The notes under the pieces: generated by a model
The model's input: only the letters and a program-made list of their open reading frames with translations
What the model was told of the DNA's origin: nothing
Database searches by the model: none
Shown: piece after piece, positions 1-64,000 of the stretch
Layout: each line of letters starts with the position of its first letter
Numbering within the stretch: position 1 is the stretch's first letter
Origin: Promethearchaeota archaeon
Lineage (GTDB): Archaea > Asgardarchaeota > Lokiarchaeia > Sigyniarchaeales > SOKP01
Assembly: GCA_008080735.1 (NCBI GenBank)
Contig: SHMW01000005.1
Coordinates: 1 to 64,000, forward strand
DNA length: 64,000 bases
Direction: 5' to 3'
Program-made: the position numbers and the translations under genes

Positions 1-700
1 AGGAAATGTGCCTTGAAGCAGTGAGGCAAAATGGTTTGGCATTAGAGTATGTCAAACATCAAACCGAGGAAATTTGCCTAGAAGCAGTTAAGCAATATGG
101 TTTGGCGTTAATGTATGTCAAGGATCAAACCGAGGAAATTTGCCTGGAAGCAGTGAGGGAAAATGGTTGGGCATTAAAGTATGTTAAGAAGCAAACCCAG
201 GAAATTTGCCTAGAAGCAGTTAAGCAACATGGTTTGGCATTACAGCTTGTTAAGGATCAAACCGAGGAAATTTGCCTAGAAGCAGTGAGGCAAAATAGTT
301 GGGCATTGCAGTATGTTAAGGATCAAACCAAGGAAATTTGCCTGGAAGCAGTGAGGCAAAATGGTTTTGCATTGCGATGTGTTAAGAAGCAAACCGAGGA
401 AATTTGCCTAGAAGCAGTGAGGCAAAATGGTTTGGCATTACAGCTTGTTAAGGATCAAACCGAGGAAATTTGCCTAGAAGCAGTTAAGCAACATGGTTTG
501 GCGTTAATGTATGTCGAAGAGCAAACCAGGGAGATTTGCCTTGAAGCAGTGAGGCAAAATGGTTTGGTATTATGGCGTGTCCAGAATCAAACCGAGGAAA
601 TTTGCCTAGAAGCTGTCAAGCAAAATGGTTTGGCGTTAATGTATGTCAAGGATCAAACCGAGGAAATTTGCCTAGCCGCAATTGAACAAAACAAAAACGC
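1..700 (+). repeat. 66-bp coding tandem repeat array
   Basis: caaaccgaggaaatttgcctagaagcagt-like core recurs every 66 nt (60, 126, 192, 258 ...). Confidence 0.95.
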
Positions 701-734
701 TCTGAAACATGTCGACCGTCGATTTTTCGAATAA
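6..734 (+). CDS. DUF4116-like tandem-repeat protein (about 11 x 22-aa repeats); 5' end probably lies upstream of the window
   Basis: Repeat QTEEICLEAV[RK]QNGLAL.YVK. Frame is open from the window edge and the ATG at 6 occupies the Ile position of a repeat. Confidence 0.8.
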   Translation: MCLEAVRQNGLALEYVKHQTEEICLEAVKQYGLALMYVKDQTEEICLEAVRENGWALKYVKKQTQEICLEAVKQHGLALQLVKDQTEEICLEAVRQNSWALQYVKDQTKEICLEAVRQNGFALRCVKKQTEEICLEAVRQNGLALQLVKDQTEEICLEAVKQHGLALMYVEEQTREICLEAVRQNGLVLWRVQNQTEEICLEAVKQNGLALMYVKDQTEEICLAAIEQNKNALKHVDRRFFE

Positions 735-750
735 AAACAAGGAGATCGCT

Positions 751-948
751 ATGAATAATAATGATTTATATATCATGAAAAATACTAAAGATGAATTCTT
801 TTTAGTTGACAAAAGAAATATGAAAATAATAACACCACTTTATTGTTGTAAAAATTTTGAAGAAGCTGTAAAACTTTCTAATAGTTTGGGAATCTATCCT
901 TCATTAAATGTTAGTAAAACAAAAGATGGAAGAATAATAAAAGAATAA
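751..948 (+). CDS. hypothetical protein
   Basis: ORF with GGAG upstream of ATG 751. Confidence 0.6.
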   Translation: MNNNDLYIMKNTKDEFFLVDKRNMKIITPLYCCKNFEEAVKLSNSLGIYPSLNVSKTKDGRIIKE

Positions 949-954
949 TTATAT

Positions 955-1078
955 ATCCTCGTGGTGTAATAGGTGTTGATACCAGAACAGTTTCGGGTAA
1001 TGCCGCATGTTTCTGCGATTGAAACTTAGCACATTCGTTACAAAACGAAAGATTTAGGTTCGAATCCTAACGAGGATA
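955..1078 (+). ncRNA. tRNA-like RNA 1 with ~52-nt structured D-loop insertion and 6-nt anticodon loop
   Basis: Acceptor ATCCTCG/CGAGGAT; D-stem GTGT/GCAC; anticodon stem TTCGT/ACGAA with loop TACAAA; T-arm TTAGG-TTCGAAT-CCTAA; insertion ~975-1026. Confidence 0.8.
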
Positions 1079-1086
1079 TTCTCTAC

Positions 1087-1232
1087 GTCGCTATAGTTTA
1101 ATAGGATAAAATGAAGCAGTATAGACTTGGTAGTTCAAATATTAGAAACGGGCTATCTCTCTGTACACATTGGTTTTATTTTAAAACATCACAACAATTG
1201 TGAAGATATAGGTTCGAATCCTATTAGCGACA
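1087..1232 (+). ncRNA. tRNA-like RNA 2 with ~76-nt hairpin D-loop insertion and 5-nt anticodon loop
   Basis: Acceptor GTCGCTA/TAGCGAC; D-stem GTTT/AAAC; anticodon stem TCACA/TGTGA with loop ACAAT; T-arm ATAGG-TTCGAAT-CCTAT; insertion ~1106-1181. Confidence 0.8.
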
Positions 1233-1255
1233 TTATAAATATTGGAGTGAGGTTT

Positions 1256-1678
1256 ATGTTTAATAGTCAACTAAGAGTTTATCGTATATTTTTTAAACCA
1301 GTTAATTTAAAATTAATTAAAGATCATAATATAAATGTAAAATTGTTTGTGCCTATTTGTTTGGGTTACTGGAATGTATATAGAAAAATGTTTGTTGAAC
1401 CAAATTTGCGTAGAATATTTTTATTTACTGATAATAATCAATCTACGCCAAAGATGCATTGTCTGAACACAGAATTCCCAATAAGATTTATATTATTAAC
1501 AAACAAAAGATCTGCCCTAGGAACACTTGCTAACTGGAACCATTCATGTGAACGAATAGACCATAGAATTTCTAATCATGTTAGACATATTAATATATCT
1601 ACAATAAACACAACCAATACAATTGATAATTTTGTTAGTAAAAAAACTATGGAATGGCTAACTTTTACAGATCTATAG
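1256..1678 (+). CDS. hypothetical protein
   Basis: GGAGTGAGG precedes ATG 1256; the longer 1127 start overlaps the tRNA-like RNA. Confidence 0.6.
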   Translation: MFNSQLRVYRIFFKPVNLKLIKDHNINVKLFVPICLGYWNVYRKMFVEPNLRRIFLFTDNNQSTPKMHCLNTEFPIRFILLTNKRSALGTLANWNHSCERIDHRISNHVRHINISTINTTNTIDNFVSKKTMEWLTFTDL

Positions 1679-1751
1679 GTTTAAATATTATACATAGGAA
1701 TAAAAATGTCTGAATTAAAGACTTACGAAAAAGAATAAAGGAAATATTAAT

Positions 1752-2231
1752 ATGAAAATTACAAAAAATGATCCAACATTAATTATAGTTTTACTTTCTT
1801 TAGCATGGATCGTAACTTTAGTTTTCTTTTTTGCAGAAGTAAAAAATAGAAAAGAAAAAGAAAGTATAGAACCTGCTAAAGTTAGTATTACCGTTACTAA
1901 AAGACCGGTGATTAAAAGAAAACCGATACGAATAAATAAATCAAATATAAATTACAGTACTATAAATGTCAATAAAGTCGGCGATTGGACACATGTTACA
2001 GTTAAAGCTACTAATAACACAAGATATACTTTGACAAGTTTACTTGTTGGCTGTGTGTTACATGATAAATATAACAAACCAAGTGCATATGAAGAATATG
2101 ATATTTTAATTAATAAAGATGGATTGTTACCAAGACAATCTGTTTACCATGAATTTTTGTTTAACAATACTAAGAATGTAGACACAACTGGTTTTATTAA
2201 ATATATAACTAACAATACTAGTATTAGATGA
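1752..2231 (+). CDS. membrane-anchored protein with FxLYD-like Ig-type domain
   Basis: N-terminal TM helix; TVKATNNT..L..VGCVLHDK..LLPRQS pattern. Confidence 0.55.
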   Translation: MKITKNDPTLIIVLLSLAWIVTLVFFFAEVKNRKEKESIEPAKVSITVTKRPVIKRKPIRINKSNINYSTINVNKVGDWTHVTVKATNNTRYTLTSLLVGCVLHDKYNKPSAYEEYDILINKDGLLPRQSVYHEFLFNNTKNVDTTGFIKYITNNTSIR

Positions 2232-2860
2232 TTACCTGTAATAGAAAAATTATTCCCAAATATGGTAAATTGTTTATTGGATGTAGTGCCGGGTTGGATA
2301 GTATATCTGTAGCACATTTCGCTAAGTATGTGTTAAAAAGAGACTTATGTTTATTACATTTTAACCATAAGCTACGTAGTCAAAACGATTTGATGGAACA
2401 GCGATGCGTTGAATTTGCTAAACATTTAAATGTTGATATTGAAATTCACCAACGAACAGAAAGCATAAATGCAAAAGATAGTTTAGAAGCTCAGTGTAGA
2501 GAATGGCGTTTGAAGTTTTTTAAAAATTTTGACAATGTTATTTTGGCACATCATCTTAATGATTGTGTTGAACAGTATTTGATTAACTGTTTAAAGGGTT
2601 GTCAATACAAGAACATTATTAATAGTGTTCAGAATTTTGGAAAACTAAATATTATTCGTCCGTTTCTACAAACCAAGAAGTTATCATTTCATAAATATAT
2701 TCTTAAAAATAATCTATCAAAATTTGTTGTTGAAGATGAAACTAATAAAAATAATAGACATTTCCGTAATTGGATTAGAAATGAAATAATAACCACAATC
2801 AATCAACGTAATTATGGTATTGAAAAGGTTGTTTTAAAGAAGATTATAGGTACTACATGA
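2228..2860 (+). CDS. tilS: tRNA(Ile)-lysidine synthetase, catalytic PP-loop domain only
   Basis: SAGLDS PP-loop, HFNHKLR, AHHLND, IRPFL, EDETN, RNWIR motifs. Confidence 0.85.
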   Translation: MITCNRKIIPKYGKLFIGCSAGLDSISVAHFAKYVLKRDLCLLHFNHKLRSQNDLMEQRCVEFAKHLNVDIEIHQRTESINAKDSLEAQCREWRLKFFKNFDNVILAHHLNDCVEQYLINCLKGCQYKNIINSVQNFGKLNIIRPFLQTKKLSFHKYILKNNLSKFVVEDETNKNNRHFRNWIRNEIITTINQRNYGIEKVVLKKIIGTT

Positions 2861-3189
2861 GACATCTTTCATTTTCTGATAACTGTTGTACAGTTGGATG
2901 GACATCAATTCACGCTTCAATGTCGTATGAAGATATGAAAGATTTGCTATCCAAATGTCCAAAAGGAAGATTTTCCAATACCTTTTTTTGTCGCACTTCC
3001 ATCTATACTATTGAACAATATGCTGAATATTTAAATGAACGTTGTTGCCACGGAACACACAACGATGTGCCAGAGCTTCCTTTTTATTTTACCTTCCCTT
3101 TGGACGATGACGGAATACGCTTACTACGCAACTTTGGCTATACGCCAGAACGCAGTAGATATTGGCATGAAAGGATTTGTATCAAATGA
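2857..3189 (+). CDS. hypothetical protein
   Basis: ORF with ATGA overlap. Confidence 0.55.
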   Translation: MRHLSFSDNCCTVGWTSIHASMSYEDMKDLLSKCPKGRFSNTFFCRTSIYTIEQYAEYLNERCCHGTHNDVPELPFYFTFPLDDDGIRLLRNFGYTPERSRYWHERICIK

Positions 3190-3506
3190 TTGTACAGGTA
3201 TTTCCAGGTATAAATTGTTGGTTGTCTAGACTTAGGATGCCAGAAGATCGTAATCGTAATTGGTATTTTGCGTTATTTCATGATAGTAAAAGATCATTCT
3301 ACTATGGCCCATTGCAAGCTGTGGGTACAACGAAGCCACTATTTAAATGTAAATCTTATAGAGAGATGATGTCCATATTGAAGACAGATATGAATATGGA
3401 TTTGATTAAATTATATAATGATAATAAAATAGAAAATGTTGAGAACCGTTACACCGAAGGTTCTGTGTTTTTTAAAGCAAGAGGATATGTCCCTGTAGTT
3501 CAATAG
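3186..3506 (+). CDS. hypothetical protein, paralog of 3571..3882
   Basis: Shared SYRE...LK..M...LIK motif; stop codon lies inside tRNA-Arg. Confidence 0.55.
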   Translation: MIVQVFPGINCWLSRLRMPEDRNRNWYFALFHDSKRSFYYGPLQAVGTTKPLFKCKSYREMMSILKTDMNMDLIKLYNDNKIENVENRYTEGSVFFKARGYVPVVQ

Positions 3507-3562
3507 GATAGAACAGCGGACTTCTAATCCGCAGGTTGTAGGTTCGAGTCCTACCAGGGATA
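3489..3562 (+). tRNA. tRNA-Arg(UCU)
   Basis: GTCCCTG/CAGGGAT acceptor; GCGGA-CTTCTAA-TCCGC anticodon arm; GGTTCGAGTCC T-arm; no encoded CCA. Confidence 0.95.
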
Positions 3563-3570
3563 TTAAAAAA

Positions 3571-3882
3571 ATGAAAATAACAAAATTGGCGATTTGTGAA
3601 CGAAGTGGTCCAACAAAAAGCTATAAAGTTTTTATATATAATAATGCAAGATTTTTTTATTTATGTTCCAATCTTCGTTTTTATTGCGACAATTTTTTAG
3701 CTCTAAATACTGATCGTACTCATCAGCAGTTAAATTTTAACTCTTATAGAGAAGCAATTGGTGTTTTAAAATCTGTTATGGGATTAAAGTTAATAAAGAT
3801 ACTAGATGGTGATTTTTATAAACGATTCTTAATTAAGAACGAAAATGTGTTAGAACGATATGTATCTACAAAGGTATACTAG
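3571..3882 (+). CDS. hypothetical protein, paralog of 3186..3506
   Basis: SYREAIGVLKSVMGLKLIK motif. Confidence 0.55.
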   Translation: MKITKLAICERSGPTKSYKVFIYNNARFFYLCSNLRFYCDNFLALNTDRTHQQLNFNSYREAIGVLKSVMGLKLIKILDGDFYKRFLIKNENVLERYVSTKVY

Positions 3883-3884
3883 TA

Positions 3885-4577
3885 ATGATATGGTTTACAT
3901 CAGACACACATTTTGGTCATAAAAATACTATAAAATTCTGTCGATCACGAAATTGTTTTATGACTAGCGAAGAAACAGAATTATGGAATCAATCGGGGAA
4001 AGATATTTCCACTCCGATATCATCTCAATCAATCCATAACATGAACAAAACTATTATAGATAACATAAATAATTGTGTTAAATATGATGATATTTTATTT
4101 ATATTGGGTGATTTTTGTTTTCCTTCATCAAAATGTAAAATATATACAAATCAAATAAATTGTAAAGACATAAGATTGGTTCTTGGAAACCATGACAACC
4201 TTTCGCAAATTAAACCACTATTCGATCTTCATCCCGCGTTTACCATAGTGTACAATCCAATACAGATATTTATTCATAAGTATGAAGAAAATATGGTACT
4301 GGATATCTATAACATTAGTTATAATAATAAAATAAAATCAAGGTTCTATAAGAATATTAAGAACTGGCAAGGATTTTATTTAAGTCATTATCCACACATT
4401 TCTTGGCCTAGAAGTGACCGTGGTAATATCCATCTTCACGGCCACTCCCACGGAAATCTGGAAGAATGGAAAAAAGAACACATGCCTGATAACCATCGCA
4501 ATATTATTGATGTAGGTGTTGATGTGCAAAATCTCAAGCCTATAAGTTACAACGAGATTAAGGATAGACAACAATGA
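3885..4577 (+). CDS. calcineurin-like metallophosphoesterase
   Basis: SDTHFGH, LGDF, GNHD, HGHSH, DVGVD motifs. Confidence 0.9.
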   Translation: MIWFTSDTHFGHKNTIKFCRSRNCFMTSEETELWNQSGKDISTPISSQSIHNMNKTIIDNINNCVKYDDILFILGDFCFPSSKCKIYTNQINCKDIRLVLGNHDNLSQIKPLFDLHPAFTIVYNPIQIFIHKYEENMVLDIYNISYNNKIKSRFYKNIKNWQGFYLSHYPHISWPRSDRGNIHLHGHSHGNLEEWKKEHMPDNHRNIIDVGVDVQNLKPISYNEIKDRQQ

Positions 4578-4741
4578 TACGGCTTGCGATTGTGATACTA
4601 ATAATAGCTATTTGTATATTGTTGATTGATTTTGATTGCGAAAATTTTAGTTATAAAAACTTTAGAAAGAAAACTAAGAAAAGTAAAGTAACAGGTAAAA
4701 CAAAAAAATATAGGTATACTAAATTCAGGTGGAAAAAATGA
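4574..4741 (+). CDS. small membrane protein with basic tail (55 aa)
   Basis: MIRLAIVILIIAICILLID...KFRWKK read from sequence; ATGA overlaps at both ends. Confidence 0.5.
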   Translation: MIRLAIVILIIAICILLIDFDCENFSYKNFRKKTKKSKVTGKTKKYRYTKFRWKK

Positions 4742-4974
4742 CATATGTAATTGTGAGTAGCTTTTTATTGGGTATGACAACTCTTATGGTTAGCTTAGCC
4801 ATAGCACTATTGATAGGACATAATATCATTTGTAGTAGATTCTTTGTTACAATGTTTATACATTTAAGTATTGTGACAATTAGTGTGTCTATTGTTTGTA
4901 TTTTTATTGGCTTAGTTGCTATCTTAGCCCTTTGTGCGAATTATCTAGCTCAATTATTACTTGATTATATATAA
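4738..4974 (+). CDS. small two-TM membrane protein
   Basis: Almost wholly hydrophobic ORF. Confidence 0.55.
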   Translation: MTYVIVSSFLLGMTTLMVSLAIALLIGHNIICSRFFVTMFIHLSIVTISVSIVCIFIGLVAILALCANYLAQLLLDYI

Positions 4975-4976
4975 TT

Positions 4977-5336
4977 ATGTCAACAAAAAATGATAAATAT
5001 AGATTTATAATAACCATTCATACTATGGAAGATGGAAGAAGTATGAAAATGTTTGTTCCAGACGATGAACAAATGTTGTCTACTAAATCTGTCTTATATT
5101 ATATAGAAAATAATTTAATATTAGAGAATGGAGATCTAGTTAGAATTGTTGATATCAATAGTACAGTATATCACAATTATATATATCGTGTTAGTAAAAA
5201 TAATGAAGATGTATACTTAGCGTCGATAGATGATGCTACTTATGAGTTTTGGATAGAGTATATGGCTGGTAGTGAGTTAAGATTTCTTCCAGCTACATCG
5301 GCATTTACCAAGTTTCAAAACTTAAGGAAAGTCTAA
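4977..5336 (+). CDS. hypothetical protein
   Basis: ORF in operon-like run. Confidence 0.6.
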   Translation: MSTKNDKYRFIITIHTMEDGRSMKMFVPDDEQMLSTKSVLYYIENNLILENGDLVRIVDINSTVYHNYIYRVSKNNEDVYLASIDDATYEFWIEYMAGSELRFLPATSAFTKFQNLRKV

Positions 5337-5668
5337 TGTTGATAACAAAATTAAAAAATGGTGATAGAATAAAAATTAAATTTGATTATTATCAAGAAAT
5401 AGGCCGTAATAAATGGCAACTTGGCTTATATTCAGTAGATCCATATCAAAGAATTAAAACATTATGTAGAATATATACAAAAACTTCTAATGGAAATGAA
5501 CTAATGCTTGGTGGTGGATGGGCTATAAAATGTCCATATGATACTAATATTAATAAGAATATTGGCAGAAAAATCGCACTTAAACGAGCTTTGAAGAATT
5601 GTAAGGATTTAAACAAAAATACCTGCAAACAAATATGGGAAACATACTTTGCAACCCACAGACAATAG
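5336..5668 (+). CDS. conserved phage hypothetical protein
   Basis: C..D..NKNIGRKIALKRA motif typical of a small phage family. Confidence 0.6.
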   Translation: MLITKLKNGDRIKIKFDYYQEIGRNKWQLGLYSVDPYQRIKTLCRIYTKTSNGNELMLGGGWAIKCPYDTNINKNIGRKIALKRALKNCKDLNKNTCKQIWETYFATHRQ

Positions 5669-5921
5669 TTTTTTAGAAAATACTATTATAACAGCTTTAG
5701 CTGAAGTTTTAGATATAGACGAAAACTTTATATCGCCATGCGATACTTTGAAATCTTGTGGTATAGAGCAAGAAAATTATGGTGATATATGTGATTTTAT
5801 GGAAATATTAGAAGATGTATTAGGAATTAATTTAGGTAATAATATTTTTGATACAGACAAAACTATCGAAACAATAGCAAAGGAAATACTAAATGATAAA
5901 AAAATGTTCAATATACAGTAA
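5649..5921 (+). CDS. acyl-carrier-protein-like acidic protein lacking the phosphopantetheine Ser
   Basis: LAEVLDIDENFISP.DTLKSCGI...DFMEILEDVLGINL follows the ACP pattern but has no DSL. Confidence 0.5.
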   Translation: MQPTDNSFLENTIITALAEVLDIDENFISPCDTLKSCGIEQENYGDICDFMEILEDVLGINLGNNIFDTDKTIETIAKEILNDKKMFNIQ

Positions 5922-6108
5922 TAGTCCACCTAAAAAGACTTTTTTAGAATCATTAAAAGAAGGAGAAACTAATACCAGAAAAGTATTAATTGGAGATTTG
6001 TTTAGAAATAAAGGCGTTGTTTGTGGCATTGACCTAAAAAACAAAGTGATTAAAATTAGATCATTAAATGGAAAAGTTATCTATGAAAAATTTGAATCCA
6101 AAGCGTAA
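5893..6108 (+). CDS. hypothetical protein
   Basis: ORF. Confidence 0.45.
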   Translation: MIKKCSIYSNSPPKKTFLESLKEGETNTRKVLIGDLFRNKGVVCGIDLKNKVIKIRSLNGKVIYEKFESKA

Positions 6109-6289
6109 TTTCTCTAATAAAAATCAACGAGTATCTGTCAGAACAGAAAACACGTTTATATCTGTTGGGTTTATCGATTGGGAAACAACAGATTCAATAT
6201 GTGTTAAGTATTGTGTGAATGCAGAAAAGAACAAATGGAAATCAGAAAGTTTTAAGAAATCTGATTGCGAAATTCACAAAATGAGATAA
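6083..6289 (+). CDS. hypothetical protein
   Basis: ORF. Confidence 0.5.
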   Translation: MKNLNPKRNFSNKNQRVSVRTENTFISVGFIDWETTDSICVKYCVNAEKNKWKSESFKKSDCEIHKMR

Positions 6290-6291
6290 TA

Positions 6292-6870
6292 ATGAAATCT
6301 TTACACCTAACTATTAGCAAAAATATTAGTGTTAAATACAACAAACATGGTACTGGACGAAATTTTATCATGTTTTTGCATGGTGCCGGTGTATGGTCAA
6401 ATGTAGAAGAATATCTACAAAATTCACACAGTATATTTGGACCAAAATGGTATAAAAAATATACTATATTATTTCCATTATGTAAAGAAAATCAGTTTTG
6501 GGATAACGATGAATTATCTGTGTTATTAGATGAATTTGATATAGACAAAGTTAATCTGATAGGACATAGCTGGGGCGGTCGCGGAGTATGGATGTTTGCA
6601 TCTAGATACCCAAAACGCATAAAAACAATGGTTCCGATATCTGCTGTTGGGTGTAAAATAATAACGCCAAATATACATAAAATACCGTGTTATATAGCAC
6701 ATGGAATATATGACAAGGTTGTTGAGTTTCACCATGCGGTAGAAATGTATAGATTACTTTCATGCGATAACGTCACATTTCATGTTCTAAATCGCGATCA
6801 TTCAATATGCGATATTGTAATAAATCAAGAAGATAGACTGTTTAATTGGATGGAACTACGTAATGAGTAG
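6292..6870 (+). CDS. alpha/beta hydrolase (esterase/peptidase-like)
   Basis: FLHGAG, GHSWGG nucleophile elbow, HG.YD.VV, terminal His. Confidence 0.85.
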   Translation: MKSLHLTISKNISVKYNKHGTGRNFIMFLHGAGVWSNVEEYLQNSHSIFGPKWYKKYTILFPLCKENQFWDNDELSVLLDEFDIDKVNLIGHSWGGRGVWMFASRYPKRIKTMVPISAVGCKIITPNIHKIPCYIAHGIYDKVVEFHHAVEMYRLLSCDNVTFHVLNRDHSICDIVINQEDRLFNWMELRNE

Positions 6871-7099
6871 ATTAATACCTATATCTGTTAAACTAGAAGA
6901 CTTAGTATCTTCGATTTTCAAAAAGTATAAAACGCCGATAATTATAACGCCAATGATAAGTAATAACAATATTGTAAAAATTGAAATTAGATCTCCAAAA
7001 AAGATTGGAGATTCATTTGAATACCAGAAGTTGTCTTTTAGGTATTCAATAAACAAACAAATGGTTTATATACCCAGTGAATTATGCAATGCTGACTGA
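6863..7099 (+). CDS. hypothetical protein
   Basis: ORF. Confidence 0.5.
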   Translation: MSRLIPISVKLEDLVSSIFKKYKTPIIITPMISNNNIVKIEIRSPKKIGDSFEYQKLSFRYSINKQMVYIPSELCNAD

Positions 7100-7379
7100 T
7101 AAAATGTCATTATCTGTTTTGTTTAGAATTTTGTCTGAAAATGCGATAAAATTCTACATTGAGACGGCTGAATATGAAGGCAAAACTATATATTGCTTTT
7201 ATATGTTAAACAAACAATCTTTTGACAAAGAGGCAATAATATGTCTAAATGAACATTTTGAAAAATTTGTCTATTCTGACTACAATTTAATTGACAATCC
7301 TGTCTCTATTTATTATACGCCAGATACAAACAGTATTATTGGGTGTATTCCTTATTTATACAACATAATAATGGTATGA
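7089..7379 (+). CDS. hypothetical protein
   Basis: ORF. Confidence 0.5.
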   Translation: MLTDKMSLSVLFRILSENAIKFYIETAEYEGKTIYCFYMLNKQSFDKEAIICLNEHFEKFVYSDYNLIDNPVSIYYTPDTNSIIGCIPYLYNIIMV

Positions 7380-7386
7380 GGTTACT

Positions 7387-7794
7387 ATGGAACAAGAAGA
7401 AAGTAGTATATTTGTAAAGTTTTATCTGCGAGATAAACGATCTATTCTTGATAACGATGGTGTTAAATATTATGAAATAGAACCAAGTATTATTTGGGTT
7501 AGTCAAAATTATGTAGGTTGTTTATCAGCAGATATACAACGTGCGTATATAGACTGTGTGCCAAAAAATGGTCTAAAAGTTTATATAATATGCCTAATGG
7601 TTAAACGTAAATCAGAATCATTATATAACTACCCTATTGTAACCGATGTGGTTACGGACCAATTGGTGGTAGATAAAATAGTTAAAGAATTGGAAAAACC
7701 AAGTATTCAAAGAACATATATGTCGCATAAAAAACGAGATAAGTTTTTAGCTATCAAAGTTTTTGAAGGTTTCATAGATGACAGAAAGTTATGA
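7387..7794 (+). CDS. hypothetical protein
   Basis: ORF with GAGG upstream. Confidence 0.6.
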   Translation: MEQEESSIFVKFYLRDKRSILDNDGVKYYEIEPSIIWVSQNYVGCLSADIQRAYIDCVPKNGLKVYIICLMVKRKSESLYNYPIVTDVVTDQLVVDKIVKELEKPSIQRTYMSHKKRDKFLAIKVFEGFIDDRKL

Positions 7795-8152
7795 TAATAA
7801 AATACTTGTGATTGAAGATTCTGATCAAAGAATATCTTGGTTTAAATCTAAAGGTATTGGTAATAAGTTTTGTAAAAATGTTAATCATGGTTTGAAGGAG
7901 ATCAAAAAGAAATACAATATTGTATTTATGGATTTCAATTTAAAAAATAAGCGATCTAGTTATAAAATCGCAAAGTATATTTCTGAACACAAGGAGATGT
8001 TTCAAAATGTAAATATAATTATTCACTCTAACGATCCTAAAGGAAGAAATCTATTGTTTAACTTGTTAAAACATTTAAATGTAAAAATTGTTCCCTATAG
8101 AATTTTACGCAACTCGCTACACACCTTAACTGGAGATTTTTATAATGGCTAA
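7778..8152 (+). CDS. stand-alone receiver-like domain (cyclic-phosphate-processing REC type)
   Basis: ILVIED..R, VFMDFNL, IIIHSN..G motifs. Confidence 0.65.
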   Translation: MTESYDNKILVIEDSDQRISWFKSKGIGNKFCKNVNHGLKEIKKKYNIVFMDFNLKNKRSSYKIAKYISEHKEMFQNVNIIIHSNDPKGRNLLFNLLKHLNVKIVPYRILRNSLHTLTGDFYNG

Positions 8153-8933
8153 GATAACTATTGAACCCGTAGGAAATGACATTCGAATTGATTTGGAACG
8201 TCGTAAAAACGCTGTAGCATTCACAGTATTGCATCAGGAAGCGGAGTTGTATGACTTTTTGCGTGAAAATACTGTTCGTGATGAAGAAAGCGAATGGAAA
8301 CTGAAGTCTAATAGGTATCCTTCAGTGAACATGAAAACAAAGACTATCTATCTATTAGGGACCGATATAGGTAGAGACTCTGATCTTGTATTGCGAACTT
8401 TTGACACGGAAGCAGAAGCTAATGCTTTTGTCGATGCATTTTCGCGTCTTTGCGATAAAGCCGTGGATGAGTGTTTCAATGATGTTGATGACGACGAATA
8501 CGATTTCACTCCTGAGAATACCAAGACTCAAGCAAATGAAGAAGGCTCCAAGAATGCGTACCGAATCCTTATCGAAGCGATTGACAAAGCCGAATCGACT
8601 GGTGATGGCAAGCATACTCTAATGGAGCTTCATCGTTTGATGACAGGTCTTCGTGGTCCCGACTTTGAAGACGTGAAGTCAAAGGATGCCAAGGGTGCCA
8701 AGGGTGCCAAGGGTGCTAAAGGCACAAAGTCCGATACCGCTTGGGGCACCACGACCAATGTTCGTCACGCAATATACACCAAGGGCCAAGCGAAGAAGCT
8801 TGTCCTTAGTGGATATAAGGAATGGCCAGCCCAACGAGTTTGGGAACCCAAGCTGCCTATTGAAACCGCTAATAAGCATTTCAATGAGCATATTGGTCAG
8901 GCTGTTCAGGTACTTAACAAAGCGTTTAAGTAA
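8145..8933 (+). CDS. hypothetical protein, GC-richer than neighbours, with internal AKG repeats
   Basis: GGAG RBS; followed by a strong terminator. Confidence 0.7.
   Translation: MAKITIEPVGNDIRIDLERRKNAVAFTVLHQEAELYDFLRENTVRDEESEWKLKSNRYPSVNMKTKTIYLLGTDIGRDSDLVLRTFDTEAEANAFVDAFSRLCDKAVDECFNDVDDDEYDFTPENTKTQANEEGSKNAYRILIEAIDKAESTGDGKHTLMELHRLMTGLRGPDFEDVKSKDAKGAKGAKGAKGTKSDTAWGTTTNVRHAIYTKGQAKKLVLSGYKEWPAQRVWEPKLPIETANKHFNEHIGQAVQVLNKAFK
8688..8723 (+). repeat. in-frame 9-bp tandem repeat (gccaagggt x3 plus one degenerate copy)
   Basis: Read directly from sequence. Confidence 0.9.
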
Positions 8934-8959
8934 ATTTTAACTTAGAGTTGCGTATATAT

Positions 8960-8993
8960 AGACCCCGGAGTAAATTCCGGGGTCTTTTTTTTT
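8960..8993 (+). terminator. Rho-independent terminator
   Basis: agaccccggag-taaa-ttccggggtct followed by a T run. Confidence 0.9.
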
Positions 8994-9008
8994 ATATAAT
9001 TATTGGTA

Positions 9009-9860
9009 ATGTTTATGAATAATTTATTGCAAATAGCAAAATGTGATAGAAAAAAATACAAATGGAAGGAATTTTTTAAGAAATGTAACGAGTCTCATAA
9101 AGAAATACGAGAAATAATTGGAGGACATACATCTTTCTGCTCTATTACTAACGAAGATTTTTCTTTATCAACTATTGAAAAAAACGCCTTGTCAATAGCC
9201 AGAAAAATTAGTTATAAATTACCTAAATATTTGTATTCTTACAAGATACAAATCGAACAGATGATTAAGCCCACTATTACTATAGATAACAGAACGTACA
9301 AAACAACCAAACATATTTCTCAGTATTGTATTAGAAATAATATTGACAAATCTATTATAAGTAAAGAGCTGGCAGAGCTTGGTAAACTTTGGGCAATAGC
9401 AAAATCTAGCAAGATCACAGCTAATTGTTGGATAAGCGTTCATCCAATTGCTTTTATTATGCTGGGTCACTATGATGTAGATTCCGCAAGCTGCTTTAGA
9501 AGCGATAGACATAATACCGCTTGTAAATATAAATTAGGCTTATTGAAAAATAGTTTTATTCTAGTAATTAGTCAGAACAGCAACAAAAGTATGTTTAAAA
9601 TAGAACAAAAGTCTAATATAGTTCGGATTAATGGAATACTTAAGAACGATTATGTTCATTATTTTAGTCCATATAGTGTAATTAGCACAAATCTTTTGCC
9701 AAGTGTGTTAAAAGAACTAACATCTAAAGTATTTGACAATATTAACAATTCAAGCATTAGTATTAGTAAATTTTATATGACTGGTGCTACCTATAGCCAT
9801 TATCCAACTTGGTCTTTTGGACCACATCAAATGGAAATAACAGAAAAGGTTGTTGTTTAA
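9009..9860 (+). CDS. SCFR-motif family protein, paralog 1
   Basis: ISVHPIAFIMLGHYDVDSASCFR. Confidence 0.7.
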   Translation: MFMNNLLQIAKCDRKKYKWKEFFKKCNESHKEIREIIGGHTSFCSITNEDFSLSTIEKNALSIARKISYKLPKYLYSYKIQIEQMIKPTITIDNRTYKTTKHISQYCIRNNIDKSIISKELAELGKLWAIAKSSKITANCWISVHPIAFIMLGHYDVDSASCFRSDRHNTACKYKLGLLKNSFILVISQNSNKSMFKIEQKSNIVRINGILKNDYVHYFSPYSVISTNLLPSVLKELTSKVFDNINNSSISISKFYMTGATYSHYPTWSFGPHQMEITEKVVV

Positions 9861-10900
9861 TGAAATACCAATTGAGTTATAAAGATTATATAAAATTTAT
9901 CAATAATTTTAGTCATGCTATATCTGGTGGATGGTATCCGGACTATTCCGATTGGGTTAATCGTGTTTTATGCAATCATCAGCATTTATATGATCGACTT
10001 GGCGGATTAACCAAGACTTTTAAAGTACAACTTGAAGAAGAATATATAGTTCCAGATGTGTCAACAATCGATAAGTATTATTGTATAATATCAAAAAATT
10101 TACCTCACTGTATCAAAGAGGGGAAATTACAAAGGAAAAATTTCTTATATCCTTTTCTCAGTAGTGAAAATGGATGTAAGTGGACAGGAAGGTTGACAAA
10201 ACGATTGGCCAACGGTTTACAACGAGAACCAAACATTTCGCCAAAAGCAGCTTTTGAAGTTCAACATGCTATATCTGAACTTGGCAAGATATTTAAAAAC
10301 CACCAAATAAGTAAAGATAAATGGTTCGATCTGACTATTTCGGCCGATCCAAGAATGTTTTTAACACTTGGTACGTATGGTGTTGATTCTGGCAGTTGTT
10401 TCCGACAATCTTCCTGTAATCCACACCACAAAAGTTATTTAGGAATAATGCCAAACAGTTTTATTGTAGTTTTATCGGAATCTATGGGCGAAAATTATTC
10501 TGTTCCATTCCCTAAAGATGTTTTAGGAAGGTGTTTCTGTTTGCCGTCTAGATATAATGATAACTTATTACACACTTTGAATTTTGTTAATATTTATGTT
10601 AGAAAAAACATGAATCAATCTATTATGATTGGTTCTATGAAAAAGATTTATGATATATTGAATAAAGATAAAAATATTGCTGTACACAAGAATTGTGTTA
10701 CCATTGAAAACCACACTATGTGGCTTTATCTTAATAACGAGCAATACACTTTGACACCAAAGGATTTCGTTTTTAAGAAAGTAGTTATAACTAATAAATA
10801 CGATTCTAATTTTCCTAATAAATTAATATATTGCGACAACTGTAGGTCGTACCAAGATAAAAAAATCGGATGTAATCAAAATAAAGAGTGCCGCAAATGA
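9860..10900 (+). CDS. SCFR-motif family protein, paralog 2 (C-terminal Cys cluster)
   Basis: ISADPRMFLTLGTYGVDSGSCFR. Confidence 0.7.
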   Translation: MKYQLSYKDYIKFINNFSHAISGGWYPDYSDWVNRVLCNHQHLYDRLGGLTKTFKVQLEEEYIVPDVSTIDKYYCIISKNLPHCIKEGKLQRKNFLYPFLSSENGCKWTGRLTKRLANGLQREPNISPKAAFEVQHAISELGKIFKNHQISKDKWFDLTISADPRMFLTLGTYGVDSGSCFRQSSCNPHHKSYLGIMPNSFIVVLSESMGENYSVPFPKDVLGRCFCLPSRYNDNLLHTLNFVNIYVRKNMNQSIMIGSMKKIYDILNKDKNIAVHKNCVTIENHTMWLYLNNEQYTLTPKDFVFKKVVITNKYDSNFPNKLIYCDNCRSYQDKKIGCNQNKECRK

Positions 10901-11757
10901 AAGACGTATTAATAGATTGGTTTTACTATACACCAAAAGATGTTTTAGAAAAATTTGCCAGCTTAGACAACTCTATATCGCACGGCGAGTATAAAGAAAG
11001 GTTTGTTTTTATTCCTGGATCTAGACAAGACCGTGTGTTATTAGTCGCACATGCTGATACTGTCTTTAATAGAATGAAACCAAAAATTAAGTTTGAAAAT
11101 GGCGTATTTTCATCTGAATTAAAAAATTGTGGAATTGGTGCCGACGATCGTGCAGGATGTGCAATAGTTTGGGCTTTAAAAGATTTGGGACATTCTATTT
11201 TTATAGCAGACGGTGAAGAATCAGGATGTGTAGCAAGTAATTATGCCTCGTCTATACCAGAAATCAACGACATGTTGCAAGACCATCAGTTCATGATAGA
11301 ATTTGACAGACGAGGTAGTAACGATTTGGTTTTTTATGATGTTGGTACTAAAGAATTTAAATCGTGGTGCCAGCATCAATTCGATGGATATAAAACAAAC
11401 ACTGGAAGTTTTACAGACATTTCTGTGTTAGCAAAGAAAATATGTGGTGTTAATATTAGTATTGGGTATTATTCTCAACATACATCTAGAGAGACACTGG
11501 TATACTCTCAATGGTTAAATACACTTGAAAAAAGTAGAAAGGTTCTGTCTCAAAAAAATATACCTAAGTTTGAACTTAAAAGGTATAAAGATTTTCAAAC
11601 AATAAATCAATACGATCTATCTGTTTCGATATATGAATTAAACACAACATACCAATGCGATTGTTGTAACAGCCTTATAGATAAGTATGAAATAGAAAAC
11701 AACAACAACAGATGTCCGTTATGTTATAATGAAATGGAATGTAAACATGGCAATTAA
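10897..11757 (+). CDS. M28/M20-like Zn metallopeptidase with C-terminal Zn ribbon, copy 1
   Basis: AHADTV, GIGADDRAG, EE, FDRRG, FTD, NISIGY..HT; C-terminal CxxC..CxxC. Confidence 0.8.
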   Translation: MKDVLIDWFYYTPKDVLEKFASLDNSISHGEYKERFVFIPGSRQDRVLLVAHADTVFNRMKPKIKFENGVFSSELKNCGIGADDRAGCAIVWALKDLGHSIFIADGEESGCVASNYASSIPEINDMLQDHQFMIEFDRRGSNDLVFYDVGTKEFKSWCQHQFDGYKTNTGSFTDISVLAKKICGVNISIGYYSQHTSRETLVYSQWLNTLEKSRKVLSQKNIPKFELKRYKDFQTINQYDLSVSIYELNTTYQCDCCNSLIDKYEIENNNNRCPLCYNEMECKHGN

Positions 11758-13117
11758 TTATGATGTTGACAAATTTAAAGAATGGTTTGGTGAGTTTATT
11801 GAAAGACATGGTGGATATGCACCAACCAATTTAACAAAGTGGCTTAATAATTGTGAAGAAAGCCATCAACATATTCGTTCAATTATTGGAGACTATATTT
11901 ATAGTGATAAATTTGAGATTGATAACTCTAAAATGAGTGAGAAAGTTCTTCTAGATCAAGACAAAATTTTACATGAAATAAAAAATAAATATTCTTCATT
12001 CTTGCCATTCGCTGATGTTTCTATTGACGAACTTAGATACTCAGAGATATCTCGTGGTACACATAACGTTATCAAGACATCTAAGCATTTGTTAAGATGT
12101 TTTAAAAAATATTATGGTCAAACAGATAAAAACTTTAGTTCGCTGATATCCCGTTTGGGCCAAACTTGGGTTGATAATGATGACGAAAGTCATGAAGTAC
12201 ATGTCACTATATCTACAACACCTAAATCTTTTGTATTACTAGGTCATTACGGTCCTGATCGTGATAGTTGTTTTAGACAGGGTTCTGATCATACTTCTGA
12301 TAAATTTGTATTAGGTCAAACTCAGGATACATTTATTGGAACAGTTGCAAAATATGACCCTGTTCGTGAGAGATATAGGAATGTTGCTAGAATGTTGGGA
12401 TACTTCGATCGTTTGAAAAAAATTTATACATTATTTAATTTGTATAAGCGACCCAATATAACTGAATCTTCTGCCTTGGAATGTATCAAACGAACAATAG
12501 AGTCATTGCCAAATCATAAAAAGTTGAAATTTATAGACGAAAGAAAAGTAGTACTATATAAAAATCCTGATAAATTCTACATTAATGAATACGGTGGATG
12601 GTTTTTATCATCAGATTTTTCAAACAGTTCATCGTCTTCTATCTCTATTCCATGGTACATCAAAGGAATAAAATCAGAAGAATGTCATGTTTGTGGTAAA
12701 GAATTACCATATAGGCGAATTGAAGAGTTGATAGTTGTTGATGATAAATATTGTTGTTCAGAATGTGCTCGAAAAGCTAATACATGTGAACATACTGGAC
12801 AACTAACTTTTAATGATTTGGTGGCGGTTTTCTTGGACATGCCACATCCTAATTTTATAAATGTTAGTGCTAGAGTTGCTCGTGAGTTTAAAGATAGATA
12901 CAGATTGGCAGAATGCCAAAACTGTGGTTCTTTACATAGGAAATCTACGACTAATTATTGTGATAATTGTGTAGACGACGTTATTGATTATTGTGACGAA
13001 TGTGGAGTTACCATTAATATTAAAAACGACAAACATTATTCAAATGGTACAGAAGTGTTGTGTTTGGATTGTTATAAAAATTATATTCCTGATGACATGG
13101 AGCTAATTAATGAGTAA
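11747..13117 (+). CDS. SCFR-motif family protein, paralog 3, with multiple C-terminal Zn fingers
   Basis: ISTTPKSFVLLGHYGPDRDSCFR plus about seven CxxC motifs. Confidence 0.7.
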   Translation: MAINYDVDKFKEWFGEFIERHGGYAPTNLTKWLNNCEESHQHIRSIIGDYIYSDKFEIDNSKMSEKVLLDQDKILHEIKNKYSSFLPFADVSIDELRYSEISRGTHNVIKTSKHLLRCFKKYYGQTDKNFSSLISRLGQTWVDNDDESHEVHVTISTTPKSFVLLGHYGPDRDSCFRQGSDHTSDKFVLGQTQDTFIGTVAKYDPVRERYRNVARMLGYFDRLKKIYTLFNLYKRPNITESSALECIKRTIESLPNHKKLKFIDERKVVLYKNPDKFYINEYGGWFLSSDFSNSSSSSISIPWYIKGIKSEECHVCGKELPYRRIEELIVVDDKYCCSECARKANTCEHTGQLTFNDLVAVFLDMPHPNFINVSARVAREFKDRYRLAECQNCGSLHRKSTTNYCDNCVDDVIDYCDECGVTINIKNDKHYSNGTEVLCLDCYKNYIPDDMELINE

Positions 13118-13991
13118 AATTGCCAAAGACATGATGTCGTGGATGACAATGAACCGTAACGATGTTATGAATAAGTTTCATAACATTAATGGTGCTTTTA
13201 GAGACTTTAAGGATGAAGAAAAAGATTTTGTATACATCGAAGGATCTAGAAAAGATCCTGTGTTATTGATTGCACACGCTGATACCGTTTGGGATAATAA
13301 TAAAAAGACGGTATCTCCCAAGTTAAAAAATGGAATTATTTATTCTGAAAACGACATTGGTATAGGTGCTGATGATCGTGCTGGATGCTGGATTCTTTGG
13401 CAGTTACGAAAGCTAGGGCATTCAATTCTCATAACATCTGGAGAAGAAAAGGGTTGTAAAACCAGTCGATGGATGGAAGCAGATGACGAATACTGGAAAG
13501 AAGAGTTGCAGAAGCATCAATTCGCCGTTCAATTTGACAGAAAGGGTTATAAAGATATAGTATGCTACGATGTTGGTACAGACGATTTTATGGATTATGT
13601 AGCTAATAAGTCGGGATATAAATCTGTAAGAGGAAGTAATACGGATGTCGCAGTTATTTGTGACGACATCTGCGGGGTGAATATTAGTACTGGTTATTAT
13701 GATGAGCATACTGAAAACGAACGACTGGTTGTTGATCATACATTGAATACAATGATAATGGCAAAACACTGGTTATCAGAAGATAAAATACCAAAATTCA
13801 AATTCAAATTCTCAGACAAACACAATCCCAAATATACTAATAACAATTCGTACACTGGATATACTGCTACAACTGGTAAGTACAAAAAATTTAGCGATCT
13901 GATAGAATGTCCCAGTTGTAAGAGCGATATAGAGTTTTCGTTATTAATAGAAAACATGTTAGAATGTCCTAGTTGTGGAAATATCTTATGA
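13110..13991 (+). CDS. M28/M20-like Zn metallopeptidase with C-terminal Zn ribbon, copy 2
   Basis: AHADTV, GIGADDRAG, EE, FDRKG, NISTGY..HT; CPSC..CPSC. Confidence 0.8.
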   Translation: MSKIAKDMMSWMTMNRNDVMNKFHNINGAFRDFKDEEKDFVYIEGSRKDPVLLIAHADTVWDNNKKTVSPKLKNGIIYSENDIGIGADDRAGCWILWQLRKLGHSILITSGEEKGCKTSRWMEADDEYWKEELQKHQFAVQFDRKGYKDIVCYDVGTDDFMDYVANKSGYKSVRGSNTDVAVICDDICGVNISTGYYDEHTENERLVVDHTLNTMIMAKHWLSEDKIPKFKFKFSDKHNPKYTNNNSYTGYTATTGKYKKFSDLIECPSCKSDIEFSLLIENMLECPSCGNIL

Positions 13992-14413
13992 TAAAAACAA
14001 CGTATATGGCTAGTAATAATACAAACATGGTATATACCAACCCTTATGTTTATAAGATAGAAAATGGTTTTAGATGGTCTATTTTCCCTGATGTAAATTC
14101 TAAATGTCTGATACTACAAATTGTTTCTAAAGAATCTAGCGAAACAGCACTGCATAAGTGGCTTAACGCTATTTTCAACAGATTAACCAACGAAAGTATT
14201 AACATCTATAATTTAATAAGCTTTAAGAAGGATGCAAATGGATGCTATTGCTACAAATGGATTATTGATTGCGATAAATCACCTATATCTCTTGGTGAAT
14301 TTAAGTATGATTCTATGATTGCTAAATATAATATTATCAATTGTAAAAACATTGTTCAGTTTCCCAATAATATTAGTCTTACCAAAGCAAAGAAACTTGC
14401 TAAAAAACTTTAA
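13973..14413 (+). CDS. hypothetical protein
   Basis: ORF. Confidence 0.55.
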   Translation: MWKYLMIKTTYMASNNTNMVYTNPYVYKIENGFRWSIFPDVNSKCLILQIVSKESSETALHKWLNAIFNRLTNESINIYNLISFKKDANGCYCYKWIIDCDKSPISLGEFKYDSMIAKYNIINCKNIVQFPNNISLTKAKKLAKKL

Positions 14414-14425
14414 TGGAGCTTTGTT

Positions 14426-15691
14426 ATGAACGTTGTCACAAGATTTGCACCAAGTCCAACTGGAAAAGGTTTGCATATAGGTGGTTTAAGAACCGCGTTA
14501 TATAATTACTTATGGGCTATGAAAAACAAAGGACAATTTTTAATAAGGGTGGATGATACAGACGAAAAACGATCTAATGAAGAATCTTTGGCCGATATTA
14601 TTGATTCATTGTCTTGGTGTGGCATTAAACCTAGTAAGAAAATCAATTACTTTCAGTCTAAGAAAAAGGAAAGCTATCGTTTTTACGCCAATGCACTTGT
14701 GAATATGAACAAAGCTTATGTAGAAAATGGCTGTGTTAAGCTATCGGTCAAAAAACTTATTGAAAACGAGATTTACGATTCGTGTTTTGATATCATAGAT
14801 GGGGTACTTGGCCCTGTTAGGTTTAATAAAAACCAAATAGAAGACTTTGTTATATTAAAACAAGATGGAAATGCCACTTATAATTTTGCTACGGTATTAG
14901 ATGATAAATTTATGAATGTTAATTATGTTATGCGTGGTCAAGAACACTTGATAAATACTGTAAAACAAAAAATACTACATGTATGTTTGAAGATGGAGCC
15001 GCCAAACTACATACACATGCCTGTAATACTTAATCAAGATGGTTCAAAAATGAGCAAACGTCAAGAGTCAGACATGATTAATGTATCTGACTTTAGAAAA
15101 GCTGGTTATTTACCAGAAGCTATTGTGCATTTTGTTTCTTTGTTGGGGTGGACTCCAAAGAATAACAAGCCATTGTTAAAGCTAAGCGATATGGTTGAAC
15201 AATTTGATTTTAGAAAAATTCGAAAGACCAATCCAAGATTTGACATTAAACAATTAGGTAAAATAAACAAAAGATGGATGTCTAACGAGACTGTGATTAG
15301 TATTAAATATAAAATTAAAAAAACACTTGGTGAAATAAATCATGATAAGATTGATATTATTTATCCACATGTTATAAACAAATGCAAAACCATTAATGAT
15401 TTTATAGAAAATTATAAATCTGTTAATATAAATCAAAAGCCCGTTATCAAAGACGAAAGTTCAAGAAAAGAGCTTTCTAACTTAGGACAGTTATTAGCGA
15501 CAATAGATATGTGGGATCGTGAAAATATTATAGAAGTCATTAAGTCGTATAGTGAATTATCTAATAGGAGTATGTTCGATATTGCAAACAATATTCGTAA
15601 AAATTTAACACATACTAAATATATACCTCCTATTGATGTTTTTCTTTGTGCTTTAGGTCGTCAACAGTCTTTAAATCTATTAAAGGTATAA
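14426..15691 (+). CDS. gltX: glutamyl-tRNA synthetase
   Basis: RFAPSPTG, HIGG, RVDDTD, TYNFA, RGQEH, KMSKR, LLGW and a C-terminal helical domain. Confidence 0.9.
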   Translation: MNVVTRFAPSPTGKGLHIGGLRTALYNYLWAMKNKGQFLIRVDDTDEKRSNEESLADIIDSLSWCGIKPSKKINYFQSKKKESYRFYANALVNMNKAYVENGCVKLSVKKLIENEIYDSCFDIIDGVLGPVRFNKNQIEDFVILKQDGNATYNFATVLDDKFMNVNYVMRGQEHLINTVKQKILHVCLKMEPPNYIHMPVILNQDGSKMSKRQESDMINVSDFRKAGYLPEAIVHFVSLLGWTPKNNKPLLKLSDMVEQFDFRKIRKTNPRFDIKQLGKINKRWMSNETVISIKYKIKKTLGEINHDKIDIIYPHVINKCKTINDFIENYKSVNINQKPVIKDESSRKELSNLGQLLATIDMWDRENIIEVIKSYSELSNRSMFDIANNIRKNLTHTKYIPPIDVFLCALGRQQSLNLLKV

Positions 15692-15694
15692 TAT

Positions 15695-16726
15695 ATGCAA
15701 AACGCTTTAACATTTGATGATGTCTCACTTGTTCCTCAATATAGTGAAATATCAACTAGATCTGAATGTTGTATAAAAACTAATCTGACAAAAAATATAC
15801 AACTTAATAGTCCAATAGTATCTTCACCAATGGATACTGTGACAGAAGTAGACATGGCTACTGCTATCGCAGAACAAGGTGGAATCGGTTTTATTCACAG
15901 GTTTGTTAGTCCATCAGTGCAATCTGAAATGGTGCGTAATGTTTCAGACAAAGGATTGTTGGTCGGTGCTGCAATAGGTGTAAGAGATTATGCAAAGCGT
16001 ATAGACTTATTGGTTAAAGCTGGTATATCTGTTTTAATGATTGATGTGGCACATGGACATCATAAAGCCGTTGGAGATACAATAAGTAGCATAAAAAATC
16101 TCTATAATGTTGATGTAATTGCCGGAAATGTCTGCACTTATGACGGATCAAGATATATTATAGATTCTGGTGCAGATTGTATTAGATGCGGCGTTGGATC
16201 TGGACACAGTTGTTCAACAAGACAGAAGGCCGCTGTTGGTGTTCCACAACTGACAGCAATAAGCAATGCTTATAAAGCCAAGATAGATTCTAAAAGTGAA
16301 CTGTGCATAATGGCAGACGGAGGTGTTAGATATCCAGCCGACGTAGCAAAAGCAATAGCGTTTGGAGCTGATACAGTAATGTTGGGATACCTGCTATCTG
16401 GAACAGACGAATCTCCTGGAGATTTTCACACCGGAAATAACTGGCCTGTTTATGATAAATATAAAATATATAGAGGAAGTGCGTCTGTTGACAGCAAGAC
16501 TGCTAGAAATGAATCAAGTCATGTAGAGGGTGTTTCGATGATGGTTCCACACAAAGGTAGTGCTATTGATATTATTAATGGAATTCATGATGGATTAAGA
16601 TCATGCTTATCTTATATGGGATTCAAAAAGATTTCTGATTTTAGAAACAAACCTTGGTCATATTGTCAAACAACATATTCTGGACAAATAGAAGCTACGC
16701 CTTATGGGTTAAACAAATGTACATAA
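15695..16726 (+). CDS. IMP dehydrogenase/GMP reductase family enzyme without CBS domain; GMP-reductase-like flap
   Basis: TFDDV, SSPMDTVT, IDVAHGH, AGNV, GVGSGHSCSTR (catalytic Cys), ADGG, YRGSAS. Confidence 0.88.
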   Translation: MQNALTFDDVSLVPQYSEISTRSECCIKTNLTKNIQLNSPIVSSPMDTVTEVDMATAIAEQGGIGFIHRFVSPSVQSEMVRNVSDKGLLVGAAIGVRDYAKRIDLLVKAGISVLMIDVAHGHHKAVGDTISSIKNLYNVDVIAGNVCTYDGSRYIIDSGADCIRCGVGSGHSCSTRQKAAVGVPQLTAISNAYKAKIDSKSELCIMADGGVRYPADVAKAIAFGADTVMLGYLLSGTDESPGDFHTGNNWPVYDKYKIYRGSASVDSKTARNESSHVEGVSMMVPHKGSAIDIINGIHDGLRSCLSYMGFKKISDFRNKPWSYCQTTYSGQIEATPYGLNKCT

Positions 16727-17199
16727 CCATACAAAATGGCAAAGAGCTAGACAAAACAGAAAATATTATGCCCGGATGTTATAAAGCTACTGACGGGCAT
16801 TTTTATAGAGATGTAAGTGACAACAGATGGTTGTCTAGACGTGAATACGAAAAAATAAAATCAAATAAAAATTCTAAAAAACAATCTACAGCGGCAAAAT
16901 GTGATATCACAGATATATCAACATTTTCCAAAATGTTTATTCATAATGATTACAATTTAAATGTTGTGGATTTGCACAAAGGTTTGTTGTACAAAGTTCT
17001 AACGGTCAATTCTGGTTCTTTAGAATTTAAAAAGATATTTCAAATGTCTAATAAAATAATAAATGCATTTGAGTTGTCTAAAGTAAAGAAAGTAGATAGT
17101 ATAATAGTTCAATTATCATCAAACCGTGTGTATCTAACAGAAGATATAAACGGCAAACAGTTTACTTATGTTAAGGAATTAGCTGATGAAGCAGGTTAA
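16717..17199 (+). CDS. hypothetical protein, N-terminus related to 17186..17659
   Basis: GCYKATDGHFYRDVSDNRWLSRR. Confidence 0.55.
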   Translation: MYITIQNGKELDKTENIMPGCYKATDGHFYRDVSDNRWLSRREYEKIKSNKNSKKQSTAAKCDITDISTFSKMFIHNDYNLNVVDLHKGLLYKVLTVNSGSLEFKKIFQMSNKIINAFELSKVKKVDSIIVQLSSNRVYLTEDINGKQFTYVKELADEAG

Positions 17200-17659
17200 G
17201 ATAGGAACAGCAGGTTCTTTTAAAAACCAAGATGGATTTTTCCAGAAAGATAACGATCCTAGATGGTTATCTAAAAGACGAGATAATAGCGAATTTAAAT
17301 ATAAAAATTATAATAACCACCATGGATGCTTGTATACCCATCAAAATTATAATAAATCTTATACTAATTATAATAACAACACTATACCAAATATTGCTGC
17401 TGCAAAACGTGTTAACATGGCCTTGGGTTTGACTAAAAGAGAAATAGCTAATAGTATTACATATTCATATATGACTAAAAAGAATTTTAAGACACAGGAA
17501 TATAATATGGTTAGCGTTGTTAAGGATGAGGTTTGGCCGGGAATTAAAAAGGGATCACACTTTGCTAAGATAACGCTAGATCATAATGAAAAGACTGTAA
17601 TTTTCTTTAGAAATAAAGATGGCAATCCTGCTATATTGTTTAAAAATGCCATATTATAA
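17186..17659 (+). CDS. hypothetical protein, N-terminus related to 16717..17199
   Basis: GSFKNQDGFFQKDNDPRWLSKRR. Confidence 0.55.
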   Translation: MKQVKIGTAGSFKNQDGFFQKDNDPRWLSKRRDNSEFKYKNYNNHHGCLYTHQNYNKSYTNYNNNTIPNIAAAKRVNMALGLTKREIANSITYSYMTKKNFKTQEYNMVSVVKDEVWPGIKKGSHFAKITLDHNEKTVIFFRNKDGNPAILFKNAIL

Positions 17660-18053
17660 TAAAATTAACACAAAAATACAAAAACGATGTGTTAAAATTG
17701 CCAAGTCTTTAGTTGATATGCCAAATGGGAAAAATAAACATTTCTCGTTTATATTTAGAAGAACAAAGTTATTATCAATAGGATGGAATAATTATGAAAA
17801 AACCCACCCTATGACGGTAGAGTATGGCTACAGAGGTCGAACAATCCATTCTGAGATGATGGCGTTGTTAAATATTCGTAGAATCGAAAGATTTACTAAT
17901 TGTTATTTGGTTAACGTAAGAATTAATTCAAAATACGAGTTAAGGATGTCAAAACCATGTTTAAATTGTGTTAAATTACTAAAAAGCCACGGTATAATAG
18001 ATATTTATTACACAAACCACTTAGGAAAATTTGAGTATGTCAGATACAGATAA
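17646..18053 (+). CDS. Zn-dependent cytidine/dCMP deaminase-fold protein
   Basis: SIGWN, IHSE (HxE), SKPCLNC (PCxxC). Confidence 0.8.
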   Translation: MPYYNKINTKIQKRCVKIAKSLVDMPNGKNKHFSFIFRRTKLLSIGWNNYEKTHPMTVEYGYRGRTIHSEMMALLNIRRIERFTNCYLVNVRINSKYELRMSKPCLNCVKLLKSHGIIDIYYTNHLGKFEYVRYR

Positions 18054-18435
18054 AGAAAAATATAATTCAATAACCAAAAAAGTAGATGATTGTCCAGATT
18101 ATGTGATTGACTGTTTAATAGGAAAAAATATATTAAAAAAGAAAGCCACGTTAGATACTAAGAATTTAACTGCCAATATATCTTTTAAAAGCAATTATAC
18201 AACAAAAAATCCAGTTTTCAGTCCAACAACAAGATGGGGCCACGGAGGTAAATTTATTCATATGTTTGGCATTTCACTATATTATAATGAGTCTGAAGAT
18301 GGCAAATCTTATAACTACATAGCTAAGATTAATAATGATTGTATAAGCAAAAGTCCAAATCCATTGTCGGCATCCATGAGAGCTATACTTAAATATATCG
18401 GCATAAATAATATTACATATCAAGTAGAAAAATGA
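18037..18435 (+). CDS. phage protein, DUF2591-like
   Basis: FSPTTRWGHGG..I...ISL and PLSASMRA pattern. Confidence 0.5.
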   Translation: MSDTDKEKYNSITKKVDDCPDYVIDCLIGKNILKKKATLDTKNLTANISFKSNYTTKNPVFSPTTRWGHGGKFIHMFGISLYYNESEDGKSYNYIAKINNDCISKSPNPLSASMRAILKYIGINNITYQVEK

Positions 18436-18848
18436 TTACTGTATTTTTAGGAATACACGGCGTTTGCTGTTACGATGGTAAAACTATTGATAAAAATATT
18501 ATTAATAGAATTGTGAAAATTGCTAATTGTACCAATCTGGCAATAATTTCTTATGACAGAATTTTTGATAGAAGTAGAAAACACATTGTAAAGCAAATCA
18601 AGTCTTGTTTAAAAGATGTCTCGATAGATTTTTTACGAGAAAGTAATGCGGGATTTGGATCTGATTCTATTGCGGATATAATTGAAGAATATGTCAAAGA
18701 ATACGAACCAGATAAATGGTGTGTAATAGATTCTTATGACAATGATTTTAGACAACTTAAAAGGTTTGAAAATAAATTCGTTCTATTTAATTCAGAAAAT
18801 TTTACCAAAACAATTGAAAAGAAAATAAAATATGCTATTAACAACTGA
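18432..18848 (+). CDS. HAD-like domain (RNA-repair-associated type), degenerate
   Basis: VFLGIHGV where FLDIDGV is expected; AIISY; WCVIDS. Confidence 0.5.
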   Translation: MITVFLGIHGVCCYDGKTIDKNIINRIVKIANCTNLAIISYDRIFDRSRKHIVKQIKSCLKDVSIDFLRESNAGFGSDSIADIIEEYVKEYEPDKWCVIDSYDNDFRQLKRFENKFVLFNSENFTKTIEKKIKYAINN

Positions 18849-19632
18849 TCAAATAGATGGCCATATAAAGTCTTGTGTTAAGTATGAGAGTCCAAGAAAT
18901 ATACAAACTTTTGTTAAAGCTTTTAACAAATCGAACACATCAATACATAGGTTGATAGGTGGTGATCATATCGAGATTAAATTTGGCGAATTAATGACAG
19001 ATGATATAACGCAAAAACTTAAAAATATGATCGTAAGTAATGCTATTGGTGAATTTGGCGATGACAAAGGGTTAAAAGAATACTTTGACGTATTTAATGA
19101 TCAGCGGCCAGAGAAAATAAATAGACTTTCTGATCAATTAAATTTACTTAATTTAAAACGTCTTTTGTACTCTATCAAACCTACTTATGCACAAGATAAT
19201 ATTAACATTGGGTGTAGACTAAGTGATTTCTTAAGATTGGGCCAGTATGCAGTCGATAGAAATAGCTGTTTCCGCGAAAATAATTGTTATTGGTCTGCTA
19301 AATGGCGATTGGCAACTACTCCAGGTTCATTTGTGGCATATTGGTCTACACATAATACAATTAAATCCAGATGTTTTGGCGTGTTGTTTAACAATAGAAA
19401 CAACTGTTTTATAACTAATGTTTACCCACCACATTATTATCGTGTTATGCAAAATATTATTATTAGATATATGATATCTAAAGGTTGTAATTTTAGTCTA
19501 ATACAAAAACGTCGTATGGCAATGGGCACCCGTATTTATATTAATGATGATGGTATAATCTTGGCCAAAAGAAATTTAAACAAGAGAATAAATAGAAATC
19601 ACATTCCAAAATATCAACTTAAGTTAAGTTAA
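18832..19632 (+). CDS. SCFR-motif family protein, paralog 4
   Basis: DFLRLGQYAVDRNSCFR...GSFV...RCFG...NVY. Confidence 0.7.
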   Translation: MLLTTDQIDGHIKSCVKYESPRNIQTFVKAFNKSNTSIHRLIGGDHIEIKFGELMTDDITQKLKNMIVSNAIGEFGDDKGLKEYFDVFNDQRPEKINRLSDQLNLLNLKRLLYSIKPTYAQDNINIGCRLSDFLRLGQYAVDRNSCFRENNCYWSAKWRLATTPGSFVAYWSTHNTIKSRCFGVLFNNRNNCFITNVYPPHYYRVMQNIIIRYMISKGCNFSLIQKRRMAMGTRIYINDDGIILAKRNLNKRINRNHIPKYQLKLS

Positions 19633-19646
19633 CGTAGAGTTTGAAT

Positions 19647-20501
19647 ATGAGTAATTATATAATGAATCCATATGACAATATGTTGAAAAACATATTAGAC
19701 AATGGTCAATATAGAGATAATAGAACCGGTATGCCAACATTATCTATATTTGGGGTTCAAAGTAGATTCAATATACGGGATCGTTTTCCTATATTAACTG
19801 CTAGAAAAATGTATCCAAAATCAGTTTTTGCAGAACTGTTGTGGATTATATCTGGAAGCACTAATAATAATGACTTGGAACGTTTTGGTTGTAAGTTTTG
19901 GCGTCCGTGGGTTGATAATGCTTTTGAAAAAAAGCATGGATACAAATCTGGCGATTTTGGTCCTATATATGGATATCAATTAAGAAATTTTGGTGGAGAT
20001 TATTATAAACTACGCGATCCAAATGGATTTGATCAGTTAAAATATGTAATTGATGAAATCAAATCTAATCCATTGTCAAGAAGAATACTTATTAATTTAT
20101 GGAATCCGAAAGATTTAGATATTCAAAGGTTGCCATGCTGCCATTATAGTTTCCAGATATACATATATGAAGATACAATAAGTGGCATGTTAACACAAAG
20201 ATCGGCTGATGTTCCAATAGGATCGCCAGCCAATATACAGTTTTATTCAGCATTATTATATATGATTGGGCAACAAACTGGTTACACACCTTTAGAACTA
20301 ATCTATTCTATAGGAGACGCACACATATATACCAATCAAATAGAAAGGGTAAAAGAATATTTATGTAAAACAAAAAATTGTCCAGATTCTCCGATAATGA
20401 AATTAAATAAAGCAAAAGACATATATTCATATAATATGGAAGATTTTATTATTGAAGATTATTATCCATTAGAAACAATTAAAATACCAGTTATGGTTTA
20501 A
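19647..20501 (+). CDS. thyA: thymidylate synthase
   Basis: RTG, ELLW, GPIYG, SRR, LPCCH, QRSAD, GDAHIY. Confidence 0.95.
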   Translation: MSNYIMNPYDNMLKNILDNGQYRDNRTGMPTLSIFGVQSRFNIRDRFPILTARKMYPKSVFAELLWIISGSTNNNDLERFGCKFWRPWVDNAFEKKHGYKSGDFGPIYGYQLRNFGGDYYKLRDPNGFDQLKYVIDEIKSNPLSRRILINLWNPKDLDIQRLPCCHYSFQIYIYEDTISGMLTQRSADVPIGSPANIQFYSALLYMIGQQTGYTPLELIYSIGDAHIYTNQIERVKEYLCKTKNCPDSPIMKLNKAKDIYSYNMEDFIIEDYYPLETIKIPVMV

Positions 20502-20512
20502 GGTGTTAGAAT

Positions 20513-20932
20513 ATGTACGATGTTTATATAGAATACGAAGAGCAAAAGTTGTCTGAATTAACAGCGTCGTTTCAAAATGAGCTTGATGAAAACATAATAG
20601 AAGCTGACGAAGATGTTCAAATGCCTGATATTACAATGTTTCATCCACATTTTGCTTATACAGAACCAATTGAAAATTTAGAATTATACCATTCTACAGT
20701 GGAATTTGATCCGAGACAATGTTCCATGGTGCATTTGGTGGTTGTAAGGTACAGAGAGAACATTATCTCCGACCAAATGGGGCGATGGTATATTCACGAT
20801 ATTCTTCCGACAAGACGGGAAGCATACAAAGAACTTCTTAACTTTAAAGAATATTGCAACAAAGATATAAATGAGGATGATGGAGTGACAGAAATAGAAA
20901 GCGTGTATATACATTCTATCCCAATTGAGTAA
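20513..20932 (+). CDS. acidic hypothetical protein
   Basis: ORF. Confidence 0.6.
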   Translation: MYDVYIEYEEQKLSELTASFQNELDENIIEADEDVQMPDITMFHPHFAYTEPIENLELYHSTVEFDPRQCSMVHLVVVRYRENIISDQMGRWYIHDILPTRREAYKELLNFKEYCNKDINEDDGVTEIESVYIHSIPIE

Positions 20933-20937
20933 AATTT

Positions 20938-21909
20938 ATGGATATTGACCTAACAAATGCAACTACAGAAGATATTAGTCAAAATATACTTAGACCACAA
21001 TCTTTTAATGATTACATAGGTCAATCTGAATTAGTTGATAAGCTAAAGATAGCTATAAAAGCTTCAAGAGAACGTGGTGATGCTCTTGACCACATTTTAC
21101 TTACAGGTCCACCTGGACTTGGCAAAAGTTCTTTAGCTAAAGTTATATCTAAAGAATGTGGTACAAACTATAGAGAAGTGGCTGCACCAAGCATTAGAAG
21201 TACAGCAGATGTGATCGGTATATTGAAACAAGTTGAAGACTGTGGTGTCTTATTTTTAGATGAATGTCATGGTCTGAATATACGTGTTGAAGAAACTCTA
21301 TACACTGCTATGGAAGATTTTGCAATAAGTGTAAAAATTAATAACAATTCAATTGTTAACATCCCTGTTAGTAATTTTTGTTTAATAGGTGCTACAACTT
21401 CTCCCGGTAAAATGTCAGGACCATTTCGCGACAGGTTTGGAATACAACATACTATGCAGTTTTATATAGTAGAAGAATTGTCACACATTGTAAAAGCTAA
21501 CATGATCAAGCTTAATTTGAATTACGATGAATCTGTTGTAAATGATATAGCAAAAAGATCTAGAGGAACGCCCAGAATAGTTAATAGATTGCTTAGACGT
21601 ATTCGCGATTACGCACAGCTTAATAATAACAACTATGTTGATAAAAATATTGTTAACAAAGCGTTGGATTTAGAAGGTGTTGATAAAGATGGTTTGACTA
21701 AAATCGACAAGAGGTACATTGAAAAAATATGGAATGTATTTGCTGGCGGACCCGCTGGTATTAACGCGATAGCGTCATCTTGCGGAGATGATAAAACTAC
21801 ACTAGAAGAATCAGTTGAGCCATATTTAGTTAGAATAGGACTTATTAGTCGTACTAGTAAAGGAAGAATGTTAACAAACCAAGGTGTTAAACTAGCAATG
21901 AGATTGTAA
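20938..21909 (+). CDS. ruvB: Holliday junction branch migration helicase RuvB
   Basis: LRPQSF..YIGQ, GPPGLGKS, LFLDE, GATT, RGTPR, EPYL..G. Confidence 0.93.
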   Translation: MDIDLTNATTEDISQNILRPQSFNDYIGQSELVDKLKIAIKASRERGDALDHILLTGPPGLGKSSLAKVISKECGTNYREVAAPSIRSTADVIGILKQVEDCGVLFLDECHGLNIRVEETLYTAMEDFAISVKINNNSIVNIPVSNFCLIGATTSPGKMSGPFRDRFGIQHTMQFYIVEELSHIVKANMIKLNLNYDESVVNDIAKRSRGTPRIVNRLLRRIRDYAQLNNNNYVDKNIVNKALDLEGVDKDGLTKIDKRYIEKIWNVFAGGPAGINAIASSCGDDKTTLEESVEPYLVRIGLISRTSKGRMLTNQGVKLAMRL

Positions 21910-21910
21910 A

Positions 21911-22474
21911 ATGTTGTATATTGAAAAGGTAAAATACAGAAATAAAATTAAATATATTGGTTTTATATCTAATTTAGTTGGCTTAGAATATTTGATTGGG
22001 TCGGTTCCAAACCGTTGTTTAGATAATTTGCACCGACTAGGGCGACATACTGTGTCAGGCAGGATACGAAATTTTTTGTTGCCACTTAATTCTACATTAA
22101 AGCTTAAAGACTGTGTATTTGACAATAAAAACGATTTGTTAACAAATGTTAACACAATGAAAAAATACTTATCAAATAATTCAATTGTCTCTTCTGGATT
22201 AAATCATAATTATAGAAGGCTAACTATTAATGTGCATTGTCACATAATAAGGCATTATTCTGGTTCTAATGATAAAGTGTTATATAGCACACGTGTCAAG
22301 GTGTTAAACAGAAATTTGGGTCATAACAATATGGTAATTACAACTTATAAATCACCAAAATACGAACATTACAGATCTACAATAGCTAGAATAAGAAAGA
22401 GATATCCTTATGTTAAGATACGGTTGGAAATATATAGACACGGCCAATTACGACCAGAAGTAAGGATTGTATAA
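21911..22474 (+). CDS. hypothetical basic protein, tandem paralog A
   Basis: MLYIEKVKYRNKIKYIGFIS shared with the next gene. Confidence 0.65.
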   Translation: MLYIEKVKYRNKIKYIGFISNLVGLEYLIGSVPNRCLDNLHRLGRHTVSGRIRNFLLPLNSTLKLKDCVFDNKNDLLTNVNTMKKYLSNNSIVSSGLNHNYRRLTINVHCHIIRHYSGSNDKVLYSTRVKVLNRNLGHNNMVITTYKSPKYEHYRSTIARIRKRYPYVKIRLEIYRHGQLRPEVRIV

Positions 22475-22475
22475 C

Positions 22476-22997
22476 ATGCTGTATATTGAGAAAATAAAAT
22501 ATAGAAACAAAATTAAATATATTGGTTTTATATCGAGATCATACCTTGGTAAAGCAGAATCCATATGGGCAGCAGTCTCAAACTATAATAATCTTAGCCA
22601 ATTTGGTGTTGTGCCATGTGATTATAAATTAAGGTTTAAAGATTGTGTGTTTGACAATAGAAACGATTTATTGACAAAAGTCTCTGCAATTAAAACAGTT
22701 TTATCAAAATATGAAATTAATAGATATGAACTAGACGACAATTATAAAAGATTGTGTGTCAAAGTGAAGTGTCGCAGCATTATTCGTAATGGTCAAATTT
22801 ATCACTATACAACAGCCAAAATTTTAGATAAATATATTAATATAGCTAATAAAATGGTGTATAATTATATTCCATCGCAAAATAAACATTATAGATCTGT
22901 CATATCCAAAATTAGAAAGAGATATCCATATATAAAAATAATTTTAACACAATATAACCCAGGACAATTGGTGCCAATAACACGGAATATAAAATGA
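22476..22997 (+). CDS. hypothetical basic protein, tandem paralog B
   Basis: MLYIEKIKYRNKIKYIGFIS; KDCVFDN; IRKRYPY. Confidence 0.65.
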   Translation: MLYIEKIKYRNKIKYIGFISRSYLGKAESIWAAVSNYNNLSQFGVVPCDYKLRFKDCVFDNRNDLLTKVSAIKTVLSKYEINRYELDDNYKRLCVKVKCRSIIRNGQIYHYTTAKILDKYINIANKMVYNYIPSQNKHYRSVISKIRKRYPYIKIILTQYNPGQLVPITRNIK

Positions 22998-23260
22998 AAA
23001 TAATAGATAACCTAATAAGAACTCTACATCGTGCAAAAATAATACACGAACGTTTGTTAAAAAACAAAGATAAATATGATCAAGAAATTTTTTATAAACT
23101 AGATAAAAGACTTGAAGAAATCATAAAGAATTATAATATTGTTATAAGAAAGTATGATATTGATGAAGCAAAATTTTTACAAGAACTTCCTGAATATGAA
23201 AATATGATATCTAATTCGTTAAAAGAACTGGTTTATATTAAAAATACATATAAAATATGA
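22994..23260 (+). CDS. hypothetical helical protein
   Basis: ORF with ATGA overlap. Confidence 0.55.
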   Translation: MKIIDNLIRTLHRAKIIHERLLKNKDKYDQEIFYKLDKRLEEIIKNYNIVIRKYDIDEAKFLQELPEYENMISNSLKELVYIKNTYKI

Positions 23261-23778
23261 ATATTTTTGTGCTGGATCATGATATTGAAAAGTCTGTAGC
23301 GTATCATAACAATTGGCATGTATGTAAAATGCCTACAGAAGCGTTTCAGATCTTGATTACATCTATATGTAGCATTTGTCCAGAAGAAATAACGCCTCTA
23401 AACAAGACGGGAAACAACTATAAACCTGTTAAAAATAAGAATCATGGCTCATGTGTCTGGGCTAGAACATGCCGTGAGAACTTTCAATATACGTTAAATT
23501 ATTTCGAGTTACTGTGTCAAGAATACAACTATAGATATGGTAAAGAAAATTTTACATACAGGTATTTAGATTGGGTCTATCAATATATTAACAGATTTGA
23601 CCCACAAGGTAGACTAACTAAGTTTTATTTAGCTATGCCAGATCAATATAAGTTATCTGATACAGTTTTGTCGTACAGACAATATTATTTAAAAGAGAAG
23701 ATGTCTGATAAAAACGGTGTGCCAGCTAAATGGACAAAGCGTTCAATTCCGTTCTGGACGCATCACAATCGCGTCTAA
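23257..23778 (+). CDS. pyrimidine-dimer DNA glycosylase (DenV/endonuclease V family)
   Basis: MNIFVLD, HVCKMPTEAFQIL, EY..RYGK, AMP, YR.YY, W.KR..P.W. Confidence 0.8.
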   Translation: MNIFVLDHDIEKSVAYHNNWHVCKMPTEAFQILITSICSICPEEITPLNKTGNNYKPVKNKNHGSCVWARTCRENFQYTLNYFELLCQEYNYRYGKENFTYRYLDWVYQYINRFDPQGRLTKFYLAMPDQYKLSDTVLSYRQYYLKEKMSDKNGVPAKWTKRSIPFWTHHNRV

Positions 23779-23830
23779 AGCCATTCTTGGCAAGCCAGAA
23801 CAGACACGAACCTCGGTTAACGGTTAACAG

Positions 23831-24076
23831 ATGGAGAACAATATGACCATCCGACCAGACGAACGATTAGACCTGAGCGATTATCCACTGGATCGTCGTC
23901 GGTGCTGTATGAACTGCCGACACTGGAGAGGCGTCGCCCATGAGGATAATGCGAATTGCGACTGTCCCGTACCCCAATGGGTAGACAATCAATTGAGCTG
24001 GGAGGACCTCGACGCTGATAGATGCATTAGCGGTGACCAGGACGTGGATTGCCCGTGCTGGGAGGCTGGATTATGA
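23831..24076 (+). CDS. Cys-rich small protein in GC-rich island
   Basis: CCMNCRHW...CDCP...C...CPCW. Confidence 0.55.
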   Translation: MENNMTIRPDERLDLSDYPLDRRRCCMNCRHWRGVAHEDNANCDCPVPQWVDNQLSWEDLDADRCISGDQDVDCPCWEAGL

Positions 24077-24526
24077 ACGTAGGCGAAGTCATGCAGAGAA
24101 CGTGCTCTGGCTGCCACAAGAGCGAGTTTGTGGTGGTGGTTCATGCCGTTCAATGGGGCTGAGTTCACTCACGACTTCATGGCCGACATCACAAGCTTCA
24201 TGGAGCAGTTGCCGCATCGAACCATTGACCAAATGGTTAACAGAGGCACGCCAACAAGTGCGTAATGCCAATTACGAATGTAAAAATTTTATACTATTGG
24301 AAATCAAGGAAATAATTAATATATTTATAAATACGTATAATAGCAGTATTTATATGATTTTGTCTAGTGAAACAAAAATATTTAAGTAAACTTTTTTTAA
24401 GAAAATCAGAAAAAGTACTTAAGGGGTAAAATCGTTTGTACGATATAAGTAAAAAGTAAGTTAATAATAAGTGAAAGGTTTTACTCGTGTTAACAACGTT
24501 TACACGTTGTAACACTCGTAGGTTTT

Positions 24527-24556
24527 AGACCAAACATAATAAATGTTTGGTCTTTT
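24527..24556 (+). terminator. hairpin, putative terminator
   Basis: agaccaaacat-aataa-atgtttggtct followed by ttt. Confidence 0.6.
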
Positions 24557-24599
24557 GTCTATAGTAAGTCAATAATAAGTGAGTATTAAGTGACAGTAG

Positions 24600-24899
24600 A
24601 TGAAATGTAACAAATGTAATAGAAAAATTCGTAATGGTGAAAAAATATTATTCAAAACTGTTAGTAGAATATATGATGGTGATATATTAATTAATGATGA
24701 ATTTTTTAATAATTCTGAAATTTGCCATATTGGATGTGTAGAAAAACCTATTGACACAAAACCAAATAATTTGATAGAAAATTTGTATAATCAATTAAGA
24801 AGGCTTGGTGTAAAGACCACACAAGCGGAAGTAAGAAATTTTATTATTAAATCTGGCGAGAGAGAAATAGACAAATTGATTGTACGATGGTTTGAGTAA
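24600..24899 (+). CDS. Zn-finger hypothetical protein
   Basis: CNKC...CHIGC. Confidence 0.6.
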   Translation: MKCNKCNRKIRNGEKILFKTVSRIYDGDILINDEFFNNSEICHIGCVEKPIDTKPNNLIENLYNQLRRLGVKTTQAEVRNFIIKSGEREIDKLIVRWFE

Positions 24900-24917
24900 T
24901 ATAAGTCTAAGCGAGAT

Positions 24918-25619
24918 ATGAACAAAATTCACAGTAGTATTTCAAAAGTTTGCGATATCCATGTTCTTGACTTTGTTAAAAAGCCAGAAGATATTGTTGC
25001 TATATCAAACGAACATAACTTTCGTAGTATTGTAACTGTTCCTGGCTATATTCATAGATTTAAGAAATCGTTATTATCAATCCCTATTTTGGGAACAAAA
25101 CCCAATCTAACACCAATTATTAATTATCCACTGGGTTGTGAATCTTCAAAGTCTAGAATATACTCTATTATAGATGCTAAAGAAAATAATCTTAAAGAAG
25201 TTGAAATAATAGCACCGTATCATCATATCTTTGCTAAAGATTTCAGAGCTATAGATGAAGATTTGACAGATATTGTAAAGACATGCGAAAAAGTTGGCAT
25301 ATCTTTTAAATATATATTAGATTTATATATACCACTTGATGTCAAAACACGCAATAGAGTGCTTAGGATTATATCGACACACGACATACCTATTATTTCC
25401 TTTGGATCTGGCTATAATATGGATTATGATATATCTTCTTCTGATATAGTTCTAAATGTAATGAAGATGAAGGATAAAATTAATTCTAAGGTTAAAGTGG
25501 TTTTGCGTAACACTGATAATATTGTCGATGAAATGAACGTATTAATGAAATGTGGTGTAGATATAATAGGTGTTAATTGGAACTACTCTACAAAACTTAT
25601 AAATAACAATAAAAATTAA
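24918..25619 (+). CDS. deoxyribose-phosphate aldolase (DeoC)-like TIM barrel, apparently catalytically degenerate
   Basis: INYPLG, KEVEII, KYIL, GVDIIG patterns; ISFGSGY replaces FVKTSTG (no Schiff-base Lys). Confidence 0.6.
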   Translation: MNKIHSSISKVCDIHVLDFVKKPEDIVAISNEHNFRSIVTVPGYIHRFKKSLLSIPILGTKPNLTPIINYPLGCESSKSRIYSIIDAKENNLKEVEIIAPYHHIFAKDFRAIDEDLTDIVKTCEKVGISFKYILDLYIPLDVKTRNRVLRIISTHDIPIISFGSGYNMDYDISSSDIVLNVMKMKDKINSKVKVVLRNTDNIVDEMNVLMKCGVDIIGVNWNYSTKLINNNKN

Positions 25620-25631
25620 TGGGGTTGAGTC

Positions 25632-26051
25632 ATGCCGGGCGATGATAGTTTACGTACAATTTTGAATTATATTAAAGATAATCAGGATAATTTGTCTAAT
25701 AGAATGGATAGATTTTCTGATAAAATCAATGGAGAAATCTCTGATATTAAAAAAGAAATTTCTCAACTTAATTCAACCATAGCTTGTACATATAGCGAAT
25801 TTACCCAGCATATTAAGAATTTAAAAGAAGAATCTGACGAATTCAAAAGTAAAGTGGCAGATTTTGATAACTGGAAAAATGGCAGCGATTCAAATACTGG
25901 TATTAATACCCGTATGACTATAATCGAAAACAAACAGAAAAATCTGACACAATCTATTAGCAAGTGGGGTACACTCATTGTCACAAGTGTTACTGGCCTT
26001 TTAATGACAATCGTTGGTTATTTAGCCACACAGATATTTGATTTATTTTAA
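25632..26051 (+). CDS. coiled-coil protein with C-terminal TM helix (XhlA/holin-like architecture)
   Basis: Heptad-rich N-terminus and hydrophobic C-terminus. Confidence 0.5.
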   Translation: MPGDDSLRTILNYIKDNQDNLSNRMDRFSDKINGEISDIKKEISQLNSTIACTYSEFTQHIKNLKEESDEFKSKVADFDNWKNGSDSNTGINTRMTIIENKQKNLTQSISKWGTLIVTSVTGLLMTIVGYLATQIFDLF

Positions 26052-26215
26052 ATAGCTCAGCAGTTAGTTATGTCTTTTTAACCATAAAATTGATAATAAA
26101 CCGCCCGGTTTTATCAGTTTTGATAAGAAAACTTATTAGTAGATATGAAATTTATATTGATAATTTCCAGATTTTTTGTATAAACTATTAGAAAGTTTAA
26201 ATTCTGGAGATTATT

Positions 26216-26599
26216 ATGGCTACTACAGGTACTGACACACTAACCAGCATGGTAAATAGTTTCGATGTTGGACTTGGTAGTCCACAGTTAGATTACTCTA
26301 ATGCTGCTAGTGGTACTACAACTATAAATGTTCTAAGTGCTAAAAATTCTAACTATCTGTCTATCGAAGATGTTAATGTTGGCCAAGCTGTTCCAAGGCC
26401 AGATGTTAATTGGCACAAGACAGATAACACAAAAAGCGATCCATCTGGATATAATGCGGATGGAACCCCAGAATGGGGCGATGGTGCAATTGCTCGTTCT
26501 ACCACTTGGACTACCGACGACGAAGCTTCTGGCACTCCAGAGCTAGCGTATGCACAAGGTAGTGGTGTAACCGGTAGAGATTACAGCGATCTAACGTAA
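26216..26599 (+). CDS. acidic Thr/Gly/Ser-rich protein, possible virion component
   Basis: GGAG RBS, stand-alone unit flanked by hairpins, composition. Confidence 0.55.
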   Translation: MATTGTDTLTSMVNSFDVGLGSPQLDYSNAASGTTTINVLSAKNSNYLSIEDVNVGQAVPRPDVNWHKTDNTKSDPSGYNADGTPEWGDGAIARSTTWTTDDEASGTPELAYAQGSGVTGRDYSDLT

Positions 26600-26620
26600 T
26601 TCTAAAATTTTGACAAAAAA

Positions 26621-26664
26621 AAAGATAAACGTACCACCTTAAAAATAAGGTGGCGTTTATCTTT
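26621..26664. terminator. long hairpin, possibly bidirectional terminator
   Basis: aaagataaacg(ta)ccacctta-aaaa-taaggtggcgtttatcttt preceded by an A run. Confidence 0.65.
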
Positions 26665-26699
26665 AGACAGCGTTTTTATATATTTTATTCATTTTATAC

Positions 26700-26735
26700 G
26701 AGGTGGTCCAATTGGGCCACCTCTTTTTTTTTTTT
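26700..26735 (+). terminator. Rho-independent terminator
   Basis: gaggtggtcc-aatt-gggccacctc followed by T12. Confidence 0.85.
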
Positions 26736-26747
26736 AGGTGTATAATC

Positions 26748-27017
26748 ATGAAAATTGTAGATTATCAAGATGGTATAAGACACAAGAGAGTAATATGGTG
26801 TGGCTATTTACAGAAAAGGCCAAGTTTTGACACTATTATATTACAACAGTTTAATAGTCATATTGACAAACATATAGATCATACATTGTTATCCGTAGTT
26901 AAGAATGAGGTTTATAAAGAAAAGTTTCTTCGAGATAAGGATCTTTGTTTTCCAATAAAGATGGTATGGTTTAACACTAAATCGAACAGGAAAGAAAATG
27001 CCAGTATTATTAGATGA
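26748..27017 (+). CDS. hypothetical protein
   Basis: ATG after AGGTG. Confidence 0.5.
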   Translation: MKIVDYQDGIRHKRVIWCGYLQKRPSFDTIILQQFNSHIDKHIDHTLLSVVKNEVYKEKFLRDKDLCFPIKMVWFNTKSNRKENASIIR

Positions 27018-27633
27018 TAAACAACAGAAATTGATACTAGATAATTTTAATAATATTAAGTCAGAAATATTGTCTGACAATAAGTTTAATAAAATTCGCG
27101 ATCATGTTAAAATTGATGATGTTATGAGTTATGTAGTGAATGCAGCACAGACTTTTGATAAAGAAAAAAGTGAAAATTTTGTTAAATATGCTAAAAGAAT
27201 ATGTATCTATAGAACGATAGACAATATTAGAAAGACTATGGAACGCAAACGAAGCATTATTGACAAGTATAACAAGAAGGTAAATCAAGCAGATGCTCTT
27301 GTCAAAGATGGGAAACTATTTGAAGCCAACCAAATTAAGCCTAGAGATGTCGTGAATCAAGATATAAACCAATTCAATCCAAGCGTTAGAGACAAAAACT
27401 TTGGTCTTGTCGAATGGGAAGATTCTAAATCATTTTTGTTAAAAGAAGCTAAAAAACAATTAAATGATATAGAATTTAAGATTTTAGTTGAACATTATTT
27501 GCCAAAAGCCGATGGTAAAGAGTACAAGACATTGACTAAAATAAGTGAAGAGGTTGAATTATCTTTAACATACATTAGTTATATATCTAAATCCGACAAA
27601 ATAAAGAGATTAATAAGAAAAATAATAAAATGA
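26998..27633 (+). CDS. phage sigma-70-family factor
   Basis: Region 2-like AAQTFDKEK..NFVKYA..I..RTIDNIRK; region 4 HTH KTLTKISEEVELSLTYIS. Confidence 0.75.
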   Translation: MPVLLDDKQQKLILDNFNNIKSEILSDNKFNKIRDHVKIDDVMSYVVNAAQTFDKEKSENFVKYAKRICIYRTIDNIRKTMERKRSIIDKYNKKVNQADALVKDGKLFEANQIKPRDVVNQDINQFNPSVRDKNFGLVEWEDSKSFLLKEAKKQLNDIEFKILVEHYLPKADGKEYKTLTKISEEVELSLTYISYISKSDKIKRLIRKIIK

Positions 27634-28352
27634 ACGAAGAGTTTGATAAATTAAAAAGCATATTGTATAAACCCTTTTACGTCGAAGGTTTGTCAGATAA
27701 TAATAAAAAATCTTTAGTTATGCCTGTGTCATTGGAAATAAACTCAAAATATTCCAAACAAGGCAATAGCGACCGAATGTCTGTTGTTATATTGGATATG
27801 AAAAAAACCAACCAATTAATATATCCATATATACAGACGGTAGATATAGAAGATACTGACAAATTTATTAAACAGTTGATACCTATCCATGTATATGCTT
27901 CTTTACAAAGGGAGGTTATGGCATGTATAGACATACTATGTAAGTATTTAGAAGAAATTAACACTCAAGTTGATTATTATTCATCTGCACTAAATGCGTT
28001 AATGTCAATACAGGATTCTGCAATTGGTACAAACGGCGTTATCTTTAATTCTGATGATAAAGAAATGGTACACTTAGCATACAAGTGTATTAATCCAGAT
28101 TTTGGAAAACAATTAAACAATAGTCAAATAGAGATTATTGGATCTAAAATTAATGAGATAATAAACAACTATTTGGTTGATTCTGATGTCAATCCAGACG
28201 ATATAATGGATGATATACGGTTGAATATTGCAGACGTTTTTCCAGATGGTTTTAAGATAGATAAACTTGTAATTAACCCCGATCCTATTATGGCAGAACT
28301 TAACAACAGAAAAGAAAGAAATGATGGAGATTTTTTAAATGGCGAATCTTAA
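27630..28352 (+). CDS. hypothetical protein
   Basis: ORF with ATGA overlap. Confidence 0.6.
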   Translation: MNEEFDKLKSILYKPFYVEGLSDNNKKSLVMPVSLEINSKYSKQGNSDRMSVVILDMKKTNQLIYPYIQTVDIEDTDKFIKQLIPIHVYASLQREVMACIDILCKYLEEINTQVDYYSSALNALMSIQDSAIGTNGVIFNSDDKEMVHLAYKCINPDFGKQLNNSQIEIIGSKINEIINNYLVDSDVNPDDIMDDIRLNIADVFPDGFKIDKLVINPDPIMAELNNRKERNDGDFLNGES

Positions 28353-28749
28353 TAAAGTATATTTAGCTGGAAATTTAACAAAAGATCCCAAGATTCTTGA
28401 AGTACCAAACAGTGGATCAATGGCAATTTTTAGATTAGCTGTAAATAGGTTTTTTAAGAAAAGTGATGGAGAATTTGCTAAAGATACAGCTTTTGTTGAT
28501 TGTATTGCATTTGGAAGAATTGCAAGAACGGTTGATGAATTTTGTAAGAAAGGAACTGGTGTATTGATTGAGGGAGAATTGAGAAACTATAAAGAATCAA
28601 TAAATATCAATGTGATTAAACTTGGGTTTACTACTATACCACGTTCTTCTAATAATAAAGATAGAGAAGATTACAATACAGACTCGGAAACAGAAGATAC
28701 TAGTAATAACAATGAATCTATGTTGAATGACGAAGATATCCCCTTTTAA
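28339..28749 (+). CDS. ssb: single-stranded DNA-binding protein
   Basis: NKVYLAGNLTKDP, FRLAVNR, IEGEL, acidic tail ending DEDIPF. Confidence 0.93.
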   Translation: MANLNKVYLAGNLTKDPKILEVPNSGSMAIFRLAVNRFFKKSDGEFAKDTAFVDCIAFGRIARTVDEFCKKGTGVLIEGELRNYKESININVIKLGFTTIPRSSNNKDREDYNTDSETEDTSNNNESMLNDEDIPF

Positions 28750-28760
28750 GGAGCAACCAA

Positions 28761-28961
28761 ATGGATCTTACAGTAGGACGTAGAGTTTCGCCTAGAACAA
28801 AGAGCTATAACGCTTATAAAGTTTCATACAGACGAGACGGAAAGAACTATGCATCTTTTACTTGGACAAAACCAGAAGCTGAAGACTTGGCTTACGACTT
28901 AAAACACATCAGCCGCCGGAAGGTTTTAGGAATTTCTCCAGTTACTTTACGAGAAGTCTAA
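28761..28961 (+). CDS. small basic hypothetical protein
   Basis: AGGAG RBS. Confidence 0.65.
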   Translation: MDLTVGRRVSPRTKSYNAYKVSYRRDGKNYASFTWTKPEAEDLAYDLKHISRRKVLGISPVTLREV

Positions 28962-29021
28962 CTCCGGATAGATCGTGTGTTTTCGTGTCAACCCCCACTT
29001 TCTTATAACGATCACAACCGG

Positions 29022-29055
29022 AACCCGCCTGAATTTAAAAGTTCTGGCGGGTTTT
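29022..29055 (+). terminator. Rho-independent terminator
   Basis: aacccgcc..ggcgggtt followed by T run. Confidence 0.75.
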
Positions 29056-29075
29056 ACCATTAAAAGGGTTTAAAC

Positions 29076-29891
29076 ATGAAACCTAAAATTGGATTGTACG
29101 ACACAGCATTTTTTAATGACAAAACATCAAGTAAATATTATAATGACATTCCTTTTGAATGGAACAGATATACACCAGCAGAATGTAATATTGTAGTATT
29201 TACAGATCAATGTCTTCCTATGGTTAATTTTGCATCGCAAATAAGTCATATAAAAATTGCTTGGCTTGTTGAACCAAGATCAATTAATCCAAATTGGTAT
29301 GATTTTATAAATAATAATTATAATAATTATGATTATATTATAACTCACGATAAGGAAGTTGGAAAACTTCCAAATGCTGTTATAGTGCCATTCGGCGGAA
29401 CATGGATTTGTCCAACAAGATGGAAAATATACAATAAATCAAAAGACTTTTCAATCATAGCTTCTAAGAAAAATTTTACAATAGGTCATAATTTAAGACA
29501 TAGAATTATAAATAAATATCATGACAAAATTGACACTTTTGGATATGGATACAATCCTCTAAATGAAAAAATATATGGTATGAAAGATTATTACTGTTCG
29601 TTTGCTATAGAAAACGCATCAATTCCTGGTTACTTTACAGAGAAAATTATAGATTGTTTCTTAACCGGCTGCATACCTATATATTATGGTGATCCTGATA
29701 TTTCAGATCATTTTGATACTAATGGTATTATTATGATTAATAACGATGATATAGATGAAGTATTTAATATTAAACCAAAGGATTTTTATAATGATAGAAT
29801 AAAAAGTATAAAACATAATTTTGAAGCTGCTAAAAAATATGCAGCATGTGAACTCAATATTTGGAAATCTCTTCTGTCTAAAATTGTATAG
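29076..29891 (+). CDS. glycosyltransferase family 10 (fucosyltransferase-like)
   Basis: FAIEN..GYFTEKIIDCFLTGCIPIYYG. Confidence 0.8.
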   Translation: MKPKIGLYDTAFFNDKTSSKYYNDIPFEWNRYTPAECNIVVFTDQCLPMVNFASQISHIKIAWLVEPRSINPNWYDFINNNYNNYDYIITHDKEVGKLPNAVIVPFGGTWICPTRWKIYNKSKDFSIIASKKNFTIGHNLRHRIINKYHDKIDTFGYGYNPLNEKIYGMKDYYCSFAIENASIPGYFTEKIIDCFLTGCIPIYYGDPDISDHFDTNGIIMINNDDIDEVFNIKPKDFYNDRIKSIKHNFEAAKKYAACELNIWKSLLSKIV

Positions 29892-29897
29892 TTAGTT

Positions 29898-30308
29898 GTG
29901 GATGTAAATAGTTATTATTGGTATATATCGAATAATATATTGAAATGTTTCGGATTTTTGACCAACTATCTCAAAAATGACGAACAAGAAATAATTGATA
30001 GTATCAAATCTTCAATAACCAAAATAAAAGACCAACTAAAGCAAGAACACAGACAGGATAGTTTTGACAAAATACCAAAAAGCCACGAATATATTTATGA
30101 TTATTTTGAAGGATTGTCAAAATCCAACACTATGAAATTTGCCGCTGCATCGTTATCATTTTTAAAGATTAATGAATTTGAAAGTAACTTGGAACTTAAC
30201 GACATATTAAAGACATGTAATAAAGAGAAGCAAAATGAAATCGTGTTTATATATAACCAAACTGCTGATATTATTACTTATATTTTTAACGACGCTGGGT
30301 TGTCTTGA
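29898..30308 (+). CDS. hypothetical protein
   Basis: ORF. Confidence 0.5.
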   Translation: MDVNSYYWYISNNILKCFGFLTNYLKNDEQEIIDSIKSSITKIKDQLKQEHRQDSFDKIPKSHEYIYDYFEGLSKSNTMKFAAASLSFLKINEFESNLELNDILKTCNKEKQNEIVFIYNQTADIITYIFNDAGLS

Positions 30309-30951
30309 AGATATTAAGACTACCGGCGGTTCGATGGCTGTTGAAAAAAGAAGTACCAAACCGGTTATTGATGAAAAAGGTGAAATAGCTCGTGATCAAG
30401 ATGGGAAACCATTGGTTGAAGAAAGCTATGTCAGAATAGAAGGTATTCAACCAGAAAATCCACAAGAACCAACCAAGATAAAATTTGAAGAACAAGATGG
30501 ATCGGTGTTAATCGATTTACCATCTTCTAATTCACCATCTCCACCTACTCCTTCTGAAAAAAGCTTGGGGTATTTAACTATTGTTGGTGGTATTGCAACA
30601 ATTGTTGGCATTGGTTTGGCTGTTGGTTTTATTGGTACTAGATGGGGTTTGCAGCTTGGTGGTGGCGTTGCTATTGGTGGTGTTATATTAATGGGTATAT
30701 CGGCTGGTATATCAAAAGCAATGATGCCTATTGGAATAGCTGTTGCTGGATTGATTGTTGCTTTAACAGCTATACTAGCAGTTACTTGGTTTAAATGGTA
30801 TAAAGATAAAAAGGCTAGAGTTCAAACCGAACGTGGTATTGATGAATTTAGATACAAATTCCCTGATCTTTGGACTAAACTAAAAGATGAGTTAGAGAAA
30901 GAGCAGGATGATGATGTCAAAAGGCTTATAAAACACCATAAACGTGAATGA
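30235..30951 (+). CDS. membrane protein (lipobox-like signal, three Gly-rich TM helices)
   Basis: LLLIFLTTLGC and Gly-rich hydrophobic helices. Confidence 0.6.
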   Translation: MKSCLYITKLLILLLIFLTTLGCLEDIKTTGGSMAVEKRSTKPVIDEKGEIARDQDGKPLVEESYVRIEGIQPENPQEPTKIKFEEQDGSVLIDLPSSNSPSPPTPSEKSLGYLTIVGGIATIVGIGLAVGFIGTRWGLQLGGGVAIGGVILMGISAGISKAMMPIGIAVAGLIVALTAILAVTWFKWYKDKKARVQTERGIDEFRYKFPDLWTKLKDELEKEQDDDVKRLIKHHKRE

Positions 30952-31463
30952 ATAGTTGTTTAATTGTATTTAATCCTATATTAGAATCTATAAACAAGAA
31001 AGCTTGCTTTTATGCAATTAACAGCAATAAAATTCTTGGTAATATTTTTGTAGAAACAAAAAAGCACACAAATGTCATTATTATAAATGACTTACATTCA
31101 AAATATGATAATGAACTAAAGTTTCTACCACCACATAGATTAAAACACACAACGAATAGTTTGCCTATAACATGGTTTCAAGACAGAACTAAAAATATAA
31201 TAGCCAAATTTAACAAGAACCAAATGAGTGCTATACAATCAATTCCACAACTCTTACCCACGCTGCGGTCTATCAAGACCGAAAGCGTTTTTTTATCAGG
31301 ATTTAATATGTCTACCGATATTCTGCCAACAGCGATAGATTTTTTGCAGAATGGATTTATTCCAATTATTAATACTGATCTAATTTCAGATTTTGACGAT
31401 AGTATAATCGACATAACTGTTCAATACTTGAGATTTATAGGATGCAAAGTAATCAATCGTTAG
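30948..31463 (+). CDS. isochorismatase/nicotinamidase-fold protein, degenerate active site
   Basis: CLIVFN, NDLH, PPH, K..MSA, LSGFNMSTDILPTAID..NGF; catalytic Asp and Cys absent. Confidence 0.55.
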   Translation: MNSCLIVFNPILESINKKACFYAINSNKILGNIFVETKKHTNVIIINDLHSKYDNELKFLPPHRLKHTTNSLPITWFQDRTKNIIAKFNKNQMSAIQSIPQLLPTLRSIKTESVFLSGFNMSTDILPTAIDFLQNGFIPIINTDLISDFDDSIIDITVQYLRFIGCKVINR

Positions 31464-32260
31464 ACGTAACGTTAATTGTATTTTCAAAAGATCGTCCAAT
31501 GCAATTAACAGCATATTTGGAATCTTTATTATATTATACAACGATCCAACATGATCAGATATATGTAATATGCACTAAAACAGACGAGTATCAAAGTTGT
31601 TTGGAATTAGACTTTACAGATGTTAACTTTGTATATGAAGAAGATTATGGTAGTTTTTCCAATGCACTTAATTCAGTTGTAGGATTGGCAAATGATCTTA
31701 TATGGTTTGCTGTTGATGATTTTGTATGGTTCAATAGTTTTGGCACATATTGTATAAACATTCTTAACGCTGAAAACGATGCTGTTGGATTTAGCTTAAG
31801 GCTAGGTACTTCAATAACTGATTATGACGATAGTTGGAATGTATCATTAAACCCTAGGATTGTTAAGATGAATTGGCTTAATAAACCACGTCATTTTGGC
31901 TATCCGTTTGAACTATCTCAAAGTGTATATAGAAAAGATCTTGTTACTGAAATTATTGATAAGTTTAAGAATAGAATAAGAATACCAAATGATTTAGAGG
32001 CTATTGGAGTGTCTTATGTCATTGAAAATTATAGAAATCGTCCATATCTATTATTCATGAACGAACCTCCCCTTGGTGCTTGTGTAGACATCAACAGAAC
32101 GCAGGATTTATATCAAAATAGGGTTCAAGGTGGCGAAGATTTAAATATAGAATCGTTACTACAATTGTATAATAACGGAAAACGTATTGATTGGCGAAAT
32201 TACAGCGGTTTAGTTGCTCCAGATTGTTTTATTGGAACTGATAAGCTTAAAATTAAGTAG
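31442..32260 (+). CDS. glycosyltransferase (GT-A fold)
   Basis: IVFSKDRPMQL..LES, FAVDD. Confidence 0.65.
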   Translation: MQSNQSLDVTLIVFSKDRPMQLTAYLESLLYYTTIQHDQIYVICTKTDEYQSCLELDFTDVNFVYEEDYGSFSNALNSVVGLANDLIWFAVDDFVWFNSFGTYCINILNAENDAVGFSLRLGTSITDYDDSWNVSLNPRIVKMNWLNKPRHFGYPFELSQSVYRKDLVTEIIDKFKNRIRIPNDLEAIGVSYVIENYRNRPYLLFMNEPPLGACVDINRTQDLYQNRVQGGEDLNIESLLQLYNNGKRIDWRNYSGLVAPDCFIGTDKLKIK

Positions 32261-32264
32261 TTTT

Positions 32265-32337
32265 AACGATGTAGATCAACTGGCAGATCACTTGGCTTTG
32301 AACCAAGAGGTTGCAGGTTCGAATCCTGCCATCGTTG
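32265..32337 (+). tRNA. tRNA-Gln(UUG)
   Basis: AACGATG/CATCGTT acceptor; GATC D-stem; CTTGG-CTTTGAA-CCAAG; GCAGG-TTCGAAT-CCTGC. Confidence 0.93.
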
Positions 32338-32363
32338 GTTAAATATATGGAGATAATACATTA

Positions 32364-35153
32364 ATGTACACGTATGATGAAGCATTAAAAAAAAGTACAG
32401 AATATTTTAATGGTGATGAATTAGCCGCTTCTGTTTGGCTTGGTAAATATGCGTTGCAAGATAACGATGGCAATTTATTAGAAAATTCTCCTGACCAAAT
32501 GCACAGACGTTTGGCCAAGGAATTTGCACGTATCGAAAAAAACAAGTTTAAACAACCTTTGAATGAAGATGATATATACAAACTGTTTGATAAATTTAAA
32601 TATATTATTCCGCAAGGTAGTGCGATGTATGGTATTGGTAATGACTTTCAGTTTATCAGCTTGTCTAATTGTTATTTATTAGAAGCACCATTGGATTCGT
32701 ATAACTCAATTATTTTGACAGACCAACAATTAGTTAATATCAGCAAACGTCGTGGCGGATGTGGTATCGATATATCCAACCTACGTCCTAATGGAACGCC
32801 AACGAAAAACGCAGCACGTACGTCTACTGGAATAATTCCATTTATGGATAGATATTCTAATAGTACGCGAGAAGTTGGTCAAGCTAACCGTCGTGGTGCT
32901 TTGATGCTAACGTTATCGGTACATCATCCAGAAATTGAAGACTTTGCAACAATTAAAAATAACGACACAAAAGTGACTGGTGCTAATATTTCTGTTCGTC
33001 TTAGTAAAGAATTTATTGATGCTGTAAGAAATGATGAAGAATACGAACAACGATGGCCAATTGACGCTAAAAATCCAGTCGTTTCACGAATGGTATCTGC
33101 ACAAAAGGTTTGGCAAACAATTGTACATTCGGCGTGGACACGTGCAGAGCCAGGGTTGTTAATGTGGGATAACGTTACCAAAAACACCCCAGCAGATTAT
33201 TATCCAGAATATCAGAGTAAAGGTGTTAACCCTTGTCAACCAGCATGGGCCGAGGTATTAACTCCAGATGGTATAAAGACTATTGGCGATTTAGAAATAG
33301 GAGATTCCATCCTTTCTAAAGAAGGTTGGACAACTGTTATAAATAAGTGGTCTAGTGGTATACAAGATGTATATAAGTTTTACACTACACATGGAACATT
33401 TGCTGGAACAAAACAACATAAAATATTTTCTAATGGTAAAAAAATAGCTGTAGAAGATGCACTTGGTATCGATAGTCCATACTTATCTAATTCTAAGATA
33501 TTAAAAACAGAGTTTATTTCATCTGAAGAAGTATTTGATATAACAGTAGATAATAAAAGCAATAGTTATTGGTCTGGTGGTTTGGATGTTTCAAATTGTT
33601 CTGAAATTAATCTAAGTGAATTAGATAGTTGTAGATTACTGGTATTAAATGTTTTGTCATTTGTCAATGATCCATTTACACCAAATTCTACATTTGATTT
33701 TGATAAATTCAGACAATATGCAAAGATTGCTCAACGTCTGATGGACGATATGGTAGATCTTGAATCTGAAAAAATTTCTCGTATTATTGAAAAGATTGAA
33801 TCAGATCCAGAACCACACGAGATGAAACAGTATGAATTAAACATGTGGACGAAAATTAAGAGGTTAAACGACGAAGGTCGCAGAACAGGCACTGGGGTAA
33901 CTGCGATTGGAGACGCTTTGGCCGCTCTAAATATCCAATATGGGTCTGATAAAAGTATTGATATGGTCGAGCAAATTTATCGAACACTTAAGCTTGGTTG
34001 TTACGAATCTTCAGTCGAGATGGCAGAAGAAATAGGTTCGTTTAAATGTTTTGATCACAATTTAGAAAAAGATTGTCCGTTTATTCTTAGAATAAAAGAA
34101 GAAGAGCCAGATCTATACGATAGAATGGCAAAAAGTGGTCGCAGAAACATTGCACTAACTACAACCGCACCAACAGGATCCGTATCTATTTTAACACAAA
34201 CAAGCTCAGGTATTGAACCTGTTTTTCGTTTGTCTTATACAAGACGTAAGAAAATACATGATGATGTCAATAGCAGAGTAGATTTTATAGATGATGTTGG
34301 TGACAAATGGCAAGAATTTACGGTTTATCATCCGTCTGTTCTAAAATGGATGGATGTAACAGGAGAAACAGACGAAACCAAAAGCCCTTGGTTTGGATCG
34401 TGCTCGCCAGATATTAACTGGATTAACAGGGTTAAAATGCAAGCGGCTGCACAGCGACATGTTTGCCACGGTATATCATCAACAATTAACCTGCCAAATG
34501 ATGCAACAGAAGAAACAGTCAACAAGATTTATCTTGAAGCTTTTGCGAGTGGATGCAAGGGAATTACTGTTTATAGAGATGGCTGTAGATCTGGTGTATT
34601 GGTTGAAAACCCAAAGAAAACTACTATTATTGAAACAGCCGCACCGAAACGACCTAAAAAACTACCGTGCGATGTTTACCATTGTACCAACAAAGGTGAT
34701 AGATATTATGTTGTTGTTGGAAAGTTTGACGGATTGCCATATGAAGTGTTCACTGGCAAGAATGACGACGGCGAAGGTGATACAGTTATTCCCAAGGCTA
34801 TTAAAGTTGGCGAATTAGTAAAAAAATCGCGTGGTCATTATGTTCTTACAAATGACGAACGTGATTATAGTTGCAAACTAACAAATGGTCATAGTGACGA
34901 TGCAGTTGATGCATTAACACGAATGATTTCTACATCTTTGCGTCATGGAGTACCTATCAGTTTTATAGTGGAACAATTGGAAAAGACAAAGGGAGATTTA
35001 CAATCGTTCTCAAAAGTTTTGGCTCGTACTTTGAAACGATATATTCCAGACGGAACGATTAGTACTGAAGATTGCCCAGAGTGTGGTGAGCAATTGGTAA
35101 GAAAAGAAGGTTGTTTGTCGTGCAATAGTTGCGGATGGTCCAAGTGTTGTTAA
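32364..35153 (+). CDS. nrdJ: class II (adenosylcobalamin-dependent) ribonucleotide reductase with intein
   Basis: SLSNC, RRGALM, AEPG, NP[intein]CSE, APTG, GITVYRDG, C-terminal TSCPD-like and Zn ribbon domains. Confidence 0.92.
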   Translation: MYTYDEALKKSTEYFNGDELAASVWLGKYALQDNDGNLLENSPDQMHRRLAKEFARIEKNKFKQPLNEDDIYKLFDKFKYIIPQGSAMYGIGNDFQFISLSNCYLLEAPLDSYNSIILTDQQLVNISKRRGGCGIDISNLRPNGTPTKNAARTSTGIIPFMDRYSNSTREVGQANRRGALMLTLSVHHPEIEDFATIKNNDTKVTGANISVRLSKEFIDAVRNDEEYEQRWPIDAKNPVVSRMVSAQKVWQTIVHSAWTRAEPGLLMWDNVTKNTPADYYPEYQSKGVNPCQPAWAEVLTPDGIKTIGDLEIGDSILSKEGWTTVINKWSSGIQDVYKFYTTHGTFAGTKQHKIFSNGKKIAVEDALGIDSPYLSNSKILKTEFISSEEVFDITVDNKSNSYWSGGLDVSNCSEINLSELDSCRLLVLNVLSFVNDPFTPNSTFDFDKFRQYAKIAQRLMDDMVDLESEKISRIIEKIESDPEPHEMKQYELNMWTKIKRLNDEGRRTGTGVTAIGDALAALNIQYGSDKSIDMVEQIYRTLKLGCYESSVEMAEEIGSFKCFDHNLEKDCPFILRIKEEEPDLYDRMAKSGRRNIALTTTAPTGSVSILTQTSSGIEPVFRLSYTRRKKIHDDVNSRVDFIDDVGDKWQEFTVYHPSVLKWMDVTGETDETKSPWFGSCSPDINWINRVKMQAAAQRHVCHGISSTINLPNDATEETVNKIYLEAFASGCKGITVYRDGCRSGVLVENPKKTTIIETAAPKRPKKLPCDVYHCTNKGDRYYVVVGKFDGLPYEVFTGKNDDGEGDTVIPKAIKVGELVKKSRGHYVLTNDERDYSCKLTNGHSDDAVDALTRMISTSLRHGVPISFIVEQLEKTKGDLQSFSKVLARTLKRYIPDGTISTEDCPECGEQLVRKEGCLSCNSCGWSKCC
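33234..33596 (+). mobile_element. mini-intein (121 aa, no homing endonuclease) at the RNR thiyl-radical cysteine
   Basis: Starts CQPAWAEVLTPDG; block B GTKQHKIF; block F VFDITV; ends VSN followed by Cys+1 of NPCSE. Confidence 0.9.
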
Positions 35154-35176
35154 TATAAATCAAAATTGTAATTGAG

Positions 35177-35386
35177 ATGAATAGAATTTCTACTGATAAT
35201 TATACTATATTTTCTATTAAGATTGTTTATGACGATAATACACGTAAATATTTGGAGCATAACAATTTGGAAGAATTACTAGATGATTTTAAAGGAAAAT
35301 TTAAATATTTAGAACGTGCTAAATTAATAAGTATGACAGTTTATAAGAATCCAGAAGACTACAGGGCTGATCGAGGATTTGAATAA
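35177..35386 (+). CDS. hypothetical protein
   Basis: ORF. Confidence 0.5.
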   Translation: MNRISTDNYTIFSIKIVYDDNTRKYLEHNNLEELLDDFKGKFKYLERAKLISMTVYKNPEDYRADRGFE

Positions 35387-35553
35387 TGTATATTTTTATA
35401 CCCAAATGGGTTATAATGTTATCTTTAGGAATAATAGTTATATTACCAATAATAACATTGTTAATATATTGTACATATTGGTCTATAGAATTTATTATTA
35501 GAATTTTTCGAGTATATATACTTTTGATTGATTTTATAAAAAATAGAAATTAA
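35386..35553 (+). CDS. small membrane protein (55 aa)
   Basis: MYIFIPKWVIMLSLGIIVILPIITLLIY... read from sequence; TAATG overlap. Confidence 0.4.
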   Translation: MYIFIPKWVIMLSLGIIVILPIITLLIYCTYWSIEFIIRIFRVYILLIDFIKNRN

Positions 35554-35567
35554 AAGATTGTTATGAT

Positions 35568-36179
35568 ATGAATGTTAATAATATTAAAGTTTTACTAGCA
35601 TGTGAAGAGAGTGGAGAGTGTCGTCGTGCTTTTCGTAAAATAGGATTTGATGCTTGGTCATGCGATATAATACCAGCTTCGGATAATAGTGATTATCACA
35701 TACAAGATGATATTTTCAACGTATTAAATAATAAACAAGAATGGCATTGTATGATAGCATTTTGGCCATGCACTAGATTATGTAATAGTGGTGTTAGATG
35801 GTTGCATGAAAGAAATTTGTGGACAGAAATGGAGCAATCTGCGTTAAAATTTAAGTACCTTTTAGAATTTAACAATATTCCATTAAGAGGTATGGAAAAC
35901 CCAATACCACATAAATATGCTTTAGATATTATTGGTAGTAAATACGATCAAATTATACACCCATGGCAATTTGGACATGGAGAAACTAAGTCTACATGTT
36001 TATGGCTACGTGGTTTACCTAAATTAACTCCTACAAATATTACTAACGATAGACAGCATCGTATTCATAGATTGCCACCAAGTTCAGATAGAAGCAAGAT
36101 TAGATCTAGGACATATCCAGGAATAGCAAAAGCTATGGCCGATCAATGGGGTAAAGCTATAGTAGAAAGGTATAGATAA
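35568..36179 (+). CDS. phage DNA cytosine methyltransferase-like protein
   Basis: VLLACEESG, WSCDI, PCT (catalytic PC), ENP, HPWQFG, RS.TYPGIA.AMA.QW. Confidence 0.75.
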   Translation: MNVNNIKVLLACEESGECRRAFRKIGFDAWSCDIIPASDNSDYHIQDDIFNVLNNKQEWHCMIAFWPCTRLCNSGVRWLHERNLWTEMEQSALKFKYLLEFNNIPLRGMENPIPHKYALDIIGSKYDQIIHPWQFGHGETKSTCLWLRGLPKLTPTNITNDRQHRIHRLPPSSDRSKIRSRTYPGIAKAMADQWGKAIVERYR

Positions 36180-36926
36180 ATGAGAATTACCAACCATATC
36201 AATAAAACATTTGGCATTTTAGGACTTCCAAACAGTGGTACTTCAATAGTTTGTAATATTTTTAATTCATTTGAAAATGGATTTTGTATATCAGAACCTT
36301 TAAGATCGTTAGATTCATCTTTATGTCATTTAAGGTTTGATAAATTAACAGGAAGTATTCCTCCTGTTTATAGCAGTATTATCCCCACGATTAACAAACT
36401 TGTAAAACATAGTAAAAAGTTTAAAATTGGTGGACTTAAAGAAACTTTACAATTAAATAACTGTAAATATAGTAATGAATTGATTCATAACAGGCTAATT
36501 GATATAATAATTTTTGTTTTTAGAGATCCTCTATATCATTTTAACTCTATTTGCAAACAAGACGTTGCAAACAAACCAACAATTCGCGATTATAACAAAG
36601 AATATATAAGACTAATTGAGCAATATGATAAATCTCGTGCTATAAAACCAACATATTTTTTAAAATATGAAGAATTGTGTGAGAAAAAAGAACGATATTT
36701 TTGTGAATTTTGTGGAGATATGAAGATGGAATATGACGATTTTACTATAAAACCAACTAATTATGAGATGGGGCATAAGATTGCAAACAAAAGTATCGAA
36801 ATTAAATATTCAAACAATGACGTGAGTTATATAACAGAACAGGATAAAGATGGGTTGTTATATGACTTAGGTTGTTATTATCATAATGATTTGTACAATC
36901 ATAAGTCGTATATACCATTTGGATAA
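36180..36926 (+). CDS. sulfotransferase-family protein
   Basis: GLPNSGTS (PAPS loop), VFRDP, KYEEL. Confidence 0.7.
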   Translation: MRITNHINKTFGILGLPNSGTSIVCNIFNSFENGFCISEPLRSLDSSLCHLRFDKLTGSIPPVYSSIIPTINKLVKHSKKFKIGGLKETLQLNNCKYSNELIHNRLIDIIIFVFRDPLYHFNSICKQDVANKPTIRDYNKEYIRLIEQYDKSRAIKPTYFLKYEELCEKKERYFCEFCGDMKMEYDDFTIKPTNYEMGHKIANKSIEIKYSNNDVSYITEQDKDGLLYDLGCYYHNDLYNHKSYIPFG

Positions 36927-36953
36927 ATAGATATTTATTGAGAGAAATAAATA

Positions 36954-37085
36954 ATGTCTATAGAAACTAAACCAAGATCATTCAAAACAGAGGTATCCCA
37001 CACTGCATTGGCTGACGCCGAAGTTGTGATTCGACTCATCAGACACGCTATGAGAAGGCAAGCCGTAATCATGGAGCAAGACTAA
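36954..37085 (+). pseudogene. remnant duplicating the 3' end of the exonuclease gene at 37611..38198
   Basis: EVSHTALADAEVVIRLIRHAMRRQ vs EVSHTALADARVVVQLIRHAMRKQ. Confidence 0.7.
36990..37061 (+). repeat. 72-bp imperfect direct repeat, copy 1
   Basis: Matches 38118..38189 (cacactgcattggctgacgcc ... atcagacacgctatgagaa). Confidence 0.9.
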
Positions 37086-37161
37086 TGGACACGCTCTACA
37101 AGCTCACTGACCTAAACGGTCTGATAACAATCGCAGAACAGGCACTACATTGAGACTGAAC

Positions 37162-37599
37162 ATGAATGACAAAGAACGCAATCAAAAAGCAATTGAATCA
37201 TACATCGAGGGGATGAAGGCTGTTGAGGAGGAAAAGAAAGCGGACCATATGCATCGTGAGCTTAACCGACTCATTGATCTTGGTTATGACGAACCAAATG
37301 GGGTTTTCCTAATCGCTGCTGAGCGAATCAGGCAACGTATTGATGAACATTACAGCGATGCACATGACGACGAACACGGAAATTACGAAATGGTTCGTGC
37401 GGCATGTTGCTATGCCGAGGTGGGCAATGGTGGGCCGTATAGTCATCCGAACTCGCAGGAACCGCCGGATGATTGGCCTTGGGAAGATGCGTACTGGAAG
37501 CCATCCGCGGATCCAGTTCATAATCTAACAAAGGCTGGTGCGTTGATCGCTGCTGAAATTGACCGTTTATTACGGATGCGAATGGATATTTACACATAA
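37162..37599 (+). CDS. conserved phage protein (AER.RQ..HDD..AA.CYA..WPW..WKP..KAGALI.AEIDR family), GC-rich
   Basis: Recognisable motif series common in phages and prophages. Confidence 0.7.
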   Translation: MNDKERNQKAIESYIEGMKAVEEEKKADHMHRELNRLIDLGYDEPNGVFLIAAERIRQRIDEHYSDAHDDEHGNYEMVRAACCYAEVGNGGPYSHPNSQEPPDDWPWEDAYWKPSADPVHNLTKAGALIAAEIDRLLRMRMDIYT

Positions 37600-37610
37600 G
37601 GATAACAAAC

Positions 37611-38198
37611 ATGAAATACTTAAGTATTGACATAGAAACAACAGGTCTTGATATTCAAAACCATCAAATACTGTCGTATGCTTTTGTTTTAGAGGATACA
37701 AATAAAAACATAGACATTGAAGACTTACCTTATGTCTACGGATTAGTTATGCATAAGGAAATTAGGGGTGACTTATACGCAATAGATATGAATATCCAGC
37801 TTATAAGGCGAATTTTAACCTGTTCTCACATAGAAGAATCTGTATCAAAAGGGCCATTTAGTTGCATAGTTCGTCCGGATAATATACGTGAGACGATGAT
37901 TGAACAATTGAAAACGTTGTTCGATGGACATTTGCCTGAAGCAATAACTATTGCTGGCAAGAACGTACAAAGTTTTGACTTGCCATTTATACGTAATGTA
38001 TATCCAGATTTCCCAGCACACAGGAGAGTAATTGATCCCGGTTCTATGTATCTTGAAACTAACGACGAACAAGTGCCAAATTTACAAGAGTGTATGAAGC
38101 GAGCTAAAATTAAAGGTGAAGTATCTCACACTGCATTGGCTGACGCCAGAGTTGTAGTCCAACTTATCAGACACGCTATGAGAAAGCAAAATGATTAA
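37611..38198 (+). CDS. DEDDh 3'-5' exonuclease
   Basis: IDIETTG, GKNVQSFD, HTALADA. Confidence 0.85.
   Translation: MKYLSIDIETTGLDIQNHQILSYAFVLEDTNKNIDIEDLPYVYGLVMHKEIRGDLYAIDMNIQLIRRILTCSHIEESVSKGPFSCIVRPDNIRETMIEQLKTLFDGHLPEAITIAGKNVQSFDLPFIRNVYPDFPAHRRVIDPGSMYLETNDEQVPNLQECMKRAKIKGEVSHTALADARVVVQLIRHAMRKQND
38118..38189 (+). repeat. 72-bp imperfect direct repeat, copy 2
   Basis: Matches 36990..37061. Confidence 0.9.
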
Positions 38199-38691
38199 TA
38201 TTATAGCAGCGTTGTCTTCAAATCATATTATTGGTAAGGATGGTCAAATTCCTTGGAAATTAAAAGATGATATGCAAAATTTTTTCAGTTTAACTGCTGG
38301 TCATACAGTTATTATGGGAAGAAAAACATATGAATCAATAAATCTTCCTAGATTACCCATGCGACAAAATATAGTTGTTACTCAAAATGGCGAACACTTA
38401 AAGAATACTGGTGTTATTTGGGCTAAAAATTATCAAGAAAGTTTAGATTTATATAAATGTAAACCACAAGGGGAAGTATATATTATTGGAGGATACTCAG
38501 CATATAAAAAATTTTTACCCAAAGCTGATAAAATGATTCTAACATTTGTGGACACAGTAGTTTGTGGTCAAAATTTGGTTAAATTCCCAAAAGTTCAATG
38601 GCACGAATGGAACCCCATAAGCTATAAAACGTTTGCTAAAAATAAAGATAATCAACACAATTTTACAATTTGGAATTTTGAAAGGTTTTAA
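38191..38691 (+). CDS. folA: dihydrofolate reductase
   Basis: IGKDGQIPW, DMQNF, IMGRKTYES, LPMRQNIV, IIGG. Confidence 0.92.
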   Translation: MINIIAALSSNHIIGKDGQIPWKLKDDMQNFFSLTAGHTVIMGRKTYESINLPRLPMRQNIVVTQNGEHLKNTGVIWAKNYQESLDLYKCKPQGEVYIIGGYSAYKKFLPKADKMILTFVDTVVCGQNLVKFPKVQWHEWNPISYKTFAKNKDNQHNFTIWNFERF

Positions 38692-38693
38692 TT

Positions 38694-38942
38694 ATGAACG
38701 GGTTTTTCTTAGCACTTGGTATTGCACTTGGTTTAGCTGGGATGTGGGTATTTAAGCGTTATCATGGGTCTAAAGTATTTACTAGAAATGCTAGCAGTCG
38801 TCAATCCATTGAATCCGATTGTCACTATTGGGTCCGATTAGAGCGAAAATGGCATCGATTTACAAAAAATAGAATGGGAGAAGGCCGTGAAGCAGCTAAA
38901 AACAATAGCAATGATGCTCCTAATATTTTTGCTATTAAGTAA
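38694..38942 (+). CDS. small membrane-anchored protein
   Basis: N-terminal TM. Confidence 0.55.
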   Translation: MNGFFLALGIALGLAGMWVFKRYHGSKVFTRNASSRQSIESDCHYWVRLERKWHRFTKNRMGEGREAAKNNSNDAPNIFAIK

Positions 38943-39030
38943 TATAATTAGTTGTCAAAATTTACCAAAAGAAAAAGACAATCATAACGATATAGCACCA
39001 AATTCTGTTCCAACTTATATGGTATAAATT

Positions 39031-39390
39031 ATGAAAAGTAAAGATTTAGTTAATATTTTAGCAGAAAAGTACCAACCTCCAGAATCTGCTAAGAACAACG
39101 CACAAAAAGTTTTAGATTGGCGTAAAGAACATGGCGATGATGTTAAGGGGATGACTTCAGTTGGATGGCGTAGGGCTAGACAGTTGGCAAGTGGGAAATC
39201 TGTGTCTAAGGATATCGTTAAAAGAATGGCTCAATTCAATAGACATCGTAAGAATTATGAAAAAGCTAGAAAGAAGGAGGAATATAAGAGCGAACCTTGG
39301 AAAAGTGCTGCTATTGTAGCTTGGCTTGGATGGGGTGGGACTACTGGTATAAATTGGGCAATAGAAAAGTCAAAAGGATTTAAGGATTAA
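39031..39390 (+). CDS. conserved phage protein
   Basis: NAQ..L.WR..G.T.VG..RARQLA..S...VKRM..F.RH..AWLGWGG pattern seen in phage proteins. Confidence 0.65.
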   Translation: MKSKDLVNILAEKYQPPESAKNNAQKVLDWRKEHGDDVKGMTSVGWRRARQLASGKSVSKDIVKRMAQFNRHRKNYEKARKKEEYKSEPWKSAAIVAWLGWGGTTGINWAIEKSKGFKD

Positions 39391-39395
39391 TATAA

Positions 39396-39905
39396 ATGCC
39401 TACGTTGAAAGTTAAGAAACTAGATAAAGATGCAAAACTGCCTTTTAAGAAATTTCAGACAGATACTGGTTATGATTTAGTGGCTGTCAGTGATCCAGAA
39501 TTTATTGAAGATAAGGATACCAAGACAACGTTTATAGAATATAAAACAGGTATAGCAATTGAAATACCAGAAGGATACTGGGCAGCTATTTTCCCGCGAT
39601 CTAGTGTTTCTAAGAAAACATTGGTATTAGCTAATTCTGTTGGTGTAATAGATGAACAATATCGTGGCGAAGTTAGATTACGATTTAAATTCGTACATAA
39701 TACAAATTATACCCCAAGTCGAATTGGTAGTGTTCATAATAGAGATACTATATATACTTCCGATGACAACGGCGAATTGTATAATAAAGGAGACAAAATT
39801 GGACAACTAGTTTTCTTTAAGCGTTATGATTTTGATATTGAAGAAGTAGAAGAGTTGAATAATACACAACGTGGAGAAGGTGGATTTGGTTCCACAGGAA
39901 ATTAA
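39396..39905 (+). CDS. dut: trimeric dUTPase
   Basis: GYDL, PRSS, GVID..YRGE, IGQL, RGEGGFGSTG. Confidence 0.93.
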   Translation: MPTLKVKKLDKDAKLPFKKFQTDTGYDLVAVSDPEFIEDKDTKTTFIEYKTGIAIEIPEGYWAAIFPRSSVSKKTLVLANSVGVIDEQYRGEVRLRFKFVHNTNYTPSRIGSVHNRDTIYTSDDNGELYNKGDKIGQLVFFKRYDFDIEEVEELNNTQRGEGGFGSTGN

Positions 39906-39909
39906 TTAA

Positions 39910-40113
39910 ATGGCAAACATTAGGTATTTTTCTAAAGAAAATGGACCTTTTGATCGTTTTGACGAAGTAGTTATGATAACTCGTAATGATAATAATTCAG
40001 CCATATTTCGCGGTAGAGTTGATGGAAAATTCACCGAAAAAACCTGTAATTATAACGAATTAATATTAATTGATCAAGATAAGACAGATGCTCAAATTAA
40101 GAGACTTGGTTAA
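39910..40113 (+). CDS. hypothetical protein
   Basis: ORF. Confidence 0.45.
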   Translation: MANIRYFSKENGPFDRFDEVVMITRNDNNSAIFRGRVDGKFTEKTCNYNELILIDQDKTDAQIKRLG

Positions 40114-40297
40114 AATCAAAAGTACAAAACAATTTGGACAAATAATATATAAAATAAATGGACCCGAAACATTATATTTTATCAATATAGACAGTTCTAA
40201 CAAATACGAAACATGTTTGGAAAGAGATTTGATTAAAGCACATGAATCTTCAAAGTTTTTGGGACAAAGCAAAGCAAGTCCGAAAAATACAAAATAA
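40088..40297 (+). CDS. hypothetical protein (SH3-like pattern)
   Basis: DLVKIK..QFGQI. Confidence 0.4.
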   Translation: MLKLRDLVKIKSTKQFGQIIYKINGPETLYFINIDSSNKYETCLERDLIKAHESSKFLGQSKASPKNTK

Positions 40298-41069
40298 CAC
40301 TTGGCTTCCTGATAAATATGGGGGAATTACTATAAAGTCAGGTGTTATATATTGTAACAGTGAAAAAATTATTGAAGCTATAGATATAGCTAATAGTGAT
40401 AATTCTATAACAAAAATTATAAGCGATAATGGCGACCTTGGTATTGAAGAAATTAAAGAAAACACATTTGTTATTAAACGTGCTATAGATACTTTCGGCA
40501 AGGTGTTTAACTTTAATAATAAGCTAGGCTTATCTTGGTATGGTGTAAATCTTAATGTATCAGAAAAAGTTGGTACACCATTACCACTTGGGGTTTTGGA
40601 CGAACATCTTAAAATAATAGATAAAATAAATAGTTTTGATAAAAAATCACTGGTTTATTGCAATTTTGACATTAGAACTAATATAACAAATAGAAAACCT
40701 ATTTTTGACTGGGCTACAAATCAAGATTGGATAGACGAAGAATTACCTCCCATTAACATTCCGTGGGAAATATATAAATTGAAATTGTTCGATTATTTTA
40801 ATAAATTAAGCAGTTATTATTTTACATTAGCACCATTCGGATGTGGTTACGATTGTTTTCGTACGTGGGAATCTTTATATTTGGGTGTTATACCTATAGT
40901 ACAAAAATGCCAGGCTAATAAGTTCTTTGCTAAAAAACTACCAATATTAATGGTCGAAGATTATAAGGAATTGTCGAAAAATTATCTGGAACAAAAACTT
41001 AAAGAATTTTACAACAGGAACGATTATTCAGTAGATTATTTAGATATGGATTATTGGTTATATGAATAA
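40242..41069 (+). CDS. exostosin/GT47-like glycosyltransferase
   Basis: FTLAPFGCGYDCFRTWESLYLGVIPIV. Confidence 0.7.
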   Translation: MNLQSFWDKAKQVRKIQNNTWLPDKYGGITIKSGVIYCNSEKIIEAIDIANSDNSITKIISDNGDLGIEEIKENTFVIKRAIDTFGKVFNFNNKLGLSWYGVNLNVSEKVGTPLPLGVLDEHLKIIDKINSFDKKSLVYCNFDIRTNITNRKPIFDWATNQDWIDEELPPINIPWEIYKLKLFDYFNKLSSYYFTLAPFGCGYDCFRTWESLYLGVIPIVQKCQANKFFAKKLPILMVEDYKELSKNYLEQKLKEFYNRNDYSVDYLDMDYWLYE

Positions 41070-41991
41070 TATATGCACACTATCAGATAAAAATTACGCT
41101 TTATACGGCTTATGTTTATACGAGTCGTTATTGGAAACAACCAATAAAGATTTCATGTTACATTATCTATGTTTAGACGATGAAACAATGGATATAATGG
41201 ACTTACCGCAGATTAAATCATACCATATTAATGATTATAAAAAATTTAATGATTTCGAAATATTAAGACAGAACAATAAATCTACTCCCAATGGTCTTTC
41301 TAGTTGGCATTTTGCATTAGCATCATACTTTGTTCATAAATTGATTAATGTCCACCATGTTAATAATTGTTTGTATGTTGATTCTGATATTATGTTTTAC
41401 AATGATGTATCGAATATAATTTCTGAATGTGATAAACATAGTGTTGGGTTAATGACACACAAACATATGACGTATCGTAACATACTAAACAAACTTGATG
41501 TTGGTTATTATAATGTTGGTTTGGTATTCTTTAATAATGACGAATATGGAATTTTTGCTAGTGATTGGTGGAAAAACGTAGTCATCACTCCAAATAATAT
41601 TTGGCACGATTCATTAGGACAATGTTGGGATCAAAAATATTTAGAAGGTTTCCATATATTCCTACCAAACAATAGAATATTTGTGATAGATACTATATTC
41701 GGACATGGTGCTCCATGGAATTATTCACATTTGAAATTCGATTATAATAACAATAAACTAAAATGGATAGATGATGTTGGGTGTTTGACAGACCAAACAA
41801 ATATATACGAACAGGATTTGTATTTTATACACTTTTCCCATTTTACACCAGATTTTCCTAACGATAAATACAATATGGATCGCAGTGGAGAGTTTTGTAA
41901 TACTAAAATACAAAATAGACAAGATATAAAATGGTTTTATGACGATTACTTTGACAAACTGAAGAAGATTAAACAAAAATATGGAATTTGA
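41062..41991 (+). CDS. glycosyltransferase (GT-A, GT8-like)
   Basis: CTLSDKNY, YVDSD, YNVG, DQKYL, APWN, HFS. Confidence 0.75.
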   Translation: MNNICTLSDKNYALYGLCLYESLLETTNKDFMLHYLCLDDETMDIMDLPQIKSYHINDYKKFNDFEILRQNNKSTPNGLSSWHFALASYFVHKLINVHHVNNCLYVDSDIMFYNDVSNIISECDKHSVGLMTHKHMTYRNILNKLDVGYYNVGLVFFNNDEYGIFASDWWKNVVITPNNIWHDSLGQCWDQKYLEGFHIFLPNNRIFVIDTIFGHGAPWNYSHLKFDYNNNKLKWIDDVGCLTDQTNIYEQDLYFIHFSHFTPDFPNDKYNMDRSGEFCNTKIQNRQDIKWFYDDYFDKLKKIKQKYGI

Positions 41992-41993
41992 TA

Positions 41994-42887
41994 ATGCCTA
42001 AAATCGCTTTTGGAATGATAGTTTTTAATGGCAACTATGTATTAAAAGAATGTCTAGAATCAATATATCCTTTTGCTAATCAAATACTTATAAGCGAAGG
42101 GCCGGTGTCATATTGGCAAAGAAAAGGATATACAACATCTGTTGACGGCACTAACGATGTATTGCATGAGTTTTATGATCCAGACAATAAAATAAAGATT
42201 GTTCATGGACAGTTTGAAGAAAAAGACGAACAGTGTAATGCTTATATGAAACACCTAAAAGATGAAAATGAATTTATCTGGAATATTGATAGTGATGAAG
42301 TGTTTAAAAATACAGATATGTGGACAATTTGCAAATTATTGGATGAGTATCCTATTACTTCTGTAGGATTTAAAAGTTATTCGTTTTATGGTGGTTTTGA
42401 TAATTATCTAACTGGATTTGAAGAAGCACATGAATTCATGCGAATCAGACGCATTTATCCCGGTTCATATTGGGCTACACATCGTCCTCCAACCATTGCA
42501 CATAAGATTAAAAACGTACAACCAGAAAGACATTTATCTAGCGATGTGTTATGGAAACAATGTCACATACGAATGTATCATTATAGCTATGTGTTTCCTA
42601 GACAGGTTAAAGAAAAGGTTTCATATTACAAATCTGACATAAGTAAAGACAACTGTATTGATAATTATTTTGAAAATATATATTTGCCATGGGTTAATGG
42701 AACTGATCAAGATAAAAAAAATATAGAGGAACAATGGGAAGGTGTCCATGAATTTAAACCTAAATACCGTGGCGAATGTTATACTGCCAAATTTGACAAT
42801 ACACATCCCGATGTGATTGTTAAAAACATAGAAGATTTAAAAACCAAATACGAAAATCAATTAAATGACTTGGCAAAACGGAATTAA
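41994..42887 (+). CDS. glycosyltransferase family 2-like
   Basis: GMIVFNG, SVDGT, IDSDE. Confidence 0.75.
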   Translation: MPKIAFGMIVFNGNYVLKECLESIYPFANQILISEGPVSYWQRKGYTTSVDGTNDVLHEFYDPDNKIKIVHGQFEEKDEQCNAYMKHLKDENEFIWNIDSDEVFKNTDMWTICKLLDEYPITSVGFKSYSFYGGFDNYLTGFEEAHEFMRIRRIYPGSYWATHRPPTIAHKIKNVQPERHLSSDVLWKQCHIRMYHYSYVFPRQVKEKVSYYKSDISKDNCIDNYFENIYLPWVNGTDQDKKNIEEQWEGVHEFKPKYRGECYTAKFDNTHPDVIVKNIEDLKTKYENQLNDLAKRN

Positions 42888-44094
42888 GGGATTTCAGGAA
42901 CAACTTAACCGCAACATTTCTGAGTTAAACAACGGTCAATATCCACCACACTGGATTCATTTTTTGCAGTATGTGGATAAAATAAAACACAAGATCAAAC
43001 GTGTTGTAGACTTGGGCTGTGGTGTTGGAATATATAAACCTTTACTAGAACGTCACTATCCAGAATTAGAATATATTGGTATAGATTTTGCACCAGAAGC
43101 AATTAAAATTGCTAAAAATCAATGGAACGCACCAAATAGTTTTAAACAATTAGATATATTTGATTTAGAAAAAGACTTTTTTAGATTAACAGATGTAGTA
43201 GTTTTGAATGGTATTTTAGATATCATGGAAGATAGTCTAAAATTAACTAAATTTATATTTGAATTTAATTTACTACATCTTATATTGCAAAGAGTTCATA
43301 TAACCGATGGTCCTACAGAATGTGACAAATATCAAGCGTATTCAGATATAGAATCGTATGACTGTAAAGTTAATAAAAATGCATTCGAATCGTTATTAGA
43401 AGAATATTGTTACAAATATGAAAAACAACAAGTAATAGATCATTACAACTATTTACTAACTAGTAATAAACAATTAGCATTTATACATTTACCTAAGACC
43501 GCCGGAACTTTTATAGGCGAATTGGCTAAATTAAACAACAGTATGCATATACATGGCCATAAATCTATTAGGGATATAGACAAGCCATATAAATACATTA
43601 ATATAGGGTTTGTTAGAAATCCATGGGATTGGCATGTTTCTAGGTATTTTTATTTATGCCAGCGTGTAGATAATGTATCAAACAGGAAAATATTAGAACA
43701 AGGTATATCTATTAATAATGATTATGGACTTTCATCAATCGAGCTAAGAGAAAAATATCCAACTTTGTGCGATTATATCTGCAATTACAAAAGCTCTATG
43801 TCAAATAGATTTTGGATGTCTGATATATATAATTATATGTTCTATGATCTGGATCGTAAATATTACATAGATTTTATAGGAAAGATAGAAAACCTAAACG
43901 AAGACTTGTCATATATATATAAACACCTTGATATAGAATTACCAGAACCAACGCCTTATATAAAAGAAAACTGCACAAACAAAAGTAAACATGAGCATTA
44001 TTCTGTTTATTATGACGATAAATTAATAGATATGATATACAATAAAGAGTTCGATATAATTGATAGATACGGATATACATTTGAAAGGCCATAA
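42865..44094 (+). CDS. fusion of SAM-dependent methyltransferase and sulfotransferase
   Basis: VDLGCGVG..GIDF at N-terminus; FIHLPKTAGT, VRNPWD..VS, IGKIENL, YG Y.F at C-terminus. Confidence 0.8.
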   Translation: MTWQNGIKGFQEQLNRNISELNNGQYPPHWIHFLQYVDKIKHKIKRVVDLGCGVGIYKPLLERHYPELEYIGIDFAPEAIKIAKNQWNAPNSFKQLDIFDLEKDFFRLTDVVVLNGILDIMEDSLKLTKFIFEFNLLHLILQRVHITDGPTECDKYQAYSDIESYDCKVNKNAFESLLEEYCYKYEKQQVIDHYNYLLTSNKQLAFIHLPKTAGTFIGELAKLNNSMHIHGHKSIRDIDKPYKYINIGFVRNPWDWHVSRYFYLCQRVDNVSNRKILEQGISINNDYGLSSIELREKYPTLCDYICNYKSSMSNRFWMSDIYNYMFYDLDRKYYIDFIGKIENLNEDLSYIYKHLDIELPEPTPYIKENCTNKSKHEHYSVYYDDKLIDMIYNKEFDIIDRYGYTFERP

Positions 44095-44095
44095 A

Positions 44096-45082
44096 ATGCG
44101 AGCTTTAGTTGCAGGTGCAGGTGGTTTTATAGGTGGTCATTTGGTCAAGTCTTTACTGGACGATGGCTATGAAGTTCTAGGTGTTGATATCAAACCAATA
44201 GAAGATTGGCATCAAGTCCACGATAATTCGCTCAATATATATAACACAGATCTTAGATCAATATATTATTGTAATGAAGTAACAAAGAATATAGACGAAT
44301 GCTACAACTTAGCATGTGACATGGGTGGTATGGGTTTTATTGAAAATAATAAAGCTCAGTGTATGATTTCAGTATTAATAAACACGCATTTATTAATTTC
44401 AGGAACGACCAACGGCGTATCGAAACATTTTTTCAGTTCTTCAGCCTGTGTTTATGCTGCTGACAAACAAATTAAAGATGGCTATGATGTTTCGCCTTTG
44501 AAAGAATCAGATGCATATCCTGCTATGCCAGAAGATGGCTATGGATGGGAAAAGCTGTTCTCCGAAAGAATGTGTCGTCATTTTACCGAAGATTTTAATT
44601 TGGATACTCGTGTTGCTAGATTTCACAATGTTTATGGTCCATATGGCACTTGGACAGGAGGAAGGGAAAAGGCTCCAGCCGCTATATGTCGTAAAGTGAT
44701 AGAAGCTAAAAAGAATGGAACTAATGAAATTGAAATATGGGGAGACGGCAATCAAGCAAGAACATTTACCTATATTACAGACTGCATATATGGTATCAGA
44801 CAACTAATGAAGTTGGAGAAGAACAATCCTATCGAACCTATCAATATAGGATCTTCAGAATTAGTAACAATTAATGATTTAGTTTCTATAGTGGAAGAAA
44901 TAGCGGGAATTACATTAGATAGAAATTATATTTTAGATGCCCCAAAGGGTGTTCCCGGTAGAAGTAGTAATAACAATTTGATAAAAGAAAAATTAGGATG
45001 GGAACCATCCGTATCGCTTAAACAAGGTATGGAAGAAACTTATAAGTGGATTGAACAGGAATATGATAGAAATACATTATAA
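44096..45082 (+). CDS. NAD-dependent epimerase, GDP-mannose 3,5-epimerase-like
   Basis: GAGGFIG, DMGGMGFI, SSACVY, YGWEK, RFHNVYGP.GTW.GGREKAPAA.CRK. Confidence 0.85.
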   Translation: MRALVAGAGGFIGGHLVKSLLDDGYEVLGVDIKPIEDWHQVHDNSLNIYNTDLRSIYYCNEVTKNIDECYNLACDMGGMGFIENNKAQCMISVLINTHLLISGTTNGVSKHFFSSSACVYAADKQIKDGYDVSPLKESDAYPAMPEDGYGWEKLFSERMCRHFTEDFNLDTRVARFHNVYGPYGTWTGGREKAPAAICRKVIEAKKNGTNEIEIWGDGNQARTFTYITDCIYGIRQLMKLEKNNPIEPINIGSSELVTINDLVSIVEEIAGITLDRNYILDAPKGVPGRSSNNNLIKEKLGWEPSVSLKQGMEETYKWIEQEYDRNTL

Positions 45083-45866
45083 AGGCAGGCTTGGTAATAA
45101 TATATTTCAATACTGTTTAGGTAGAATTATAGCATTAAGATTTGGATATGCTGTAAAAATTTCTAATGGCCAGCATTTAAATATAATGCCAGAAATAGAC
45201 GGTAAGAAAGTATCTCATCCTGTCGATCTTATTGGCAATAAAAATCATTATGTTATTATTAATGGCGATCATGACAGAAAATTTGTGTTGTCAGGATTTT
45301 ATCAACGATATGAGTATTACAAAGATTATAAAGATAGTATTAAAAATTGGATCAAGTTACCTAGTGTAGATATAGATTTGCCCGATAAAGACGATTTAGT
45401 TCTACATGTTCGTGGTGGTGATCTGTGGGGCAACAAGAATCATCCTGTTAATGAACATCACACTCCTGCTCCATACTTTTATTATAAACAAATAATTGAG
45501 AATTTTAAAGGTAATAATATTTATATTGTTACTGAAAAATCCGATGATATTGTTATAAAGAAGATTCAGGATAATTTTAACTGTAAGGTTATTTCTAGAT
45601 CTCCGATAGAAGATTTTATATTTATGATGAACGCCAGTGAAATCGCTTTGTCTGTAAGTACTTTATCTTGGTGGGCCGCTTGGTTGTCGAATGCATACAA
45701 GGTACACTTTCCTAAGTTTGGCATGTGGCATCCAGATACAGGCAGTGATGTTGACCTACATGTTGACGAATCGCGATATGTTTACCATGAGATTGGCAAA
45801 ATGAATACTTGGTCAGCATCTGAAGAACAAAAGCGAATGATTTTAAGTGATAATAATGAATTTTAA
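45063..45866 (+). CDS. glycosyltransferase family 11 (alpha-1,2-fucosyltransferase-like)
   Basis: GRLGN.IFQY, GFYQ, HVRGGD, STLSWWAAWL. Confidence 0.8.
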   Translation: MIEIHYKGRLGNNIFQYCLGRIIALRFGYAVKISNGQHLNIMPEIDGKKVSHPVDLIGNKNHYVIINGDHDRKFVLSGFYQRYEYYKDYKDSIKNWIKLPSVDIDLPDKDDLVLHVRGGDLWGNKNHPVNEHHTPAPYFYYKQIIENFKGNNIYIVTEKSDDIVIKKIQDNFNCKVISRSPIEDFIFMMNASEIALSVSTLSWWAAWLSNAYKVHFPKFGMWHPDTGSDVDLHVDESRYVYHEIGKMNTWSASEEQKRMILSDNNEF

Positions 45867-46530
45867 TATAGCCAACAATTGCCAAATAGAACCACATAAG
45901 TTTTTAGATGATTTATATATGTTGGTCGAAACTCATGGAGATAAATCTTTTGTTGATGTGGGTGCCTATGATGGTATAGATGGGTCTAACACCAGTTGCT
46001 TAGCAGAAAAATATTGGCCAGGATTGATGATAGAAGCAAATAAACAATCGTATAATAAATGCAAGCAATTGTATAAAGATTTTCCCGATATAAATGTTAT
46101 CAACACAGCTATATCTAACAAAAGACAAAAGTTGGATATGACACTATCCGGTCCAATGTCTACACTTGCCATTGATAATCAACCGTTGATGAATAGAGTT
46201 AAACAACGTAAATTTTCTTTAGCCAAAGTTCAGTGTCAAACGCTTGATGATGTTTTATATGAATATGAATACGAAAAAATTGGTGTTTTATCGGTAGATG
46301 TCGAAGGTTATGAATATAAAGTTTTAGAAGGATTCGATATACAAAAATTCAGACCGTCTTTATGTATAATTGAATGTCACGAAGGTACAAACCCTTCTAC
46401 ACAAGAAATTTCCGAGTTTTACCAAAAAGAGTTGGTTGACAACATAAACAAATACTTTGCAAAAAATGATTATAGTAAGATTTATTGTGATCATATTAAT
46501 AATATTTATATAGATGAATATATACGATAA
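45856..46530 (+). CDS. FkbM-family methyltransferase
   Basis: DVGAYDG..SN, IEAN, VDVEGYE. Confidence 0.85.
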   Translation: MNFNIANNCQIEPHKFLDDLYMLVETHGDKSFVDVGAYDGIDGSNTSCLAEKYWPGLMIEANKQSYNKCKQLYKDFPDINVINTAISNKRQKLDMTLSGPMSTLAIDNQPLMNRVKQRKFSLAKVQCQTLDDVLYEYEYEKIGVLSVDVEGYEYKVLEGFDIQKFRPSLCIIECHEGTNPSTQEISEFYQKELVDNINKYFAKNDYSKIYCDHINNIYIDEYIR

Positions 46531-47140
46531 GCTAAAATTAATATTACCGTCAGAAGATGCTGTCATTATAGAAATAGGAATGCATTATGGAGAAGATACG
46601 TTGCGTATCTTGGACATTGTAGATTCTTGCTCATACTATGGCTTTGAGCCAGATCCAAGAAATATAAAAAAAATACAAAAACTAGGAATAGACAAGAAAA
46701 TAAAATTTTATCCAATCGCTGTTTCTAACTTTGTTGGTAATACTACAATGTTTCTTTCGTCGGGATCCCTTCATATTAATGACAACTGGACGGGATCTTC
46801 TTCAATACTTCAACCAAAAGAACATATACAACATTTCCCATGGTGTAAATTTAATGAATGTGTAGATGTACACACCACTACATTAGATTGTTTTACCAAA
46901 GATAATAATATAAATTTCGTAGATTTTATCTGGATGGACGCCCAAGGTGCCGAATATAAAATATTGTCTAAAGGTAAAGAAACCTTACAAAATACTAAAT
47001 ATTTATACTTTGAATATTATAATAGTGAAATGTATTCTGGACAAAAAACATTGACAGAAATATTATACTCACTTGGAAATAATTGGGAAATTATTAAACA
47101 ATATCCATCTGATATACTGCTGAAAAACACTAAATTATGA
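46514..47140 (+). CDS. FkbM-family methyltransferase (NoeI-like)
   Basis: EIG.HYG.D, FEPDPRN, WMDAQGAE. Confidence 0.85.
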   Translation: MNIYDKLKLILPSEDAVIIEIGMHYGEDTLRILDIVDSCSYYGFEPDPRNIKKIQKLGIDKKIKFYPIAVSNFVGNTTMFLSSGSLHINDNWTGSSSILQPKEHIQHFPWCKFNECVDVHTTTLDCFTKDNNINFVDFIWMDAQGAEYKILSKGKETLQNTKYLYFEYYNSEMYSGQKTLTEILYSLGNNWEIIKQYPSDILLKNTKL

Positions 47141-48111
47141 AGAAAATTGATTTATTTAAAGTTAACAATTATTCATTAACACCAATGACTTATGATCATT
47201 TGCTACATGGATCTGTAGTTAAAGAGTTTGAACAAAAGATAGCAAGTTTTGTAGGTGCCAAATATGCTGTTGCACTTAATAGTGCTACGTCTGCCATCTT
47301 TCTATCAATGAAAATTTTGTCTCCAGATACAGCCATTATTCCAAGTATGATTCCACCAGTAGTACCAAATGCTATACGTAATGCTGGTTGTAATGTTATA
47401 TTTAATATTAACGATATCAATTGGGTTGGTGGTCCATACAGAATCAAATTTACTGGTAGAAACGAACAGTTTAGACTGATAGACTCGGCACAACATATTA
47501 GTAAAAATCAATATATATCAAGTTATAATTCTTCCAAAGATGATGTTGCTATAGTCTATAGTTTTTATCCAACCAAGCCCATTGGAGGTATAGATGGTGG
47601 TATTATTGTTTCTGACAATAAAGGATTTATCGATAAAGTTAGGATGATGGCATATAACGGCATGGATCATAGTGATAATAGTTGGGATAGAGAACCAATA
47701 GATTATGGTTGGAAAATGTATATGAGTTCTACACAAGCAGATTTTGCACTTAGAAGTTTTTACGATTTTAAACACAACATTGTTAAATTAGATTATATTC
47801 GACAACTCTATAATAAATTATTTAGGATTAATAACTATAGTTATCATTTATATAGGATTCGTGTCTATAACAATATTGATTTTATAAAATATGCAAACAA
47901 AAATCAGATAACATGTGGTATACATTATAAATACTGCCATAAACAAAATATATATAAACAGCCTGGGTTTTCCACAGTTGGAACTGACGATAATTTAGAC
48001 GAAACATTCGTAAGTATTCCTTTCCATGTTGGTATGAATGACGATCAGGTGAATTATATAGGTGATAAATATTATGAATATATGCAAGATAAGAAATCCA
48101 CAAAGTCTTAA
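47137..48111 (+). CDS. DegT/DnrJ/EryC1/StrS sugar aminotransferase
   Basis: NSATSA, IDSAQ, SFYPTK (PLP Lys), DGG, GIHY, SIPFH. Confidence 0.85.
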   Translation: MKKIDLFKVNNYSLTPMTYDHLLHGSVVKEFEQKIASFVGAKYAVALNSATSAIFLSMKILSPDTAIIPSMIPPVVPNAIRNAGCNVIFNINDINWVGGPYRIKFTGRNEQFRLIDSAQHISKNQYISSYNSSKDDVAIVYSFYPTKPIGGIDGGIIVSDNKGFIDKVRMMAYNGMDHSDNSWDREPIDYGWKMYMSSTQADFALRSFYDFKHNIVKLDYIRQLYNKLFRINNYSYHLYRIRVYNNIDFIKYANKNQITCGIHYKYCHKQNIYKQPGFSTVGTDDNLDETFVSIPFHVGMNDDQVNYIGDKYYEYMQDKKSTKS

Positions 48112-48490
48112 AACATTCATCGATCGTGATGGTCGGCTAACACCAGTTGAATTTTACGATGTACCGTTTAAACCTAAACGTATGTTCTATGTTACCAATG
48201 TGCCTAAAAATGATATACGCGGAGGACACGCACATTATGAAACACAACAACTGCTGATATGTATTGACGGTAGGATAGGTGTCATGTTGTTTGATGGATA
48301 TAATGAACATTATACCGTAATAGAAAAAGACGAAGCGGTATTTGTAGATAAAATGATATGGGATTCTCAAATATTTTTGACAGGTAACGATGTTATGGTA
48401 TCTTTATGTTCTACCAATTATGACAAAAACGATTATATTGAGAATAAGGAACAATTTATAAAATTAGTTAAGGATAAGTCATATGAATGA
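48074..48490 (+). CDS. FdtA/QdtA (WxcM-like) sugar 3,4-ketoisomerase, cupin fold
   Basis: D.DGRL, PFKPKR.FY, RGGHAH, YD..DYI. Confidence 0.85.
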   Translation: MNICKIRNPQSLKTFIDRDGRLTPVEFYDVPFKPKRMFYVTNVPKNDIRGGHAHYETQQLLICIDGRIGVMLFDGYNEHYTVIEKDEAVFVDKMIWDSQIFLTGNDVMVSLCSTNYDKNDYIENKEQFIKLVKDKSYE

Positions 48491-49226
48491 AATAATAAGA
48501 AATTTATCTAATAAGATAACCAAACCTGTTACTGTATTTGATTTAGAAACAACAGATGTAGATCATAATACATGTGATATTGTCCAATTCTACGGTTGTC
48601 GAGTTTCTAAAGATAAAGACCCATTAGAAATTTCGTTTATCTGTAAACCTAGAATTCCAATAGAAAATGGTGCTGCTGAAGTACATGGTATAACCAACGA
48701 AATAGCAGACACTTATAGTGGTATACAAACACATATCAAACGTGTTTATGAATTGTTTGCTAATGCAGACGTGGCCGGATACAATATTAAGAGGTTCGAT
48801 TTGCCAGTTATGGATAGAATTTTAAGAGAATTTGGTTTTCATGATACTTTTAAGGATTCATATATATATGATGCATATCCAATATACTTGACACATTCAC
48901 CAAGAAATTTATCAGAATCATATAAATATTATTTACAAAAAGAATTAAAAGATGCACATGACGCATCGGCTGATTCTCTAGCTACTATAGAAATAATTAA
49001 CGCCCAGTTAGATAAAGAAAACAAAAACTTAATTGATTTATCAGATAATCCTAATGACAGAGTGGGATTTAGCGATCATATTATTATAGAGGGTGGAAAC
49101 CATATTATAAACTTTGGTAAATACAAAGGAACATTGGTTAAAGATGTTGACAAAGGTTTCTTAAAATGGGTGTTGAACAAGGATTTTCCAGAACCAGTTA
49201 AAAGCGTGATAAAAAGGTATGTCTGA
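48483..49226 (+). CDS. DEDDh exonuclease (DNA pol III epsilon-like) with C-terminal FGKYKG domain
   Basis: FDLETT, VHGI, GYNI.RFD, AHDASAD, FGKYKG. Confidence 0.85.
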   Translation: MNEIIRNLSNKITKPVTVFDLETTDVDHNTCDIVQFYGCRVSKDKDPLEISFICKPRIPIENGAAEVHGITNEIADTYSGIQTHIKRVYELFANADVAGYNIKRFDLPVMDRILREFGFHDTFKDSYIYDAYPIYLTHSPRNLSESYKYYLQKELKDAHDASADSLATIEIINAQLDKENKNLIDLSDNPNDRVGFSDHIIIEGGNHIINFGKYKGTLVKDVDKGFLKWVLNKDFPEPVKSVIKRYV

Positions 49227-49657
49227 TGTTATCAGAACAATCCAAAAAAGCTATAGAAAACATAATGATTAATGATATAATCATTAACCATATAGAGGAT
49301 AATGATTTTATTGTAGAACTTGTAAGTAAAAAGTGTCATAAAGAAATTTTGTATAACCAATTTAAACAGGACACAAAACAATCTAATTCCATATATCAGA
49401 TTGTATCATTTGCAAAAATTGTAATTAGAAATGAAACCAATGGGTTTGCTAAATTAGATAGAATATATCTACCAACAGATATATATAATAAACTAAAATC
49501 TCAGTCTGAAGGCAAAAACTTTACTATTTATGGAGTTAAAGTTCTTGAAACTACACACAGAAAGTGTGAATGGATAGCGGCTATTGCTAAGTGCGATGAA
49601 ATATCTAACAGATCTCTTGGATACAAGGTTGTAATCGATGGCGAAATCGAGATTTGA
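49226..49657 (+). CDS. hypothetical protein
   Basis: ORF. Confidence 0.55.
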   Translation: MLSEQSKKAIENIMINDIIINHIEDNDFIVELVSKKCHKEILYNQFKQDTKQSNSIYQIVSFAKIVIRNETNGFAKLDRIYLPTDIYNKLKSQSEGKNFTIYGVKVLETTHRKCEWIAAIAKCDEISNRSLGYKVVIDGEIEI

Positions 49658-50204
49658 TTACAGAAGCAAAAGTGCATTCAAGAAAGATATTAAGCAATCT
49701 TCGATAGAAGAAGCTGAAATAGCAATTCGTATCGCTGTTGACATCAGTGAAAGACTAGGATTTTGGACTGATATAATACCATTTGGCACAGACTATACTG
49801 GTGAATTTAAAAAAGATGTCAATCATGTAAATCTAGAACCAGATTATATCATATGTGGCGTTCCTATAGAAATAACAAGGTCTAAAAATATATGTCATAC
49901 TTATTTTCACGAAAAGGTTGCTAAAACCAATTTTTGCATTAAGAATAATTATGAGATGTGTTTTGTTAATGGATTCAAGTTAGACAATCCAAAATATATT
50001 ATGATAAATTCTGAACAACTTAAAACTTTTACACAATTAGCTTTATTGACATATGGTAAGATTAAACATTACCACAGTGGTAGTAAACCTTGTTATAAAT
50101 ACAATATAAAATGGTTTGATGGATTGTGGCGTGATTTACCACCAATACCCAATGATATACCGAAGAACTATCGATCCATACTAAAGGATGTTAAATGTCA
50201 ATAG
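49638..50204 (+). CDS. hypothetical protein, possible PD-(D/E)xK nuclease
   Basis: E..A...G.D..G..PDY....IEI pattern. Confidence 0.45.
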   Translation: MAKSRFDYRSKSAFKKDIKQSSIEEAEIAIRIAVDISERLGFWTDIIPFGTDYTGEFKKDVNHVNLEPDYIICGVPIEITRSKNICHTYFHEKVAKTNFCIKNNYEMCFVNGFKLDNPKYIMINSEQLKTFTQLALLTYGKIKHYHSGSKPCYKYNIKWFDGLWRDLPPIPNDIPKNYRSILKDVKCQ

Positions 50205-50542
50205 CAAACTGTAATGTGTATAGGGTGTATAGATGCTGTAATTGTAAGGCTGAGATTGGAATAAACCAACTAGCATCTGATGATTGGTTTAAAAATTGCC
50301 CAATGTGTAAGCAGGATGAATTGATTATTAAATCTGCTAAATTATCAATTAATACTATTGTTGATGGTCAAACTCCACAAACTATTGGGTCATTAGCTGA
50401 TAAAAACAGAGATATTAAACTTAAGAATGGAGAGATTAAAGAGAAGAAAAAACCACCTAGGCCATGGTGGCGTAAATCAGATAAGATTAATTTTGATATA
50501 CTTAAAAATCCAAGAAGATATATAGAAACCGGTAAAACATAA
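50195..50542 (+). CDS. FmdB-like zinc-ribbon protein
   Basis: YRCCNC...CPMC; TIGSLA.KN; PWWR. Confidence 0.65.
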   Translation: MSIANCNVYRVYRCCNCKAEIGINQLASDDWFKNCPMCKQDELIIKSAKLSINTIVDGQTPQTIGSLADKNRDIKLKNGEIKEKKKPPRPWWRKSDKINFDILKNPRRYIETGKT

Positions 50543-50832
50543 TGAATATTGACTCAGAAACTAATCTTGCACTAGAACATGAAATTAGATGTTCTAATTG
50601 TAATAAACCATTGGTAAATGTTGGTGTTTATTCAAATAAAGGAGAAATTGTCACAAGATATAGAGTGATTAGATGTGCATATTGTGGTGGTAAATCTTTT
50701 TTGACACCAGAATTTAGAGGTAAAACAATTTTCGGTTCTGTAAAAGAAAATATAGATGTTATGGTGGATAATATTGAAACTAAAGACGATACTAATAGTG
50801 TGGTATATCTAGTAACCAAAATAAAGGAATGA
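50542..50832 (+). CDS. zinc-ribbon protein
   Basis: CSNC...CAYCGG.SF. Confidence 0.6.
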   Translation: MNIDSETNLALEHEIRCSNCNKPLVNVGVYSNKGEIVTRYRVIRCAYCGGKSFLTPEFRGKTIFGSVKENIDVMVDNIETKDDTNSVVYLVTKIKE

Positions 50833-51188
50833 TAATGAATATTGAAGATTTTGTAATACGAAGCGATCCAAAATATAAAGTTGATAAAACGTTTTACAAC
50901 GCAAAGGGACAAGACACTAAGAACACTAGTGAGGCTGTTGCTATTAAGATGATGGTAGAGAACAATGGTCATCAAGAAATATATAAAATACTTGTTTCGG
51001 TAAAAGGAGAAGTCTTTAATCCCATTGACAAACATCGTGTTGATTCTAGGACAAGTGAAAAGATGCCTATGTTTAAATTCAAATCGGTAAGTCCAAAAAT
51101 TTTCAACGATTATATTAAGTTTTTGCAAAGTAAAAATAAAAGTAATAGTGCATACAATTCAATCAATCGAGAGGTGTTGTCGTTATGA
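50829..51188 (+). CDS. hypothetical protein
   Basis: ORF. Confidence 0.6.
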   Translation: MIMNIEDFVIRSDPKYKVDKTFYNAKGQDTKNTSEAVAIKMMVENNGHQEIYKILVSVKGEVFNPIDKHRVDSRTSEKMPMFKFKSVSPKIFNDYIKFLQSKNKSNSAYNSINREVLSL

Positions 51189-51442
51189 ACGAAGATTATA
51201 TAAAAGAAGAAATTCAGAAATATTTAGATCGATCAAAGGCTATAACGTTTAGTAACCAGCGTGGTAAAACATTATTTATCAATAAGATTATTGACATTAT
51301 TAACGATGGCAAAAATAAGGAAGAAGATGATTATTCAAATACAAGAAACTGTGTGATACGCACTAAAAATCCAGAAGATGTAGCTGGTTATGCCGTTATG
51401 ACGCCAGAGATGTCGGCACAAAGTGATGAAAAATCAAATTAA
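51185..51442 (+). CDS. hypothetical protein
   Basis: ORF. Confidence 0.55.
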   Translation: MNEDYIKEEIQKYLDRSKAITFSNQRGKTLFINKIIDIINDGKNKEEDDYSNTRNCVIRTKNPEDVAGYAVMTPEMSAQSDEKSN

Positions 51443-51995
51443 TTGGTCAAACCCCAAATGGGATCATGCAGGAAAACTACCAAAGGAATTTGATTCATTA
51501 TTCAATCCAGGGAGTAAGATTACTTGGACACAATATATAGCAGAATTAATAATCAAAAACAGGGTTAAATATATTAAAAGTTATCCTAAAATTACCATTG
51601 GTAACAATTGGTATCATCCTATCAATGCAGAAGTAAGAAAGTTATGTCAAAGTGCTTCTTATATAATTAAATTTTTCCCTCATTATAAAGATAATAGTTC
51701 AGTGATACCAGCTTTTCGTAGATATATAACGTCCAAACCAGTGTTCAAGCTTGGTATGCCTAAAAAATCTTTGGTCAAAAAAAATGGAAAGGCAAATATT
51801 ACTCAGCATGAAAAGGATATTATTCTTGGCGTATGGAGTTATATAAAAGATATAGAAAGTGTCAAAAGTAAAGCTGATATTGTCGATAATAAGGTATGCA
51901 AGAAAGATAGTATTAAATTTGATACCGGATCGGTTGGTAAGAAAAAATCTGGGATTAGAAATCTCAGAAATATAGAGGATGGCTTAAGTGGATAA
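51423..51995 (+). CDS. hypothetical protein
   Basis: ORF preceding the recombinase. Confidence 0.6.
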   Translation: MMKNQINWSNPKWDHAGKLPKEFDSLFNPGSKITWTQYIAELIIKNRVKYIKSYPKITIGNNWYHPINAEVRKLCQSASYIIKFFPHYKDNSSVIPAFRRYITSKPVFKLGMPKKSLVKKNGKANITQHEKDIILGVWSYIKDIESVKSKADIVDNKVCKKDSIKFDTGSVGKKKSGIRNLRNIEDGLSG

Positions 51996-53055
51996 TAAAG
52001 ATATTTATAGATTATCAGCAGATCAACTTATTGAAATTGAAGACAACAGAAAAATAGTGCCATGCACTTTGTCTTCTGATTTAGAAATGTACGGTGGGTT
52101 CCCAATGGGTTCTACTGCTGTTATTGCTGGCAAGCCTGGTCTTGGTAAAACGTCTGTTTCACTATGGTTGGCAGCTAATGCACAAAATAAGTACGGAGCC
52201 AAGGTTTTCTTTTTCCCAGTAGAAGGTCGTTTAACTAAGATGGTCATGGCTCATGCTAGACACTTGAAAAAAGACATAGATAACTTTGAGATTATTATGC
52301 CACCACCGATAAAAAACAAAGGTGGAAATATCGTTGGTTATAAAAGATGGACTGCTGAAGAATGGTGGGATGTAATTGGTCAAACAATAATTGACAATTC
52401 AAATTGTGTTATTATAGTTGATTCATTAGCTTCATTATCTTCAGAAAAAGAATCTTCTGAGGCCATGGGGTATCAAAGTCGTGGTCTTGAAAAGAAACTA
52501 GAAGCACAATTCTGTCGTAAATACTGTACACTTGTACGCCCAAAAGAGATATTATTAATACTTTTAACACAGGTCCAAGCTAATACTAGTGGGTATGGTA
52601 TGCCAATACAAGCTAAAGTTGGCAACCAAATTTACCATCATGCCGACATATTTATGTTCGGCAAATCTATGAAAAAATGGACTGCTGATAGCAATAATAA
52701 AATATTAGGACATGATATGGTGTATGTTGTTGAAAAATATGGACCAACACGCGATATCAGTATACCTCTTAGATATGGTTATGGTATTGACGATATTAAG
52801 GATTTGATAGATGTTTCTATAAATCATGGTATTATACAAAAAAATGGTTCTTGGTATAACATGCCGTTTACAGGTGAAGAAGATGAAAAACCAGAAGTAA
52901 ATATTAAATTGTTCGAAAAAGAACAAAATATTAAGTTTCAGGGTGAAACAAAAGCTAGAAATTGGTTGTTAATACGACCAGACTATGCTAAGTGTATCAG
53001 AGATAAAATCAATAGCATATATAATTCGGAACTAGAACTAGATGAAGATGATTGA
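51988..53055 (+). CDS. RecA/UvsX-like recombinase
   Basis: GGFP.G, GKPGLGKT, IIVDSLASL, YGYGID, G.I.K.GSWY. Confidence 0.88.
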   Translation: MDNKDIYRLSADQLIEIEDNRKIVPCTLSSDLEMYGGFPMGSTAVIAGKPGLGKTSVSLWLAANAQNKYGAKVFFFPVEGRLTKMVMAHARHLKKDIDNFEIIMPPPIKNKGGNIVGYKRWTAEEWWDVIGQTIIDNSNCVIIVDSLASLSSEKESSEAMGYQSRGLEKKLEAQFCRKYCTLVRPKEILLILLTQVQANTSGYGMPIQAKVGNQIYHHADIFMFGKSMKKWTADSNNKILGHDMVYVVEKYGPTRDISIPLRYGYGIDDIKDLIDVSINHGIIQKNGSWYNMPFTGEEDEKPEVNIKLFEKEQNIKFQGETKARNWLLIRPDYAKCIRDKINSIYNSELELDEDD

Positions 53056-53431
53056 TGTTAACGGACAGTCATGTTCAGTAAGCGTCAAACCGAGCGACTA
53101 TCCAATAAAGGGTGAAAATAGTCGCTCTATTTTTCAGAAAGAAATTGGTGAAAAATTACAAGAAAGATATCCACACGATATAATATTGGAAGAATTCAAC
53201 ATACCTAATAGCAGGTTGTATATAGACTTTTTTTTACCAAATCGCAAATTGGTTATAGAAGTAGATGGCAGCCAGCACGATAAGTATAGTGGATACTTTC
53301 ATGGCAATAAACTAACCTCTCGTAAATTTGCTAGACAAATTGATAACGATTATATAAAAGAACAATGGACACAAATAAACCAGTTCAAGATGATAAGGAT
53401 TCGACCGGACAAACCAATATTGGATTTCTAA
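53042..53431 (+). CDS. DUF559/Vsr-like endonuclease
   Basis: LYIDFFLP..LVIEVDGSQH...D..K..W. Confidence 0.75.
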   Translation: MKMIDVNGQSCSVSVKPSDYPIKGENSRSIFQKEIGEKLQERYPHDIILEEFNIPNSRLYIDFFLPNRKLVIEVDGSQHDKYSGYFHGNKLTSRKFARQIDNDYIKEQWTQINQFKMIRIRPDKPILDF

Positions 53432-53904
53432 GTGAAGATTATATCAAAAATATAGAAGAATCTTTATTAAAATACGAAAAAGATACTTTAGGACTAAGCT
53501 ATATTAAATTTGAAGCACCAGAATGTCTAATGATGAAAATTTCAGAACTACGAAATAAGACACCTGAAATATTAGCTGAATATAGTTTGGAATTACATAG
53601 GTATGCTTTATATATTCAACAAACAGTGAATAAAAACAAATCATGGGAAAGATGGGCCAAATCAAAGCTTAATGAAGTTGCTGCTTACTATTTGGTCGAA
53701 ATAGATTCACATTATGGTTTTAATGAACGTGAATTGATTGCCAAGAATAATAATGATCATGCTAGGAAATTAAATAAATTTCTTCGTAATATACAAATGC
53801 GAATAGACAGACTGTATAATTTATCTAATAATATATCTGCTATTGCAGATTCAATTAAAGATTTAAGATTCGCAGCAACCAACAGAGAAAAATATAGGAG
53901 TTAA
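53365..53904 (+). CDS. coiled-coil protein, possible recombination mediator
   Basis: Helical composition; position between recombinase and helicase (inference). Confidence 0.5.
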   Translation: MDTNKPVQDDKDSTGQTNIGFLSEDYIKNIEESLLKYEKDTLGLSYIKFEAPECLMMKISELRNKTPEILAEYSLELHRYALYIQQTVNKNKSWERWAKSKLNEVAAYYLVEIDSHYGFNERELIAKNNNDHARKLNKFLRNIQMRIDRLYNLSNNISAIADSIKDLRFAATNREKYRS

Positions 53905-53906
53905 TA

Positions 53907-54350
53907 ATGAGTGATGTAAGTGATGGATTGAAATTGATACGTAATGGTATTATTAATAACAATTTACAAACAATATGCGATGGATACAATAAGATAACTA
54001 AGGAAAATATTAAAATAGATTTAGATATTGATGTATCAGATATTTTAACAGAAACAAATACTTGTGACAAAAAGTTAGAGAATGATAGACACAAGTTAAT
54101 TAAGAAACTAATGTCTCATCGTAAGAATAAAAATTCTCGTAAAAATCTAGAAGGTATGCATATACTAGATTTAGCTTATATATTGCAGGATCTAATATCG
54201 GAAGATATAGAACATAATGAAAACGTAGAATTTAATACAAAGATAATTGGTAAAACACCTGCTGGCAATCCGATAAAAGCAATAACAGTAGAAGAAACAG
54301 AAGATGAAAAATTTATCAACCGTATAATAGAACAATATACAAATGAGTAA
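53907..54350 (+). CDS. hypothetical protein
   Basis: ORF. Confidence 0.55.
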   Translation: MSDVSDGLKLIRNGIINNNLQTICDGYNKITKENIKIDLDIDVSDILTETNTCDKKLENDRHKLIKKLMSHRKNKNSRKNLEGMHILDLAYILQDLISEDIEHNENVEFNTKIIGKTPAGNPIKAITVEETEDEKFINRIIEQYTNE

Positions 54351-55797
54351 GAACAATCTTTGTGATCAAGCGTCGGAACGTTTATTACTTAGCTCGTTGG
54401 TTAAAAATGGACCTAATGCTTTTATAGATATAAACGCAATAGTTTCTGCCGAAGATTTTAATCTTGGAATAAATAAACTAATATTTAAATGTATCAGTGG
54501 GTTATATGAAGATGGTTTTAATAGCTTTGATCCCGAATCTATTCTTCTAAAAGGTAGAAATTTAGGATTTGATAAATATTTTGACAAACAAGAGAATATA
54601 GAATATATAGAACTACTTGAACACGGTTCGTCTTCAAAAGATAATGTTGAACTATTCGCTTATCAAATAAAAAAGTGGTCAGTATTACGCAAACTTCATA
54701 ATAGATACAAAGATGCCGCTAAATATATAGAAGAAGTAGAAAAAGACGAAAAGTTGTCTACTATATTGGGACATGCAGAAGAAAAAATAGTAGACTTTAT
54801 CAACGATGTTGATGATGGCGAGGTTATTGGTAGCTTGTCAGAGAATATCAAAAGTTGTGTTCAAGATGTCATTAATTCTGAAGTTATTGATCAAGTTGGT
54901 ATTCCAACAGGCTTCCAGCAATATGATCAAGCTATTGGCGGTGGATTAAGACGTGGTGGTATAAACATTATCGCCAGTCGTGCAAAATGCGGCAAGTCTT
55001 TTATGGCCTTAAACATGGCCTTAAATATGTCCAAACTTAATATTCCAGTCTTATATCTAGATACAGAGCTAACACAAGAATATCAGCAGTCTCGATTAGT
55101 ATCAATAGAATCAGGATGTCCATTATATTTATATGAGACACGAAGATTTAGAGAAGACAAGAATTTACTTGAATCTGTTAAAATGGCAGGTGAATCTCTC
55201 AGTAAACTTAAAATACAATACAGATCAATAGCTGGTTTGTCTTATCAAGAAGCATTGGCTGTAGTTAGACGATGGTTGGTAAAGTACGTTGGATTCAATG
55301 AAAATGGACAGGCTAAAGACTGTGTAATTGTTTATGATTATCTAAAAATGACTGGCCATGAAAAAATTGGTAGTAGTACTCCAGAATGGATACTTCTTGG
55401 GCTTATGATAACAGAAATGCAGAACTTCTGTGTCAAATATGGCGTACCAATGCTTGCATTCTCCCAGTTAAATAGAGAAGGTATAAGTTCTGATAGCACA
55501 GGTTCTATAGCTGGTTCGGACAGATTATTGTGGCTATGTTCCTCTATGTCTATATTGAGAAACAAGACCGAAGAAGATGTAGAAATGCAATGTGGATGGG
55601 ACTTTGGAAATAAAAAGTTATTAGTTTTAGAGGCTAGATATGGGCCTGGTTTATTTCATGATGACTATATAAATCTTGTCGCATCTTTAAAACCAAATCG
55701 CAGTGAGTATGAAGCTTGTGGTAAAATCACCGAAGGTTTAACGTATTATGACTGCATCAAGTCAACTACAAATACAGCAAGTCGAACAGATAGCTAG
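54343..55797 (+). CDS. dnaB: replicative DNA helicase
   Basis: GIPTGF, RAKCGKS, LDTE, VYDYL, SQLNR, ARYG. Confidence 0.9.
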   Translation: MSKNNLCDQASERLLLSSLVKNGPNAFIDINAIVSAEDFNLGINKLIFKCISGLYEDGFNSFDPESILLKGRNLGFDKYFDKQENIEYIELLEHGSSSKDNVELFAYQIKKWSVLRKLHNRYKDAAKYIEEVEKDEKLSTILGHAEEKIVDFINDVDDGEVIGSLSENIKSCVQDVINSEVIDQVGIPTGFQQYDQAIGGGLRRGGINIIASRAKCGKSFMALNMALNMSKLNIPVLYLDTELTQEYQQSRLVSIESGCPLYLYETRRFREDKNLLESVKMAGESLSKLKIQYRSIAGLSYQEALAVVRRWLVKYVGFNENGQAKDCVIVYDYLKMTGHEKIGSSTPEWILLGLMITEMQNFCVKYGVPMLAFSQLNREGISSDSTGSIAGSDRLLWLCSSMSILRNKTEEDVEMQCGWDFGNKKLLVLEARYGPGLFHDDYINLVASLKPNRSEYEACGKITEGLTYYDCIKSTTNTASRTDS

Positions 55798-56839
55798 AGA
55801 AAATTTTGATGACGTGTTAGACTTGCTAAACATCAATACTAGCGACATTATTTATAGTCATGATAATATCAGGATGCCATGCCCAATTCATAAAGGTGAT
55901 AACCCAACCGCTTTTGTTATGGATACGGAAACATTTAGTTGGCATTGTTTTTCCAATAAATGTCATGAAAAATATACAAGAACCATGATTGGTTTTATAC
56001 AAGGGGTTTTAGGTTATAATTTTAGAGATTCTGTAAACTGGGTGGTAAATAACTTTGGTAGTGATATTAAGAATTCTGATTTTGATTCAGAAAAATTAAT
56101 AGTTAAAAATTTAATAAGACAAATAAAACGTAACGATGAACATCATGATCAAAGATGCAGTATTCCACTTGATACAATAACGCAATCATTCAAGGTCAGT
56201 GATTTCTTTAAAGATCTCGGTTTTCAAACTGAAGTTTTAAAAAAGTTTTATGTGTTTGATTGTTATAACAAGAATAAACCAATGTATTTAAGAGCTTGTG
56301 CTCCGATAATAAGTAATGATTACAAAAATATGCATGGAATAACAGGTCGTACACTATTACCTAAATGTGAATTGTGCAATAAGTATCATGTTGGTAAGTT
56401 TGGTTGCCCGAATGATAACCCAAGTATTAAAAGTTATCCCAAATGGAAACATTATGGATTTTCATCAAAAACAGTCTTATATAATTTTTGGAATGTATAC
56501 AGTATCAAACCTAAGACAGTGGTTATAGTAGAAGGTCCAAAAGATGTTTGGTGGCTAGACCAACATGGAGTATATAACGCATTAGGTTTATTCGGATTGA
56601 ACATTAGTGTATATAACATCAAACAGTTATTAAAATTAGGAGTTGAGAATATTGTATTATGTACCGATAATGATGAAAGAGGCAGCGAGGCAGAATATGA
56701 TTTATCTAAAAAACTTTATAAATTTTTCAATATATATAAATTGTCCAGCATTATCGATCCGGGTAAAGATATAGCTGACATGCCAGATGACTTTATCGCA
56801 AATGAAATACATCCAGTAATTAAAAATATAGGCGGTTAA
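55748..56839 (+). CDS. dnaG: DNA primase (CHC2 Zn finger plus TOPRIM)
   Basis: CPIH.GDN..W.CF..C; VEGPKD; TDND; KDIAD. Confidence 0.88.
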   Translation: MTASSQLQIQQVEQIARENFDDVLDLLNINTSDIIYSHDNIRMPCPIHKGDNPTAFVMDTETFSWHCFSNKCHEKYTRTMIGFIQGVLGYNFRDSVNWVVNNFGSDIKNSDFDSEKLIVKNLIRQIKRNDEHHDQRCSIPLDTITQSFKVSDFFKDLGFQTEVLKKFYVFDCYNKNKPMYLRACAPIISNDYKNMHGITGRTLLPKCELCNKYHVGKFGCPNDNPSIKSYPKWKHYGFSSKTVLYNFWNVYSIKPKTVVIVEGPKDVWWLDQHGVYNALGLFGLNISVYNIKQLLKLGVENIVLCTDNDERGSEAEYDLSKKLYKFFNIYKLSSIIDPGKDIADMPDDFIANEIHPVIKNIGG

Positions 56840-56840
56840 T

Positions 56841-57626
56841 ATGGAAAAATTAGTTATTGTTTTCTCAGGCAAAAAACAAAGTGGTAAATCGGCTGCCTGT
56901 AAATTTATTCTCTCGTATTATATAAACCAGCTATTGGGGGTCGATCGCTTTAGTGTTATTAATAAAAACAAAAGCACTTATATACACGATTCTTTTGACA
57001 ATTCTATAATAGATATAGAATCTGATCGTAATGCTGTACAAACATTAGAGTCAACTTATAAAACAAGAGTATATAGCTTTGCAGACAAGTTAAAACAAAT
57101 TTGTATTGATGTTTTAGGACTAGATGTTAGACAATGTTATGGTGCTGATAGGGACAAGAATACTAATACACATATAACTTGGGATAGAATGCCACCGGAT
57201 ATAAGGCAAAAATATAAAAGGCCGAGGCGTGGAACAGGAGAAGTGTTAGAAGCTAGTGGTTATATGAGTGGCCGAGAGATTATGCAGGTGATTGGTAGTG
57301 ATTTTTTTAGAAAGTTAGACAACTCGTGTTGGGCCAGAGGAACTTATAATACCATTTTTAATGATAGCAATAAATTAATATGTGTATCCGATGCTAGATT
57401 TCCAAATGAAGTTACGATGGGTACAGAAAGAAATGCAAAAGTTATTAGACTACTTAGAAATTCATCTGCCAAAGAAGACAATCATATATCCGAAACAGCT
57501 TTAGATGATTTTCCTCTCGGAGAATATTCTTTAGTAATAGACAATAAAAATTTAAGCATGAAAGAAACGCACAATATACTTAAATCATATTTAGATCAGT
57601 GGTTAAAAGATTACGATATACTATAA
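56841..57626 (+). CDS. deoxynucleoside monophosphate kinase
   Basis: SGKKQSGKS, SFADKLK, REIMQ..G, DARFPNE, HISE. Confidence 0.85.
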   Translation: MEKLVIVFSGKKQSGKSAACKFILSYYINQLLGVDRFSVINKNKSTYIHDSFDNSIIDIESDRNAVQTLESTYKTRVYSFADKLKQICIDVLGLDVRQCYGADRDKNTNTHITWDRMPPDIRQKYKRPRRGTGEVLEASGYMSGREIMQVIGSDFFRKLDNSCWARGTYNTIFNDSNKLICVSDARFPNEVTMGTERNAKVIRLLRNSSAKEDNHISETALDDFPLGEYSLVIDNKNLSMKETHNILKSYLDQWLKDYDIL

Positions 57627-57640
57627 TAGAAAGCGAAATA

Positions 57641-58513
57641 ATGGAAGTATCAAACCTAAGTTCTTCCTGTATAAAAACCTATGATTGGTGTGAATGGAAA
57701 TGGTTTTTACAATACGAATTAAAATTTCAAGATGAATTTGGCCCTTCTGCATCTCTTGGTGGATCTGTTCACGATGCATTGGAATATATAAGCAAATGTA
57801 AAATTGATGGAAAACCTGTTCCAAATCCAGATAAAGTTCTGAATGAAAAACTTAGTGTACATGATAATATTACGTTTAAAAAATTTAAATCTAAACTTAA
57901 AAAAGTTACCAAGGGTTATAATGATTTATTTAATTCCGACTATAGACCTGATTCTGAAAAGGTTTTATGCGTTGAACAATATTTTAAGATACCATTGGAA
58001 GAATCTATCTTTTCATTAGACAAGACAAAAGATGGATCAATACGATACTTAACAATTAGTGGATTTATAGATCGTATAGATAAGATAGATGATGACACAA
58101 TAGAGATTATTGATTACAAGACAGGAAGTAAAAAGCAGTTCTTTTGTAATAAAAACTTTGAAAGAGACAGTTTAAATATTAAAATGGATATACAGCCTAG
58201 ACTATATCATATGGCTGCAAGATATACTTTCCCTCAATATTCTAATGTAATAGTTACTTTTATATATATAGCAGATGGCGGACCTGTTTTAAGCGTATTT
58301 TGTGATGAAGATATAGAAGAAACAAAACAAATAATTAAAAAATACCTTAATAAAATTCGAGACAATGACGATCCACAAAGGGACTTGTCTTGGAAATGCA
58401 GCAAAATGTGTACTTTTGGCAAAAATGGTGTGTGTCAAGAGGTTTGGGAAGAAAAGGATTTAGTTGGTTTAAATTTTGTCAAACAAAAATATCAGGCATT
58501 GAATAAAGAATGA
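57641..58513 (+). CDS. Cas4/AddB-like PD-(D/E)xK exonuclease
   Basis: N-terminal Cys, H..LE, GFIDRID, IIDYKTG, Q..LY, C-terminal CxxxC...C. Confidence 0.82.
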   Translation: MEVSNLSSSCIKTYDWCEWKWFLQYELKFQDEFGPSASLGGSVHDALEYISKCKIDGKPVPNPDKVLNEKLSVHDNITFKKFKSKLKKVTKGYNDLFNSDYRPDSEKVLCVEQYFKIPLEESIFSLDKTKDGSIRYLTISGFIDRIDKIDDDTIEIIDYKTGSKKQFFCNKNFERDSLNIKMDIQPRLYHMAARYTFPQYSNVIVTFIYIADGGPVLSVFCDEDIEETKQIIKKYLNKIRDNDDPQRDLSWKCSKMCTFGKNGVCQEVWEEKDLVGLNFVKQKYQALNKE

Positions 58514-60573
58514 GCTATACACTACTACATCATCATGACGACATGAGTCACTTAGATGGATTTGGCAAACCAGAAAGACACGCAAAAAGAGCATCTGAAG
58601 TTGGTGTTAAAGCTTTAGCTGTAACTAATCATGGTAATATGTATTCTCATTTGTCACATATTAAAGCGTGTAAAAAACACAAGATTAAACCAATATTAGG
58701 CAATGAATTATATGTGTACCATCAGCCGTGTGATGTTAGAAATAACACTAATAGATGGAATTCACACATGGTTGTTTGGGCAAAAAATTACCAAGGATGG
58801 AAAAGACTTGCCAAACTAACCAGTTATACTAATGATCCAAAATTTTTCTATTATAAACCAAGAATATATCCGTGGAACACAGATAGTGTTTATGGATTAG
58901 AACATTTTCTAGATGGAAATATTCAAGGTTTTAGCGGTCATACTGGTTCACACTTATCAGACATACTATACTGCGATCTATACTCGGACAATCCGAAAGA
59001 AGAAAGAGAAAAAATAAGGAAAGCGTACGCACAAAGAAATATAAGTGATCCAGATTACTATAAAAGATTTTTGAAGGATAATTGGCTTGATAGTGCATGT
59101 GAATTAGCGTTAAAATTTGAAAAAATGTTTGGTAAAGGAAATTTTTTCATTGAACTGCAAAACGAGTGTTATGAAAGTGACGAAAGACCGCTGTGGTTTC
59201 AAATTTCTGCTGTCGAATGTTTAAGAAAGGTTGCTAAAGAGACTGGCATACCAGCAGTAGCATCGTCAGATCCACACTATGCGTATCCAGAAGATTCTAA
59301 AGATCAGCGTGCCATGGTAATGGTACAAATGAAAGAAACATATGAATCAGTGCGTAAGAAACTAAACGACCCGGAGAATACCGATGTTTTTGTATTCTTT
59401 GGTTCTGATAGTTTTTTCATACATTCATATGAAGATATGAAGAAGAAATTTACACAAGAAGAACTAGATAATACTAATAAGATTGGTGACAATATAGAAG
59501 AATATGATCTGGAACAAAAGCCTTATTTTCCTAAGATACAGGTTCCGGTTGTTAAAGATAATAAGGTGTATACAACATGTAATAATGAATATGATAGATA
59601 TTTGATGCACTTATGCATAGAAGGTGCTAAAAGAAAACAGCCGTGGACTAGTTCAAAATGTTCCAAACAGGACTATTGGGATAGATTATTGTCTGAGACA
59701 GAAATCATGTTTAAATACGGTCTGTCGAAATATTTCATAGTTGTTTGGGATATATGTATGGCGGCAGATAATAGACCTAAAAATAGAAATTTTGATTGGA
59801 AAGCCAACCTTAAGATAAATGGTAAAATAGATCCGATTCCTCGTGGGCCAGGGCGAGGATCAGCAGGAAGTTCGTTGATTTCTTATCTACTTAATATAAC
59901 CAAGTTAGATCCTATGTCTCATGACTTAATGTTGGCAAGATTTATGAACGCTGGTAGATTTACCGAAGATCATATTTCATTACCAGATATTGATTTAGAT
60001 TTTGGTGTAGAGGGCAGAGAATGGATTATTGATTATTTAAGAGATAAATATGGTAGTCAATACTGTTCACAAATTGTTACGTTTCAAAGAATTCAAGGGC
60101 GTGCTGCTATTAAAGATTTAATTAGAATAAATGGCATACCTAACGGAGCACAAATAGCTAACGAAATAACAAAACTAATCCCGCCAGAGGCTGAGATAGC
60201 CGATGAAATACAAGAAATGCATGATGCAGGTCACGAAGATTATGGAATAATTAACTGGGCTATTGATAATATTGCCGACTTCGCCGATGTATATAATGAT
60301 GATAGATATAAAGAAATAATAGATCAAGCTATAAGATGCGAAGGTACAATACGTGGTTCTGGCAAACATCCCGCTGGGATTGTAATAACACCAGAGACTG
60401 TTGATGAAATATTCCCACTAACATATGATACTAAATCTAAACAGCAAATAATTGGAATGGATATGAAAGATGCTGAAAAGCTTGGTGGTATAAAATTCGA
60501 CATACTTGGTATTGTATTATTAGATAAGTTAAAAATGATTGAGAGGTTGGTTAATGATTCAAGTGGTCAATAA
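58510..60573 (+). CDS. dnaE: DNA polymerase III alpha, N-terminal part (PHP plus palm/thumb)
   Basis: HHH..S.LDG, TNHG, GPGRGSAG, PDIDLD, KHPAG, KFDILG. Confidence 0.92.
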   Translation: MSYTLLHHHDDMSHLDGFGKPERHAKRASEVGVKALAVTNHGNMYSHLSHIKACKKHKIKPILGNELYVYHQPCDVRNNTNRWNSHMVVWAKNYQGWKRLAKLTSYTNDPKFFYYKPRIYPWNTDSVYGLEHFLDGNIQGFSGHTGSHLSDILYCDLYSDNPKEEREKIRKAYAQRNISDPDYYKRFLKDNWLDSACELALKFEKMFGKGNFFIELQNECYESDERPLWFQISAVECLRKVAKETGIPAVASSDPHYAYPEDSKDQRAMVMVQMKETYESVRKKLNDPENTDVFVFFGSDSFFIHSYEDMKKKFTQEELDNTNKIGDNIEEYDLEQKPYFPKIQVPVVKDNKVYTTCNNEYDRYLMHLCIEGAKRKQPWTSSKCSKQDYWDRLLSETEIMFKYGLSKYFIVVWDICMAADNRPKNRNFDWKANLKINGKIDPIPRGPGRGSAGSSLISYLLNITKLDPMSHDLMLARFMNAGRFTEDHISLPDIDLDFGVEGREWIIDYLRDKYGSQYCSQIVTFQRIQGRAAIKDLIRINGIPNGAQIANEITKLIPPEAEIADEIQEMHDAGHEDYGIINWAIDNIADFADVYNDDRYKEIIDQAIRCEGTIRGSGKHPAGIVITPETVDEIFPLTYDTKSKQQIIGMDMKDAEKLGGIKFDILGIVLLDKLKMIERLVNDSSGQ

Positions 60574-61279
60574 AAAGACATTTGACATTGATAAAAGACG
60601 TTCTAATTCTTTATGTGTATACATTGGACGCCCAAGTATTTTAGGCAACCCATATTCACATCTTCCAAGCAAACTAGTTGAACCACATAATCAAACTAAA
60701 ACAAGAGAAGAATCTATAAAACGTTTTAAGTTATACTTTATTAATGCTTTGTCGTGTGACAATCCAACATCCAAAGAGTTGAAAATTAGATCGTTGTTTA
60801 GTGAGATTATCTTTAACGAATTGAATAACAATGATACATATTTAATATGCTATTGTTCACCAAAAGCTTGCCATGGTGATGTTATTAAAACTATCGCTGA
60901 ATCTCGTATAAAAGATATTGGAGATTGTTACCGAAAGATAAATAGTTTTGTAAAAGAACTGCGTTATACTAATCTAGGAAATCCATATTATGATTTAAAT
61001 GATTTGCCAATTAGTAAAGAACAAAAGAAATGTGTTATAGAGTGGTTGGCAAGACAAATATGGCAAATTAGCGTACAGGCTACAGATGGCGACTATATAC
61101 ATAAATCATGCGACCCTTTAACTATTGATAAAGACGGCCCATGTATTTATCATAGCTATATATTTGATATAAAAGATAATACAGATATATCTGAAATACC
61201 AGATATACTTATAAAAGAAACTGTCGATTGGATTAAAAAATACAGAAAGGCGGAATCATATGATAGAAAAGCATGGTAA
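60554..61279 (+). CDS. DUF4326-domain protein
   Basis: VVN, YIGRPS.LGNPY, R.ESI..F, LICYC.PK.CHGDVI. Confidence 0.75.
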   Translation: MIQVVNKKTFDIDKRRSNSLCVYIGRPSILGNPYSHLPSKLVEPHNQTKTREESIKRFKLYFINALSCDNPTSKELKIRSLFSEIIFNELNNNDTYLICYCSPKACHGDVIKTIAESRIKDIGDCYRKINSFVKELRYTNLGNPYYDLNDLPISKEQKKCVIEWLARQIWQISVQATDGDYIHKSCDPLTIDKDGPCIYHSYIFDIKDNTDISEIPDILIKETVDWIKKYRKAESYDRKAW

Positions 61280-61703
61280 TATATTTAATGAAGTTGGTCA
61301 ATGTGACGCTTTGTGTATTACTACTAACGGTGCGTTACGTAAGAATGGCAATGGTATTTGTGGTGCCGGTATAGCTAAGCAGGCTAGAGATAAGTGGGGT
61401 TTCATAGAAAAACGATTAGGAAAATCTATAAAAAAACATGGCAACAAAGTAATGCCATTATTAATAGATAATAACACGACGATAGTTGCATTCCCTACTA
61501 AAGAGCACTGGAAAGATAATTCTAATATAGATTTAATAAGCGAATCTTGTTCGTGTTTATATGAATTGACAAATGCATTAAATTGGAGCAGAGTTTGTTT
61601 GCCAAGACCAGGCTGTATGAATGGAAATTTATCTTGGTATTTAGTTAAACCAATACTGTCTAATATTCTTACAGACGATAGGTTCGAAATTTACTATGTA
61701 TAA
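61260..61703 (+). CDS. macrodomain (ADP-ribose binding/hydrolase; DarG/Poa1p-like)
   Basis: GNIF, ITTNG, GAGIAKQ, FPTKEHW, LPRPGC.NG.L.W. Confidence 0.8.
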   Translation: MIEKHGNIFNEVGQCDALCITTNGALRKNGNGICGAGIAKQARDKWGFIEKRLGKSIKKHGNKVMPLLIDNNTTIVAFPTKEHWKDNSNIDLISESCSCLYELTNALNWSRVCLPRPGCMNGNLSWYLVKPILSNILTDDRFEIYYV

Positions 61704-63234
61704 GTTCAATGAAGTGCCATTAGATGATAATAAAACTTATGAACTTTTCGCCAAAGGTGATACTTTAGGTGTGTTTCAATTAGAAAGACAATTGGGTCAA
61801 GATTGGTCTAAGAGAATAAAGCCAAAGGATATTACTAGTATTTCTGATTTAATTGCATTAATAAGGCCCGGAGCGTTGGAATCTGGTCAGTCTGAATTAT
61901 ATGCAAAACGGTGTAATTATGAAGAACCAATAGAATATTTACATCCCGCCTTAGAATCTGTGTTGAAAGATACATATGGCTGTCTGTGTTATCAGGAACA
62001 AGCGATAAGAATTGCTATGGATATTGCTGGATTTACCGATATTAAGGCAGATATGCTTAGAAAATGTATTGGTAAAAAAGACCCAGTACTAATGGCTGAA
62101 ATGAAACAAGAATTTCTCGAAGGTTGCGAGAAAAACGGTGTTGTTACAAAAGAACAAGCAGATGAAATTTTTAGTTGGATAGAAAAAGGACAAAGATATT
62201 CGTTTAATAAAAGTCATGGTTTATTTTATGCATTAAATGCTTATCATTCGGCGTATGCAAAAGTTAATTATCCTACAGAATTTTACACAGCTTATTTAAC
62301 ATACTCTAAATACAAGCCATCTCCAAGAGAGGAAATATACAACTTAGTTCAAAACGCCAAAAGAAATAACGTAGAGGTTTATCCTCCAGACATTCGTAAA
62401 AAGAATGTTGATTTCGATATGATTGGTGATAGAAAAGTAATCTTTGGATTATCGCATATAAGAGGTATCGGCGAAGCTAATATTAACAAATTGAAAAATG
62501 TAAATGTTAATAGTTTTATAGATTTAATAGCTAATAGTAAGAAACTTAACAAAGGTGTTATAGAAGCTTTGATCAAATCAGGGGCTTGTGATTGCTATGA
62601 ATTATCAAGAAATTATATGGTTCGATGTCTGTACGCTGTATTAGGACAAGATAACTCTACAGAAACCCCTTTAGACTTACGTTCTTTATCATCTAAAGAA
62701 TTGCAATTCTTTTACGATAATATAAAAAATATTGGAGATATAGAAAACGTTTTAAATAAAATTATCGAAAACAACATATGTATTAACAAACGCAAAAATA
62801 TTATTAAAAACAAAATAAATTATATAGTTAATGCACCAGAAGATACTAGTAAAATAAAAAGTATTTGGGAAAAATTGTACTTAGGATTGAATATAAGCTG
62901 TTCGGCAGCCGATGATTATAATAACAAGCCCGGTACTATATCTTGCAAGACCGTTTACTCAATAGAATATCAGACAAGATTTACCATAAATGTAGTGATA
63001 GACAAGATTTATAAGAAAAAAACTAGTGAAAAATCTAAAATACCAAATTCGCCGTATTGCTATTTAGATGTCAGCGACAACAGTTGCAACTTGTCTCGTG
63101 TTATTTGTTGGCCAGAATTGTATAATAATGTGAAAGAACAGATTTATGAAGGTTGCGTTGCCAACATCAGGGCATATAAAAACAAATGGAATAATCGCGA
63201 CCAAATTATTGTTAATAATTTAGAGGTAATTTGA
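61696..63234 (+). CDS. dnaE: DNA polymerase III alpha, C-terminal part (fingers, HhH, OB)
   Basis: GVFQLE, ALIRPG, YQEQ, YSFNKSH, PPDI, GLSHIRGIG. Confidence 0.92.
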   Translation: MYKFNEVPLDDNKTYELFAKGDTLGVFQLERQLGQDWSKRIKPKDITSISDLIALIRPGALESGQSELYAKRCNYEEPIEYLHPALESVLKDTYGCLCYQEQAIRIAMDIAGFTDIKADMLRKCIGKKDPVLMAEMKQEFLEGCEKNGVVTKEQADEIFSWIEKGQRYSFNKSHGLFYALNAYHSAYAKVNYPTEFYTAYLTYSKYKPSPREEIYNLVQNAKRNNVEVYPPDIRKKNVDFDMIGDRKVIFGLSHIRGIGEANINKLKNVNVNSFIDLIANSKKLNKGVIEALIKSGACDCYELSRNYMVRCLYAVLGQDNSTETPLDLRSLSSKELQFFYDNIKNIGDIENVLNKIIENNICINKRKNIIKNKINYIVNAPEDTSKIKSIWEKLYLGLNISCSAADDYNNKPGTISCKTVYSIEYQTRFTINVVIDKIYKKKTSEKSKIPNSPYCYLDVSDNSCNLSRVICWPELYNNVKEQIYEGCVANIRAYKNKWNNRDQIIVNNLEVI

Positions 63235-63235
63235 T

Positions 63236-63442
63236 ATGGCAAAACAAACAGAGTATACATCAAGTTCTTACACTAAGCCTAGCACAGACTCTAAGAAAAG
63301 CCAAAGTGATAGTACTAAACTAAGCAATCAGAGTTTGGCTCGTATTATGGTTGAAACAGTATGCAGATCTATTGTATTAAGCAATAACACAGCACATAGT
63401 TTACAATCAGCGTTCGAAATGGTGTTAAAAGACCATAGATGA
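63236..63442 (+). CDS. hypothetical protein
   Basis: GAGG RBS. Confidence 0.55.
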   Translation: MAKQTEYTSSSYTKPSTDSKKSQSDSTKLSNQSLARIMVETVCRSIVLSNNTAHSLQSAFEMVLKDHR

Positions 63443-63464
63443 TTTCCCTATAAGGTGTGTGTCG

Positions 63465-63498
63465 GTCGCTATTGATTGAAAAATTGATAGCGACTTTT
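63465..63498 (+). terminator. Rho-independent terminator
   Basis: gtcgctattgatt-gaaa-aattgatagcgac followed by tttt. Confidence 0.75.
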
Positions 63499-63523
63499 AG
63501 GATTAAGATAAGGATAGGTTTTA

Positions 63524-64000
63524 ATGACTAAGAAAAAGCCAAAGATTATATGGTCTGGTGAAGCTTCATTTCTCAACACTGGTTTCAGTGTAATTGCTAA
63601 TCAAATACTATCAAGACTATATGATACAAACAAATACGAAATAGTCGAAATCGGTAGCTATGCCAAAACAAGTGATCCCAGAAGTAATGAGTTACCTTGG
63701 ACTTTTTACGGAGTTATACCAGAAGATCACGAGACAAAGTATAAACAAGAATTCGACTCTTCGGTATATGCACAGTTTGGCGAAAAGCGTTTGCCACATG
63801 TTATGTTGCAAGAAAAGCCAGATGCTCTAATATGCATAACAGATCAATGGATGTCGTCAAAATTTCAATTAAAGAATCCATTTATAAAATTTGTTAAGTA
63901 TATTTTGCACCCAACTATAGATGGACGGCCACAAAAAAACGAATGGATAGACGACTATTTCAAAGCCGACTTATTATTATCTTATACCACTTTTGGTCGC
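63524..64000 (+). CDS. glycosyltransferase (GT-B/GT4-like), truncated by window end
   Basis: MTKKKPKIIWSGEASFLNTGFS..A..IL..L..T.KYEI...EKPD...D.WM; frame open to 64000. Confidence 0.7.
   Translation, partial: MTKKKPKIIWSGEASFLNTGFSVIANQILSRLYDTNKYEIVEIGSYAKTSDPRSNELPWTFYGVIPEDHETKYKQEFDSSVYAQFGEKRLPHVMLQEKPDALICITDQWMSSKFQLKNPFIKFVKYILHPTIDGRPQKNEWIDDYFKADLLLSYTTFGR

Follow-up and report, generated by a model that had tools for sequence, protein, structure and literature searches.

Near the start of the window (the whole analysed stretch of DNA, 64,000 nucleotides) two RNAs are encoded in tandem that have the body of a tRNA, a long insertion in the D loop and an anticodon loop of fewer than seven nucleotides. 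This raises the question of which function such RNAs could have in the genome that encodes them, and from which tRNA they might descend.

Structure and integrity of the two RNAs

The two RNAs and their parts are the following.

955-1078, plus strand: RNA1, tRNA-shaped RNA of 124 nt with a 6-nt anticodon loop
955-961/1071-1077: acceptor stem of RNA1, followed by A73 at 1078
964-967/1029-1032: D stem of RNA1
974-1027, plus strand: D-loop arm of RNA1, 54 nt, a single long interrupted hairpin after G19
1034-1038/1045-1049: anticodon stem of RNA1, enclosing the anticodon loop at 1039-1044
1054-1070: T arm of RNA1, preceded by a variable loop of 4 nt
1079-1086, plus strand: spacer of 8 nt between RNA1 and RNA2
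1087-1232, plus strand: RNA2, tRNA-shaped RNA of 146 nt with a 5-nt anticodon loop at 1194-1198 and A73 at 1232
1106-1182, plus strand: D-loop arm of RNA2, 77 nt, a long hairpin after G19 (z -3.7)

Both RNAs form complete cloverleaves with 21/21 stem pairs each (7+4+5+5) and keep U8, A14, A15-U48, G18, G19, A21, a canonical T loop and the 4-nt variable loop. The coordinates, the 8-nt spacing, the stems, U8, the variable loop, the T arm and the anticodon loops of 6 and 5 nt that had been given in a preliminary description of the locus were all confirmed, and its placement of the inserts directly after the GG of the D loop was correct, with the insert sizes of about 52 and 76 nt corrected to 54 and 77 nt. 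The complete D loops measure 61 nt (RNA1) and 84 nt (RNA2), compared to about 7-11 nt in canonical elongator tRNAs. Folding, which had been proposed as a check, returned a cloverleaf with an extended D arm as the minimum-energy structure of both RNAs (z -3.2 for RNA1 and -5.5 for RNA2; 0/200 shuffles as stable). The anticodon loops can be closed further to 4 and 3 nt, and neither RNA offers a 7-nt loop with U33. CCA is not encoded in either gene. Stem positions at which both partners differ between RNA1 and RNA2 with pairing intact number 11.

RNA2 was recognized by Rfam as a tRNA (46.2 bits) with a 78-nt D-loop insertion, and ARAGORN detected neither RNA at its default settings; default tRNA finders miss such genes. 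Misassembly had been named as a possible source of this architecture. It was ruled out because Logan contigs from two public runs, which belong to a single study and may derive from the source samples, span 930-1314 and 917-1321 and are identical to the window across both RNAs with zero differences. The searches for a promoter or a terminator yielded none above chance. A listed ORF at 1127-1678 with a TTG start overlaps RNA2; its likelier start lies at about 1253, behind a Shine-Dalgarno-like site, and its product has no family match.

Genomic context

The window opens a contig of 104 kb that belongs to an archaeal assembly of 4.1 Mb with two tRNA endonuclease genes and 7% contamination. The contig consists of dense, co-oriented ORFs, among them genes for a bacterial-type DnaE, RuvB, a RecA-like protein, ThyA, a class II reductase, TilS and a glutamyl-tRNA synthetase (GluRS). 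We read it as a bacterial-type jumbo phage that was binned into the archaeal metagenome-assembled genome (MAG) by composition, the GC contents being similar. The closest named cellular sequences to the phage GluRS are from Planctomycetota, a weak hint at the phage host. The contig begins inside a DUF4116 repeat gene (6-734), which leaves the RNA region without its upstream part. Its TilS gene (2228-2860) is short and encodes 210 amino acids, the catalytic domain only. In related phages a tRNA-Ile(CAT) gene adjoins tilS, and none was found on this contig; following TilS homologs as a route to relatives yielded phages that are unrelated and whose tRNA-Ile(CAT) is ordinary. The archaeal tRNAs of the MAG itself include several with D-arm inserts of about 30 nt (C2:49175-49276, C6:47858-47959, C98:12008-12109 and C77:3995-4097), which are most likely ordinary non-canonical introns.

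A family of similar RNAs in related phages

Same-build RNAs whose anticodon loop contains UCUC were identified 26 times in three related phages (G001 with 15, L170 with nine and L165/L171 with two). G001, an IMG/VR phage of 172.5 kb (CheckV 100%), was found by pattern scan, and further relatives were reached via a syntenic marker protein. The G001 DnaB is 52% identical to that of the window phage, and in all three phages the RNA region is syntenic with the window. All 15 RNAs of G001 have the loop CUCUCAG, G1.U72 and A73, and they are dispersed among small ORFs. The nine RNAs of L170 lie within the 10 kb that were read, and their UCUC is set in loops of 7, 8 or 9 nt. The L165/L171 phage carries the two arm-bearing RNAs plus one insert-less copy.

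Insert-less tRNA-Glu(CUC)-like genes with the CUCUCAG loop were located at L168:9899-9972, just upstream of the syntenic marker, and at L171:11064-11137 (= L165:1216-1289), and they suggest that this is the ancestral state. The L171 copy is without G18-G19 and has an altered T loop.

The 26 aligned RNAs covary strongly. In 28 of the 29 pairs both sides have changed, with a score of 0.775 against 0.13-0.18 in slid controls, and 88.5% of the cells are paired compared to 39-49% in the same controls. The set consists of paralogs, which are not independent of each other; nevertheless the stems turn over almost fully with pairing kept. The window RNAs were compared to this family with a body profile that was trained only on the members from other phages and left out insert and loop. 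RNA1 scored 14.3 bits and RNA2 9.7 bits, the best of 201 ordinary tRNAs reaching 9.1 bits, so that the margin for RNA2 is narrow. Scores of the window RNAs under our models R1 and R2 are circular and were excluded. Against their nearest relatives RNA1 and RNA2 show 7-9 double changes each with 21/21 pairs kept, and they are most likely members of this family that lost UCUC. The motif ACAA is present in both short loops (1039-1044 and 1193-1198), as if replacing the UCUC of the family in concert; by a rough estimate the chance of such a coincidence is a few percent, and no further member with ACAA was found.

The preliminary description had proposed a non-decoding class of tRNA mimics under selection, and it had asked for homologs; the 26 covarying RNAs of like build in three phages are such homologs and support the proposal. 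The collapsed anticodon loop that it stressed does not hold for the family at large, most members having loops of 7-9 nt with a fixed UCUC. The likeness to tRNA-Glu, the amplification to up to 15 copies and the GluRS in the same phages had not been recognized.

Other searches were less productive. BLAST with the RNA pair against 50,697 phage records gave T-arm fragments only, a tight pattern with the ACAA loop had no match in IMG/VR, and queries with the marker ORF and GluRS for related loci retrieved G001 alone. Looser patterns, applied to IMG/VR, JGI metagenomes and GTDB genomes, matched mostly by chance or on tandem tRNAs, the true D-loop-arm matches being in G001 and L082. An additional RNA of G001 and the RNA of L082 (G001:C1:117340-117448 and L082:4517-4657, minus strand) combine a D-loop arm with an anticodon loop of 5 or 6 nt, score -4.4 and -5.5 with the body profile and may represent independent, convergent origins. 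A further match from a scan with the apex motif described below (L173) was due to chance, and the tRNAs there are ordinary. Odd tRNA-like RNAs of another kind, in which the D arm is normal and the anticodon region is enlarged or branched, were observed at L165:2579-2718, L171 near 4010-4100, L166:6837-6936, L086:3551-3676, L094:5077-5189 and L122:4169-4289.

In the related phages the RNA copies are interleaved with a family of small ORFs, an association only, which is also represented in the window.

3571-3882, plus strand: member of the small-ORF family; others at 3186-3506 and, weakly, at 709-948

The encoded proteins, found also in the loci L158, L165, L166, L170, L171 and L172, are basic, have 70-105 amino acids and the motif FNSxRxAI, and number 59 members in these few loci, with 156 matches among cluster representatives. 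The structural model is a confident beta-beta-beta-alpha arrangement; neither Pfam nor PHROG gave a match, and no fold match exceeded Z 4.1.

A long D-loop arm was not described in any paper that our literature search, mostly outside subscription papers, retrieved. The RNA family is real, selected and apparently undescribed.

The D-loop arm

The arm varies between 17 and 134 nt across the family, and wherever its internal motif is recognizable this motif begins 17-20 nt after G19. In RNA1 the motif forms the apex of the arm.

994-1006, plus strand: apex motif of the RNA1 arm, 13 nt, a CGG/CCG stem with a 6-nt loop, common to arms of the L170 phage

The 13-nt apex occurs in four L170 arms when one loop substitution is allowed, and as a wobble variant in a fifth, at the same distance from G19. 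Only 2/2000 shuffles reach 13 nt and 0/1000 reach the HMM score. Because the relatives' arms have this apex in common, the insert of RNA1 was inherited. The preliminary description had called the inserts unrelated, which applies to RNA1 versus RNA2, but the RNA1 insert is related to inserts of homologs in another phage. The fold that had been suggested for it, a basal stem plus two hairpins, was not supported; the cgca/ugcg hairpin has a pair probability of <=0.03 and the single long hairpin with the CGG/CCG apex one of 0.91-0.93, and a single long hairpin is also the fold of the homologs' arms. Taken alone, the RNA1 arm has no stability beyond that of its shuffles (z -0.16). The RNA2 arm has no primary-sequence match to the relatives' arms and resembles them in a similar 3x2 pyrimidine internal loop, which lies about 20 nt from G19 and thus at the same distance, and in nothing else.

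Neither a cleavage signal conserved across the family nor a bulge-helix-bulge in a common register was found in the arms; many members have no bulge-helix-bulge, and those that occur are relaxed half motifs. The earlier suggestion that the insert is excised as cargo is disfavoured by this lack of a cleavage signal and by the fixed distance between the arm motif and the tRNA core.

Likeness to tRNA-Glu and calculated EF-Tu binding

The identity set of tRNA-Glu includes U11-A24, U13.G22:A46 and the absence of position 47 (PMC9976931). This body set is complete in RNA1 (U11-A24, U13.G22, A46, position 47 absent), which also has U8, A51-U63 and A73, and RNA2 (G1-C72, U2-A71, U11-A24, A46, position 47 absent) has U13-A22 instead of U13.G22. 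Across the family U11-A24 is found in 29/30 and A46 in 28/30 RNAs; the 4-nt variable loop is found in all members but was a selection criterion. These Glu-like features of the body are not specific, being shared by many phage tRNAs other than tRNA-Glu. The anticodon-loop determinants U/C34, U35, C36 and A37 are absent from both window RNAs, and CUC is present in the 26 relatives. The Glu assignment of the window RNAs accordingly rests on kinship, the strong determinants U35, C36 and A37 being missing. In the UCUC-type relatives the loop length is 7-9 nt, UCUC (with the Glu anticodon CUC) is fixed and positions 32 and 38 are always able to pair; the free loop length argues against decoding. GAG makes up 14-24% of the Glu codons in these phages.

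Pair 51-63 of the T stem tunes the binding of EF-Tu (PMC3239215). G-C or C-G is present at this position in 10/10 ordinary tRNA-Glu from the fetched loci and in 0/30 family RNAs; A-U also occupies it in 39% of the ordinary tRNAs for other amino acids, among them the Arg and Gln tRNAs of the window itself. In RNA2 the three pairs A49-U65, U50-A64 and A51-U63 follow one another, and C52-G62 is present in 8/30 family RNAs. The calculated EF-Tu affinity is -9.2 kcal/mol for RNA1 and -9.5 kcal/mol for RNA2, compared to -10.3 to -10.4 kcal/mol (sd 0.5) for bacterial tRNA-Glu. The per-phage means are -8.9 to -9.4 kcal/mol versus -10.5.

The phage glutamyl-tRNA synthetase

A candidate partner enzyme of the RNAs is encoded downstream in the window.

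14426-15691, plus strand: phage GluRS, 421 amino acids, HIGG and KMSKR intact

GluRS is present in the window, in G001 and in the L166/L170 phage, and also on contigs that may correspond to the L165 and L168 records. These phages are kin, and the co-occurrence is not an independent test. The window GluRS has an intact frame and intact catalytic motifs and sits on the longest branch (2.63); its mean identity by domain is 44/36/21% versus about 55/50/32% for the relatives, so that it has diverged in all domains. It has Lys at the position of Arg358 and Ile at that of Thr444 (T. thermophilus numbering), the latter being a position that we take to be an anticodon contact. Nearly all relatives keep Arg at the first and all keep Ser/Thr at the second. 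In T. thermophilus GluRS Arg358 binds base 36 (PMC12088422). The changes at the anticodon contacts would match the loss of UCUC in the window RNAs, in a single case that relaxed selection explains equally. The window enzyme could instead serve the phage tRNA-Gln(UUG).

Like its phage relatives the window GluRS has no acceptor-binding insertion, and the GluRS of G001 and several other phages carries Phe in place of the glutamate-binding Tyr of most GluRS. A glutamyl-transferase was not recognized among the few neighbours scanned.

Putative function

On the comparative sequence evidence we tentatively favour a reading in which the RNAs descend from tRNA-Glu, do not decode and keep their arm for the docking of a protein, the phage GluRS being the enzyme that probably acts on them away from the ribosome. 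With tRNA-Glu(CUC) as its origin, the phage family would have gained a fifth helical arm in the D loop after G18-G19. Host tRNA-processing enzymes would cut the RNAs from a polycistronic transcript and add CCA. Conservation of U8-A14, A15-U48 and G18/G19 with the T loop points to a retained L-shaped core, and the motif at a fixed distance suggests that maturation leaves the arm in place for a protein to dock on. Decoding would be precluded by an anticodon loop that is closed or mis-sized and by a T stem with weak EF-Tu pairs. As ligands of the phage GluRS the RNAs might carry glutamate to a non-ribosomal acceptor, as the staphylococcal tRNA-Gly NP1-3 carry glycine. With UCUC lost and the GluRS anticodon contacts changed, the pair in the window phage would have shifted to anticodon-independent recognition or would be drifting. 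A bolder form, to which we give little credence as a whole, is that enzyme and RNAs form an orthogonal pair in which the phage GluRS charges the five-armed RNAs, the arm directs the glutamate to a specific protein and anticodon recognition was dropped jointly in this phage.

Instead of being charged, the RNAs could be decoys or inhibitors that soak up a host protein recognizing tRNA-Glu (an anticodon nuclease, a tRNA-sensing defence protein or the host GluRS), an alternative that we consider unlikely although several observations agree with it. Copy number would be the dose, a closed loop would resist cutting and the arm would be a second binding site. Up to 15 copies per genome, stems that are free with a fixed loop sequence, a loop length that is free at 7-9 nt and a location in the variable small-ORF region would all suit a decoy, and the two window RNAs, whose loops contain ACAA instead of UCUC, could have switched targets. 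However, the intact GluRS of the phages and the uniformly EF-Tu-weak T stem would be left unexplained, neither a host nor a defence system has been linked to these phages, and the literature search found no such phage decoy.

A role in cis is, in our judgement, improbable. The tRNA body would mark the sites where RNase P and 3'-end processing cut an early, long transcript into near-leaderless small-ORF mRNAs, or it would hide their starts, comparable to the mitochondrial t-elements. This agrees with the scatter of the copies between small ORFs, where they are unclustered, and with an ATG within <=10 nt of the RNA 3' end in 14/15 G001 and 5/9 L170 copies; ordinary tRNAs of these phages, however, are equally near to the next ATG (8 and 7 nt). 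In addition, the window RNAs are in tandem, the ORF about 20 nt from RNA2 possesses a Shine-Dalgarno-like site of its own, and neither a fixed UCUC nor a motif-bearing arm would be needed for punctuation.

The family may also be functional and the two window copies decaying relics, left after this lineage lost its Glu system. UCUC is gone from both, they are the only two copies on the 104-kb contig, the GluRS has the longest branch (2.63) and replacements of Arg358 and Thr444, and the RNA1 arm alone is no more stable than shuffles (z -0.16). Decay is nevertheless quite improbable given RNAs in which 21/21 pairs persist through 7-9 double changes against the nearest relatives and 11 between RNA1 and RNA2, every base of the tertiary core is kept, and the frame and catalytic motifs of the GluRS are intact. 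The contig starts inside a gene, and upstream copies may be missing from the count.

It is very improbable that the inserts represent D-loop introns or cargo RNAs that a splicing endonuclease of archaeal type, or some other nuclease, cuts out. The archaeal MAG has two tRNA endonuclease genes and its own tRNAs bear D-loop introns of about 30 nt, and a relaxed half bulge-helix-bulge can form in RNA2. But DnaE, RuvB, the RecA-like protein, TilS and GluRS on the contig are of bacterial type and the relatives are free phage contigs; the family has no common bulge-helix-bulge register, many members having none; the arm varies between 17 and 134 nt yet keeps an internal motif; and excision would still leave anticodon loops of 5 and 6 nt.

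Tethers similar to Y RNAs, in which the arm would bind Ro60 and the tRNA body an effector, are just as hard to reconcile with the data. The arm is a bulged, pyrimidine-rich helix, and in one relative (JGI 3300071358) Ro60 and an RNA ligase are encoded about 9 and about 5 kb upstream of the syntenic marker. The gene gaps nearby could hold RNAs. No TROVE/vWA_Ro60 gene was found in the near-complete G001 record with its 15 copies or in the assembly of the window, where the contig is incomplete upstream, and both window RNAs are without the YrlA motif GNCGAA, the permuted topology and any Rfam Y RNA match.

Unusual decoding tRNAs, such as frameshift or GAG readers, are hardly credible, since the U33, CUC and mostly A37 of the 7-nt members stand against window loops of 5 and 6 nt without a U-turn frame, weak EF-Tu pairs with C52-G62 in 8/30, arms of 50-130 nt at the elbow and a GAG share of merely 14-24% of Glu codons.

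Comparison with known systems

Archaeal tRNAs with non-canonical D-loop introns, which are present in contigs of the MAG, also have an insert within the D loop. They differ in that the inserts described here are longer, have no shared bulge-helix-bulge, occur in a bacterial-type phage context and leave no functional anticodon after removal. The YrlA Y RNAs (PMC4201824) are likewise tRNA mimics joined to a protein-binding helix and are found in phages, but they have a permuted T-AS-D order, the GNCGAA motif and Ro60 within about 4 kb, whereas the window RNAs have the normal tRNA order.

With bacterial tRNA-Glu (RF00005) the RNAs have in common U11-A24, A46 and the absence of position 47, in addition to U13.G22 in RNA1, G1-C72 and U2-A71 in RNA2 and CUC-A37 in most relatives. 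The D-loop arm and the weak 51-63 pair set them apart, as does the lack of an anticodon triplet in a 7-nt loop in the window RNAs. The tRNA-Gly NP1-3 of S. aureus act as amino-acid donors off the ribosome and have a weak T stem of A49-U65, U50-A64 and A51-U63 (PMC7826273), the same three pairs as in RNA2; their calculated EF-Tu affinity is -9.6 kcal/mol, compared to -9.2 for RNA1 and -9.5 for RNA2. Unlike the window RNAs they are of normal size, have a 7-nt anticodon loop, are charged by the host GlyRS and have known acceptor enzymes (Fem). If the phage RNAs were charged, they would constitute a phage-made aminoacyl-donor system outside translation.

T4 RNA C (rnaC, species 1 RNA, NC_000866 70908-71046) is the closest in outline, with about 140 nt, a canonical T arm, a long hairpin at the place of the D arm, a 6-nt loop in the anticodon position and a location in a phage tRNA cluster; it is expressed, its function being unknown (PMC9697503). 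In contrast to the window RNAs it has no recognizable 4-bp D stem with A14-A15 and G18-G19, its anticodon-position stem has 10 bp, its acceptor stem is mismatched and it occurs as a single copy. Apart from T-arm fragments, sequence similarity to the window RNAs was found neither in the T4 RNA nor in the T5 RNAs, and models R1 and R2 matched neither the T4 RNA nor the T5 RNAs at full length. T5 RNA1 and RNA2 (NC_005859) have 144 and 125 nt, are tRNA-shaped, non-decoding and located among phage tRNA genes, where they are annotated as 'tRNA-like stable RNA with unknown functions'. T5 RNA1 differs by a normal D arm with extra sequence in the anticodon region and T5 RNA2 by the lack of a standard D loop, and neither carries an arm after G19.

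To our knowledge these stable tRNA-like RNAs of T4 and T5 have had no known function for decades. The family described here offers handles that they lack, namely many paralogs that separate fixed from free positions and an enzyme of the same genomes as candidate partner; the window phage is a natural variant in which loop and enzyme have both changed. The family members also indicate that natural tRNA bodies can accommodate arms of 17-134 nt at D-loop position 20, a property of use for tRNA scaffolds. Judged from the sequences compared, the broad kind is old, with T4 RNA C and T5 RNA1/RNA2 as its examples, and in all of these an arm after G19 on an intact D stem, a Glu signature and multiple copies are missing.
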